Source: a virus | Taxonomy: Duplodnaviria; Heunggongvirae; Uroviricota; Caudoviricetes | Length of the DNA: 14,165 nt | Strand: one strand, 5' to 3' | IMG/VR virus record: IMGVR_UViG_2551306525_000004 | Location: 1-14,165 of that record | In this document: one piece after another, positions 1 through 14,165 of the stretch | How the letters are laid out: each line of letters begins with the position of its first letter | Position numbering within the stretch: position 1 is the first letter of the stretch | Translations under genes and position numbers: made by a program | The notes under the pieces: generated by a model | Told to the model about the DNA's origin: nothing | Seen by the model: the letters and a program-made list of their open reading frames with translations, nothing else | Databases searched by the model: none

Positions 1-138
1 TTTGTGTTGCCTTTGTGCAGAAAGCATCACGACGAGCTGCATGCGGATACCGTGGCATTTGAAGAGAAGTATGGCTCCCAGCTGGAGCTGATATTTCGTT
101 TTATCGATCGTGCGCTGGCAATTGGCGTGCTGGCCTGA
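1..138 (+). CDS. 3' end of an unidentified phage gene (partial, runs off the window start)
   Basis: Open frame from position 1 to TGA at 136-138 (...EEKYGSQLELIFRFIDRALAIGVLA*), immediately upstream of Q in the nin-region position. No family recognised. Confidence 0.4.
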   Translation, partial: FVLPLCRKHHDELHADTVAFEEKYGSQLELIFRFIDRALAIGVLA

Positions 139-155
139 TTTTGTGGAGAAAGTTG

Positions 156-533
156 ATGCGTGATATTCAAATGGTTCTGGATCGTTGGGGAGCATGGGCG
201 GCGAGTGATAGTTCAGGAGTAGACTATTCTCCTATAGCTGCTGGGTTTAAAGGGCTTCTTCCCTATACAAGCAAAACACGTCAGGCATGTTCAGATAGTG
301 ATGCATTAATTATTGAAGGTTGTCTTGCTCGTCTAAGGCAAAAAAGGCCGGACGAACATTCGCTTCTTGTTGCCCATTACCTATACGGTATCTCTAAAAG
401 AAAGCTCGCCAAGGCTCGTAAAAAGGATGAGAAACTAATACGCATTGAGATACAGATGGCTGAGGGGTTTATTGATGGCTGCCTATCGATGCTGGAAATT
501 AGTCTAGAGATGGACCCCGAAATTAAAGATTGA
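156..533 (+). CDS. Q: Late-gene antiterminator Q (short QuuD-like Q family)
   Basis: ATG at 156 preceded by GGAG (145-148); frame is open from TTG 141. Product MRDIQMVLDRWGAWAA... resembles the ~125-130-aa Q antiterminators of E. coli lambdoid prophages as I recall them, and it sits upstream of the lysis module. Confidence 0.8.
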   Translation: MRDIQMVLDRWGAWAASDSSGVDYSPIAAGFKGLLPYTSKTRQACSDSDALIIEGCLARLRQKRPDEHSLLVAHYLYGISKRKLAKARKKDEKLIRIEIQMAEGFIDGCLSMLEISLEMDPEIKD

Positions 534-539
534 TTATTG

Positions 540-564
540 AAGCCCGATTACTCGGGCTTTTGTT
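540..564 (+). terminator. Intrinsic terminator-like hairpin between convergent Q and the antisense gene
   Basis: Stem aagcccg (540-546) / cgggctt (553-559), loop attact, followed by T-rich tract. The stop codon of the minus-strand gene (548-550) lies inside the hairpin. Confidence 0.5.
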
Positions 565-1567
565 CCACATCTCGAACATAGAGAATTACTGCTGACTTAA
601 TGTCACCATCGACGTGTTTTGCGTTAATGCTCAAATGTACAGGCTTTCTTTCCCACTCAGCTCGCTGCAATGCTTCTTTGTTTCCGGATTCATCAAGGAA
701 AACATCCTGAACTACGCAGGTTAGACGTTGGTCGGTATCTACGCGTCGGACCTTAACTTTGAAACTCTCTGGGTCAGTATTATTGACTTCTTCAATTCGG
801 TAAATACCATCAATCCTCATTTCTGATGAACGTCTACGAGCATTCGTAACCAACTCTTTCGCCATTTCAGAATCAATAGTAACGCCATCAATTTGAGCGT
901 TATCTGAACGCACAAAGGATTTGACCATTTGGGTTTTAGCGTCATACGACATACGGTCCATGTTATCGAGAAGTGGTTTTTCCGCAATCATTTCTGAAAT
1001 AACCCGCAGGCGTTTAGTTTCTTGCTCGCTCATGATCTGCATAGTCCGGAGATGTTCTTTCTCTCCATCCTTAGCAATTTCTGCAAGGCGAATATCTTTA
1101 CGGTTGTCCAAGAACCGTTTAAATACTGTTACTCCGCCCCAGATGACTGCTGCGCCGAGAACAGTAAACATGATCTCAGTTGCGTTCATTTTACCAACAA
1201 GTTCCTGTGTGAGTTTGGTTAAAAAGCCATCAATGTTGATTTCTACTATTGAAGAACCCTGTTCTACCGTAACTTCTATTTCTAGGGCATCAAGTTCTTC
1301 TTTGGTCAGTTTGCGGACGTCAGGGACACCGTACTTGGCAAGGGCATATGATTTGTTGATTTGAGCTTGCATTTCAACAAATCCCTTCATAACTGAAGGT
1401 GTTAGCGATCTGTTGAATTTTTCACCGGTTAATCTGATGGTAAGGTTTGGCCATCCGTTGAAACTTAAACTGTCAGGTAAACCATAACCATCAAGATAGC
1501 TTTCAAGCAAATCGAAGGCTTGCTGCTCAGATTCAATGTCTACATGAATCTCATCAAACTTATCCAA
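548..1567 (-). CDS. Hypothetical membrane-anchored protein, 339 aa, unknown function (moron; candidate exclusion/defence factor)
   Basis: Long ORF with TTG start at 1567 preceded by GAGGA at 7-nt spacing. One central hydrophobic helix (EIMFTVLGAAVIWGGVTVF) followed by a K/R-rich stretch. AT-rich by eye and antisense to all flanking phage genes. Confidence 0.75.
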   Translation of the reverse strand: MDKFDEIHVDIESEQQAFDLLESYLDGYGLPDSLSFNGWPNLTIRLTGEKFNRSLTPSVMKGFVEMQAQINKSYALAKYGVPDVRKLTKEELDALEIEVTVEQGSSIVEINIDGFLTKLTQELVGKMNATEIMFTVLGAAVIWGGVTVFKRFLDNRKDIRLAEIAKDGEKEHLRTMQIMSEQETKRLRVISEMIAEKPLLDNMDRMSYDAKTQMVKSFVRSDNAQIDGVTIDSEMAKELVTNARRRSSEMRIDGIYRIEEVNNTDPESFKVKVRRVDTDQRLTCVVQDVFLDESGNKEALQRAEWERKPVHLSINAKHVDGDIKSAVILYVRDVEQKPE

Positions 1568-1862
1568 AAATATGTCCTCATTCTAAGCCAACTGTCACCG
1601 TGAGGTTTGGCAACGCCTGCTTTATTTTTCGTTTTAAGCTGTGTGGCAAAAAAATAATGGAAAAACAGATAAAAATCACTAACGCGGTCCGCATTTTCTA
1701 GATTACTGTGTTAAGAGTGGTTACTTCGCCACACAACTTAAACCCGCCGCTGAGCGGTTTTTTTGTACCTGTAAACTTGGTGCAGCACAGTAAACACGCT
1801 GGTGGTCGTGAATACTGACTTTTTATCTTGCTGGCTTTTTAGACAAGAGTTATTGGTATGTC
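1568..1862. promoter_or_regulatory. Divergent intergenic control region between the antisense gene and the HTH-ORF/methylase unit
   Basis: About 300 bp of AT-rich non-coding DNA between divergently oriented genes. Contains a weak hairpin followed by T7 (about 1747-1766). No confident -35/-10 assignment. Confidence 0.3.
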
Positions 1863-1886
1863 ATGTTAACCAGAAGGGAAAAAGAC

Positions 1887-2090
1887 ATGCTAAAACAGCA
1901 AGATATGACAGAAACCGCCGCCGCAGTCCTTCATTTCTTACCTGCTGACAAGTGGGTAACGCCACGCATGATGACGAGAACTACCGGAGTAAGCGAAGCC
2001 CGGTGCCAGTTAATACTGACTCAGTTAGTTCTGGCGGGTCTGGCGAAGGATAACGGCGGGTACGGGAATAAATTCAGACGCTGCCAGTAA
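1887..2090 (+). CDS. Small hypothetical protein, possibly HTH/winged-helix-like
   Basis: ORF is open from ATG 1863, but ATG 1887 has a better SD (AAGGGA, 7-nt spacing). About 68 aa; the segment TPRMMTRTTGVSEARCQLILTQL looks HTH-like. Lies directly upstream of the methylase. Confidence 0.45.
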   Translation: MLKQQDMTETAAAVLHFLPADKWVTPRMMTRTTGVSEARCQLILTQLVLAGLAKDNGGYGNKFRRCQ

Positions 2091-2209
2091 TGGCGGTTTC
2101 CTGCTGTGAAAATGGGCGGCTGGTGGGTGTTGGTAGCACCTGCCAGCCATTCGCTCATGCTTACTGGTCACAAGCGAACCACGGCCCACTGCTTTAGCGC
2201 AAAAGCAGA

Positions 2210-3301
2210 GTGAGCCTACCAGAGTTACGCTTACTGATCCATGAAAATACTGTAAAAATAAACAGTGTTGATTTAATCAACGCTGATTGCCTGCATTTTA
2301 TTCAGTCCCTGCCTGATAACTCCATTGATCTGATTGTTACCGATCCGCCGTACTTCAAAGTGAAGCCCAACGGCTGGGACAATCAGTGGAAAGGGGACGA
2401 AGATTACCTGAAGTGGCTGGACCACTGTCTGGCCCAGTTCTGGCGGGTACTGAAACCAGCCGGAAGCCTTTACCTGTTCTGTGGGCATCGCCTGGCATCT
2501 GATATTGAGATCATGATGCGTGAACGTTTCAACGTGCTTAACCATATCATCTGGGCGAAGCCGTCCGGACGTTGGAATGGGTGTAATAAAGAAAGTCTGC
2601 GCGCATATTTTCCTGCCACAGAGCGCGTTCTGTTTGCTGAACATTACCAGGGGCCATATCGCGGCAAAAGTGACGGCTATGCGGCAAAAGAAAGGGAACT
2701 CAAACAGCACATAATGGCACCGCTGATATCGTATTTCAGGGATGCTCGTGCCGAACTGGGTATAACGGCAAAACAAATTGCCGAAGCCACAGGTAAGAAA
2801 AATATGGTTTCCCACTGGTTTGGTGCCAGTCAGTGGCAGTTGCCGAATGAGGCTGACTACCGGAAGTTACAGGCACTGTTTTCCCGTATAGCGGCAGAGA
2901 AGTTTCAGGAACAACAACTGGAACAACCACACCACCAGTTGGTGGCATCTTATGATTCACTGAATCGCAAATATTCTGAATTGCTGGATGAGTTTAAATC
3001 TCTCCGGCGCTATTTCTCCGTATCAGTCTCCGTGCCTTATACCGATGTCTGGATGCATAAACCCGTTCAGTTCTACCCGGGTAAACATCCGTGTGAGAAA
3101 CCGGCGGATATGCTCAGGCAAATAATCAATGCCAGTAGTCGACCCGGCGATCTGGTTGCTGATTTCTTTATGGGATCCGGTTCCACAATAAAAGCAGCAA
3201 TGGCGCTGGGGCGTCGGGCGTTAGGTGTTGAGCTTGAGACAGAGCGGTTTAATCAGACCATCCAGGAAATCAGTATGTTATCAGCAAATACAATTTTGTG
3301 A
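2210..3301 (+). CDS. Site-specific DNA adenine methyltransferase, beta-class (CcrM/HinfI/YhdJ-like)
   Basis: Motif IV DPPY near the N-terminus (IVTDPPYF) and motif I FxGxG near the C-terminus (DFFMGSGST), preceded by HPCEKP, typical of beta-class N6A methyltransferases. GTG start at 2210. A central insert contains an HTH-like stretch (ELGITAKQIAEATG). Confidence 0.85.
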   Translation: MSLPELRLLIHENTVKINSVDLINADCLHFIQSLPDNSIDLIVTDPPYFKVKPNGWDNQWKGDEDYLKWLDHCLAQFWRVLKPAGSLYLFCGHRLASDIEIMMRERFNVLNHIIWAKPSGRWNGCNKESLRAYFPATERVLFAEHYQGPYRGKSDGYAAKERELKQHIMAPLISYFRDARAELGITAKQIAEATGKKNMVSHWFGASQWQLPNEADYRKLQALFSRIAAEKFQEQQLEQPHHQLVASYDSLNRKYSELLDEFKSLRRYFSVSVSVPYTDVWMHKPVQFYPGKHPCEKPADMLRQIINASSRPGDLVADFFMGSGSTIKAAMALGRRALGVELETERFNQTIQEISMLSANTIL

Positions 3302-3310
3302 ATTAATTCA

Positions 3311-3346
3311 ATTATTGGTGGGATGTCTGTGCCGTATAATGATTAC
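3311..3346 (+). promoter_or_regulatory. Candidate sigma70 promoter (possible late promoter pR'-like)
   Basis: Perfect -10 hexamer TATAAT at 3335-3340 with a weak -35 (ttattg, 3312-3317). Downstream initial region has repeated -10-like TACAGA/TACAGT (3344-3355), which could act as a sigma-dependent pause element. Confidence 0.25.
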
Positions 3347-3544
3347 AGATACAGTGTATCCTGCAATGCAGCAGGGCTGATGTGGTGGGTTGTACATAGC
3401 CTGCAAAGGATTGGCTTCATTAATTCATCGTTGATACAAGCGAGTCACGGTTGACCACGCCAACGGCTCATCGGTAAAAATCCGACACCGTGTCTTCTTA
3501 ACTCACTTATTGTTTCCACCCATGTTTTTGGATACCTGCTGTAG

Positions 3545-3582
3545 CTGTCAGATTAGCGCGATAATCTGACAGTCTTTTTTTT
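3545..3582 (+). terminator. Strong rho-independent terminator
   Basis: 11-bp perfect stem ctgtcagatta / taatctgacag with a 6-nt loop, followed by T8 (3575-3582). Confidence 0.65.
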
Positions 3583-3870
3583 ACAACGAATCCTTCTGAT
3601 CTGCTTTTGCGGGGCTTTTTGTATCCGCTCCATGCCCGGCGTATAAGCGGAGGTTGGTCAGTTTTCTAAAAATTGAAATACCTCACAATTCAGCCAGTTA
3701 ATGGTTGTTTGTCTGGCGAAGAGTTTGTAAATAAAAAAACGCATGGTGAATCCCCCTAAGCGGCGGGGCGAATCAGCAGTCAGTTCTGGGATAATCGCGG
3801 GTTCGTATGCTGATGCCGGACTCACCGGGAGGCACCCGGCACCATGCATCATGGTCATCCCCTTGTATGA

Positions 3871-3896
3871 TACCCCTCTCCGGAGGGGTATTTTTT
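3871..3896 (+). terminator. Strong rho-independent terminator
   Basis: 8-bp GC-rich stem tacccctc / gaggggta with loop tccg, followed by T6 (3891-3896). Confidence 0.6.
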
Positions 3897-4328
3897 GGAT
3901 AAAAAAGCCCGCGCTGGGAGGCACGGGCGGCAAGGAATAAAACGTGAAGAAATTTTCACAGGCGCATAATAATCCGATGTTGCCAGATTTTGCAACTGCA
4001 TCATCTGGTTATTATGTGAGCTGGAAAATCAGATTCTGTATGGACTGAAGCCATGCTGTTATTTAGGGCCAAAGAGCTGGCTTTTTCCCGCCTTCTCTCC
4101 AGTAACGATTAATGAGAAAAGAATGAAATGCTTTTCCTGGGGAGGAGGGCAGTAGAAAAAAGAACCCGCCAGCAAAAATATGGGGGATGAACAGCTTTTG
4201 CTACTCAGGTTGCTGGCGGGTATGGTTCTTCATGAAATAAGAATGTTACGCGGTATTTTTAATGAAAATGATAATTATTGTCAATTGGTTGTGCGTATTT
4301 TTTCATACATGACTGGTAAAGGTGATTC

Positions 4329-4360
4329 AGGCCATCAGAGTTTTGCTGATGGCCTTTTTT
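4329..4360 (+). terminator. Rho-independent terminator immediately upstream of the holin (tR'-like)
   Basis: 10-bp stem aggccatcag / ctgatggcct with a 7-nt loop, followed by T6. Ends 34 nt before the holin ATG. Confidence 0.6.
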
Positions 4361-4393
4361 CTTTCCGGTAGCACAGGTCTGTTGGGGCGGGAT

Positions 4394-4609
4394 ATGTATC
4401 AGATGGAAAAAATATCAACAGGCATTGCCTACGGCACCTCCGCAGGCAGTGCTGGCTACTGGTTTTTACAATGGCTTGATCAGGTTAGTCCGTCTCAGTG
4501 GGCTGCGATTGGTGTACTGGGAAGTCTGGTTCTGGGCTTTCTGACTTATCTGACGAATCTGTACTTCAAAATCAGAGAAGACAGAAGAAAGGCTGCGAGA
4601 GGAGAGTAA
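4394..4609 (+). CDS. S: Class II holin (phage 21 S-like pinholin) with dual-start motif
   Basis: 71 aa beginning [31 protein letters not shown]..., recalled as matching S21 (SAR-type TMD1 plus TMD2). Met1/Met4 dual start is typical of holin/antiholin pairs. The upstream in-frame extension to 4322 was not used because it would span the terminator. Confidence 0.85.
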
Positions 4610-4613
4610 TATA

Positions 4614-4958
4614 ATGGTCCAAAACTATGAAATGATTGTGAAAGGGATCCGCAATTTTGAGAATAAAGTTACGGTAACTTTAGCATTACAGGACAAAGAA
4701 CGCTTTGACGGTGAAATTTTTGACCTGGACATCTCGCTGGACCGTGTTGAAGGTGCCGCGCTGGAGTTTTATGAGGCAGCAGCCAGAAGGAGCATCAGAC
4801 AGGTCTTCCTGGATGTTGCTGCCGGGTTATGTGGAGGGGATGAGCAGTCGCCGGAAAAGCGCCCCATAATTTTAGAGGCGCAGAGTGTGTGGATAACCTA
4901 CAAAGGAAAACTGCCGGGAAGAATTACTGGTTCACTGAAGACTCCGCCGAAATGGTAA
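4614..4958 (+). CDS. Hypothetical protein inserted between holin and endolysin (DUF1327/YdfR-like by position)
   Basis: ATG 4614 with SD GGAGAG at 7-nt spacing, 114 aa. It occupies the holin-endolysin slot that ydfR occupies in the Qin prophage as I recall; the family assignment is not verified. Confidence 0.55.
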   Translation: MVQNYEMIVKGIRNFENKVTVTLALQDKERFDGEIFDLDISLDRVEGAALEFYEAAARRSIRQVFLDVAAGLCGGDEQSPEKRPIILEAQSVWITYKGKLPGRITGSLKTPPKW

Positions 4959-5196
4959 TTTCACCAGCATATTTTTCCTCCAGTAATACCGCCAGCCACT
5001 TGAAAGAATTTTGTTGTTGCTGGGACCATTTGGGATTGATTGATTCAAGCTGGAGCGATGCCAGTGTTGGTTGCATTTGTTCCTTGGGAATTGAGAATGC
5101 CAGATATGAAAATGCGACAGTAAGGGCATTTACATCATCCCGAAGCCTGGAAATGCAGTCGAGCAACTCCTGTAGAGAAATGGTGCTATTGTCCAT
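4924..5196 (-). CDS. Hypothetical small protein (~90 aa), antisense within the lysis cassette
   Basis: ATG at 5196 (minus) preceded by AGAGAGGA at about 6-nt spacing; the frame extends to TTG 5202. Product looks helical and non-repetitive. The 3' end overlaps the convergent 4614-4958 gene by about 35 nt. AT-rich. Confidence 0.45.
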   Translation of the reverse strand: MDNSTISLQELLDCISRLRDDVNALTVAFSYLAFSIPKEQMQPTLASLQLESINPKWSQQQQNSFKWLAVLLEEKYAGEITISAESSVNQ

Positions 5197-5301
5197 AAAC
5201 AATCCTCTCTATTGTATTTAACTATTCCTTGCCTGATTCAACAGGCCGGGACAGATAAACATATCCAGGGTTCAGAAACCGATAAATCCTGATAAATATC
5301 C

Positions 5302-5835
5302 ATGAACGCAAAAATCAGATACGGCCTGTCGGCTGCCGTTCTGGCACTGATTGCCGTCGGTGCGCCTGCGCCTGATATTCTCGACCAGTTTCTGGATGAA
5401 AAAGAAGGTAACCACACAACGGCATACCGCGATGGTTCCGGCATCTGGACCATCTGTCGGGGTGCCACGGTGGTGGATGGAAAACCCGTTGTTCCCGGTA
5501 TGAAACTGTCGAAGGAAAAATGCGACCAGGTTAACGCCATTGAACGGGATAAGGCGCTGGCATGGGTGGAGCGCAATATTAAAGTGCCACTGACCGAACC
5601 ACAGAAAGCGGGTATCGCGTCATTTTGTCCCTATAACATTGGCCCCGGTAAGTGTTTCCCGTCGACGTTTTATAAGCGGCTGAATGCCGGTGATCGTAAA
5701 GGTGCATGCGAGGCGATTCGCTGGTGGATAAAAGATGGTGGGCGCGATTGCCGCATACGTTCAAATAACTGCTATGGACAGGTTATTCGTCGTGACCAGG
5801 AAAGCGCATTAGCCTGTTGGGGGATAGATCAGTGA
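5302..5835 (+). CDS. R: SAR endolysin (phage lysozyme, T4L/R21-like)
   Basis: N-terminal Ala/Gly-rich SAR segment ([16 protein letters not shown]). Catalytic triad spacing E-x8-D-x5-T in [16 protein letters not shown]. 177 aa, followed by Rz. Confidence 0.85.
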
Positions 5836-6293
5836 GCAGAGTCGCCGCGATTATTTATGCTCTGGTTATCTGCATCATCGTCTGCCTGTCATGGGCTGTT
5901 AATCATTACCGTGATAACGCAATCGCCTACAAAGCCCTGCGCGACAAAAATGCCAGAGAACTGAAGCTGGCGAACGCGGCAATTACTGACATGCAGATGC
6001 GTCAGCGTGATGTTGCTGCGCTCGATGCAAAATACACGAAGGAGTTAGCTGATGCGAAAGCTGAAAATGATGCTCTGCGTGATGATGTTGCCGCTGGTCG
6101 TCGTCGGTTGCACATCAAAGCAGTCTGTCAGTCAGTGCGTGAAGCCACCACCGCCTCCGGCGTGGATAATGCAGCCTCCCCCCGACTGGCAGACACCGCT
6201 GAACGGGATTATTTCACCCTCAGAGAGAGGCTGATCACTATGCAAAAACAACTGGAAGGAACCCAGAAGTATATTAATGAGCAGTGCAGATAG
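5832..6293 (+). CDS. Rz: Spanin inner-membrane subunit Rz
   Basis: GTG 5832 overlaps the endolysin stop (GTGA). Product ...[30 protein letters not shown]... matches lambda Rz closely as I recall it. Confidence 0.85.
6052..6234 (+). CDS. Rz1: Spanin outer-membrane lipoprotein subunit Rz1 (embedded in Rz, +1 frame)
   Basis: 60 aa with lipobox LVVVGC and a proline-rich mature part ([15 protein letters not shown]), wholly inside Rz in another frame. Confidence 0.8.
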
Positions 6294-6324
6294 AGTTGCT
6301 CATATCGATGGGCAACTCATGCAA

Positions 6325-6618
6325 TTATTTTGAGCAATACACCCGCGCTTCCAGCGGAGTATAAATGCCAAAAGTGATGAAACCGAGCAATCCATTTACG
6401 AATGTTTGCTGGGTTTCTGTTTTAACCACATTTTCTGCACCACCACAAATTTTTGCTGCATCGACAGTTTTCTTCTGCCCAATTCCCGAAACGAAGAAAT
6501 GATGGGTGATGGTTTCCTTTGGTGTTACTGCTGTCGGTTTGTTTCCAACAGTAAACGTCTGTTGAGCACATCCTGTAATAAGCATTGCCAGAGCGGCAGA
6601 AAACAACATTTTTTTCAT
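6325..6618 (-). CDS. bor: Bor lipoprotein (serum-resistance/envelope lipoprotein)
   Basis: ATG at 6618 (minus) with AGGA SD. Product MKKMLFSAALAMLITGCAQQTFTV... with lipobox, close to lambda Bor as I recall it. Convergent with Rz/Rz1. Confidence 0.85.
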   Translation of the reverse strand: MKKMLFSAALAMLITGCAQQTFTVGNKPTAVTPKETITHHFFVSGIGQKKTVDAAKICGGAENVVKTETQQTFVNGLLGFITFGIYTPLEARVYCSK

Positions 6619-6816
6619 CTTATTATCCTGCATTGTTAAAAACGGCAGAATCCTATGTGACAACAATTAAACGATAGTTAAATGGATTGATGAAAATTAA
6701 AACTACACAGGTGAGCTCAGACGATTGGAGGGAGTTGGGGACACTCAGAATCCTGTAGAATGAAATAAACCGGTCTATCCGTCCATTACCCTTTTAGCTG
6801 CGCTGTATCGTCGCCG

Positions 6817-6881
6817 TATTCCCGCATTAACCATGACCGTAGCCCGACGGGGAATTCCTTCTGCGTGAGTGTGCGGGAATA
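6817..6881. repeat. 10-bp perfect inverted repeat flanking a 45-nt spacer in the bor-upstream non-coding region
   Basis: tattcccgca (6817-6826) and tgcgggaata (6872-6881) are exact reverse complements. Confidence 0.5.
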
Positions 6882-7098
6882 ATTAAAAACGATGCACACC
6901 GGGTTTTTACCGCGTTAATGATTCGCGGATTTATCCCGGTGCGATGGTGGAAGAAACCGGAAGCTGTATTACAGAAAGTGCTACTACTGTATCCCGATGC
7001 GATGTATGTAATGTGAGTCAGATAATGGCACAGGATGTGGTGATGTGGCAGTCTGGAACACAGGATATATTGTCAGAATAAGACCCGTAGGAATAAAA

Positions 7099-7425
7099 AT
7101 GAAAAGACGCCTTTTACTACTTTTTCTGTTATCTGTCCTAGCAGTGGGATGCTCGCAGCAAAAAGCTGATGAGCCCCGGCAATTAGTGACGGTGTATCCA
7201 CGATATCCGGAATATGCTGCAGCAAATTATATCAAGGGGCTGGTTGAGGTTAAGTTCGATATTGGTGCTGATGGGACTGTGACACGGATCGTTTTTCTCC
7301 GCTCAGAGCCTCATAATTTGTTTCGTGATGAAGTGGTGAAGGCCATGGCGAAATGGCGATTTGAAAAGAATCGTCCCTGTCAGGGAGTGAAGAGACAATT
7401 TATCTTTACGCCGTCACGTCCCTGA
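7099..7425 (+). CDS. Lipoprotein with a TonB C-terminal-like domain (moron)
   Basis: ATG 7099 with AGGA SD. Signal peptide plus lipobox (MKRRLLLLFLLSVLAVGCSQQ). Mature part YPRYPEYAAANYIKGLVEVKFDIGADGTVTRIVFLRSEPHNLFRDEVVKAMAKWRFE aligns well with the TonB C-terminal domain as I recall it (YPARAQALRIEGQVKVKFDV...FEREVKNAMRRWRYE). Confidence 0.7.
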   Translation: MKRRLLLLFLLSVLAVGCSQQKADEPRQLVTVYPRYPEYAAANYIKGLVEVKFDIGADGTVTRIVFLRSEPHNLFRDEVVKAMAKWRFEKNRPCQGVKRQFIFTPSRP

Positions 7426-7517
7426 TGCTTCCAGGTAGAGAGGGGCTGGAAGCAGGAGAAAAATGAAAGAGCCAGCGGTTATATTTTTGTCATGGCTGAC
7501 GAGGAATGATGGAAGAA

Positions 7518-7540
7518 GGCGTTGTATGCCACACAACGCC
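7518..7540 (-). terminator. Hairpin 8 nt downstream of the 7548-7727 gene (possible bidirectional terminator)
   Basis: Stem ggcgttgt / acaacgcc with a 7-nt loop. T-rich flanks on both strands but no clean U-tract. Confidence 0.35.
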
Positions 7541-7547
7541 TCACTGT

Positions 7548-7727
7548 TCATTTCTTCTTTTTCTCTAGTGGAACCCGATGAATAAGAGTTGCACTGGTTT
7601 CCGATGAGATGGCGATATACTCGGGCAAAGTATGCTGGCAGTTTTCCAACTGGTCAAAAATACCTGCTCTCGTCTGTTGCAATGCCTGCAGCATGCGGCG
7701 GCAATGCGCCTTGCTTTTGCTAACCAT
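7548..7727 (-). CDS. Hypothetical small protein (59 aa)
   Basis: ATG at 7727 (minus) preceded by a strong SD AGGAAGGA at 4-nt spacing. The longer 117-aa frame overlaps the upstream gene, so the shorter start is preferred. Confidence 0.45.
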   Translation of the reverse strand: MVSKSKAHCRRMLQALQQTRAGIFDQLENCQHTLPEYIAISSETSATLIHRVPLEKKKK

Positions 7728-7788
7728 CTTTCCTTCCTCTATCAGTCGCTGCGTGAACTCATCATGGAATACCAGGTAAATGCGGATG

Positions 7789-8040
7789 TTATCGGTTTTG
7801 GCTACGCAGCATAGTACAAAACGGACAGGTGCATCCCGGGACGGGGGAGGCGTCACATGTCCCTGTGATGGTTGTTCCGGGTAATGCACTGTGTGGGGCA
7901 TAAAAATGTCCGATAATTTTACTTTCTACCGCAGTTAGTTGATTCGTTGGTCCTGGTAGCACATTGGGCGAGGATTTAAATGCCAGGCAACTGAAGGATG
8001 ATGTTGCAAGGGAGATAGCGAGAATATTTCTGATTTTCAT
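7789..8040 (-). CDS. Hypothetical small secreted Cys-containing protein (83 aa)
   Basis: ATG at 8040 (minus) with AGAGG SD. N-terminal signal-peptide-like segment MKIRNILAISLATSSFSCLA. Mature part carries 5 Cys (CDASPVPGCTCPFC). Confidence 0.45.
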   Translation of the reverse strand: MKIRNILAISLATSSFSCLAFKSSPNVLPGPTNQLTAVESKIIGHFYAPHSALPGTTITGTCDASPVPGCTCPFCTMLRSQNR

Positions 8041-8149
8041 TTGATGATGCCTCTGTGTGAAATGACGGTAAACGACGCACTTGTGCCGGCACATAATAGC
8101 AAGCACCATAATAGATCAGATTCGATTCTTGCTGTAAGTGATAATTATT

Positions 8150-8378
8150 CTCGTTTTTCGGGTCCTTTCCGGCGATCCAACAGGCTACGGGGCGGCGACC
8201 TCGCGGGTTTTCGCTATTTATGAAAATTTTCCGGTTTAAGGCGTTTCCGTTCTTCTTCGTCATAACTTAATGTTTTTATTTAAAATACCCTCTGAAAAGA
8301 AAGGAAACGACAGGTGCTGAAAGCGAGCTTTTTGGCCTCTGTCGTTTCCTTTCTCTGTTTTTGTCCGTGGAATGAACA
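8150..8378. other. cos: Lambda-type cos site (cosQ-cosN-cosB); cosN 12-nt cohesive end GGGCGGCGACCT at 8190-8201
   Basis: Sequence ...caggctacg|gggcggcgacct|cgcgggttttcgctatttatgaaaattttccgg... matches the lambda genome ends/cos as I recall them, and Nu1 starts 189 nt downstream. Confidence 0.85.
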
Positions 8379-8898
8379 ATGGAAGTCAACAAAAAGCAGC
8401 TGGCTGACATTTTCGGTGCGAGTATCCGTACCATTCAGAACTGGCAGGAACAGGGAATGCCCGTTCTGCGAGGCGGTGGCAAGGGTAATGAGGTGCTTTA
8501 TGACTCTGCCGCCGTCATAAAATGGTATGCCGAAAGGGATGCTGAAATTGAGAACGAAAAGCTGCGCCGGGAAGTTGAAGAACTGCGGCAGGCCAGCGAG
8601 ACAGATCTCCAGCCAGGGACTATTGAGTACGAACGCCATCGACTTACGCGTGCGCAGGCCGACGCACAGGAGCTGAAAAATGCCAGAGACTCCGCTGAAG
8701 TGGTGGAAACCGCATTCTGTACTTTCGTGCTGTCGCGGATCGCAGGTGAAATTGCCAGTATTCTCGACGGGATCCCCCTGTCGGTGCAGCGGCGTTTTCC
8801 GGAACTGGAAAACCGACATGTTGATTTCCTGAAACGGGATATCATCAAAGCCATGAACAAAGCAGCCGCGCTGGATGAACTGATACCGGGGTTGCTGA

Positions 8899-8924
<26 letters not shown>
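8379..8924 (+). CDS. nu1: Terminase small subunit Nu1
   Basis: 181 aa MEVNKKQLADIFGASIRTIQNWQEQGMPVLRGGGKGNEVLYDSAAVIKWYAERD..., nearly identical to lambda gpNu1 as I recall it. Confidence 0.95.
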
Positions 8925-12605
<3,681 letters not shown>

Positions 12606-12625
<20 letters not shown>

Positions 12626-12935
12626 TCTCCCGCATATTGCCAGCATGGCTTTTAATGAGCCGCTGATGCTTGAACCCGCCTATGCGCGGGTTTTCTTTTG
12701 TGCGCTTGCAGGCCAGCTTGGGATCAGCCGCCTGACGGATGCAGTATCCGGCGACAGCCTGACTGCCGGAGAGGCACCCGCGGCGCTGGCGTTATCCGGT
12801 GATGATGACGGACCACGACAGGCCCGCAGTTATCAGGTCATGAACGGCATCGCCGTGCTGCCGGTGTCCGGTACGCTGGTCAGCCGGACGCGGGCGCTGC
12901 AGCCGTATTCGGGAATATCTTCAGTCCCATACTGA
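12606..12935 (+). pseudogene. C: Truncated gene C (head protease/scaffold); only about 103 N-terminal codons of lambda-like sequence, then out-of-context sequence to a stop
   Basis: GTG 12606, product MTAELRNLPHIASMAFNEPLMLEPAYARVFFCALAGQLGIS...RALQPYSG matches the lambda gpC N-terminus (full length about 439 aa). Homology stops near 12916 and the frame ends at 12935. Confidence 0.8.
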
Positions 12936-12936
12936 T

Positions 12937-13071
12937 ATGCCCGGCAACGATGACCTGAAGGGCATTAACGTGAAATACCGTTATGAGTTTACGGACACGC
13001 TGGGGATGGTGACGTCATTCAGCTATGCAGAAGACAAGAATCGCCAGCTGACTCATTACAGCGATAGCCGT
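12937..13071 (+). pseudogene. lom: Internal fragment of a lom-like (Ail/Lom/PagC family) outer-membrane protein gene
   Basis: Translation PGNDDLKGINVKYRYEFTDTLGMVTSFSYAEDKNRQLTHYSD matches an internal segment of lambda Lom (VPGSDDLNGINVKYRYEFTDTLGLVTSFSYAGDKNRQLTRYSD) as I recall it. No signal peptide and no C-terminus. Confidence 0.6.
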
Positions 13072-13245
13072 TCTGACGGTACTCATCCCCGCGCCAATCT
13101 GGCGGGCAATGGTTTCAATCGATGGCCAGCACACACCTTCGTCATTACTGAAATCAGCCAGGCGGGCCATAATTGCCACGCTGGATAATTTCATGCCTGA
13201 CGCTGCGCAACCATCCCATACATAGCCGGTTAATTTAGTGCTCAT
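13015..13245 (-). pseudogene. Truncated HTH (HTH_36-like) replication/regulatory gene N-terminus, e14 ymfN-like
   Basis: First ~58 codons (MSTKLTGYVWDGCAASGMKLSSVAIMARLADFSNDEGVCWPSIETIARQIGAGMSTVR) look like the HTH N-terminus of phage replication-initiation proteins. The remaining 18 codons are antisense of the lom fragment, so the gene is cut at about 13071/13072. Confidence 0.5.
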
Positions 13246-13254
13246 GACCGACCT

Positions 13255-13593
13255 CTATTTCCCTGAATTTACGACGAAACTGTTCGAGCGGACTGAAGCA
13301 CTCATGCTCATAGCCTTCGCGGAGGTAGATAACCCGTTGTGTTTCCGGTTCCCAACGAATGACTCTGACGGGCACTCCGTAGTGATCTTTGAACCAGCGG
13401 TTAACTTGTCGCAAAGGACTGTCTCCTTCTGCCGGTTGAAATCCCCCACAGCCCACTCTGCAAAGCTGTGGGTTACAATTTCCCTGTCACCTGGTACATT
13501 CACTGCATAGCAATATTCCACCTTCGCTTTTCCACCCGGTACAGGAAGCGCAATCAGTTGCGAGCGACGGTAGTGTGTTGTTAAACTGTTCAT
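13255..13593 (-). CDS. Hypothetical protein, 112 aa (e14 ymfM-like by size and position)
   Basis: ATG 13593 overlaps the stop of the upstream gene (ATGA). The size and the 189-aa / 112-aa / HTH gene order match e14 ymfL-ymfM-ymfN as I recall. The C-terminal half is low-complexity and an alternative frame overlaps it. Confidence 0.45.
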
Positions 13594-14159
13594 GCGTTAG
13601 TTTCTCCACAACCAGAAGCAATCGACGCCACGACGCCCGGAGCTGCACACTCGCGGGCGTCATTACTTTCTGAAATGCAAAAGATTTTGTAGACCAGTGC
13701 TGCATGCTCCTGCAGCTTCGAAATTGAGAGATACAGCTCGTCGTTAATTGCTGTCTTCTCATGCGGTTCCACTACACCGTCTTCGATTGCTGAACGAATC
13801 TGTTTTGAATAACTGCCGATCTGTTCAATGACTTCCAGCAGACGCTGGTTAATATCGGCGTTGTCCACATCCTCGACGTCAGGAAGCGACACAAAGACGC
13901 CATTTGCAGACTGCGCCACAGCATCAGCAATGAAGTGAGTGCCACCAGCACGCTGTAAAACCATTGCCCATCCCAGCGGGAAAATCTGATCGCCATCTGC
14001 ACGAAGGCGGTTGAATAAAGCGTTTTCTGTTACATCGAGCCAGTCAGCCGCTTCAGCGTAACCACCCGGCAACGCCGCGATAGTTTTTCTGACAGCTTTC
14101 ACGTACCACTCAGGCTGTTTTTCTATTTTCCAGTGATGCTTACCCACGATTAGCCTCAT
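13590..14159 (-). CDS. Phage CII-like regulatory protein (CP76-type; e14 ymfL-like), 189 aa
   Basis: Full-length [61 protein letters not shown]...; the family assignment is from memory. Its promoter lies outside the window. Confidence 0.6.
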
Positions 14160-14165
14160 CGTTGT

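What the first reader, a model, noticed from the sequence alone, without database searches (positions are those of the whole stretch)
548..1567. Orphan antisense membrane-anchored protein in the Q-to-lysis moron slot: candidate single-gene phage exclusion/defence factor
A 339-aa ORF runs antisense to every neighbouring phage gene, directly downstream of Q, in the slot where lambdoid prophages carry cargo (nmpC in DLP12, stx in Stx phages). It has its own SD (GAGGA, 7 nt before TTG 1567), looks AT-rich relative to the flanks, and its stop codon sits inside a hairpin shared with the end of Q. The protein has an acidic ~130-aa N-terminal domain, one hydrophobic helix (EIMFTVLGAAVIWGGVTVF) followed by a K/R cluster, and a ~190-aa charged C-terminal domain. 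I cannot match it to any family from memory (not a porin, Rex, Sie, Lit or Old-like pattern). A membrane-tethered effector expressed from a lysogen is a recurring architecture for abortive-infection and superinfection-exclusion proteins.
Basis: partly seen in the sequence, partly recalled or inferred. Interest (0 to 1): 0.8.

Follow-up and report, generated by a model that had tools for sequence, protein, structure and literature searches.

The report
Unstudied prophage cargo gene, probable phage defence
A real 339-residue gene running backwards next to the prophage's late-gene regulator Q belongs to a large, unstudied family of prophage cargo proteins that most likely protects lysogens from other phages; a published machine-learning screen already lists this exact protein as a predicted defence gene, but nobody has tested it.

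Summary
ORF 548-1567(-) is real: TTG start, GAGGA Shine-Dalgarno 7 nt upstream, and a stop codon in the loop of a strong hairpin just after Q. It is identical to RefSeq WP_000357056.1 and under strong purifying selection.

It is not an orphan. It belongs to PHROG 6191, a family of uniform ~335-aa proteins across Proteobacteria (1,519 clusters at 50% identity).

An AlphaFold model (pLDDT 85) shows four parts: a conserved N-terminal alpha/beta domain, a marginally hydrophobic kinked helix with a conserved W-G-G motif, a helical linker and a C-terminal OB-fold. No Pfam, NCBIfam, PADLOC or PDB family matches.

Context is the strongest evidence:
- The Q-proximal slot is a swappable cassette; other E. 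coli prophages carry NYN, WYL or other genes there.
- Relatives sit directly behind the cI repressor (the lambda rexAB position), between tail genes I and J, or in a Mu-like phage.

DefensePredictor (Science 2026, Table S10) lists this protein as a "predicted novel defense gene" (mean log-odds 6.55). It was not cloned or validated there.

Best reading: a lysogen-expressed single-protein anti-phage factor. It resembles AbiP/PdpSau (hydrophobic anchor plus OB-fold) in architecture but is not homologous to them. Function and membrane topology remain untested.

The parts
548..1567 (-). CDS, 339 aa, TTG start, TAA stop; identical to WP_000357056.1; member of PHROG 6191
1575..1579 (-). Shine-Dalgarno GAGGA, 7 nt before the TTG start codon
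539..560 (.). Strong hairpin between the convergent Q and ORF339 genes. The ORF339 stop codon lies in its loop. A U-rich tail follows on the plus strand (terminator-like for Q transcripts); the tail on the minus strand is poor.
   Evidence: z -3.1 / -3.9; sequence
1193..1546 (-). N-terminal alpha/beta domain (aa 8-125), acidic. It is the most conserved part, with the motif LTGEKFxxSLTPSVMKGFVElQ and invariant G48, T56, Q67, G104, S105.
1121..1177 (-). Hydrophobic helix (aa 131-149) with conserved W-G-G and an A140xxxG144 motif. It is kinked at residue 145 in the model. It is a marginal transmembrane candidate, followed by a K/R-rich flank.
827..1120 (-). Charged helical linker plus small beta-hairpin (aa 150-247)
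566..826 (-). C-terminal OB-fold (aa 248-334) with conserved R251-x-D253-G254-x-Y256 and Q301-x-A303-E304-W305
515..1708 (.). Variable cassette. Homology to sibling prophages with the same Q ends at 514 and resumes at 1671-1741; other prophages carry different genes in between.
1568..1708 (-). Cassette-private, AT-rich upstream region where the gene's own promoter is expected. No convincing sigma-70 match was found.

Best explanation
ORF339 is accessory cargo (a moron) of a lambdoid prophage. I propose it is expressed in the lysogen and protects the lysogen, and so the prophage, against other phages as a single-protein sensor-effector. In this model the hydrophobic W-G-G helix holds or delivers the protein to the inner membrane. 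The helical linker and OB-fold face the cytoplasm, as the K/R-rich C-terminal flank suggests, and bind a phage-derived ligand such as single-stranded nucleic acid or a phage protein. Binding then drives helix-helix association that disturbs membrane integrity or potential and aborts the infection.

Shown: the gene is real and constrained; the domain architecture; the cassette nature of the slot; the recurrence in lysogenic-operon and other moron slots; the lack of homology to any characterised family; the published machine-learning prediction.

Inferred: expression in lysogens, anti-phage function, topology, ligand, and membrane damage as the effector step.
For: 1. Cargo status. The frame DUF968-Q...small ORF-DNA methylase is conserved, while the gene between them varies. 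Alternatives are an NYN-domain protein (antisense), a WYL-domain protein, a 148-aa protein (antisense), cdtI orf53/54 (antisense) and mEp460_051. Sharp homology breakpoints lie at 514 and 1671-1741.
2. The family moves between prophage cargo slots:
- Immediately behind and co-directional with cI in Salmonella/Klebsiella/E. coli, Morganella, Moraxella phage Mcat17 and E. coli phage phi458. In a lambda-like prophage the order is cro<-|cI->gene->N, which is exactly the rexAB position. Gaps to cI are as short as 25-31 bp.
- One to two genes downstream of cI in Acinetobacter-type prophages.
- Between tail genes I and J in P. aeruginosa.
- In a Mu-like phage.
- Convergent with Q before the holin in Enterobacter and Pantoea.
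3. DefensePredictor Table S10 lists WP_000357056.1 with mean log-odds 6.55 (min 4.51), above the paper's stringent cutoff of 4. The distant relative WP_001272876.1 scores 6.86. Both are labelled 'Predicted novel defense gene' with no HHblits or Foldseek hit to known defence proteins. That relative is a full-length homolog (hhalign 98%, E 7e-14).
5. Precedents. PdpSau and AbiP are single proteins with an anchor and a cytoplasmic OB-fold, and PdpSau infection causes membrane depolarisation. DS-34 is a validated defence consisting of CI plus a downstream membrane protein.
6. Nine of 15 loci, including this window, use a non-ATG start codon (8 TTG, 1 GTG) behind a good Shine-Dalgarno. This is compatible with deliberately low expression of a risky protein.
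Against: - There is no experimental or expression evidence of any kind.
- DefensePredictor's validation rate was 45% overall, and it partly uses the same context signal that I used.
- No PADLOC model matches.
- The hydrophobic helix is only marginally membrane-competent: about +2.7 kcal/mol for the best 19-residue window in this protein and as the family median.
- The model is compact, so the helix could be buried in a soluble fold.
- The positive-inside rule would put a 128-aa signal-less N-domain in the periplasm, which is unusual.
- OB-folds bind many ligand types.
- No promoter was identified.
- The N-terminal domain, the most conserved part, has no assigned fold or role.
Confidence: 0.4

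Rival explanations
1. Superinfection exclusion without cell death. The protein sits in the inner membrane and blocks genome entry of incoming phages, as P22 SieA, HK97 gp15, T4 Imm or P1 Sim do. The conserved N-domain would be on the periplasmic side, interfering with the tape-measure/ejection machinery.
For: - It has the same contextual support as the best explanation.
- The positive-inside rule predicts N-out/C-in: mean 3.7 K/R in the C-terminal flank against 1.9 in the N-terminal flank.
- The N-domain is acidic.
- The Pseudomonas copy sits inside a tail-gene cluster, a position HK97 gp15 also occupies (from memory).
Against: - Translocating a folded 128-aa N-domain without a signal peptide is unusual.
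- A cytoplasmic OB-fold plus 100-aa helical linker would have no obvious role.
- Known Sie proteins are smaller or polytopic.
Confidence: 0.2
2. A lysogenic-conversion or host-fitness factor unrelated to phages, for example an envelope or stress function, as with bor/iss and lom.
For: - It is prophage cargo in slots that also carry virulence or fitness genes.
- bor lies in the same window (6325-6666).
- About 55% of the DefensePredictor predictions that were tested did not validate.
Against: - It is found across free-living and host-associated Proteobacteria, including Acinetobacter, Vibrio, Burkholderiales and Syntrophotalea.
- It has no signal peptide or lipobox.
- The cI-downstream position is classically occupied by immunity/exclusion genes.
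- Alternative cassettes in the same slot include NYN and WYL domain proteins.
Confidence: 0.15
3. A function in the phage's own life cycle, such as control of lysis timing, induction or replication, rather than defence.
For: It is adjacent to Q and the lysis genes in E. coli, Enterobacter and Pantoea and adjacent to cI elsewhere. A membrane-proximal protein next to holins could modulate lysis.
Against: - It is dispensable. Sibling prophages with the same Q and lysis genes lack it and carry unrelated genes.
- Only 83 of 5,426 complete E. coli genomes have it, and only 3 of 50,697 phage records have any homolog.
- Its position varies between regulatory, lysis and tail modules.
- It is antisense to the late operon here.
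Confidence: 0.1
4. A selfish toxin or addiction element that stabilises the prophage.
For: Weak start codons and a hydrophobic helix are compatible with a toxic membrane protein.
Against: - No conserved partner (antitoxin) gene; neighbours differ in every context.
- No antisense RNA family was detected.
Confidence: 0.05

Closest known systems
AbiP (Lactococcus) and PdpSau (S. aureus prophage 53 ORF016)
   Same: Each is a single mobile-element-encoded protein with one hydrophobic anchor helix and a cytoplasmic OB-fold. PdpSau is prophage cargo beside the lysis module. It aborts infection after DNA entry, with membrane depolarisation (PMC10127798). This is the best working analogy for how ORF339 may act.
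   Different: - Their anchor is N-terminal and they have no extra N-terminal domain; ORF339 has a 128-aa conserved N-domain before a central helix.
- hhalign of the family profile against PdpSau gives 0.07% probability, so it is not a family member.
- The hosts are Gram-positive.
- AbiP itself could not be compared, because no sequence was available.
Lambda RexA/RexB
   Same: Relatives of ORF339 occupy exactly the cI-downstream, PL-proximal slot of rexAB and are probably co-transcribed with cI. The proposed logic, a cytoplasmic sensor plus a membrane effector causing abortive infection, would be the same but in one polypeptide.
   Different: - Rex is a two-gene system and RexB has four transmembrane segments.
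- There is no sequence relation: hhalign 0.13% to RexA and 0.09% to RexB.
- In this window the gene lies at Q, not at cI.
DefensePredictor 'predicted novel defense gene' clusters (DeWeirdt, Mahoney and Laub, Science 2026), and its validated DS-34 (CI plus AbiZ-like membrane protein)
   Same: WP_000357056.1 is itself one of the 1,041 uncharacterised predicted clusters. DS-34 shows that a membrane protein directly behind a prophage CI gene can confer defence.
   Different: - ORF339 and its relative WP_001272876.1 were not among the cloned or validated units; the accession and the family's hallmark motifs are absent from Tables S6-S8.
- The DS-34B sequence is unrelated on visual inspection.
Prophage superinfection-exclusion membrane proteins (P22 SieA, HK97 gp15)
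   Same: They are moron-encoded, lysogen-expressed inner-membrane proteins that act alone (knowledge of the field; the SieA paper is listed).
   Different: They are smaller or polytopic with no OB-fold, and they block DNA entry rather than sensing inside the cell. No sequence comparison was run here.
PHROG 6191
   Same: Full-length profile match, E 1.6e-152. This is the family it belongs to.
   Different: The PHROG has no annotated function, so membership says nothing about mechanism.

Membership tests
PHROG 6191 (unknown function) | Full-length match to the family profile | tested here: met
   E 1.6e-152, residues 3-337 on profile positions 2-337 of 338
AbiP/PdpSau-type membrane-anchored OB-fold Abi proteins | Detectable sequence or profile homology | tested here: not met
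   hhalign of A1 against PdpSau gives probability 0.07%.
AbiP/PdpSau-type membrane-anchored OB-fold Abi proteins | N-terminal transmembrane anchor followed directly by the cytoplasmic domain | tested here: not met
   The hydrophobic helix is central (aa 131-149), after a 128-aa conserved domain.
AbiP/PdpSau-type membrane-anchored OB-fold Abi proteins | OB-fold domain C-terminal to the anchor | tested here: met
AbiP/PdpSau-type membrane-anchored OB-fold Abi proteins | Abortive-infection phenotype with loss of membrane potential | not testable with these tools
   Needs infection assays and potential-sensitive dyes.
Lambda RexAB | Homology to RexA or RexB | tested here: not met
   hhalign 0.13% and 0.09%
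Lambda RexAB | Location in the cI (PRM) operon between cI and PL/N | tested here: not met
   In this window the gene is next to Q. The feature is met only for relatives.
Catalogued anti-phage defence systems (PADLOC-DB v2) | Match to any defence protein model | tested here: not met
   No hits for the protein at E<=1. Only scattered weak hits appeared among 46 family members. DefensePredictor's own HHblits and Foldseek comparison was also empty.
Phage moron (accessory cassette) | Present or absent, or replaced by unrelated genes, between otherwise syntenic phage genomes | tested here: met
   Five alternative contents sit in the same frame, with sharp breakpoints.
Phage moron (accessory cassette) | Own promoter and terminator | tested here: inconclusive
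   A strong hairpin lies at the 3' end, but its minus-strand U-tract is poor and no credible sigma-70 promoter was found in 1568-1860.
Phage moron (accessory cassette) | Base composition distinct from neighbours | tested here: inconclusive
   GC is 0.420 against 0.498 for the window and 0.481 for the methylase, but Q is 0.438.
Phage moron (accessory cassette) | Expression from the repressed prophage | not testable with these tools
   Inferred only, from antisense orientation here and cI-operon position in relatives.
Single-pass inner-membrane protein | A hydrophobic segment long and hydrophobic enough to span the bilayer | tested here: inconclusive
   Kyte-Doolittle 1.77 over 19 residues and conserved in position. 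The Hessa-type estimate is marginal (about 0 for the 18-residue core by hand calculation; +2.7 for the best 19-residue window and as family median). The helix is kinked at G144-G145 and the model is compact (pTM 0.81).
DefensePredictor validated systems (DS-1 to DS-45) | Cloned and shown to reduce plating of at least one phage | tested here: not met
   The accession and family motifs are absent from Tables S6-S8; it is present only in the prediction list S10.

The most novel reading that the evidence does not exclude
This family (at least 1,500 clusters at 50% identity across Proteobacteria) is a new, widespread single-polypeptide abortive-infection or exclusion system that functionally replaces RexAB in many temperate phages. 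A previously undescribed N-terminal domain and a cytoplasmic OB-fold sensor would be coupled to a conditionally membrane-inserting W-G-G helix as the effector.
Probability: 0.3. Interest if true: 0.7.

Novelty: new variant of a known kind. Interest (0 to 1): 0.5.

Why it matters
If it is confirmed as a defence protein, three things follow:
- It would add a widespread, one-gene, non-enzymatic anti-phage system. The system would pair an undescribed N-terminal domain with a hydrophobic helix and an OB-fold.
- It would show that the Q-proximal antisense slot of lambdoid prophages is a defence hotspot comparable to the cI-rex slot.
- It would explain what many lambdoid, Mu-like and Pseudomonas prophages carry where lambda carries rexAB.

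It is also a compact and tractable test case for one of the 1,041 unvalidated DefensePredictor clusters. If it does not defend, it is a useful false positive for a context-driven predictor.

Tried and rejected
- **Sequence families.** Pfam, NCBIfam and PADLOC scans gave nothing above threshold, on the protein and on all 46 alignment members.
  - A sub-threshold FNIII-A_GpJ hit (18.6 bits against a cutoff of 27) and a DUF7947 hit (8 of 46 members, about 17-19 bits) both fall on the OB-fold strands. I treated them as noise or generic beta similarity.
  - The MetS hits are hydrophobic-helix artefacts.
- **PDB by sequence.** Neither the single sequence nor the profile gave a significant match.
  - BFVD gave three full-length but very loose matches to uncharacterised phage proteins (TM-score 0.2-0.26), which were not informative.
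  - AFDB50 was not available.
- **Homology to known defence proteins.** No relation to PdpSau, RexA or RexB. Tab (83 aa) and Tai were rejected from their published descriptions.
- **RNA features.** No tRNA and no Rfam family overlaps the locus.
- **Promoter.** The only sigma-70-like match upstream overlaps the Shine-Dalgarno and start codon, so it cannot serve this gene.
- **Late promoter.** I could not locate PR'/qut. The plus-strand terminator-like site at 1746-1758 does not fold better than shuffled sequence (z -0.9), so I make no claim about whether the cassette lies upstream or downstream of PR'.
- **Literature.** There are no papers on WP_000357056, PHROG 6191 or DUF7947. The phi458 paper was listed but I did not read it for Orf11. 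Brenes and Laub 2025 (Cell Host Microbe) is not held and could not be checked.
- **dN/dS.** It could not be computed because synonymous sites are saturated; only pN and pS are reported.

Full report

Yes. ORF 548..1567 on the minus strand is 339 codons with a TTG start. RefSeq annotates the identical CDS as WP_000357056.1, 'hypothetical protein', in E. coli PCN061 and 82 other complete genomes, 83 of 5,426 in all.

- GAGGA lies 7 nt before the TTG.
- Every neighbouring gene runs the other way: Q (PF06530, 141-533), a 75-aa ORF, an N6/N4 DNA methylase, then a P21-type holin, lysozyme and Rz.
- The TAA stop sits in the loop of an 8-9 bp hairpin at 539-560. The hairpin folds far better than shuffled sequence on both strands (z -3.1 and -3.9). 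On the plus strand a U-rich tail follows it.
- The gene is under strong constraint. Against the Enterobacter homolog pN is 0.08 with pS saturated at 0.80. Relatives keep the same length from 100% down to about 26% identity.

Three points need correcting.
- The family is large, not an orphan.
- The AT-richness is real against the window (0.420 versus 0.498), but Q itself is 0.438.
- Membrane anchoring is plausible rather than shown (see section 2).

**2. What the protein looks like**

A word-indexed search gave 101 relatives. These come from Enterobacterales, Pseudomonas, Acinetobacter and Burkholderiales. An exhaustive profile search of 1.84 billion cluster representatives gave 1,519 hits, 591 of them below 1e-30 and nearly all 320-350 aa. 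Plasmid and phage collections add Vibrio, Proteus, Syntrophotalea, Moraxella and Pasteurella.

An AlphaFold2 model built on 46 sequences is confident, with pLDDT 85.4 and pTM 0.81. It has four parts.
- **N-terminal alpha/beta domain (aa 8-125).** It is acidic and the best-conserved region. It carries the motif LTGEKFxxSLTPSVMKGFVElQ and invariant G48, T56, Q67, G104 and S105.
- **Hydrophobic helix (aa 129-163).** The first 18-19 residues are hydrophobic, it is kinked at a conserved W-G-G, and a K/R-rich stretch follows.
- **Charged helical linker.**

No whole-protein structural analogue and no Pfam, NCBIfam, PADLOC or PDB sequence match exists. The only family assignment is PHROG 6191, of unknown function. 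The conserved residues do not look like a catalytic set.

The hydrophobic segment passes the classical Kyte-Doolittle threshold (1.77). A Hessa-type estimate is only marginal. It is about 0 kcal/mol for the 18-residue core by hand calculation and +2.7 for the best 19-residue window, which is also the family median (the scale was recalled from memory). Distant members have only about 15 hydrophobic residues.

Flank charges favour N-out/C-in. That topology would require exporting a 128-aa domain without a signal peptide. Topology, and even stable membrane insertion, therefore stay open.

**3. Context, the most informative evidence**

*(a) The slot is a swappable cassette.*

Other E. coli prophages share the frame DUF968-Q...204-bp ORF-DNA methylase. 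Between these genes they carry different content:
- an antisense NYN-domain protein;
- a WYL-domain protein;
- an antisense 148-aa protein;
- in phage cdtI, two antisense ORFs;
- in phage mEp460, yet another gene.

Homology breaks sharply at window 514 and resumes at 1671-1741.

*(b) The family moves between cargo slots of unrelated temperate phages.*

| Position | Hosts or phages |
|---|---|
| Convergent with Q, before the holin | Enterobacter, Pantoea |
| Directly behind and co-directional with cI | Salmonella/Klebsiella/E. coli, Morganella, Moraxella phage Mcat17 |
| One to two genes downstream of cI | Acinetobacter-type prophages |
| Between tail genes I and J | P. aeruginosa |
| Mu-like phage | metagenomic contig |
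| Next to an insertion sequence | Burkholderiales |

A full-length distant relative (hhalign 98%, E 7e-14) is Orf11 of E. coli phage phi458, the same protein as WP_001272876.1. In a lambda-like prophage it lies in the order cro<-|cI->gene->N-ral-cIII-kil-gam-bet. That is exactly the place of rexAB in lambda. Gaps of 25-31 bp to cI imply co-transcription from the maintenance promoter. No partner gene is conserved across these contexts.

*(c) Start codons.* Nine of 15 loci inspected, including this window, start with a non-ATG codon (8 TTG, 1 GTG) behind a good Shine-Dalgarno.

**4. Literature**

The exact protein is listed in Table S10 of DefensePredictor (DeWeirdt, Mahoney and Laub, Science 2026, PMC13092281).
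- It is labelled 'Predicted novel defense gene', with mean log-odds 6.55 (min 4.51, max 9.74; the paper's stringent cutoff is 4).
- It has no HHblits or Foldseek hit to known defence proteins.
- The phi458-type relative scores 6.86.
- Neither protein, nor any sequence with the family's hallmark motifs, appears in the tables of cloned or validated systems.
- Overall, 45% of 94 cloned units validated.
- One validated system, DS-34, is a CI repressor plus a downstream AbiZ-like membrane protein. It is a direct precedent for the cI-downstream slot.

No paper mentions the accession, PHROG 6191 or DUF7947. Brenes and Laub 2025 could not be read.

**5. How it most likely works**

I commit to a lysogen-expressed, single-protein anti-phage factor. 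I give about 0.55-0.6 to anti-phage function of any kind (the sum of the abortive-infection estimate of about 0.4 and the exclusion rival at about 0.2).

The most likely specific mechanism is a sensor-effector abortive-infection protein (about 0.4 as stated). The cytoplasmic linker and OB-fold would bind a phage nucleic acid or protein. The conserved W-G-G helix with its A140xxxG144 motif would then self-associate in, or insert into, the inner membrane and collapse membrane integrity.

- The working analogy is AbiP/PdpSau, which have an anchor plus a cytoplasmic OB-fold. PdpSau sits beside the lysis module of its prophage and depolarises infected cells.
- Conceptually it would be RexA/RexB fused into one chain.
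- Shown: architecture, cassette behaviour, slot recurrence, absence of homology, and the published prediction.
- Inferred: expression, function, topology, ligand and effector step.

The rivals are:
- entry-blocking superinfection exclusion (about 0.2);
- a non-phage fitness factor (about 0.15);
- a role in the phage's own cycle (about 0.1). This is disfavoured because sibling prophages replace the gene with unrelated genes;
- an addiction toxin (about 0.05).

**6. Membership**

It is a member of PHROG 6191.

It is not a member of the PdpSau family (hhalign 0.07%, different anchor position). It is not related to RexA or RexB (0.13% and 0.09%). No PADLOC family matches. It works 'like' these systems only by architecture and context.

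**7. Novelty and verdict**

The feature is real. The family is uncharacterised, and the defence reading is well motivated but untested. Because a published screen already flags this exact protein, the candidate status is not new. Four things are added here:
- the architecture (OB-fold, conserved N-domain, W-G-G helix);
- the size and spread of the family;
- the demonstration that the Q-proximal antisense slot is a cassette hotspot;
- the equivalence with the rexAB slot.

I rate it a new variant of a known kind (single-gene prophage exclusion or abortive-infection protein), with interest 0.5.

Noticed in passing
window 3712-3900 (+): Rfam STnc100 sRNA (RF02076, 114.5 bits, E 6e-25). It ends in a strong terminator (3869-3892 plus T-run) and lies between the DNA methylase and the P21-type holin. 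Recent papers link STnc100 to prophage-encoded 'Pas' sRNAs of pathogenic E. coli.
   Followed up: partly
window 7045-7425 (+): A 126-aa ORF with a TonB C-terminal domain (Pfam E 1.1e-12). It lies in the Rz-to-Nu1 cargo region next to bor (6325-6666, minus strand, Lambda_Bor E 1e-30). It is a possible second moron.
   Followed up: no
window 12917-14165, including ORF 13590-14159 (-): No complete E. coli genome matches the window beyond 12916. Shortly after the lambda-family portal gene, the window ends in a Phage_CP76/CII-like regulator on the opposite strand. This suggests a mosaic or truncated prophage junction.
   Followed up: partly
window 515-1708 and loci L022-L026: The same Q-proximal slot carries an antisense NYN-domain protein (WP_000750482), a WYL-domain protein (WP_000360285), a 148-aa protein (WP_001038608) or cdtI orf53/54 in other prophages. 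This behaves like a defence-type hotspot. None of the three accessions appears in the held, partly truncated DefensePredictor tables.
   Followed up: partly
loci L002, L007, L011, L017, L021, L027, L028, L030 and window 1565-1567: Non-ATG start codons recur in the family. TTG is used in E. coli, Enterobacter, Pantoea, Salmonella, Moraxella and Burkholderiales, and GTG in P. aeruginosa. This is 9 of 15 loci, each behind a good Shine-Dalgarno.
   Followed up: partly
L002 15237-16969: The P. aeruginosa prophage carrying the family member between tail genes I and J also carries a DarT-Macro (DarTG-like) pair a few kb downstream. That prophage therefore holds known defence cargo as well.
   Followed up: no
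L006 6308-10193 and L031 4550-7700: In Acinetobacter-type prophages the family member follows cI. There it sits within a run of co-directional cargo genes: an HSDR_N-domain protein (L006 only), a 100-aa ORF and a GGDEF-domain protein.
   Followed up: no
window 1746-1765 (+): A short GC hairpin plus T7 run looks like a tR'-type terminator and marks where homology to many lambdoid phages resumes. It does not fold better than shuffled sequence (z -0.9). PR'/qut could not be located, so it is unclear whether the cassette lies upstream or downstream of the late promoter.
   Followed up: partly

What the first reader, a model, noticed from the sequence alone, without database searches (positions are those of the whole stretch)
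1568..3301. Small HTH-like ORF plus CcrM/HinfI-type adenine methyltransferase with an internal HTH-like insert, divergent from the orphan membrane gene
The methyltransferase is clearly beta-class (DPPY before FxGxG, with HPCEKP...FFMGSGST near the C-terminus), and no restriction endonuclease is evident nearby. Two features are unusual. A 68-aa HTH-like ORF precedes it, resembling a controller-protein arrangement but attached to a methylase. And the methylase has a ~100-aa central insert containing a helix-turn-helix-like stretch (ELGITAKQIAEATGKKNMVSHWF). It could be an anti-restriction orphan methylase carried as late-region cargo. Alternatively, because it shares a ~300-bp divergent control region with the antisense membrane gene, the two could be coupled as a modification plus effector pair. 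The second idea is speculation.
Basis: partly seen in the sequence, partly recalled or inferred. Interest (0 to 1): 0.55.

Follow-up and report, generated by a model that had tools for sequence, protein, structure and literature searches.

The report
Prophage M.EcoGII-type methylase, start codon frameshifted
This is an ordinary lambdoid-prophage copy of the known sequence-independent adenine methylase M.EcoGII, here with its start codon knocked out of frame, travelling with a small winged-helix protein and a structured RNA leader that I did not find described, and it is not functionally tied to the neighbouring antisense gene.

Summary
A 67-aa ORF (1887-2090) precedes a beta-class adenine methyltransferase ORF (2210-3301) with a central HTH-bearing segment, and no endonuclease is nearby.

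The methylase is not CcrM/HinfI-like. It is 81% identical over its full length to M.EcoGII, the characterised non-specific prophage adenine methylase. The "insert" is that family's normal target-recognition domain.

The pair sits directly behind a candidate Q-dependent late promoter and terminator, so it reads as late-operon anti-restriction cargo that is silent in lysogens.

Three points are new relative to the finding:
- This allele has a 1-bp deletion (A5 to A4) just after the ancestral ATG. It is exact in 24 E. coli records, against 883 with the intact version. The enzyme is probably poorly translated.
- The small ORF is a genuine winged-helix protein with an invariant third helix. It keeps a fixed position upstream of these methylases across Enterobacterales.
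- A 133-nt leader abutting the methylase start is a covariation-supported RNA structure absent from Rfam.

The antisense gene is a recent, independently mobile insertion, so the "modification plus effector" idea is not supported.

Verdict: a new member of a known kind, with modest interest.

The parts
141..533 (+). Antiterminator Q gene (context: activator of the late operon)
   Evidence: Pfam Phage_antitermQ E=2e-52. Distant match to Q21 structures 6p18 and 6jnx, E=7e-4.
534..1670 (-). Inserted cassette carrying the antisense 339-aa gene (548-1567, TTG start with a GAGGA SD). It sits in a variable slot between Q and its late promoter.
   Evidence: Phage 1720a-02 goes from the Q stop straight to the sequence homologous to window ~1671 onward. 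cdtI and strain 120899 carry different minus-strand genes in the same slot.
1676..1722 (+). Candidate late promoter PR' and Q-loading region: inverted repeat GCGGTCCGC (1684-1692), a -10-like TAGATT (1699-1704) and conserved TAAGAGTGG (1712-1720)
   Evidence: Conserved only in loci whose upstream Q belongs to the same family. The repeat changes while staying symmetric (GCGTACGC, TTCGTTACGAA). The position matches the standard Q cassette layout (10.1101/651190). This is inference; no transcript data.
1741..1765 (+). Intrinsic terminator (candidate tR') in front of the module
   Evidence: Stem 1746-1758 followed by T7. Annotated as a terminator in phage Ayreon. A GC stem plus T-run at this position is visible in nearly all of the 25 aligned loci (not clear in L112 and L114), although the sequences differ.
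1827..1863 (+). Conserved element CTTGCTG-N12-AGAGTTAT-N3-TATGTCA of unknown function (promoter, operator or RNA element)
   Evidence: Near-invariant blocks in 25 loci from many genera. Also present upstream of the RCQLLLTQF-type small ORFs.
1887..2090 (+). 67-aa winged-helix protein, companion of the methylase
   Evidence: phrog_331 E=5e-26. AF2 model pLDDT 86.7, with H1-H2-H3 plus a beta wing. Foldseek matches to Zalpha (TM 0.85), TrmBL2, IclR and MarR. Residues 40-47 (CQLILTQL) are invariant and R39 nearly so, each encoded by 2-6 synonymous codons.
2111..2243 (+). Structured 133-nt leader ending at the ancestral ATG of the methylase
   Evidence: Covariance model R1 scores 142.9 bits. 20 of 28 pairs show compensatory changes, and 92% of cells are paired against 27-40% in slid controls, on 55 distinct sequences. 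MFE -61.6 kcal/mol, z=-2.6. No Rfam family.
2241..2247 (+). Ancestral ATG (2241-2243) followed by an A4 run (2244-2247) that is A5 in relatives. The 1-bp deletion puts the ATG out of frame.
   Evidence: Alignment with mEp460 and Ayreon. The exact A4 version is in 24 E. coli records and the exact A5 version in 883, out of 1084 matching records. RefSeq resorts to an ATC start at 2237.
2210..3301 (+). M.EcoGII-family beta-class N6-adenine DNA methyltransferase ORF. Homologous body 2246-3298; DPPY 2342-2353; target-recognition domain with HTH about 2717-2950; FxGxG 3164-3187.
   Evidence: 81% identity to M.EcoGII over 346 aligned columns. 98% identity to the mEp460 and cdtI methylases. Pfam PF01555 E=5e-42. 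PADLOC MTase_II E=5e-151.

Best explanation
The region is the first cargo module of a lambdoid prophage late operon. It encodes an M.EcoGII-family beta-class adenine methyltransferase. Its central HTH-containing domain binds nucleic acid with little or no sequence preference. During lytic growth the enzyme would methylate adenines throughout progeny phage DNA, so the DNA survives restriction in the next host.

Unregulated expression of this enzyme harms the cell, so the gene is kept silent in the lysogen. It lies behind a Q-dependent promoter and terminator. Its start codon has no Shine-Dalgarno and is immediately preceded by one strand of a conserved long-range RNA helix. A 67-aa winged-helix protein encoded just upstream is a conserved companion. 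It is most likely a regulator of the module, acting on the conserved upstream element or on the leader.

In this allele a 1-bp deletion removes the ancestral ATG from the reading frame. The enzyme can then start only from weak in-frame codons (GTG 2210, CTG 2234, ATC 2237) and is probably made at very low level or not at all.

Shown here: family membership, gene order, conservation of the pair and of the RNA structure, and the deletion. Inferred: sequence-independent specificity, Q dependence, translational occlusion, the role of the small protein, and the loss of expression.
For: Family and domain:
- 81% full-length identity to M.EcoGII. The 1720a-02 methylase, cited by the M.EcoGII authors as very similar, is 93% identical to M.EcoGII and has the same Q, small ORF, methylase order.
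- The HTH stretch is 20/23 identical to M.EcoGII, and the LG..[IV]..ATG...SHWF..SQWQLP core of that segment is invariant across 7 diverged members.
- M.EcoGII is non-specific, toxic when constitutively expressed and silent in the lysogen (PMC5778455). Its central domain is modelled as a four-helix bundle with an HTH (PMC11551740).

Late-operon position:
- Q lies upstream. A terminator sits at 1746-1765. A Q-type-specific element precedes it.

Companion protein:
- The small ORF and methylase keep fixed spacing in 78/80 and 29/33 loci. Selection on helix 3 acts at the protein level.

Leader:
- Covariation supports the RNA structure. The leader abuts the ATG in 55 of 79 diverged loci, with one hit per locus and none elsewhere.

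Deletion:
-.
Against: - No methylome or expression data exist for this ortholog. The 19% divergence from M.EcoGII could change specificity.
- The M.EcoGII sequence used came from a machine-read supplement and contains a few apparent read errors.
- M.EcoGII is active without the small protein, and some relatives lack it, so it is not required for catalysis.
- PR' is placed by position and conservation only.
- The rest of the methylase ORF is intact. Weak starts could still give some enzyme.
- The covariation counts on alignment A8 come from an alignment fitted to the model.
Confidence: 0.7

Rival explanations
1. In this prophage the methylase is simply a dead gene. The start-codon frameshift, inside a decaying prophage, means neither it nor its control elements do anything now.
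For: The A4 deletion puts the ATG out of frame. The exact A4 version of the 91-nt start region is in 24 records and the exact A5 version in 883, out of 1084. GTG 2210 lies in a leader helix and has no SD. Homology with otherwise 99.5%-identical E. coli genomes stops at about 12916, which may mean the prophage is rearranged or truncated in the window's source. The related APEC O78 prophage contains several annotated partial genes.
Against: No other lesion is present over 351 codons, which remain 98% identical to intact phage copies. The frame stays open upstream to a GTG. Near-cognate starts can give low-level translation. This rival concerns the allele, not the nature of the module.
Confidence: 0.5
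2. A sequence-specific orphan methylase of the CcrM/HinfI (GANTC) kind that acts on the host chromosome as an epigenetic regulator.
For: It is beta-class with DPPY before FxGxG. It shows weak similarity to CcrM (E=1e-15) and RsrI (E=4e-21) in the catalytic core.
Against: The CcrM equivalog model scores 68 bits against a cut-off of 830. The match to CcrM covers only the FxGxG region. The protein ends about 35 residues after FxGxG and so lacks the C-terminal extension of the 366-residue CcrM chain beyond the matched region. The closest characterised enzyme, at 81% identity, is non-specific (PMC5778455). The location in a late operon argues against expression in lysogens.
Confidence: 0.07
3. A remnant restriction-modification system with a controller (C) protein. 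The small HTH protein would time methylase expression as C proteins do.
For: A small DNA-binding-fold ORF lies directly upstream in the same orientation, and a conserved non-coding element precedes it.
Against: The small protein is a winged helix with only sub-threshold TrmB, MarR and DprA_WH matches, not an Xre-type C protein. No endonuclease accompanies it in any of more than 100 loci examined. No symmetric C-box was seen. The module moves as a phage late gene pair.
Confidence: 0.1
4. The methylase and the divergent antisense membrane gene form a modification-plus-effector pair that shares the 1568-1886 control region.
For: They are adjacent and divergent. In E. coli, 83 of the 86 genomes with the antisense gene also carry this whole arrangement.
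Against: All 86 copies are at least 99% identical, which points to one recent insertion. At least 1075 E. coli genomes have the methylase start region, most without the antisense gene. The gene is present in 4/80 viral loci and 0/33 species-level loci that carry the pair. Homologues stand alone next to cI in Salmonella and between tail genes in Pseudomonas. The model shows no nuclease fold: an N-terminal domain, long helices with a membrane segment, and an OB-like barrel. The shared region is mostly the Q-dependent promoter and terminator that other phages have without the gene.
Confidence: 0.03

Closest known systems
M.EcoGII (E. coli O104:H4 C227-11 prophage; GenBank EGT69837.1) and its 95%-identical twin M.EcoGI
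   Same: Beta-class motif order, about 350 aa, 81% identity end to end. Same central HTH-bearing target-recognition domain and following helical linker. Lambdoid prophage location. Orphan, with no endonuclease (PMC5778455, PMC11551740).
   Different: 19% sequence divergence. Activity and specificity of this ortholog are untested. This allele has lost its ATG from the frame. The published work does not mention the upstream small ORF or the leader.
Methylases of phages mEp460, cdtI, Ayreon and Stx2c phage 1720a-02
   Same: 98% (mEp460, cdtI, Ayreon) or 82% (1720a-02) protein identity. Identical module of terminator, small ORF, leader and methylase, followed by lysis genes or stx.
   Different: Those copies keep the A5 run and the ATG start. 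mEp460 and Ayreon have a different Q type. None carries the 548-1567 gene.
CcrM / M.HinfI (GANTC) and M.RsrI, M.MboIIA (beta-class enzymes with solved structures)
   Same: Shared Rossmann catalytic core with DPPY and FxGxG motifs.
   Different: Similarity is limited to the core. The target-recognition domain is different. The region C-terminal to the core in CcrM is absent. Those enzymes are sequence-specific and cellular or restriction-system linked.
Controller (C) proteins of type II restriction-modification systems
   Same: A small nucleic-acid-binding-fold protein encoded just upstream of, and co-oriented with, the gene it might control.
   Different: C proteins are Xre-type HTH dimers that bind a palindromic C-box and mainly gate the endonuclease. 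Here the fold is a winged helix, there is no endonuclease, and no C-box was seen.
Promiscuous alpha-class phage adenine methylases (Drozdz et al., cited in PMC5778455) and phage Dam-like enzymes
   Same: Same proposed biological role: broad adenine methylation of phage DNA to evade host restriction.
   Different: Opposite motif order (FxGxG first) and no sequence relationship in the recognition domain.

Membership tests
M.EcoGII family (prophage beta-class non-specific adenine methyltransferase) | Motif order: catalytic DPPY, then central recognition domain, then FxGxG | tested here: met
   DPPY at aa 45-48 and FFMGSGST at aa 319-326. A single Pfam PF01555 stretch has about 90 extra central residues.
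M.EcoGII family (prophage beta-class non-specific adenine methyltransferase) | Full-length sequence similarity to M.EcoGII, including the recognition domain | tested here: met
   281 of 346 aligned columns identical (81%), 90% positives, 2 gaps. The HTH stretch is 20/23 identical.
M.EcoGII family (prophage beta-class non-specific adenine methyltransferase) | Four-helix-bundle recognition domain with HTH, joined by a charged helical linker | tested here: inconclusive
   Inferred from alignment to M.EcoGII residues 160-259, for which an AlphaFold model is published (PMC11551740 section 24). I did not model the methylase.
M.EcoGII family (prophage beta-class non-specific adenine methyltransferase) | Encoded in a lambdoid prophage, orphan, silent in the lysogen | tested here: met
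   Location between Q and the lysis genes with no endonuclease is confirmed. Silence in the lysogen is not testable here.
M.EcoGII family (prophage beta-class non-specific adenine methyltransferase) | Methylates adenine in any sequence context | not testable with these tools
   Needs a methylome or an in vitro assay.
M.EcoGII family (prophage beta-class non-specific adenine methyltransferase) | Intact ATG start as in relatives | tested here: not met
   The A5 to A4 deletion puts ATG 2241 out of frame.
CcrM / HinfI-type GANTC methyltransferases | Reaches the curated CcrM equivalog score | tested here: not met
   NF050803 scores 68.3 bits against a cut-off of 830.
CcrM / HinfI-type GANTC methyltransferases | Protein continues well beyond the FxGxG region, as the 366-residue CcrM chain does | tested here: not met
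   The protein ends about 35 residues after FxGxG. The match to 6pbd covers only its residues 196-253 of 366.
Controller (C) protein of restriction-modification systems | Xre-type helix-turn-helix fold | tested here: not met
   The AF2 model is a winged helix. The best folds are Zalpha, TrmBL2, IclR and MarR. Only sub-threshold TrmB, DprA_WH and MarR Pfam matches were found.
Controller (C) protein of restriction-modification systems | Linked restriction endonuclease gene | tested here: not met
   None in the window. The fixed module layout in related loci leaves no room for one.
Controller (C) protein of restriction-modification systems | Palindromic C-box operator upstream of the C gene | tested here: inconclusive
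   A conserved element exists at 1827-1863, but it is not an obvious palindrome.
Q-dependent late regulatory cassette (Q, PR', pause element, terminator, late genes) | Q gene upstream and an intrinsic terminator before the first late gene | tested here: met
   Q at 141-533. Terminator at 1746-1765. The layout matches 10.1101/651190.
Q-dependent late regulatory cassette (Q, PR', pause element, terminator, late genes) | Promoter with a Q-binding element and a sigma-dependent pause element matched to the Q type | tested here: inconclusive
   The sequence upstream of the terminator is shared only by loci with the same Q family, and its inverted repeat varies symmetrically. No hexamers of good quality were found and no transcript data are available.
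Methylase plus effector pair with the antisense gene 548-1567 | The two genes co-occur across genomes | tested here: not met
   4/80 and 0/33 loci. Homologues occur elsewhere without a methylase of this kind alongside.

The most novel reading that the evidence does not exclude
The 67-aa winged-helix protein and the 133-nt structured leader together form a dedicated, previously undescribed control circuit for a toxic, promiscuous methylase. For example, the protein could bind the conserved upstream element or the leader RNA to time or limit methylase synthesis. Alternatively it could bind the enzyme or heavily methylated DNA and so shape which DNA gets modified.
Probability: 0.3. Interest if true: 0.6.

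Novelty: new member of a known kind. Interest (0 to 1): 0.35.

Why it matters
M.EcoGII is widely used as a reagent for chromatin and RNA footprinting, and it has been proposed as a model of an ancestral beta-class methylase. Yet nothing I could find describes how phages control such a dangerous enzyme.

This analysis shows that its natural gene context is conserved: terminator, small winged-helix protein, structured leader without a Shine-Dalgarno, then the methylase. That gives concrete, testable control elements. For this particular window the practical message is more modest. It is a common prophage cargo gene in a derived allele that has lost its start codon, and its neighbour on the other strand is an unrelated mobile gene.

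Tried and rejected
- CcrM/HinfI assignment: rejected on curated model scores and on the limited alignment.
- A conserved upstream mini-ORF starting at GTG 2210, translationally coupled to the methylase: rejected. The start codon is absent in several genera (Providencia L093 and L103, Buttiauxella L119) and the frame is not conserved.
- Programmed frameshifting or transcriptional slippage to rescue the A4 allele: considered unlikely. The required shift is -1 onto GAA, and the run is only four As (sequence reasoning).
- Z-DNA-binding (Zalpha) identity for the small protein: the fold match is excellent (TM 0.85). By my own manual alignment from the recalled Zalpha sequence, the Zalpha contact residues N173, Y177 and W195 correspond to Q41, T45 and F/Y63, so I make no claim.
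- SAM or other riboswitch identity for the leader: no Rfam match even at E<=1.
- Defence-system identity for the antisense gene or the small ORF: no PADLOC or Pfam hit.
- Literature searches for a description of the small ORF, the leader, or induction-dependent expression of M.EcoGII found nothing.
- A sigma-70 promoter scan of 1-4700 gave no more hits than shuffled sequence (9 against 6.9 +/- 2.8), so it was not used to place promoters.
Full report
**What is in the sequence**

The window is the late region of a lambdoid E. coli prophage. Positions 400-3500 are 100% identical to E. coli APEC O78 and at least 14 other complete genomes, mostly from poultry and pigs. The gene order is:
- Q antiterminator, 141-533
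- a 339-aa gene on the minus strand, 548-1567
- a 319-bp gap
- a 67-aa ORF, 1887-2090
- a methyltransferase ORF, 2210-3301
- about 1 kb of non-coding DNA
- holin, endolysin, spanins, terminase and portal

- DPPY (aa 45-48) precedes FFMGSGST (aa 319-326), and HPCEKP is at aa 293-298.
- The HTH-like stretch is at aa 182-204.
- Pfam N6_N4_Mtase matches at E=5e-42 as one stretch, with about 90 residues more than the profile.
- No nuclease-like gene is nearby.

**What the methylase is**

It is not a CcrM/HinfI relative in any useful sense. The curated CcrM model scores 68 bits against a cut-off of 830. Solved beta-class enzymes match only the catalytic core.

The closest characterised enzyme is M.EcoGII. 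Using the M.EcoGII sequence printed in a supplement of PMC11551740 (machine-read, with a few apparent errors), the window protein is 81% identical and 90% similar over 346 aligned columns with two gaps.

M.EcoGII is a prophage-encoded beta-class enzyme. It methylates adenine in any sequence context. It is harmful when expressed constitutively, is not expressed in the lysogen, and is proposed to protect phage DNA from restriction (PMC5778455).

Its authors describe the architecture as an N-terminal DPPY, a central target-recognition domain and a C-terminal FxGxG. A later AlphaFold model describes that central domain (residues 160-237) as a four-helix bundle containing a helix-turn-helix, followed by a charged helical linker (PMC11551740).

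The HTH stretch is 20/23 identical to M.EcoGII. The LG..[IV]..ATG...SHWF..SQWQLP core of that segment is invariant in seven members that are only 57-66% identical overall to the Plesiomonas member used as reference.

**A lesion at the start codon**

Phages mEp460 and Ayreon are 98% identical to the window at protein level. Aligned with them, the window lacks one A in the run that follows the ATG: ATGAAAAAT has become ATGAAAAT.
- The ancestral ATG (2241-2243) now opens a four-codon frame.
- The methylase frame stays open only because no stop intervenes back to GTG 2210.
- The exact A4 version of a 91-nt segment occurs in 24 E. coli records. The A5 version occurs in 883 of the same 1084 matching records.
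- RefSeq annotates an ATC start at 2237 for the A4 allele.
- GTG 2210 has no Shine-Dalgarno and lies in a helix of the leader described below.

I infer that this allele makes little or no enzyme. The rest of the gene is intact, so the mutation looks recent.

**Where the module sits**

In Stx2c phage 1720a-02 the methylase is 93% identical to M.EcoGII. There the Q stop is followed within about 180 bp by the small ORF and then the methylase.

The window shares that intergenic sequence from about 1671 onward. It contains:
- an inverted repeat, GCGGTCCGC
- a conserved TAAGAGTGG
- an intrinsic terminator, with stem 1746-1758 plus T7

The part upstream of the terminator is shared only by loci whose Q belongs to the same family. 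Its repeat changes while keeping its symmetry. That is what is expected for a late promoter with its Q-loading site, given the standard cassette of Q, PR', pause element, terminator and late genes (10.1101/651190). This placement is an inference; I have no transcript data.

The 1.1 kb between Q and this region (534-1670, carrying the antisense gene) is an insertion relative to 1720a-02. Phage cdtI and E. coli strain 120899 carry different minus-strand genes in the same slot.

**The small ORF**

It has a good Shine-Dalgarno and belongs to phrog_331, a family of unknown function.

An AlphaFold model built from 20 homologues has mean pLDDT 86.7. It shows three helices and a beta-hairpin wing. The best structural matches are minimal winged-helix domains:
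- ADAR1 Zalpha, TM 0.85
- TrmBL2
- IclR and MarR regulators

Pfam matches to TrmB, DprA_WH and MarR stay below their cut-offs.

In 29 species-level loci, residues 40-47 (CQLILTQL, in the third helix) are invariant and R39 nearly so. Each is encoded by two to six synonymous codons, so selection acts on the protein.

The ORF is followed at a fixed distance by an M.EcoGII-type methylase in:
- 78 of 80 viral contigs; the other two contigs end first
- 29 of 33 species-level genome loci, from Mangrovibacter, Plesiomonas, Providencia, Proteus, Buttiauxella, Kluyvera, Salmonella, Citrobacter, Klebsiella and others

Starting instead from 80 more diverged methylases, an iterated profile finds a homologous small ORF upstream in 49. 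Several others have a similar-looking ORF, and some clearly have none. It is therefore a frequent but dispensable companion. That agrees with M.EcoGII being active on its own.

**The leader**

The 150 nt between the small ORF and the methylase are 77% identical across genera whose flanking proteins have diverged to as little as 43% (small protein) and 57% (methylase) identity to the window's.

RNAalifold predicts two elements:
- a 5' hairpin
- a long-range helix that encloses a second hairpin, with its 3' strand (CTTACTGATC) ending four bases before the ATG

A covariance model built from 34 copies finds the element once per locus. It always ends at the methylase ATG. It is present in 55 of 79 diverged loci, including loci without the small ORF, and nowhere else in 433 kb.

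On 55 distinct sequences:
- 20 of 28 pairs show compensatory changes
- 92% of cells are paired, against 27-40% when partners are slid
- no shuffle reaches the observed values

This alignment is fitted to the model, which favours the structure. The earlier independent MAFFT alignment gave the same picture on a smaller scale.

The window copy (2111-2243) scores 142.9 bits and folds at -61.6 kcal/mol, z=-2.6. Rfam has no matching family.

No Shine-Dalgarno precedes the ATG. I therefore infer that the structure limits translation initiation. This is untested.

**The antisense gene**

It is real-looking, with a TTG start and a GAGGA Shine-Dalgarno, and it belongs to phrog_6191. It has no Pfam or PADLOC hit.

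It is unrelated to the methylase module.
- It occurs in 86 of 5426 E. coli genomes, all at 99% identity or more.
- It is in 4 of 80 viral loci and none of 33 genome loci that carry the pair.
- Its homologues stand alone next to the cI repressor in Salmonella and between tail genes in Pseudomonas.
- Its model (pLDDT 84) has an N-terminal alpha/beta domain, long helices with a membrane segment, and an OB-like barrel. It shows no nuclease fold.

The "modification plus effector" idea is therefore not supported.

**Verdict**

The finding is a correct description of a common prophage module whose enzyme family is already characterised. The interpretation as late-region anti-restriction cargo is the best supported. 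The C-protein analogy is positional only, and the coupling to the antisense gene is rejected.

Three things go beyond what I found in the literature:
- the conserved winged-helix companion
- the structured leader
- the start-codon deletion in this allele

Together these make the locus moderately interesting rather than surprising.

Noticed in passing
window 548-1567 (-): The antisense 339-aa gene belongs to a family of uncharacterised proteins of about 327-348 aa found across Gammaproteobacteria. It sits as a single gene in different prophage cargo slots: after cI in Salmonella and between tail genes I and J in Pseudomonas. The predicted fold is an N-terminal alpha/beta domain, long helices with a membrane segment, and a C-terminal OB-like barrel. 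It is a plausible superinfection-exclusion or defence candidate but matches no PADLOC model.
   Followed up: partly
window 534-1670; L004 1032-2500; L207 350-2000: The space between the Q gene and its candidate late promoter is a variable slot. It holds different minus-strand cargo genes in different phages (one gene here, two in cdtI, two others in strain 120899, none in 1720a-02).
   Followed up: partly
window 3712-3900 (+): A copy of the sRNA family STnc100 (Rfam RF02076, 114.5 bits against a gathering score of 47). It lies in the roughly 1-kb non-coding stretch between the methylase and the holin, which also holds several terminator-like hairpins.
   Followed up: no
window 1827-1863 (+): A conserved element, CTTGCTG-N12-AGAGTTAT-N3-TATGTCA, lies between the terminator and the small ORF in loci from many genera. 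It resembles a -35 hexamer plus 17 nt plus a poor -10. Whether it is a promoter, an operator or an RNA element is unknown.
   Followed up: partly
window about 12916-14165: Homology with otherwise 99.5%-identical E. coli genomes stops at about 12916, just after the portal gene. The remaining 1.2 kb carries minus-strand ORFs of a different kind, so the prophage may be rearranged or truncated here.
   Followed up: no
window 6325-6666 (-): A minus-strand lipoprotein gene sits after the spanins. The equivalent gene is annotated iss (increased serum survival) in the related APEC O78 prophage.
   Followed up: no
L123, L144, L150, L174 and similar loci, about 700-1240: In a diverged group of phages the winged-helix ORF has a different third helix (EFIIEQM). 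It is preceded by a 73-79-aa ORF ending in YQFED, and about 265 nt separate it from the methylase. A third group (RCQLLLTQF type) has only 80-100 nt and lacks the 133-nt leader.
   Followed up: partly
L107 and L108 (Mixta mediterraneensis), 3501-3900: Only the first 29 codons of the small ORF remain there. They are followed by an unrelated 92-aa gene and then membrane-protein and lysis-like ORFs, so the methylase module has been replaced while its 5' end was kept.
   Followed up: no

Follow-up and report, generated by a model that had tools for sequence, protein, structure and literature searches.

Why should a phage carry about 1.1 kb of DNA with hardly any coding capacity, and with a series of strong terminators, directly in front of its lysis genes? 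In the window (the whole 14,165-nucleotide stretch of IMG/VR record IMGVR_UViG_2551306525_000004 analysed here), this gap of 1093 bp (3302-4394) is bordered on the left by an N6/N4 DNA methyltransferase gene (2210-3301, + strand, Pfam PF01555) and on the right by a class II (S21-type) holin gene with a dual start, the first of the lysis genes (4395-4609, + strand, Pfam PF04971, with the start given by RefSeq in IHE3034). A sequence-only reading had taken it for a late-control region of the lambda type, with the promoter pR' at a perfect TATAAT and a qut site, in which Q would have to override the terminators to express the lysis genes. We propose instead that the gap is a cargo ("moron") slot that a lambdoid E. 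coli prophage has in its Q-dependent late operon and that a mosaic of autonomous small-RNA genes occupies, and we give this reading a probability of roughly 0.78. The term moron is used here as by Juhala et al. (2000).

Terminators and open reading frames in the gap

The elements on which the earlier reading was built are all present. The TATAAT lies at 3335-3340, and three strong intrinsic terminators follow on the + strand: T1 (3544-3582; a 12-bp stem at 3544-3573 followed by eight Ts at 3575-3582; -17.2 kcal/mol, z -3.8), T2 (3869-3896; a 10-bp stem at 3869-3892 with a U-run to 3896; -19.2 kcal/mol, z -3.8), and T3 (4329-4360; a 10-bp stem at 4329-4355 with six Ts to 4360), which is proximal to the holin. 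Altogether, the gap contains eight terminator-like sites, seven of them distinct, versus 1.3 +/- 1.3 in shuffled sequences. Two terminator-like elements on the minus strand had been overlooked (3928->3907 followed by U6, and the arms 4220-4210/4175-4165 followed by UUCUUUUUU), and so had one more + strand terminator, the fourth, which lies well before the gap at 1746-1764.

The statement that the gap lacks convincing ORFs also held: the longest are of 91, 65, and 63 aa, and none of them has a Pfam match. In some genomes, PGAP annotates two "hypothetical proteins" over the gap, one antisense to the STnc100-type RNA described below and the other at 4180-4371. We rejected the coding potential of the latter because its homologs in the 84%-identical copies (ColV plasmids and ST131) have lost the ATG and carry a frameshift, so the frame is not conserved. 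Several of the "hypothetical proteins" annotated over these RNAs are probably spurious. Genes for tRNAs, the usual cargo behind a methylase of this kind, were also looked for, and none were found.

Predicted position of the late promoter

The antiterminator gene Q (141-533, + strand) belongs to the Q21 family (Pfam PF06530, E 2e-52); its product gives 23 bits to the Q21 chains 6p18 and 6jnx and shares 89.6% amino acid identity with the Q of phage cdtI. The sequence-only reading had itself pointed to phage 21 for comparison, and there the annotated -35, QBE, -10, transcription start, SDPE, and terminator (at about +50) all lie within 90 bp of the Q stop codon, in a compact unit that begins 7 bp after Q. 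In Stx2_EH1846, the block homologous to 1676-1766 of the window (see below) begins right after Q. The 3335 unit, in contrast, is separated from the stop codon of Q by 2.8 kb that contain three genes.

A block of the expected kind is found at 1676-1766 (+ strand). Its homologs stand immediately behind Q in Stx2_EH1846, phage cdtI, and VT2-Sakai, and 61 nt of it are 82-84% identical to the sequence located 78 bp past Q in the 933W-type and Sakai phages. It contains a weak candidate -35 (TCACTA, 1676-1681) and a candidate -10 (TAGATT, 1699-1704) with a GCGGTCCGC element between them, a predicted pR' start at about 1711-1716 followed by a leader hairpin (GUGGU...GCCAC), and tR' (stem 1746-1758, seven Ts to 1764). 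In the Stx phages of strain Sakai, the pR' start has been mapped by dRNA-seq and the pR' RNA is 258 nt long (PMC7547250), and our block aligns with the start region implied by this length (the first 60 nt of the transcript). The Sakai start was placed at 903-908 of locus L011 by counting 258 nt back from the U-run of tR'; the published coordinates follow the numbering of NC_002695.1, which is shifted in version.2, and hence were not used directly. As the Sakai RNA runs past the equivalent first hairpin at about +50, this hairpin may be a leaky terminator.

Like the phage 21 unit, the block at 1676-1766 combines a candidate promoter and a conserved leader containing a hairpin with a terminator located at about +35 to +52. 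It differs from the pR'-StxS-tR' arrangement of Stx phages in missing the 3' part that yields the StxS sRNA. In addition, in phage 21 and the Stx phages the unit adjoins Q, whereas in the window a reverse-oriented gene (548-1567) separates the two and would have been inserted between Q and its late promoter. This ORF was considered as a defense gene; PADLOC gave no match for it, and Pfam gave none above the threshold. The Q21 sites ATTGAGCA and AATGAGCA have no match in the window unit. GCGGTCCGC, which travels with this type of Q, is present only at 1684. From the homology of the block and its phage 21-like anatomy, we infer that the Q-dependent promoter is this compact unit, about 1.6 kb upstream of 3335.

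The competing view places pR' at the 3335 TATAAT, with TACAGA/TACAGT as the sigma-dependent pause, T1 as the tR' of a 6S-like RNA, and T2 and T3 as extra barriers. It would account for the perfect -10 and the -10-like hexamers that come right after it, for a holin that has no other nearby promoter, and for the position of T1 about 236 nt away, inside the range of the known leaders compared here (from about 50 nt in phage 21 to 258 nt in Stx phages). However, the distance from Q with a methylase gene intervening, the homolog of the mapped Stx-phage block at 1676-1766, and the absence of GCGGTCCGC near 3335 all speak against it. A Q-binding site is expected to covary with its Q. Nevertheless, IHE3034 carries positions 3250-4420 at 99.7% identity together with a Q of the lambda type (PF03589) that is unrelated to the PF06530 protein of the window, and a 72% copy of the 3335 unit is found outside prophages, in an IS-flanked CDI locus with no Q nearby. 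The unit is not tied to a type of Q, and its occurrence with an unrelated Q or with none therefore counts against a Q-binding site there. As for the pause element, TACAGA/TACAGT is not conserved (other variants read AACAACACGGTG or TCACAACACGGTG), and the stretch forms the 5' strand of an RNA helix that pairs with 3486-3493, in an RNA structurally related to STnc100. We consider a pR' at 3335 highly improbable. The late switch would then lie at about 1.7 kb of the window and not beside the holin, which corrects an attractive but wrong annotation.

Unit A, a distant relative of STnc100

The region that follows the TATAAT, up to and including T1, which we call Unit A, is predicted to give a structured RNA of about 236 nt (predicted ends 3347-3582, + strand). 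In it, a conserved closing helix (3349-3356 with 3486-3493) is followed by a single-stranded linker (3494-3543) and then by T1. The putative promoter was not picked up by the promoter scan; its best -35 is poor (TTATTG, 17-bp spacer, 2/6 match), and a TG extension is missing. All four variants of Unit A, the copy outside prophages among them, have the same TATAAT. The RNAalifold consensus has 48 pairs, 8 of them with compensatory changes, including two in the T1 stem, although with four sequence variants this covariation is thin. Because the TATAAT is invariant and the substitutions in the T1 stem are compensatory, a promoter at 3335 that yields a terminated RNA of about 236 nt seems likely. 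To this extent the short RNA of the earlier reading is retained, but as a relative of STnc100 and not as a 6S-like late-control RNA.

The relationship with STnc100 comes from searches in both directions. Against Rfam, STnc100 (RF02076) was the top match for three variants, with 17.6 bits for the window, 24.2 for L009, and 18.8 for L010. All these scores are below the gathering score of the family (47 bits), and for this reason we file Unit A as a distant relative and not as a member. Reciprocally, a model built from Unit A (R1) gave 22.6 bits to the STnc100 gene of the window (next best, 5.8) and 18.3 bits to the copy located after stx2B. Unit A shares the STnc100/PasD architecture, i.e., a long-range closing helix around several hairpins, a linker, and an intrinsic terminator, and differs from STnc100 in its longer central domain and in having another terminator. 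One unannotated structured relative is thus added to STnc100.

Unit A was found in 142 of 5426 E. coli genomes. A search of sequenced phages gave no match, and two scans of species-representative genomes yielded nothing relevant. In Stx phages, a methylase remnant is followed by a tRNA promoter, with which we also compared the promoter of Unit A. The two share their position, but the hexamers fail to line up, so we claim a positional analogy and not homology.

A bolder interpretation, which we regard as unlikely, is that Unit A represents an unrecognized family of structured RNAs of about 240 nt, one that branched off STnc100/PasD long ago and is not confined to prophages, and that the tandem and convergent RNA genes form a cassette that can be switched by Q. 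If so, the Q-modified polymerase would produce late transcripts without proper 3' ends (Hfq-binding U-tails), and convergent genes would collide. Lytic induction would in this way rewire the sRNA network of the host, and the terminators would at the same time protect the holin.

A convergent pair of small-RNA genes

Positions 3712-3900 match RF02076 over the full length of the model with 114.5 bits, versus a gathering score of 47 (E 6e-25), and hold an sRNA gene of the STnc100/PasD family (3741-3896, + strand) that ends at T2. The gene aligns with PasD1 and PasD2 of enteropathogenic E. coli (EPEC) from their mapped 5' end. Its predicted promoter (3705-3733, + strand; TTGTTT, 17-bp spacer, TAAATA) aligns with the sequences upstream of PasD1, PasD2, and the stx2B-adjacent STnc100 copy, all of which put the start at the G of GCATGG, which is position 3741. 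PasD is expressed in EPEC and depends on Hfq for its stability, as seen by Northern blot and RIL-seq; it is 173 nt long, in agreement with RNA-seq coverage and the Northern blot (PMC8550237). STnc100 transcripts have been detected in vesicle preparations of STEC (PMC12370729). With STnc100, PasD1/PasD2 of EPEC E2348/69, and EcOnc13 of EHEC, the window gene has in common the closing helix GCAUGGUG/CACCAUGC, the internal hairpins, the linker, the terminator, and the promoter, as well as the location in the cargo region of lambdoid prophages, by the holin operon or downstream of stx. However, the linker/seed region differs from that of PasD, and therefore the targets may differ.

PapR is a regulator of P-fimbriae. 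A conserved 3' part of an RNA of this family occupies 3901-3977 on the minus strand, with its 3' end at 3901, and converges on the STnc100-type gene. It ends in one of the minus-strand terminators mentioned above (3928->3907, then U6), and its CCUUGCC seed corresponds to + strand positions 3929-3935. A possible promoter is at 3995->3966 (TTGCAA/TATTAT); the 5' end may be near 3959 or further upstream. The RNA aligns with an EPEC candidate in the E2348C_1409-1408 intergenic region, which we take as the PapR ortholog because it matches one of the PapR cloning primers of PMC4546395 exactly and the other closely. PapR itself has no Rfam model, so the family call is not based on a score. PapR of UPEC UTI89, the EPEC candidate, and EcOnc08/21/42 of EHEC share with the window the 3' module, with its CACGUUUU...UUCCUUGCC seed, GCCCG...CGGGC terminator, and U-run, and also the convergent orientation to an STnc100-type gene and the papI site. 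On papI, the best ungapped pairing of the window RNA falls on nt 74-96, the published site, with 20 of 23 positions paired (17 Watson-Crick and 3 G-U), a count within the range of shuffled sequences (maximum of 20).

The alignment with PapR is limited to the 3' 75 nt or so and does not extend to the 5' 100 nt; the 5' end of PapR, CGGGCUGAAGUCCGG (a primer sequence; PapR is about 180 nt long), is absent from the window. Since neither the 5' end nor the body of PapR is conserved, we file this RNA as a 3'-module variant, and the gene appears recombined or chimeric at about 3998. In another strain, PapR is Hfq dependent (PMC4546395). AgvB and AsxR were considered as identities of the minus-strand RNA and gave no Rfam signal. 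The location of the ST131 copy of 3998-4364 near pap raised the idea that PapR was inside that module; a BLAST search of papI against the region gave nothing, and the PapR-like RNA is the one at 3901-3977.

The small RNAs could also be cut by RNase E from longer transcripts (the late transcript or methylase read-through), with the terminators mainly setting 3' ends and attenuating read-through. There are precedents in StxS, which is cut from the pR' transcript (PMC7547250), and in PasA, which comes from a longer RNA (preprint 10.64898/2026.05.13.724894), and the promoters predicted at 3335 and 3705-3733 are weak at the -35 or the -10. However, the TATAAT is invariant even in the nonprophage copy, and the PasD-type promoter is at a fixed distance from the reported 5' end of PasD. 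Moreover, PasD and STnc100 are reported in the papers cited to be abundant without induction, and tR' (1746-1764) would be expected to stop most pR' transcription in lysogens. Hence, we find processing improbable as the main origin of these RNAs.

The holin-proximal module

The rest of the gap is a 365-bp noncoding module (3998-4364) that ends in T3. Copies with about 84% identity were found in some 1400 E. coli records, 643 of the places being on plasmids. ColV plasmids have the module in their iss locus, and ST131 has it in the vicinity of pap, with no holin next to it; it is absent from sequenced phages. In holin-less remnants on plasmids, the T3 stem is degraded. A terminator directly before the holin was found in five different phages or prophages, including E2348/69 PP6, phage cdtI, phage 21, and L009. 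T3 is 34 nt from the ATG of the holin, with no promoter-like site in between, and its predicted role is that of the last barrier before the lysis genes. It has a weak similarity to the 3' end of SgrS (24.8 bits).

The module may also code for a small RNA on the minus strand (4156-4248), a speculative candidate with a TTGACA promoter (4284->4255, 10/12 in the promoter scan). Its fold (-31.2 kcal/mol, z -5.6) includes the 11-bp arms 4220-4210/4175-4165 followed by UUCUUUUUU. Homology of T3 or of this hairpin to PasA/PasC was rejected, as the alignments share little but a GCCAGC stem motif.

A proposed cargo slot in the late operon

The space between methylase and holin is mosaic. It measures 66 bp in phage cdtI, L009 and L026 have nothing but Unit A in it, and in the window it is filled by the full 1.1 kb; in Stx phages, tRNAs and stx occupy the same slot. 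The units are present or absent between the same flanks, and each has promoter-like and terminator elements, the promoters being predicted. This architecture is already known from prophages of EHEC and EPEC: Tree et al. (2014; PMC4104026) described convergent sRNA pairs in a "moron" site that follows pR', and the Pas/STnc100 genes adjoin the holin-lysozyme operon (preprint 10.64898/2026.05.13.724894). The window resembles the sites of Tree et al. in its promoter-gene-terminator units between late genes, its convergent +/- pair, and their variable presence. It differs in carrying RNA genes only, with no protein cargo (stx, nanS-p), and in having two tandem STnc100-type paralogs and no match to AgvB or AsxR.

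Such mosaicism could also mean that the locus is decaying recombination debris, the hairpins being silent relics of former cargo with no role in lysis control. The chimeric look of the PapR-like gene at 3998, the copies of 3998-4364 that persist as plasmid remnants with a degraded T3 stem, and the presence of Unit A in so small a fraction of E. coli genomes would fit this idea. Nevertheless, 122 genomes have the stretch in nearly identical form with T1, T2, and T3 intact, there are compensatory changes in T1 and the helices of Unit A, and the score of the STnc100 copy exceeds the threshold of the family by far. The close homologs PasD, PapR, and STnc100 are, in addition, expressed RNAs (PMC8550237, PMC4546395, PMC12370729). 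Decay is, in our view, quite improbable.

The cargo slot that we favor would be organized in the order Unit A with T1, the STnc100/PasD-type sRNA with T2, the PapR-family sRNA converging on T2 from the opposite strand, and the 365-bp module with T3. In the lysogen, every RNA would be transcribed from its own sigma-70 promoter and halted at its own terminator, and T1 to T3 would bar this constitutive transcription from the lethal lysis genes. Upon induction, Q would load at 1676-1766, and the modified polymerase would pass tR', T1, T2, and T3 to reach the holin, endolysin, and spanin genes. The lysis genes probably need the Q-modified polymerase to pass four terminators in series, counted from the promoter at about 1711, and not three as the sequence-only reading had it.

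What looked like a terminator array would thus consist of stacked genes for regulatory RNAs that belong to types linked to virulence (PasD/STnc100 in EPEC and STEC, and PapR with P-fimbriae). The arrangement also offers a simple rationale for a terminator that closes off the cargo in front of the holin.

Prophages with this locus occur in ExPEC and APEC lineages (IHE3034 and APEC O78).

Architecture of the late region

The window covers late genes of a lambdoid prophage of E. coli. On the plus strand it carries Q (141-533; Pfam PF06530, Q21 family), a small ORF (1863-2090), an N6/N4 DNA methyltransferase (2210-3301), a class II, S21-type holin (4395-4609), YdfR (4614-4958), lysozyme (5302-5835), and Rz (5817-6293), while the minus strand carries a 339-aa ORF with no assigned function (548-1567). 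The terminators and the TATAAT discussed here lie in the 1,093-bp gap between methylase and holin, and the segment 3250-4420 was found at an identity of at least 99% in 121 of the complete E. coli genome records searched, including IHE3034, APEC O78, and PMV-1. Prophage cargo clusters of sRNA genes are already known, and this region is one of them, with one previously unrecognized relative of STnc100.

The three strong plus-strand terminators described in the sequence-only reading were confirmed in both their stems and their U-runs: T1 (12-bp stem at 3544-3573, then T8), T2 (10-bp stem at 3869-3892, with a U-run to 3896), and T3 (10-bp stem at 4329-4355, then T6). T1 and T2 both have a z of -3.8 versus shuffled sequence; the surroundings of T3, folded as a 73-nt stretch, are less distinct (z of -2.0), and its 10-bp stem is present in the minimum-energy and centroid structures alike. 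The terminator richness of the gap is a real, non-random observation (eight terminator-like sites versus 1.3 +/- 1.3 in shuffles). Elements missing from that reading are minus-strand terminator-like structures at 3928->3907 and with arms at 4220-4210 and 4175-4165, and a plus-strand terminator further upstream (1746-1764). The TATAAT at 3335-3340 is also as described, and the -35 paired with it, TTATTG, is poor. The lack of convincing ORFs in the gap is upheld, with two occasional PGAP calls over or within RNA elements, annotated in RefSeq as "hypothetical protein" in some genomes. The first (3659-3853, minus strand) runs antisense to STnc100, and the second (4180-4371, plus strand) is not conserved among homologues; RNA genes have probably been misannotated as coding in both cases.

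Probable location of the Q-dependent late promoter

The TATAAT and T1 had been likened to the pR'-qut-tR' unit of lambda, but this label is wrong for the 3335 region. The segment 3250-4420 is 99.7% identical in IHE3034 despite an unrelated, lambda-type Q (PF03589), and the -10-like TACAGA/TACAGT repeats are not conserved in other variants. Nor does the comparison with phage 21 favor such a layout at 3335, since the late unit of that phage comes directly after Q: in its curated record, the stop codon of Q21 is followed within ~90 bp by the -35, two Q-binding subsites, -10, start, pause element, and a terminator that ends near +50, and the cassette has been described likewise in print (bioRxiv 10.1101/651190).

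By alignment, the Q-dependent promoter probably lies in the block at 1680-1770, with a predicted start at about 1711-1716 and candidate hexamers. The nearest relatives of the window Q are those of phages cdtI (89.6% aa) and Stx2_EH1846 (74%). Immediately 3' of Q, the latter has a conserved block that aligns with cdtI and with window 1680-1770, and the interval between Q and block is filled by reverse-oriented genes that differ between window and cdtI. Its last 61 nt on the 3' side (window 1709-1769) have 82-84% identity to 933W-type and Sakai Stx phages, where the counterpart begins 78 bp after Q. According to the dRNA-seq mapping of Sy et al. (PMC7547250), the Sakai pR' start lies 258 nt before the 3' end of tR'. 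Counted back from the tR' U-run, it falls at 903-908 of our VT2-Sakai locus (L011), directly after a promoter TTTACG/16-bp spacer/TATCAT, and corresponds to window 1711-1716. Both hairpins of the Sakai leader are also predicted in the window leader, the second of them being a terminator at ~+35 to +52, as in phage 21. The element GCGGTCCGC, between the candidate hexamers, is common only to the three phages with the Q type of the window.

The Sakai 258-nt region comprising pR' and the sRNA StxS seems to stand where the window has the small ORF and most of its methylase. In VT2-Sakai the methylase gene is reduced to its final ~95 nt (L011 1180-1274), which come immediately after tR' and before the tRNA promoter.

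The 339-aa ORF has 42% G+C and forms an insertion that separates the stop codon of Q from the pR' block; it gave no PADLOC match and no Pfam match above threshold. Two different reverse ORFs occupy this slot in phage cdtI and none in Stx2_EH1846; because of this variability, there seems to be a second hot-spot for cargo between Q and its promoter. A plus-strand hairpin followed by TTTTGTT is found directly after Q (541-565).

Predicted RNA genes between methylase and holin

From its homology, the gene that ends at T2 is a bona fide STnc100. The Rfam model RF02076 matches 3712-3900 with 114.5 bits (threshold, 47), and the gene can be aligned to PasD1 and PasD2 of EPEC starting at the mapped 5' end of these RNAs (window 3741), sharing with both the promoter layout TTGTTT, 17-bp spacer, TAAATA. 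STnc100 and PasD have been reported as related prophage sRNAs, located adjoining the holin-lysozyme operon or just 3' of stx2 (preprint 10.64898/2026.05.13.724894; PMC12370729).

T1 ends another RNA unit, Unit A, with a predicted extent of ~3347-3582. Its four variants (the window type, one of 82% in L009/L026, one of 72% in L010, and a recombinant in L013/L016) all keep the TATAAT unchanged, and the T1 stem varies by compensatory changes (ATTA/TAAT versus ACGAT/ATCGT). In the RNAalifold consensus, where 8/48 pairs are compensatory, a closing helix ACACGGUG/CACCGUGU encloses several hairpins. The best Rfam match of three variants is STnc100, at 17.6, 24.2, and 18.8 bits, all below threshold. 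Conversely, when only Unit A is used to build a covariance model, this model finds the window STnc100 at 22.6 bits (next match, 5.8) and also the stx2B-proximal STnc100 copy at 18.3 bits. Given these sub-threshold scores and reciprocal matches, we treat Unit A as a new, previously unrecognized distant relative of STnc100/PasD and not as a family member.

The 72% copy (L010 4001-4182; NZ_CP119008.1, strain CE0011b) is outside any prophage, in a contact-dependent-inhibition locus among IS200/IS605, IS3, and IS5 elements; its TATAAT and closing helix are intact, and the copy is cut off by the IS3. Its presence in an IS-flanked locus with no phage genes nearby is a further argument against 3335 as pR'.

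On the minus strand, facing T2, the seed CCUUGCC comes before a terminator (3928->3907) that runs into U6. Together they make up a 3' module that could be aligned to E2348C_1409-1408 IGR, an EPEC candidate with the EHEC homologues EcOnc08/21/42 (PMC8550237 supplements). Of the two primers with which PapR was cloned from UTI89 (PMC4546395), the forward one matches the 5' end of the E2348C_1409-1408 IGR RNA exactly, and the reverse one agrees with the terminator of that RNA except for one loop mismatch. The best papI pairing site of the predicted window RNA is nt 74-96, as published. Its 5' half is not conserved.

T3 closes a 365-bp non-coding module (3998-4364), one uncharacterized module of the cluster. 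It is present at ~84% identity in ~1400 E. coli records (643 places on plasmids), in sites such as the iss locus of ColV-type plasmids and, in ST131, ~2 kb from papI, near pap; no sequenced phage carries it. In the ColV and ST131 copies the holin is absent and the T3 stem decayed. Few parts of the window are as widespread as this module, and its copies (L031 and L032, both 4001-4362) are always unannotated. It holds a well-folding minus-strand hairpin, then a U-run, with a predicted TTGACA promoter. The top-ranked Rfam match of its last 97 nt (4264-4360, plus strand) is a weak one to the SgrS 3' end (24.8 bits; threshold, 37), where the seed and the terminator of SgrS lie. Because the core seed CUGAGUAU has not been kept, no ptsG-type function is implied.

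Cargo and proposed read-through

The methylase-holin slot is variable: it is 66 bp long in cdtI, has Unit A as its sole unit in L009 and L026, and contains the full RNA cluster in the window and tRNAs plus stx in Stx phages. A terminator-like hairpin with a U-run was found just before the holin in all five cases examined (phage 21, cdtI, E2348/69 PP6, L009, and the window). T3 is 34 nt from the holin ATG, with no promoter-like site inside. The cargo RNAs would be made constitutively from their own promoters, their terminators keeping this transcription out of the lysis genes, and only Q-modified polymerase starting at ~1711 would pass tR', T1, T2, and T3. The earlier idea that Q overrides terminators in series would thus be kept, for a different reason. 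Convergent sRNA genes in a moron site downstream of pR' are a published picture that fits (PMC4104026).

Further downstream, ydfR and the lysozyme gene are separated by a 92-aa reverse ORF (4924-5202, minus strand) that is annotated as hypothetical in IHE3034 and matched nothing in Pfam or PADLOC. The ORF 3' of Rz (~6326-6619, minus strand) corresponds, by coordinate offset to IHE3034, to iss (increased serum survival lipoprotein, bor-type), a virulence-associated cargo gene of the prophage.

Follow-up and report, generated by a model that had tools for sequence, protein, structure and literature searches.

The locus that begins at position 4394 of the window (the whole analyzed stretch of 14,165 nucleotides, from IMG/VR virus record IMGVR_UViG_2551306525_000004) very probably represents an intact lysis cassette from a lambdoid Escherichia coli prophage, built of modules that are widely shared among Qin-, Stx-, 21-, and lambda-like phages. 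Its genes form an ordinary, already known and annotated set. All genes described in the initial annotation are present at the positions given, and profile searches assigned each of the seven to a family. The RefSeq annotation covers all except the embedded Rz1. As it stands, the cassette matters little beyond illustrating how lambdoid phages exchange lysis genes as modules, which is well known. Modestly new are some of its details: a holin whose long form is devoid of the Lys that defines the phage 21 antiholin; a small antisense gene, orf90, which on comparative sequence evidence is a real and selected orphan not previously studied; and the presence of unrelated antisense ORFs in the gap between ydfR and R in different phages.

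Holin, lysozyme, and spanins

The first gene, S (4394-4609, plus strand), codes for a class II holin of the S21 pinholin family, which has 71 amino acids and matches the Pfam model "Bacteriophage P21 holin S" (PF04971) with 121.8 bits (cut-off 26). It shares 68 of 71 residues with S21-71, the sequence of which comes from genome record OL657228 of phage 21; a full-text literature search for the S21 peptide sequence gave no match. Only positions 2, 3, and 5 differ. Residues 6-71, including both transmembrane segments, are those of S21, and the N-terminus reads MYQME versus MKSMD in S21. The S21-type assignment of the initial annotation and its Met-x-x-Met dual-start motif (Met1-Tyr-Gln-Met4, ATG TAT CAG ATG, 4394-4405), which would yield a long and a short product, are confirmed. 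From the near-identity to S21 we infer that the holin forms small (~2 nm), heptameric pores, which depolarize the membrane and are impermeable to the endolysin. The holin DNA is 84-85% identical to that of phage 21 (96% at the amino acid level), and the substitution rates (dS 1.19, dN 0.037, dN/dS 0.03) indicate very strong purifying selection. Such a high dS points to an old allele lineage and not to a recent import. The extension of the long form, Met-Tyr-Gln versus Met-Lys-Ser in S21, has no Lys2. As, according to a review (PMC9636201), an extra positive charge makes the long form S21-71 an antiholin, timing control may differ from that in phage 21.

The endolysin gene R (5302-5835, plus strand), which has no obvious Shine-Dalgarno sequence upstream and is under purifying selection, encodes a GH24 lysozyme of 177 amino acids (PF00959, 88.1 bits). 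Its residues E35, D44, and T50 align with the identically numbered residues of R21 (PDB 3HDE) in the spacing Glu-8aa-Asp-5aa-Thr. Thus, the E/D/T triad proposed in the initial annotation holds, whereas the implied phage 21 type does not. Amino acid identity is 94% to RrrQ of the K-12 Qin prophage (92% nt identity to rrrQ), 38% to the R21-type RrrD, and 19% to lambda R, and no nucleotide match to R of phage 21 or rrrD of DLP12 was found. Judged by these alignments, the enzyme is of the RrrQ-type and not of the R21 lineage. A SAR character had also been proposed. At the N-terminus, K4 and R6 precede a hydrophobic stretch (residues 7-24; hydropathy 1.76), in which 8 of 18 residues are Gly, Ala, Ser, or Thr. 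The segment in R21 has a hydropathy of 2.27 and 11 of 18 such residues, whereas lambda R, a cytoplasmic transglycosylase, is not hydrophobic in this region (-0.06). Residues 7-24 are thus probably a SAR or signal-anchor domain, with a composition that fits SAR but does not separate it from a stable anchor.

The lower share of small residues compared to the R21 SAR domain would also suit an enzyme with a cleavable signal peptide or a permanent signal anchor, and a literature search found no published test of SAR behavior for RrrQ-type lysozymes. Holin and endolysin would then be coupled differently than in phage 21. This alternative appears unlikely, however, because the lysozyme is paired with a holin that equals S21 over residues 6-71, because its catalytic residues are numbered as in R21, and because the sole small-residue motif, V19-G20-A21, precedes Pro22. 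A proline following such a motif disfavors cleavage by signal peptidase I. In any of these cases, pinholes of the S21 type, which are ~2 nm wide (PMC9636201), would be too small for the folded enzyme, so that its export must be independent of the holin.

The GTG start of Rz (5832-6293, plus strand) overlaps the stop codon of R. The encoded i-spanin (153 amino acids; PF03245, 180.8 bits) shares 148 residues (96.7%) with lambda and 144 with phage 21, and the gene is 97.8% identical to lambda at the nucleotide level. Rz1 (6052-6234, plus strand) lies wholly inside Rz in the +1 frame and codes for an o-spanin lipoprotein of 60 amino acids (PF06085, 72.2 bits), which is identical to the phage 21 protein (60/60) and nearly so to that of lambda (59/60, 98.3%). 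With the N-terminal transmembrane segment of Rz and the lipobox VVGC of Rz1 (residues 17-20, Cys20), the pair has the features of an embedded two-component spanin. Antisense to the late operon follows bor/iss (6325-6618, minus strand), the gene for an outer-membrane lipoprotein of serum resistance (PF06291, 106.8 bits; "increased serum survival lipoprotein Iss" in RefSeq). It is identical to phage 21 Bor in 95 and to lambda Bor in 88 of 97 residues. The close resemblance of Rz, Rz1, and bor to lambda, stated in the initial annotation, was borne out. Phage 21 itself also has a lambda-like Rz/Rz1/bor block, and its own Rz matches that of lambda in 149 of 153 residues.

Mosaic structure and relatives

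Sequence comparisons with lambda, phage 21, DLP12, and K-12 Qin support a mosaic cassette. The holin falls into the S21 allele class, the N-terminal part of ydfR (83% nt identity) and R (92%) are Qin-like, and the part from Rz onward is common to phage 21 and lambda. The alignment against these lysis regions, which the initial annotation had suggested, placed the breakpoints; the switch between R and Rz occurs exactly at the overlapping stop and start codons (5832-5836). Phage 21 (OL657228) is 98.3% identical to the window over positions 5830-8189, including a TonB-C-like gene and the cos-proximal end. It also has a dual-start holin, and the logic of pinholin, membrane-tethered lysozyme, and spanin is presumably shared. 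However, phage 21 contains neither ydfR nor orf90, so that its S and R abut, and its endolysin belongs to another lineage. In K-12 Qin (essQ-ydfR-rrrQ-rzpQ/rzoQ), the order of holin, ydfR, and lysozyme is the same, and the N-terminal 69 codons of ydfR are 88% identical at the nucleotide level, but YdfR is shorter (103 amino acids) and orf90 is absent. The Qin prophage of strain MS20659 does contain the 114-residue YdfR and orf90. Its S-ydfR-orf90-R module is colinear with the window over 1,442 nt at 89.6% identity without indels. Colinearity without indels also extends to two further E. coli prophages and to phage vB_EcoS-783R2. Qin differs in its unrelated spanin of the DUF2514 type (rzpQ/rzoQ), its holin (the essQ allele, 79% amino acid identity), and the absence of bor. 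The similarity to lambda is confined to Rz/Rz1/bor (93.6% nt identity over 5833-6672). No nucleotide match exists upstream of 5833, so that the S/R homology typical of a lambda-type cassette is missing; lambda S, a class I holin that forms large holes, has no similarity to the S protein described here.

Among isolated phages, vB_EcoS-640R1/733R4, Perceval, Chlobot, and vB_EcoS-783R2 come nearest to the window. In 640R1 and Perceval, the genes follow the order S-ydfR-R-Rz-bor, and the junction between R and Rz is that of the window (86-97% nt identity). Unlike the window, 640R1 is without orf90, and an antisense ORF unrelated to orf90 takes its place in Perceval. Chlobot resembles the window from S-ydfR-orf90-R to the start of Rz (93.5%), and vB_EcoS-783R2 does so over S-ydfR-orf90-R (86%) but carries additional genes between R and Rz. 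No single isolated phage record with the complete cassette at high identity was found.

The initial annotation had interpreted the locus as a recent recombination product, in which S and R of phage 21 were joined to Rz/Rz1 of lambda and an insertion of 700 bp possibly added control over lysis timing. The mosaic pattern with respect to the reference phages, the abrupt change where R and Rz overlap, the high identity of Rz to lambda, and the fact that both extra genes are real would be in line with this scenario, and the mosaic make-up of the cassette as such is supported. The scenario as a whole is nevertheless very improbable and has largely been refuted by the alignments. R is not R21, phage 21 itself contains the lambda-like block and is nearly identical to the window from 5830 onward, and the dS of S is too high for a recent exchange with phage 21. 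Moreover, S-ydfR-orf90-R is colinear in unrelated prophages, among them the Qin of another strain, and the R|Rz junction is common to isolated phages. Nothing found links ydfR or orf90 to lysis timing. The "interrupted" cassette is not unusual either, as essQ-ydfR-rrrQ is the K-12 Qin layout and is standard in many Stx and lambdoid phages. Colinearity with a single known phage had been named as the observation that would speak against a recombinant origin. In spirit, this is what emerged: the cassette is colinear with annotated prophages in 20 complete E. coli genomes among the matches listed, all of which match the 2.4-kb region with 100% identity.

Eighty-five records are at least 99% identical to this 2.4-kb region, which is present at a coverage of at least 80% in 491 of 5,426 E. 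coli genomes. The prophage is frequent in E. coli, avian-pathogenic strains included. In the prophage of the window, the cassette is followed by the genes for the small terminase, the large terminase, and the portal protein. The element of APEC O78 breaks off behind the small terminase gene, where yfdP-T and intD follow. The window diverges from APEC O78 at this point and continues into the large terminase and portal genes; the possibility that it is a defective remnant at the DLP12 site was therefore rejected.

The interval between holin and lysozyme

The holin and lysozyme genes are separated by 692 bp, which contain, as reported in the initial annotation for a gap of about 700 bp, two convergent genes; their 3' ends overlap by 35 nt. 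The first, ydfR (4614-4958, plus strand), has the same orientation as the lysis genes, and its Shine-Dalgarno sequence (AGGAG) sits within the 3' end of the holin gene. The product of 114 amino acids (RefSeq WP_000250557.1, "YdfR family protein") belongs to PF07041/DUF1327 (143.9 bits) and matches phrog_406 over its full length. This family is essentially limited to Escherichia and Shigella, and ydfR is found between S and R also in K-12 Qin, mEp460, and Stx2 phage 86. In the alignment, conservation with K-12 YdfR extends over residues 1-69; in the K-12 protein, residues 1-72 bind the N-terminal domain (the catalytic half) of RNase E (PMC13232886). The K-12 protein also co-purifies with RNA, and few transcripts were altered by ydfR overexpression (PMC13232886). 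In the structure model (pLDDT 62), a long helix accompanies three beta strands, and the C-terminus is predicted with low confidence; a Foldseek search retrieved no significant match in the PDB. No papers that connect ydfR with holin and endolysin turned up in a literature search; one incidental paper mentions DUF1327. Most likely, ydfR would be a passenger conserved in cassettes of this type; it is not needed to explain lysis.

The second gene, orf90 (4924-5196, minus strand; 90 amino acids; RefSeq WP_000370549.1), was detected in 1,129 of 5,426 E. coli genomes (~21%). With searches against Pfam, NCBIfam, and PADLOC giving no match and all database names reading "hypothetical protein," it could be regarded as a chance ORF in a non-coding spacer, all the more as a plus-strand ORF (4889-5221) is likewise open in the window. 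This explanation is extremely improbable and was rejected on comparative grounds. In eight diverged copies, orf90 is the only open frame and comprises exactly 90 codons without a stop or indel down to 72% nt identity, with a dN/dS of 0.2-0.4, whereas the plus-strand ORF is broken in six of the eight. Furthermore, orf90 matches phrog_2411 over its full length (E 3.8e-59). The AlphaFold2 model consists of three helices (pLDDT 79), for which Foldseek found no PDB match with E < 0.001. A PADLOC scan for defense functions among ydfR, orf90, and the neighboring genes of unknown function detected none, the sole match being an upstream methyltransferase.

A comparison with phage 640R1 places orf90 inside an indel of 292 nt (4954-5245). 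The same segment carries the motif TTGAAT-19-TACAAT, which was seen by eye, and a GAGGA ribosome site; a consensus scan found neither a sigma-70 promoter nor a terminator for orf90. On the minus strand, the first terminator-like site after orf90 is located at 4432-4418, within S. The space between ydfR and R is empty in 640R1 and filled in Perceval by another antisense ORF (79 amino acids, phrog_21218). A kinship of this ORF with orf90 was considered and rejected, as the two are not related. An intact copy of orf90 exists next to iha, away from any lysis genes. Taken as a small coding antisense "moron" in a variable slot, orf90 would probably be expressed in lysogens and, like ydfR, is not needed to explain lysis. 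It deserves mention as an unstudied orphan within the lysis operon that occurs in about one fifth of E. coli genomes, and the slot as a variable site for antisense genes offers a small lead.

Lysis and its control

According to the pinholin/SAR lysis paradigm (PMC9636201), Q-dependent late transcription would lead to accumulation of the S21-type pinholin in the inner membrane, as in phage 21, until small pores form at a set time and the membrane potential collapses. The RrrQ-type lysozyme would by then have been exported in a Sec-dependent manner, and its N-terminal hydrophobic domain would keep it tethered to the membrane and inactive. Provided that it shows SAR behavior, depolarization would release the enzyme to cut the peptidoglycan, and the Rz/Rz1 spanin pair would finally disrupt the outer membrane. 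The bor/iss gene likely serves lysogenic conversion and would be expressed independently.

A regulatory role of ydfR, orf90, or both in lysis or late-gene expression might be added to this scheme. Transcription of orf90 that runs on through ydfR and S in the antisense direction could damp leaky holin expression in lysogens, which would be favored by the absence of a terminator-like site before the one in S, and YdfR might modulate the decay of late mRNA by RNase E, in agreement with the RNase E binding of its K-12 homolog and the co-purification of that protein with RNA. Both genes are located, and conserved, within the lysis operon. Because the long form of the holin is without the canonical antiholin charge, another timing input could also be useful. 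We nevertheless regard such a role as quite improbable. Phage 21, lambda, and DLP12 lyse or are organized without ydfR and orf90, and orf90 is missing from 640R1, Perceval, and K-12 Qin, the cassettes of which are otherwise the same. The few transcripts affected by ydfR overexpression and the persistence of an intact orf90 next to iha also speak against it. Finally, the purifying selection on the orf90 protein implies that the protein matters and not an antisense RNA alone. There is equally little reason to expect that YdfR and the antisense orf90 act on lysis or late mRNA instead of, or in addition to, the antiholin charge lost from this S21 variant, and that the gap between ydfR and R is a hot spot where small antisense genes are swapped that tune lysis or serve the lysogen.

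Holin alleles without the antiholin Lys occur in 119 of 5,426 E. coli genomes, and the MYQME start was not found in any isolated phage record. With such a natural S21 allele, the charge model of antiholin function could conveniently be tested.

Composition and mosaicism of the lysis cassette

The lysis cassette in the window is of an ordinary lambdoid kind, occurs widely, and is already annotated. It opens with a class II holin gene, S (4394-4609, plus strand, 71 aa; PF04971 'Bacteriophage P21 holin S', 121.8 bits; start Met-Tyr-Gln-Met), followed by ydfR, which codes for a DUF1327/YdfR protein of 114 aa (4614-4958, plus strand; PF07041, 143.9 bits). A 90-codon ORF on the minus strand, orf90 (4924-5196; phrog_2411, E 3.8e-59), is convergent with ydfR and overlaps it by 35 nt. 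The phage lysozyme gene, R (5302-5835, plus strand, 177 aa; PF00959), is separated from the holin gene by a 692-bp spacer and leads into Rz (5832-6293, plus strand; PF03245), Rz1 in the +1 frame within Rz (6052-6234, plus strand; PF06085), and bor/iss (6325-6618, minus strand; PF06291). ORF listing and family scans recovered in place every gene that the initial annotation had named. The RefSeq names of the cassette genes are class II holin, YdfR family protein, hypothetical protein, lysozyme, RzpD, and Iss; the embedded Rz1 is the only one without an annotation. Positions 4300-6700 occur at 100% identity in at least 20 complete E. coli genomes among the matches listed, including APEC O78, and at 99% identity or more in 85 records. 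At least 80% of this region is found in one place in 491 of 5,426 genomes. In APEC O78 (12626 onward, compared with 8926 onward in the window), the element stops right after the small terminase gene and then runs into yfdP-yfdT, intD, and tRNA-Arg. This copy is thus a prophage that sits at the DLP12 site in truncated or rearranged form, whereas the window carries on into head genes (large terminase, portal).

Alignment to lambda, K-12 DLP12, K-12 Qin, and the complete phage 21 genome confirmed that the cassette is a mosaic relative to these classical phages. Positions 4390-4819 are 82.6% identical to essQ and the first 69 ydfR codons of K-12 Qin, and 5292-5835 are 92.1% identical to rrrQ. Further downstream, 5833-6672 match lambda with 93.6% identity, and 5830-8189 match phage 21 with 98.3% identity up to the phage 21 cos end. 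The switch from Qin-like to 21/lambda-like sequence falls exactly within the overlapping stop and start codons of R and Rz (CAGTGAGCAGAG, 5832-5836), and the isolated phages 640R1 and Perceval already have this junction. The lambda-like Rz/Rz1/bor block, initially read as the product of a join between phage 21 and lambda, is no evidence of such an event, because phage 21 itself has this block and its Rz shares 149 of 153 aa with lambda Rz. The Rz gene of the window shows 97.8% nucleotide identity to lambda and 97.0% to phage 21, and Bor shares 95 of 97 aa with phage 21 and 88 of 97 with lambda.

The genes between S and R had been regarded as an interruption, but a gene in this position is normal for the cassette family. 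K-12 Qin has the order essQ-ydfR-rrrQ, and mEp460, Stx2 phage 86, and many others likewise carry a YdfR-family gene between S and R. The entire S-ydfR-orf90-R module (1,442 nt) is colinear, with zero indels and 86-90% identity, in four other carriers (Qin of strain MS20659, the prophages of W224N and EC931, and phage vB_EcoS-783R2), which differ in having three kinds of spanin region downstream of the module. The combined scenario of a phage 21-lambda join interrupted by a timing module is unsupported; the mosaicism of the cassette is real but typical. Phage phiSTEC1575-Stx2k (1791-3809 of its locus) shares the S21-type holin, ydfR, and orf90 with the window, but after orf90 it has another holin pair, unrelated to the first holin, and an M15 metallopeptidase in place of the lysozyme. 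Its cassette thus combines two holin systems.

Holin, lysozyme, and the putative lysis pathway

The holin is identical to S21-71, the long form of the phage 21 holin, in 68 of 71 residues, with differences at positions 2, 3, and 5 only, and shows 82% identity to EssD of DLP12 and 79% to EssQ of Qin. In DNA sequence, identity to phage 21 drops to 84-85% (dS 1.19, dN 0.037). The allele lineage is accordingly old, is under very strong purifying selection, and was not imported recently. Both transmembrane segments are identical to those of S21, and the six nonsynonymous changes relative to phage 21 S are all confined to codons 2, 3, and 5. In the putative long-form extension (4394-4405), Met-Tyr-Gln stands in place of the Met-Lys-Ser of S21, and the extra positive charge that reportedly makes S21-71 an antiholin (reviewed in PMC9636201) is absent. 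The dual start recognized initially is present as Met-Tyr-Gln-Met, but the absence of this charge had been missed. At the DNA level, the start (ATGTATCAGATG versus ATGAAATCAATG) suggests two 1-nt indels that compensate each other. A search of 5,426 E. coli genomes found this start allele (at least 99% identity over 65 nt) in 119. The allele was not found in phage records, where the best nucleotide match reached 93%, and no phage holin more than 95.8% identical to the window holin was found.

At the protein level the lysozyme is 94% identical to RrrQ, 38% to the R21-type RrrD, and 19% to lambda R; alignment to phage 21 and DLP12 gave no nucleotide match of its gene to R21 or rrrD. Residues E35, D44, and T50 align to 3HDE (GH24), and the N-terminus contains two basic residues (K4, R6) followed by a hydrophobic stretch of 18 residues that lambda R lacks. 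The earlier description as a phage-21-type endolysin thus fits the class, as judged by the GH24 assignment, the triad, and the N-terminal segment, but not the lineage, given the low identity to RrrD. For the RrrQ-type lineage we infer SAR behavior, that is, a membrane-tethered endolysin as in phage 21. Based on the S21-identical transmembrane segments of the holin, the basic and hydrophobic N-terminus of the lysozyme, and the intact spanin pair Rz/Rz1, the most likely route of lysis is the pinholin pathway described for phage 21 (summarized in PMC9636201). The holin would accumulate, trigger, and open pores of approximately 2 nm, the resulting depolarization of the membrane would free the pre-exported, membrane-tethered lysozyme, and Rz/Rz1 would then breach the outer membrane.

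YdfR, orf90, and the slot upstream of the lysozyme gene

Members of the YdfR family come almost exclusively from Escherichia and Shigella and mostly have the 112-116-aa form also seen in the window; K-12 YdfR diverges past about residue 70. In a 2026 study, two-hybrid and co-purification assays showed binding of K-12 YdfR residues 1-72 to the N-terminal, catalytic half of RNase E, YdfR preparations carried RNA, and YdfR overexpression altered few transcripts (PMC13232886). The RNase E-binding region is the part conserved in the window protein.

Eight copies of orf90, with nucleotide identities down to 72%, all have a length of exactly 90 codons, free of stops and indels. Pairwise dN/dS values are 0.2-0.4, and the orf90 frame is the only one of six that is open in all copies. 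By these features orf90 is a real gene. The rival ORF on the plus strand (4889-5221) is interrupted in six of the eight copies. At least 80% of 4860-5300 was found in 1,129 of 5,426 complete E. coli genomes, and a search with the orf90 protein retrieved only 3 of 50,697 phage records. All homologues are unnamed proteins of Escherichia, Shigella, or E. albertii, except for one partial entry labeled Pseudomonas. Comparison with phage 640R1 bounds the orf90 unit as a 292-nt indel (4954-5245) containing orf90, a GAGGA ribosome site, and a TTGAAT-19-TACAAT pair. Small antisense ORFs vary in the slot between ydfR and R. Phage 640R1 and K-12 Qin have none there, and Perceval has an unannotated antisense ORF of 79 aa (3023-3262 of the Perceval locus, minus strand) that is unrelated to orf90 and matches phrog_21218 over its full length. 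The simplest reading is that this gap is a moron slot, as is the position of bor further downstream. Structure prediction, Foldseek, and PADLOC gave no functional lead for YdfR or the orf90 protein. It is improbable that lysis control is altered jointly by YdfR, the antisense orf90, and the dual start that lacks the charge.

A diverged, intact orf90 copy (72% nucleotide identity) lies at 1448-1720 of the E. coli 702/18 locus, beside the iha adhesin gene amid IS remnants and away from any lysis genes. It retains 128 nt of upstream sequence and the first bases of R, and looks like a lysis cassette relic with orf90 as the sole ORF still open. Immediately before the lysozyme start, a stretch of approximately 56 nt (5246-5301) shows higher conservation than the coding sequence on either side in all copies, including this relic; no obvious Shine-Dalgarno sequence for R was seen within it.

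Neighboring genes and leader RNAs

The cassette belongs to the late region of a lambdoid E. coli prophage with the order Q antiterminator, antisense 339-aa gene, DNA methyltransferase, STnc100-family sRNA, lysis cassette, iss, TonB-C-like lipoprotein, small terminase, large terminase, and portal. The antisense gene (548-1567, minus strand; phrog_6191) and the type II-like orphan methyltransferase (2210-3301, plus strand; PADLOC MTase_II, E 5e-151) occupy the interval between Q and the lysis genes, which is the position of stx in Stx phages and of nmpC in DLP12. The lipoprotein (7045-7425, plus strand) has a TonB C-terminal domain and the lipobox LAVGC, and phage 21 has one too. It scores strongly against phrog_1267 (E 6e-43), whose label 'Rz-like spanin' is probably misleading.

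In the leader between methyltransferase and holin, 3712-3900 (plus strand) is a full-length Rfam match to the STnc100 sRNA (114.5 bits, gathering score 47) with a terminator hairpin at its end. A 2026 preprint reports prophage sRNAs of the STnc100/PasD type that adjoin holin-lysozyme operons. A sub-threshold SgrS-like match follows at 4264-4360 (plus strand; 24.8 bits versus a gathering score of 37, E 2.8e-4) and ends in a strong hairpin with a T-run (4329-4355) approximately 40 nt upstream of the holin start. This element may represent either a second sRNA 3' module or the terminator of the late operon. Hairpins resembling terminators are enriched in 3300-7100 (11 found versus 4.1 expected) and cluster at about 3540-4360.

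Follow-up and report, generated by a model that had tools for sequence, protein, structure and literature searches.

An optional antisense gene that separates ydfR from the lysozyme gene in a lambdoid prophage of E. coli is probably a protein-coding moron

The DNA analysed here (14,165 nt; positions 1 to 14,165 of IMG/VR record IMGVR_UViG_2551306525_000004; hereafter the window) represents the late region of a lambdoid prophage of E. coli. The RefSeq annotation of E. coli APEC O78 supplied the gene order, and positions 4600–5320 were found by nucleotide comparison to be 100% identical in that strain and in many further strains. The plus strand carries a Q antiterminator gene (141–533), a DNA methyltransferase gene (2210–3301), a phage 21-type class II holin gene (4394–4609), ydfR in its 114-aa form (4614–4958; DUF1327, Pfam E = 1.9e-42), a SAR-type phage lysozyme gene (5302–5835; the endolysin gene of the original prediction) and Rz/Rz1 (5832–6293), and a DNA-packaging (small terminase) gene is among those further right. 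The C-terminal third of ydfR varies from prophage to prophage. The minus strand carries a hypothetical gene of 339 aa (548–1567), iss/bor (6325–6618; phrog_260) and, between ydfR and the lysozyme gene, the 90-aa gene considered here (4924–5196). The product of this last gene is annotated by RefSeq as a hypothetical protein (WP_000370549.1), by UniRef under the name Ybl58, which is used below, and by PHROG as phrog_2411, of unknown function. An Rfam scan of the window gave STnc100 at 3712–3900 as its sole match.

The Ybl58 ORF (273 nt) runs on the minus strand from an ATG at 5196 to a TAA at 4924–4926. The mechanically compiled ORF list extends it to 4924..5202 (92 aa, minus strand) from an in-frame TTG two codons 5' of this ATG; RefSeq WP_000370549.1 takes the ATG at 5196 as the start, giving 90 aa. 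A Shine-Dalgarno sequence (AGAGAGGA; 5203–5210, minus strand) is located 6 nt 5' of the ATG. Of 11 phage-type variants, 10 keep the start region GAGGATT(G/A)TTTATG, and AAGGATT is found in the L012 group. The ORF converges on ydfR and overlaps its 3' end by exactly 35 nt (4924–4958). The ORF has a G+C content of 44.3% and the variable module that contains it (4866–5257) one of 43.4%; the lysis genes are richer, with 52.6% in lysozyme, 51.5% in Rz, 49.2% in the conserved portion of ydfR and 47.4% in the holin gene. Ybl58 is one of three AT-rich minus-strand genes in the late region of the window, the others being iss/bor (41.8% G+C) and the 339-aa ORF (42.0%). The original prediction of a minus-strand ORF of about 90 aa with a good Shine-Dalgarno sequence, placed between the DUF1327 gene and the endolysin gene, overlapping the former convergently by about 35 nt and AT-richer than the neighbouring lysis genes, is thus confirmed in each of these particulars. 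Its accompanying statement that antisense genes are uncommon in a late lysis operon fits this phage group poorly: the window itself holds two more minus-strand genes, iss/bor and the 339-aa ORF, and other E. coli prophages bear a different antisense ORF in the slot between ydfR and lysozyme.

Boundaries of the inserted DNA were mapped by comparison with prophages that have no antisense gene at this position. Homology between the window and the prophage of CREC-532 (locus L031) covers 4403–4953 and 5246–5846, which delimits an optional cassette at 4954–5245 (292 nt in the window, 19 nt in L031) consisting of Ybl58 codons 1–81 and about 49 nt upstream. The ydfR-lysozyme spacers of L031 and of locus L032 (2013C-3342) measure 63 and 50 nt, respectively, and contain no antisense gene; ydfR at both loci is of the same 114–116-aa form, and its tail (...GKLPGRITGSLKTPP...) matches that of the window. 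Homology to K-12 Qin spans 4390–4819 and resumes at 5292; in Qin, ydfR overlaps rrrQ by 4 nt without any spacer, versus a distance of 343 nt from the ydfR stop to the lysozyme gene in the window. Of 5426 complete E. coli genomes, about 1053 had the full cassette; E. coli B REL606 is one of them, its Rac region containing a 98.8% identical Ybl58 copy (NC_012967.1 1417152–1417424, minus strand, locus tag ECB_RS07100).

Codons 82–90 of Ybl58 (4927–4953), the stop codon and the 35-nt overlap are positioned within ydfR-tail sequence that is also found in cassette-less prophages, and because that sequence is shared the overlap looks like a by-product of cassette insertion (or loss) and not like regulatory design. 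The ORF would leave the cassette and run through the antisense strand of the existing ydfR tail to the first stop. The nine residues encoded there coincide with the disordered tail of the AlphaFold prediction and are the most variable part among homologues.

The same slot is occupied differently in prophages of the NRG 857C type (about 102 genomes, plus phage Perceval), in which the window's segment 4866–5257 is exchanged for a module of the same size carrying a 79-aa antisense ORF, phrog_21218. This ORF resembles Ybl58 in slot, strand and size, its module (about 390 nt) has the same conserved flanks and the same downstream hairpin, and yet it is unrelated to Ybl58 (hhalign probability 0.3%, no detectable homology) and roughly tenfold less frequent among complete E. 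coli genomes (102 versus 1053 with the Ybl58 cassette). Judged from these alignments, the ydfR-lysozyme slot is evidently a recurrent site for small antisense cassettes, since an unrelated antisense ORF is found there in the NRG 857C type. Within the Ybl58-bearing group, the gene persists at loci where ydfR has lost its N-terminal domain, it is kept beside a replaced endolysin in Stx2k phages, and the arrangement in phage Chlobot, an environmental phage isolate, is identical to that of the window.

The length of the ORF alone was not significant, as several unannotated ORFs of 90–112 codons occur in the window. Selection was assessed on nine distinct nucleotide variants (82–100% identity) from E. 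coli chromosomes, phages and assemblies. The Ybl58 frame was free of stops in all nine, pN/pS was 0.33, and variable sites numbered 24/18/44 at codon positions 1/2/3. Synonymous sites are free to change, because pairwise dS reached 0.67. In the subset of six loci in which all four genes were comparable, pN/pS was 0.38 for Ybl58, 0.38 for ydfR, 0.19 for the holin and 0.12 for lysozyme. A plus-strand ORF over the same DNA (4889–5221) was rejected as a shadow ORF; it contains stops in 6 of the 9 variants, and it mimics a low pN/pS because third positions are common to both frames. Intact copies were counted in 80 IMG/VR viral contigs and amounted to 77/80 for Ybl58, 77/79 for lysozyme and 76/78 for the holin; frameshifted and nonsense copies of Ybl58 occur as a minority. 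The original prediction had named absence or loss of frame in syntenic prophages as grounds for giving up the gene. Absence was indeed seen in many of them, the gene being optional, but the ORF is in frame in about 96% of the copies present. The protein matches the phrog_2411 profile with E = 3.5e-59 (residues 1–90 of a 90-position profile), as do all 13 diverse homologues tested, and the exact Ybl58 sequence is found on at least about 1000 contigs according to its UniRef record.

The structure of Ybl58 was predicted with AlphaFold2 from a ten-sequence alignment (mean pLDDT 83.8; 62 residues at or above 90). Helices were predicted at residues 8–34, 38–52 and 59–76, with residues 81–90 disordered, bearing out the non-repetitive helical product that had been proposed from the ORF translation. 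The protein has a pI of 4.4 and a net charge of -5.5, and its highest 19-residue hydropathy (0.88) is too low for a membrane segment. Ybl58 is accordingly described as a soluble, acidic protein of roughly 10 kDa that is predicted to form a three-helix bundle. Besides the initiator Met, only three residues are invariant in the family (Y31, L32 and E51), and no residue pattern suggesting catalysis was found in the family alignment. Sequence searches of Pfam, NCBIfam, PADLOC and the PDB returned no credible match to Ybl58; with PADLOC the window protein itself had no match, and the best hit (E = 0.0049, to a candidate model) came from 1 of 13 homologues. The homology and structure search called for by the original prediction thus yielded the phrog_2411 family and distant homologues, but neither a Pfam or NCBIfam family nor a solved structure. 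No paper naming Ybl58, phrog_2411 or the RefSeq accessions was found in the literature searched. Homologues of greater length (108–146 aa) were inspected for informative domain fusions and were found to be frameshift read-throughs instead. No partner gene for the family was conserved across the genomic contexts compared. These properties point to a small protein-binding regulator more readily than to an enzyme, a membrane protein or a component of a toxin-antitoxin system.

A profile search of 1.84 billion representative proteins, together with a word-indexed search, recovered members down to about 30% identity, and the family comprises 125 proteins at E ≤ 0.01 with the conserved core ELL..I..LR..VN.L..AFSYLAFS......TI.AL.FES. 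Distant members were found in Citrobacter (62% identity), Serratia, Chania, Gibbsiella, Chimaeribacter, Sodalis and Acerihabitans, and a scan of GTDB species representatives added one locus, in Escherichia ruysiae. In a Citrobacter prophage the gene is upstream of a different holin gene, and a copy on an IncF plasmid (57% identity) is downstream of an autotransporter gene amid IS remnants. The homologue in Sodalis is chromosomal, as are those of Serratia and Chimaeribacter (30–40% identity), and in S. marcescens, S. rubidaea and Chimaeribacter the gene order is fixed as pyrC-dinI-X-bssS-solA, where X is the Ybl58 homologue. The Serratia gene is 3' of the terminator belonging to dinI and has a Shine-Dalgarno sequence of its own. 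DinI, BssS and similar connector-type proteins are like Ybl58 in size (80–95 aa), in solubility and in being encoded as single-gene units, but DinI and BssS, although direct neighbours of the Serratia orthologue, are not homologous to Ybl58 (hhalign probability 0.07% for Serratia DinI and 0.1% for Serratia BssS). Any functional resemblance to BssS or DinI argued from size and neighbourhood would be a guess by analogy, and placement between dinI and bssS in Serratia is only a hint toward stress or biofilm physiology.

Signals for expression were sought on the minus strand at the Ybl58 locus. A consensus scan returned neither a sigma-70 promoter nor a terminator there. A relaxed scan returned two weak promoter candidates on this strand. 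One, TTGAAT-19 nt-TACAAT (5211–5241), lies within the cassette, with an overlong spacer and a -10 element that ends only 14 nt before the ATG. The other, TTTATC-17 nt-TATGTT (5258–5286; 7/12 matches), is in the conserved lysozyme leader and was found in all phage-type variants. Below the threshold of the consensus scan, a candidate weak intrinsic terminator (GCGCCUC-N9-GGGGCGC followed by UUUU; 4855–4881, minus strand) begins 42 nt past the Ybl58 stop, inside the ydfR coding sequence. This hairpin was kept in all gene-bearing variants, mostly by G-U wobble changes and with one mismatch (L006), and it is also present in the NRG 857C type (with a different loop) and in the cassette-less L031; it is at most a terminator candidate. 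No LexA box (CTGT-N8-ACAG) was seen by eye in the phage Ybl58 upstream region or in the alignment of the Serratia intergenic region between dinI and the gene, and Rfam gave no RNA family at the Ybl58 locus. From its architecture and the general behaviour of morons, we infer that Ybl58 would be transcribed on its own, mainly in the lysogen, from a weak promoter within the 50–90 nt upstream. Expression mainly from the lysogen is a reasonable expectation, because the gene behaves as an independent accessory unit that faces against late transcription.

Selection, integrity, fold and distant relatives provide four independent grounds on which the Ybl58 ORF is a genuine protein-coding gene under purifying selection, though one that was already catalogued and is no discovery as such. 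The contrary view, that the ORF is non-functional and either arose by chance or is a decaying prophage remnant, could draw on the unannotated ORFs of like length in the window and on the minority of frameshifted or nonsense copies; against the frame-specific purifying selection, the confident fold prediction, a frequency of intact copies on a par with the neighbouring lysis genes and the existence of distant homologues in other genera, where the chromosomal gene order around them is conserved, it is extremely improbable, and the homologues, selection and integrity already effectively refute it. A different possibility is that the ORF is secondary and that a cis-antisense RNA pairs with late mRNA at the ydfR 3' end and the lysozyme leader, so that RNase III cleavage or transcriptional collision sets the holin/endolysin ratio or the timing of lysis. 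Any minus-strand transcript of the gene would match the late transcript with full complementarity across 273 nt or more, 35 nt or more of them in ydfR, and the unrelated NRG 857C-type cassette in the slot is likewise antisense, so that orientation and not sequence is the shared feature. A precedent exists in the P22 ant moron, for which an effect on read-through into the late gene that follows it has been reported (PMC2629481). The substitutions in Ybl58 are nonetheless of the protein type, with third positions the most variable, and homologues of 30–57% identity away from lysis genes conserve the protein and not the DNA, which is not the behaviour of a non-coding RNA regulator such as P22 sar or lambda OOP. 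Both promoter candidates and the ORF end at or before 5286 and predicted transcripts start below about 5255, so that complementarity, even from the farther candidate, leaves a gap of 40 nt or more to the lysozyme start (5302); the transcript would cover only the 3' end of ydfR, and not the ribosome-binding site or start of a regulated gene. Moreover, many prophages have a tight ydfR-lysozyme junction without any cassette, and the minus-strand promoter candidates are only weak. An RNA-level role appears unlikely from the coding substitution pattern, the free synonymous sites and the absence of any overlap with the start of the lysozyme gene, and the cis-antisense mechanism as a whole is very improbable. 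The earlier idea of antisense-RNA control of lysis timing is left without support by the pN/pS, the codon-position pattern and the dS values given above.

The protein itself might instead act on lysis or exclude superinfecting phages; through cytoplasmic binding to the pinholin, to YdfR or to the precursor of the SAR endolysin, it would delay lysis in the lysogen or block lysis or growth of related incoming phages. The order ydfR-gene-lysozyme was found in 80/80 IMG/VR loci, with the holin gene as well in 78/80, the linkage to holin and ydfR outlasts endolysin replacement, and the Citrobacter copy also adjoins a holin gene. Small acidic phage proteins are, besides, often inhibitors. The orthologues of Serratia, Chimaeribacter and Sodalis and the plasmid copy nevertheless have no lysis genes nearby, no anti-phage defence family was credibly matched (best PADLOC E of 0.005, from 1 of 13 members), the gene is kept despite deletion of the YdfR N-terminal domain, and an environmental phage isolate carries it unchanged. 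There is also no hydrophobic segment of membrane-spanning length, for which reason access to the periplasm, the site of the SAR endolysin, is not expected. Antiholins and lysis-inhibition proteins such as lambda S107, phage 21 S71 and T4 RI are membrane or periplasmic proteins bearing a transmembrane segment or signal sequence, or stem from an alternative start of the holin gene; Ybl58, a separate gene on the opposite strand with the hydropathy maximum, net charge and all-helical prediction given above, does not fit that description. It has no homology to lysis proteins, and prophages lacking the cassette keep complete lysis genes. We consider this explanation improbable. A dedicated lysis role is likewise made to appear unlikely by the non-lysis homologues and by the contexts with a YdfR deletion, with a replaced endolysin and in Chlobot; the suggestion of an anti-lysis factor, made in the original prediction, finds no support in homologues that lie outside lysis cassettes in Serratia, Chimaeribacter, Sodalis and the IncF plasmid. 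A variant of the same thought treats the ydfR-lysozyme junction, with conserved flanks as its limits, as a dedicated exchange site for small antisense cassettes (phrog_2411 and phrog_21218) and Ybl58 as a lysogen-expressed factor cooperating with its neighbours. YdfR reportedly binds RNase E, at its catalytic half, through the N-terminal domain (PMC13232886), and Ybl58 might bind YdfR or the cytoplasmic tail of the pinholin; it would then tune late-mRNA decay or lysis timing or exclude related phages, and the Serratia copy would be a domesticated one. Against this variant, to which we give little credence, stand the homologues in non-lysis contexts and the persistence of the gene at loci where YdfR has lost its N-terminal domain.

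The reading we prefer, at a probability of roughly 0.8, is that Ybl58 is a protein-coding moron and not a regulator of lysis, a moron being an accessory gene inserted into a phage operon (PMC2629481). It is present in some and absent from other syntenic phages (Qin, L031 and L032 are without it), and its composition is unlike that of the flanking genes (43.4–44.3% versus 47–53% G+C for the lysis genes). The gene sits in the lambdoid late operon between ydfR and lysozyme, pointing against late transcription. In this moron model its product would probably bind a host protein, as a small regulator or connector that acts on the stress or biofilm physiology of the host and not as an enzyme, a membrane protein or a component of the lysis clock; should transcription of the gene alter lysozyme expression, this would be incidental. 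Each specific mode of action that might be assigned to Ybl58 is doubtful at best.

The closest comparison is with morons of the lambda bor/iss type, which like Ybl58 are single small counter-oriented genes beside lambdoid lysis genes, AT-richer than their neighbours (41.8% G+C versus 44.3% for Ybl58) and found in only some related phages. Expression of bor occurs from the prophage. Bor/Iss, however, is an outer-membrane lipoprotein with a serum-resistance phenotype, whereas Ybl58 is acidic, helical and without a membrane-spanning segment, and the two have no sequence relationship and belong to different PHROG families. The P22 ant moron, with its sar antisense RNA, resembles the Ybl58 cassette as a variable late-operon insert with genes on the opposite strand; the P22 region, though, holds repressors, an antirepressor and a true non-coding antisense RNA, in contrast to the one gene here, which has a coding substitution pattern.

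Ybl58 is thus an ordinary kind of object, a moron, and the tempting account of an antisense regulator of lysis is removed. What is new here is modest, namely the mapped boundaries of the cassette, the explanation of the overlap, the finding that the slot also houses an unrelated cassette and the link to a syntenic chromosomal family in the Serratia group. Should Ybl58 alter host stress or biofilm behaviour, it would be one more lysogenic-conversion factor, which would be useful and unsurprising. The family is widespread and has a conserved chromosomal copy in Serratia, yet it has no Pfam model or solved structure. It is found in about one in five complete E. coli genomes, including REL606 and genomes with Stx2-converting prophages.

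The slot between ydfR and the lysozyme gene, which in the window holds the 90-aa Ybl58 gene (phrog_2411; 4924-5196, minus strand), was occupied in E. coli NRG 857C by an unrelated antisense ORF of 79 aa (WP_001168526.1, phrog_21218; comparison locus L004, 1671-1910, minus strand). The phrog_21218 ORF was found in this same slot in ~102 complete E. coli genomes and was also carried by phage Perceval (OV696612.1); its flanks were the same as those of the Ybl58 gene, as was the downstream hairpin, a candidate weak terminator inside ydfR (window 4855-4881). An AT-rich iss/bor lipoprotein gene (phrog_260; G+C 41.8%) was located directly after Rz at 6325-6618 on the minus strand, and its antisense position beside the lysis genes shows that antisense accessory genes are usual there in this phage group. 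A second antisense accessory gene of the late region is a 339-aa hypothetical gene at 548-1567 on the minus strand (WP_000357056.1; phrog_6191, unknown function; G+C 42%). This gene was convergent with the Q antiterminator gene, the end of which lay 15 nt from its stop codon.

The comparison of YdfR covered the window and loci L030, L004, L031 and L032. The N-terminal 70 residues were conserved among K-12 Qin, NRG 857C and the window, and the C-terminal third, from about residue 70 on (window 4820-4958, plus strand), was completely different in each. A 2026 paper (PMC13232886) assigned binding of the RNase E catalytic half to residues 1-72 of K-12 YdfR and described RNA binding by YdfR as possible.

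Downstream of the unit of holin, ydfR and the Ybl58 gene, Stx2k-type phages (phiSTEC1575-Stx2k and relatives; L009, L024, L023) carried an additional, unrelated set of lysis genes (Phage_holin_8, Phage_holin_3_7 and an M15 peptidase), and stx2AB lay ~1 kb upstream of the holin. An IS66 element was inserted ~45 nt upstream of the Ybl58 ATG in L023, and the ORF was still intact. The ydfR N-terminal domain was deleted in L012-L014 (Logan assemblies SRR11015012 and others), with the ydfR tail and the Ybl58 gene retained; a ParD/ParE-like toxin-antitoxin pair followed the lysozyme gene at the expected place of Rz. A Citrobacter freundii prophage encoded an 83-aa homologue with 62% identity (L016, 5001-5252, plus strand), likewise antisense in the late region and upstream of a different holin (Phage_holin_2_3). 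As with the window gene, there was an overlap with the 3' end of a small convergent gene, here of 14 nt.

Orthologues of 89-93 aa (35-39% identity) were chromosomal in Serratia and Chimaeribacter (L015, 5001-5282; L026/L027, 4001-4279; L028/L029, 4001-4270), where they occupied the position X in the fixed order rne...pyrC-dinI-X-bssS-solA, each with its own SD and 3' of the intrinsic terminator of dinI. A plasmid copy with 57% identity was present on p4422IncF (NZ_CP076283.1; L002, 2960-3238, minus strand). It lacked phage context and was flanked by a large autotransporter gene upstream on the same strand and by IS and transposase remnants on the other side.

An Rfam match to the sRNA family STnc100 (RF02076) was located at 3712-3900 on the plus strand, between the methyltransferase and holin genes; it covered the full model and scored 114.5 bits (gathering score 47). 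Two ORFs of spurious appearance, at 3658-3933 (minus strand) and 3743-3940 (plus strand), overlapped the match. A strong terminator-like hairpin at 4329-4355 (plus strand; 10 pairs, then TTTTTTCTTTC) may be a tR'-like site that is read through by Q-modified polymerase; it ended 39 nt 5' of the holin start (4394).

Follow-up and report, generated by a model that had tools for sequence, protein, structure and literature searches.

Small outer-membrane lipoproteins encoded by phages, namely Llp (T5) and Cor (phi80, N15, and T1), exclude phages via FhuA from its periplasmic face, and each of them disables one receptor. For Llp, the effect is FhuA-specific and allosteric, and the genes of both are located near tail genes. 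Other small outer-membrane lipoproteins are carried as cargo by lambdoid phages, being the case of Bor/Iss and related morons, in a low-GC stretch between Rz and cos. Moreover, diverged TonB C-terminal domains dedicated to particular partners are found in HasB, FusB, and Vibrio TonB2, which retain an anchor in the inner membrane and act as energy transducers. Finally, the periplasmic domain of TonB, uncoupled from the inner membrane and over-produced in E. coli as artificial soluble fragments, inhibits TonB-dependent iron import (Howard et al. 2001, J Bacteriol 183:5885, as described in PMC9841981).

Here, we analyze a gene at positions 7099-7425 (+ strand) of a 14,165-nucleotide stretch of Caudoviricetes DNA (the window), which codes for a 108-residue stand-alone TonB C-terminal (TonB_C) domain preceded by a predicted lipoprotein signal peptide. 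The gene is not new, because it is already annotated: the window copy is 100% identical to CPT_21_73 of phage 21 ("TonB C-terminal domain protein") and to RefSeq WP_000830178.1, and the protein family corresponds to PHROG_1267 in PHROGs, with the label "Rz-like spanin". An earlier note, made from the window alone, was aware of no characterized prophage protein of this type; this stands as far as function is concerned, since full-text literature searches gave no functional study of this lipoprotein, nor one of another phage lipoprotein of the TonB_C type, although it does not extend to annotation.

As in the over-produced fragments, the TonB domain is uncoupled from the inner membrane, with the difference that the phage protein is natural and predicted to be lipid-tethered. 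HasB, FusB, and Vibrio TonB2 share the diverged domain, whereas the phage protein cannot transduce energy as they do. The resemblance to Llp and Cor does not reach the fold or the gene position: the significant fold matches in the PDB are TonB and TolA domains and not the Llp entry 8A60, no match to the Cor family was obtained in Pfam or PHROGs, and the TonB_C gene follows the lysis genes. No significant match was obtained in the BFVD viral structure library. With Bor/Iss, the gene shares the type of cargo and the genomic stretch, whereas the fold is unrelated and the strand is opposite, the TonB_C gene being co-oriented with the late operon and having no recognizable promoter or terminator of its own in E. 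coli.

Signal peptide and predicted sorting

The open reading frame starts with the ATG at 7099 and ends with the TGA at 7423-7425, and this start codon is the one chosen in RefSeq, in the phage 21 annotation, and in the window ORF. An AGGA sequence (7089-7092, + strand) lies 6 nt upstream of the ATG, where a ribosome-binding site is annotated in phage 21. Residues 1-17 (7099-7149, + strand) have the features of a signal peptide, with a KRR n-region and a Leu-rich h-region, and the two E. coli alleles share this segment with the relatives from Klebsiella and Salmonella. The N-terminus MKRRLLLLFLLSVLAVGC matches a PROSITE-style lipobox pattern, searched as a regular expression, through the L-A-V-G-C segment (7138-7152, + strand), whose Cys18 is predicted to be lipidated and to become the first residue of a mature protein of 91 residues.

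According to the Lol sorting rule, lipoproteins with a residue other than Asp at position +2 are directed to the outer membrane. In this case, the +2 residue is Ser19, and Ser, Thr, or Ala is found in relatives; both E. coli alleles, the relatives in Klebsiella and Salmonella phages, and most of the short relatives retain a lipobox followed by a +2 residue other than Asp. From Ser19 and the Lol rule, outer-membrane sorting is predicted, and we infer both the lipidation and this location from the sequence. Between Cys18 and the domain there are only seven residues (SQQKADE, residues 19-25; 7153-7173, + strand), a linker of low model confidence with pLDDT values below 50 at residues 19-21.

The TonB C-terminal domain

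Residues 26-103 (7174-7407, + strand) align without gaps with residues 153-230 of E. coli TonB, with 38-40% identity. The alignment thus covers about 80 residues, instead of the roughly 105 given in the earlier note. The profile search proposed there gives 49.2 bits for Pfam PF03544 (TonB_C; cut-off 24.6, E = 7e-13) and 47.4 bits for TIGR01352 (cut-off 27.1), and the TonB structures 1u07, 2gsk_B, and 2grx_C are matched in the PDB with E values of about 1e-14. The structure prediction, also proposed there, agrees with these scores: the AlphaFold2 model has pLDDT values above 94 throughout the domain and superimposes on TonB from the BtuB:TonB complex with an rmsd of 1.0 Å (TM 0.92) and on TonB from the FhuA:TonB complex with an rmsd of 0.9 Å. 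Foldseek comparisons against 1u07, 2gsk_B, and 2grx_C yield target-normalized TM values of 0.88-0.92 and rmsd values of 0.9-1.4 Å, and the two-helix, three-stranded fold is present. The assignment is far beyond chance, and the lipobox pattern, both profiles, and the model confirm the reading of this ORF as a lipoprotein signal followed by a TonB C-terminal domain.

The E. coli TonB C-terminal domain (about residues 153-239; PDB codes: 1u07, 1xx3, 2gsk, and 2grx) and the phage protein have in common the YP motif, the aromatic core, and the β3 strand, which in TonB pairs with TonB boxes. The residues Y36, P37, F53, G59, F75, W86, and F103 are equivalent to Y163, P164, F180, G186, F202, W213, and F230 of TonB, and the homology begins at the equivalent of P153, the first ordered TonB residue in 2gsk_B. 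Across 17 short relatives and TonB, the residues P153, P161, Y163, G174, V176, G186, P198, F202, W213, and P220 (TonB numbering) are invariant, and P164 and F230 are near-invariant. Profile scores, fold, and conserved residues all place the protein in the TonB_C family. The xPxYP segment (TonB 160-164) is the region linked to the TonB box by genetic suppressors and crosslinks. On the other hand, the alignment puts T, Y, and Y at the equivalents of TonB R158, Q160, and R166, residues that contact FhuA and BtuB, and the final TonB strand (about residues 234-239) is absent.

Further differences lie outside the domain. No N-terminal transmembrane anchor for coupling to ExbB/ExbD was found, the only hydrophobic segment being the cleavable lipoprotein signal peptide, and no proline-rich, periplasm-spanning spacer was found, with SQQKADE alone between Cys18 and the domain. 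Profile, alignment, and model therefore agree with the earlier observation that the anchor and the spacer of TonB are missing. The TonB equivalog models NF008080-NF008084 give at most 69.2 bits, with a cut-off of 315, and the matches span only the last ~85 model positions. Without the membrane anchor and the proline-rich rod, the phage 21-type TonB_C lipoprotein is not a TonB energy transducer, and its predicted lipid would hold it at the outer membrane, opposite to the membrane that anchors TonB.

The fold also raises the question of whether the partner could be TonB itself. The tethered domain would then pair with the C-terminal domain of host TonB and park this scarce protein at the outer membrane, with an outcome similar to blocking the TonB boxes and far fewer copies needed. 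The best fold match is TonB in 1u07, an entry with two chains, the absence of the last TonB strand leaves the β3 edge free, TonB C-terminal fragments dimerize in crystals, and TonB is much scarcer than TonB-dependent transporters. However, the physiological relevance of the TonB C-terminal dimers is disputed and the proposal is purely inferential, so that we consider it very unlikely.

Genomic position

Upstream of the gene, the lysis cassette (5302-6293, + strand) comprises an endolysin (5302-5835), the Rz i-spanin (5832-6293), and an embedded Rz1 o-spanin (6052-6234), and these genes delimit a conserved slot. The neighboring cargo is the outer-membrane lipoprotein gene iss/bor (6325-6618, - strand), and downstream, comparison with phage 21 locates the cosN cohesive-end sequence GGGCGGCGACCT at 8190-8201 (+ strand), as expected from the suggested cargo position between bor and cos. 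Over 5830-8189, the window and the right end of phage 21 share 98.3% identity, with cosQ annotated nearby in that phage, and the position of cosN leaves ~0.8 kb between the gene and the right-hand end of the packaged genome. The GC content is 0.40-0.49 over 6200-8300 versus 0.51-0.55 in the lysis and packaging genes, the composition of a moron. Among 124 phage loci examined, most of those with a recognizable upstream flank have the gene immediately behind the lysis cassette and on the late strand, independently of the endolysin type, in phages of E. coli, Klebsiella, and Salmonella. Only about half of the related loci have iss/bor, in many of them between Rz and the TonB_C gene.

This position, together with the spanin label of PHROG_1267 and the absence of a terminator between the late transcript and the gene, could indicate a late-phase envelope protein, made with the lysis genes, that binds peptidoglycan or an outer-membrane protein and aids or times envelope disruption; an association of the TonB C-terminus with peptidoglycan has been proposed. 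Nonetheless, a complete i-spanin/o-spanin pair is present in the window, in the Salmonella locus, and in the Klebsiella phage, and the model predicts a compact globular domain rather than a short proline-rich o-spanin, with no C-terminal transmembrane segment of the u-spanin type. A spanin identity was rejected on these grounds. Moreover, iss/bor separates the gene from Rz in the loci mentioned, and no lysis genes are found close to the relatives on plasmids and chromosomes. Such a late-phase role appears quite unlikely to us.

Two other elements of the slot were set aside. A non-coding element at 6795-6975 (strand unassigned), detected by allele comparison, has an identity between alleles exceeding that of the coding sequence; it occurs in 4578 of 5426 E. 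coli genomes (84%), at up to 11 places per genome, and was rejected as part of the TonB_C gene unit, being generic lambdoid DNA. The small ORF at 6944-7081 (CPT_21_72 in phage 21) is probably no gene, because its frame is not conserved in the allele of Shiga-toxin-producing E. coli (STEC). Separately, the C-terminal part of the phage 21 J protein was seen to resemble those of long-tailed Stx phages.

Distribution and selection

The gene is carried by 1617 of 5426 complete E. coli genomes (about 30%), including CFT073, and is found in the classical phage 21 and in many STEC; at least 80% of its length is covered in 1612 of the 1617 carriers. The two E. coli alleles differ with a dN/dS of 0.13 at a dS of 1.37, where silent sites are saturated, and the architecture is conserved among genera at 35-47% identity. 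These values point to purifying selection on both alleles and to a functional gene that is not decaying. In some phage records, the protein is named "partial tonB-like membrane protein" or "TonB fragment", and a functionless captured piece of tonB, as these older annotations imply, is the reading that we regard as extremely improbable: it is contradicted by the conservation data, namely the dN/dS value, the near-complete coverage, and the architecture kept between genera, and by the acquisition of a lipoprotein signal peptide that TonB does not have.

The architecture is not specific to prophages. Orphan relatives are found in non-phage chromosomal settings in Raoultella (adjoining lacI/lacZ), Serratia (adjoining ycgN-dsbB-nhaB-fadR), Pantoea, and Erwinia, and also on Klebsiella plasmids. 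In phage 21 and in the icd prophage of CFT073, the gene is accompanied by sitABCD, and CFT073 adds iss and an OmpC-like porin.

These settings bear on a role in host physiology instead of phage defence, in which the tethered domain would tune a single TonB-dependent transporter or a few of them, or bind another periplasmic partner, with a benefit in iron balance or envelope fitness alongside iss, sitABCD, and the porin. The ordinary chromosomal neighborhoods in Raoultella and Serratia and the Klebsiella plasmids are in line with such a role, and structures of the C-terminal domain of FusB, a TonB homologue that binds ferredoxin, are among the top fold matches. However, the linkage to sit is not general, since a prophage of strain 789 has the gene without sit and only 1 of the 80 IMG/VR contigs with the gene is in the SitA list, and no transporter or ExbBD gene was found as a conserved neighbor. 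For the same reason, a module joining a TonB block to TonB-independent iron uptake by sitABCD was discarded as a general arrangement. In view of both sets of observations, host modulation is considered unlikely.

Expression

No consensus promoter or terminator belonging to the gene was found on the + strand in the window, and no Fur box was seen upstream by eye, with only a lone GATAAT hexamer common to both alleles. The gene runs in the direction of the late operon and would therefore be expressed at least late in lytic growth. Since neither a convincing sigma-70 promoter nor a convincing terminator lies next to the gene in E. coli, the protein may be made only at that stage, when phage exclusion has little value. 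Expression in lysogens is possible. In Klebsiella, the gene and about 250 bp of upstream DNA travel as a cassette between phage and plasmid, and this upstream region keeps a promoter-like TCTACA-17-GATAAT site, a match within chance expectation. The mobile cassette, together with the orphan chromosomal and plasmid copies, suggests a role in living cells and not just in lysis.

Proposed mode of action

The best-supported mechanism is that the TonB_C lipoprotein acts as a decoy, occupying TonB boxes without delivering energy, and we favor it tentatively, at somewhat under an even chance. The predicted outer-membrane lipid anchor and the seven-residue linker would place a complete TonB_C domain directly beneath the TonB-dependent transporters. 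There, by strand pairing of the TonB type, it would bind the TonB boxes of FhuA, BtuB, FepA, Cir, and others in competition with host TonB. Energy transmission would be impossible for a protein with no membrane anchor, proline-rich rod, or ExbB/ExbD link. As a result, TonB-dependent entry would be lowered for phages (T1- and phi80-like, and H8), group B colicins, microcins, and siderophore-linked compounds. Such a decoy would work on TonB boxes in general, in contrast to the single target of Llp.

In favor of the decoy, we count the fold identity, the invariant residues, the retention of the lipobox, the purifying selection, the analogy with Llp and Cor, the mobile cassette, and the precedent of the over-produced TonB fragments (Howard et al. 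2001). The T, Y, and Y residues at the equivalents of R158, Q160, and R166 would speak against it, as does the lack of a match to the PADLOC defence models. The abundance of the targets has to be considered too: TonB-dependent transporters greatly outnumber TonB, so that blocking all of them needs much protein. Moreover, CFT073 and similar lysogens rely on working TonB systems and TonB-dependent siderophore uptake, and phage 21 lysogens are not known to exclude phi80 or T1; for both reasons, a strong constitutive block is unlikely.

The broadest form of the decoy is considered less likely. It is doubtful, if conceivable, that a mobile "gate-lock" at every TonB box shields its carrier broadly, whichever receptor is used, from TonB-dependent phages, group B colicins, and microcins, possibly with reduced uptake of siderophore-linked antibiotics.

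Implications

Many phages, colicins, microcins, and siderophore-conjugated antibiotics enter cells through TonB-dependent transporters, which also have a central part in iron acquisition and virulence. If the decoy is true, a mobile gene dampening all of these transporters would represent a new exclusion principle, acting on energy coupling and not on one receptor. Since the gene is present in phage 21, CFT073, and many STEC, it could help to explain differences between strains in susceptibility to phages, colicins, and siderophore drugs. If the decoy is wrong, the gene still codes for a widespread and conserved envelope protein in important pathogens.

Architecture of the TonB_C lipoprotein

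The TonB_C ORF at 7099-7425 (+) is intact, with 108 codons running from the ATG at 7099 to the TGA at 7423-7425, and an AGGA ribosome-binding site precedes it at 7089-7092 (+). A longer product could start from an in-frame GTG at 7045; ATG 7099 is the start chosen by the RefSeq and phage 21 annotators, and a comparison of the two E. coli alleles of the gene (the window/phage 21 type and the STEC allele) places a 13-nt indel just 5' of the ribosome-binding site. The product reads MKRRLLLLFLLSVLAVGC, then SQQKADE, then PRQLV...FIFTPSRP, and the lipoprotein pattern is matched at its N-terminus, where Ser follows Cys18. Residues 26-103 align without gaps with residues 153-230 of E. coli TonB, and the protein is matched by Pfam TonB_C (E=7e-13; 49.2 bits, twice the cut-off of 24.6), by TIGR01352 (47.4 bits, cut-off 27.1) and by the E. 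coli TonB chains 1u07, 1xx3, 2gsk_B and 2grx_C (E ~1e-14). The lipobox pattern, Pfam, TIGR01352 and PDB matches thus agree with the earlier note in a lipoprotein signal followed by a TonB C-terminal domain, although the similarity extends over about 80 residues and not the roughly 105 claimed there.

The AlphaFold2 model, built on a 9-sequence alignment, shows a domain pLDDT >94 and the order strand-helix-strand-strand-helix-strand. In a Foldseek comparison with the PDB, TonB ranks first (identities of 38-40%), the predicted fold superposing with an rmsd of 1.3 Å on 1u07, 1.0 Å (TM 0.92) on TonB of the BtuB complex and 0.9 Å on TonB of the FhuA complex. No significant structural neighbor was found in the BFVD viral library. 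Also, the C-terminal 80 positions of phrog_34172 (251 positions, function unknown) match the protein with E=2.5e-15, a hint that full-length TonB-like proteins exist in some phages.

However, the protein itself is not TonB. The equivalog models for full-length TonB are matched through their last ~85 positions only, the best at 69 bits against a cut-off of 315. The cleavable signal peptide is the sole membrane anchor, and the seven residues from the predicted lipid-bearing Cys to the domain leave no proline-rich rod, so the absence of TonB's anchor and spacer, noted earlier, holds. The protein is a member of the TonB_C domain family that fails every TonB protein family test.

Distribution and selection in E. 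coli

The protein is 100% identical to phage 21 CPT_21_73, annotated as "TonB C-terminal domain protein", and to RefSeq WP_000830178.1, "TonB family protein". The gene is carried by 1617 of 5426 complete E. coli genomes, CFT073 among them, in at most four copies each and with coverage of at least 80% in 1612 of the carriers. The first allele (at least 95% identity to the window gene) accounts for 1225 genomes and the second (~73% DNA and 72% protein identity) for 392, the latter being typical of O157, O145, O111 and O121 strains and of Stx1a phages. Between the alleles dS is 1.37 and dN/dS is 0.13 (0.11 for the domain alone); the gene is kept by selection. This rules out the non-functional "partial tonB / TonB fragment" of older annotations, and a fragment devoid of function is, in our judgment, scarcely tenable.

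Genomic position and transcription

Over 5830-8189 the window shares 98.3% identity with the right end of phage 21, and the cohesive-end sequence GGGCGGCGACCT follows at 8190-8201; the gene thus falls within the Rz-to-cos cargo stretch, where it had been located from the start as bor-to-cos cargo. The GC content of this stretch (0.40-0.49) is lower than that of the core genes on either side (0.51-0.55). Among 80 IMG/VR loci of the E. coli clade, the order, read where flanks were recovered, is endolysin, Rz/Rz1, (bor/iss), TonB_C and then Nu1 plus TerL or, in a few cases, an HNH gene, with bor/iss present on the opposite strand in about half of the loci. Moreover, 44 further loci of Klebsiella- and Salmonella-type clades (36-99% identity to the Klebsiella-clade query) include 42 with a recognizable upstream lysis gene, and in all 42 the TonB_C gene lies downstream of it on the same strand. 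In these clades the slot is kept with any of three endolysin types, and the downstream packaging module varies between lambda Nu1/A and HNH plus a P27-type small terminase. The relatives at phage loci all retain the lipobox, with Ser or Thr at +2. This constant co-orientation with lysis genes implies that transcription of the late operon, at a minimum, includes the gene; in the surroundings of the E. coli gene, neither a promoter nor a terminator could be detected on the + strand.

A lysis- or envelope-associated role could be considered from this position, and PHROG_1267, labeled "Rz-like spanin", matches the protein over its full length (E=5e-43). However, the window already encodes Rz with an embedded Rz1, complete i-spanin/o-spanin pairs are also found 5' of the relatives in Salmonella and Klebsiella phages, and the modeled protein is a compact globular domain with no C-terminal membrane segment. 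The label looks like a propagated annotation error, because the members examined are TonB_C lipoproteins adjoining complete spanin pairs, and we regard a lysis or envelope role as quite improbable. None of the PADLOC defense models matches the protein.

Other features of the region were observed. Between the two alleles, conservation is higher in a ~180-nt non-coding element at 6795-6975, 5' of the gene, than in the coding sequence. This element, which nowhere carries an annotation, is found in 4578 of 5426 E. coli genomes, at up to 11 places per genome and at 695 plasmid places. The 306 nt around it give a fold z-score of only -1.9, and it may be regulatory DNA upstream of bor/iss or else an element of the late transcript. 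The 45-codon ORF at 6944-7081 (+), CPT_21_72 in phage 21, is probably not a gene, its reading frame being lost in the STEC allele, where indels after the first ~10 codons lead to an earlier stop. The ORF at 7548-7898 (-) matches phrog_4843 (1.3e-44) and overlaps that at 7632-7811 (+) on the opposite strand, which matches phrog_3744 (2e-45); both matches are almost perfect and both families are of unknown function. The two ORFs are unlikely both to be real, and it is the + strand one that RefSeq and phage 21 annotate. The segment 3712-3900 (+), 5' of the holin gene, strongly matches the sRNA STnc100 (RF02076; 114.5 bits against an Rfam gathering score of 47).

Relatives outside phages

A HMMER search of 1.84 billion representatives (E <=0.001) gave 2795 TonB_C-type matches, predominantly TonB-like proteins of ordinary or multi-domain type; short proteins of 100-135 aa aligning from the signal peptide onwards make up about 20 of the best 150 of these. 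When a single genome from each species was scanned, 14 loci emerged, distributed over Raoultella, Klebsiella, Serratia, Erwinia, Pantoea and Pseudescherichia. Just one of them had a match among a panel of phage lysis and packaging proteins (an endolysin just upstream); for the other 13, the neighborhoods were interpreted from raw ORFs alone. Several are located in recognizably ordinary chromosomal settings, for example lacI/lacZ in Raoultella and ycgN-dsbB-nhaB-fadR in Serratia grimesii, and no transporter or ExbBD gene was found as a conserved neighbor at the 14 loci. Orphan lipoprotein-plus-TonB_C genes are thus seen in non-phage chromosome of Raoultella, Serratia, Erwinia, Pantoea and Pseudescherichia; they look like a little-noticed cellular family and a possible source of the phage gene. 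The ORF adjoining the orphan gene in Raoultella resembles, by eye, a membrane protein of the YagU/DUF1440 type; annotation places a DUF1440 gene close to the Klebsiella phage copy as well.

The gene is also found on Klebsiella plasmids. Plasmid pKP91 and a Klebsiella phage have in common only the gene and ~250 bp upstream, the homology stopping at the stop codon; a TCTACA-17-GATAAT site is kept in this upstream segment, a match within chance expectation. The existence of chromosomal and plasmid orphan copies suggests that the usefulness of the protein is not confined to lysis but extends to growing cells. That it modulates host physiology, or has a different binding partner, we consider rather unlikely.

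A possible TonB-box decoy

Tentatively, we propose that the lipoprotein may act as a TonB-box decoy. The very short tether would hold the domain under the outer membrane, where it would bind the TonB boxes of TonB-dependent transporters in the manner of TonB and, being unable to deliver energy, would compete with it. The homology starts at the equivalent of P153, the first ordered TonB residue in the BtuB complex chain, and spans the entire TonB unit visible in transporter complexes and nothing beyond. P153, P161, Y163, G174, V176, G186, P198, F202, W213 and P220 are invariant in the short family and TonB, and P164 and F230 nearly so. The xPxYP segment is equivalent to the Q160-Y163 region of TonB, which is tied to the TonB box by suppressor genetics and disulfide crosslinking. 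The Q160 position is Tyr in the window protein and Leu in the STEC allele; TonB Q160L is a classical functional suppressor allele. Moreover, the last TonB strand (~residues 234-239), which lies beside β3 in free TonB and is disordered in complexes, as fits the chain lengths of the TonB structures, is absent, and its absence would leave the β3 edge permanently free.

According to the account in PMC9841981, TonB-dependent iron import in E. coli is inhibited when the periplasmic domain of TonB is over-produced (Howard et al. 2001). Such an engineered dominant-negative fragment is closest to the lipoprotein by its proposed mechanism, whereas the closest biological counterparts are Llp and Cor, two small outer-membrane lipoproteins of phages that act from the periplasm to inactivate FhuA; these have neither sequence nor fold in common with it and act on one receptor, whereas the TonB_C protein would act on the common TonB box. 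The over-produced domain of Howard and colleagues is also said to have protected from phi80 and colicin M, and in later work TonB fragments of ~86 residues or more were reportedly inhibitory.

On the other hand, TonB R158 and R166, which contact BtuB and FhuA, are replaced by Thr and Tyr, and this counts against a decoy. Also, TonB-dependent transporters outnumber TonB, so a transporter-directed decoy needs a high copy number. Fewer copies would suffice if the tethered domain captured TonB itself, an alternative that we hold to be very improbable. A strong constitutive block in lysogens is unlikely, because CFT073 depends on TonB-dependent siderophore uptake and phage 21 lysogens are not known to exclude phi80 or T1. 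Then, expression of the putative decoy would be late-only or conditional, or its effect partial or selective; if late-only, the selective value of excluding other phages would be doubtful.

The TonB-independent iron/manganese transporter sitABCD shares an element with the TonB_C gene in phage 21 (locus L100, 12968-15001) and in the icd-site prophage of CFT073 (locus L102, 10141-13590), the latter strain also having iss and an OmpC-like porin. A scheme in which TonB routes are blocked and a TonB-independent one supplied was rejected, as the strain 789 prophage has no sit and both genes occur in only one of the 80 IMG/VR contigs.

Existing annotations already cover both gene and domain, and to that extent the observation has been made before. 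In the literature searched there is no study of the lipid-anchored, domain-only architecture or of its fixed place in phage late operons, in line with the earlier note, which knew of no characterized prophage protein of this type. Located in very common E. coli prophages, the TonB_C lipoprotein is a clearly delimited candidate, inexpensive to test, for a new form of receptor-level exclusion or transport control.
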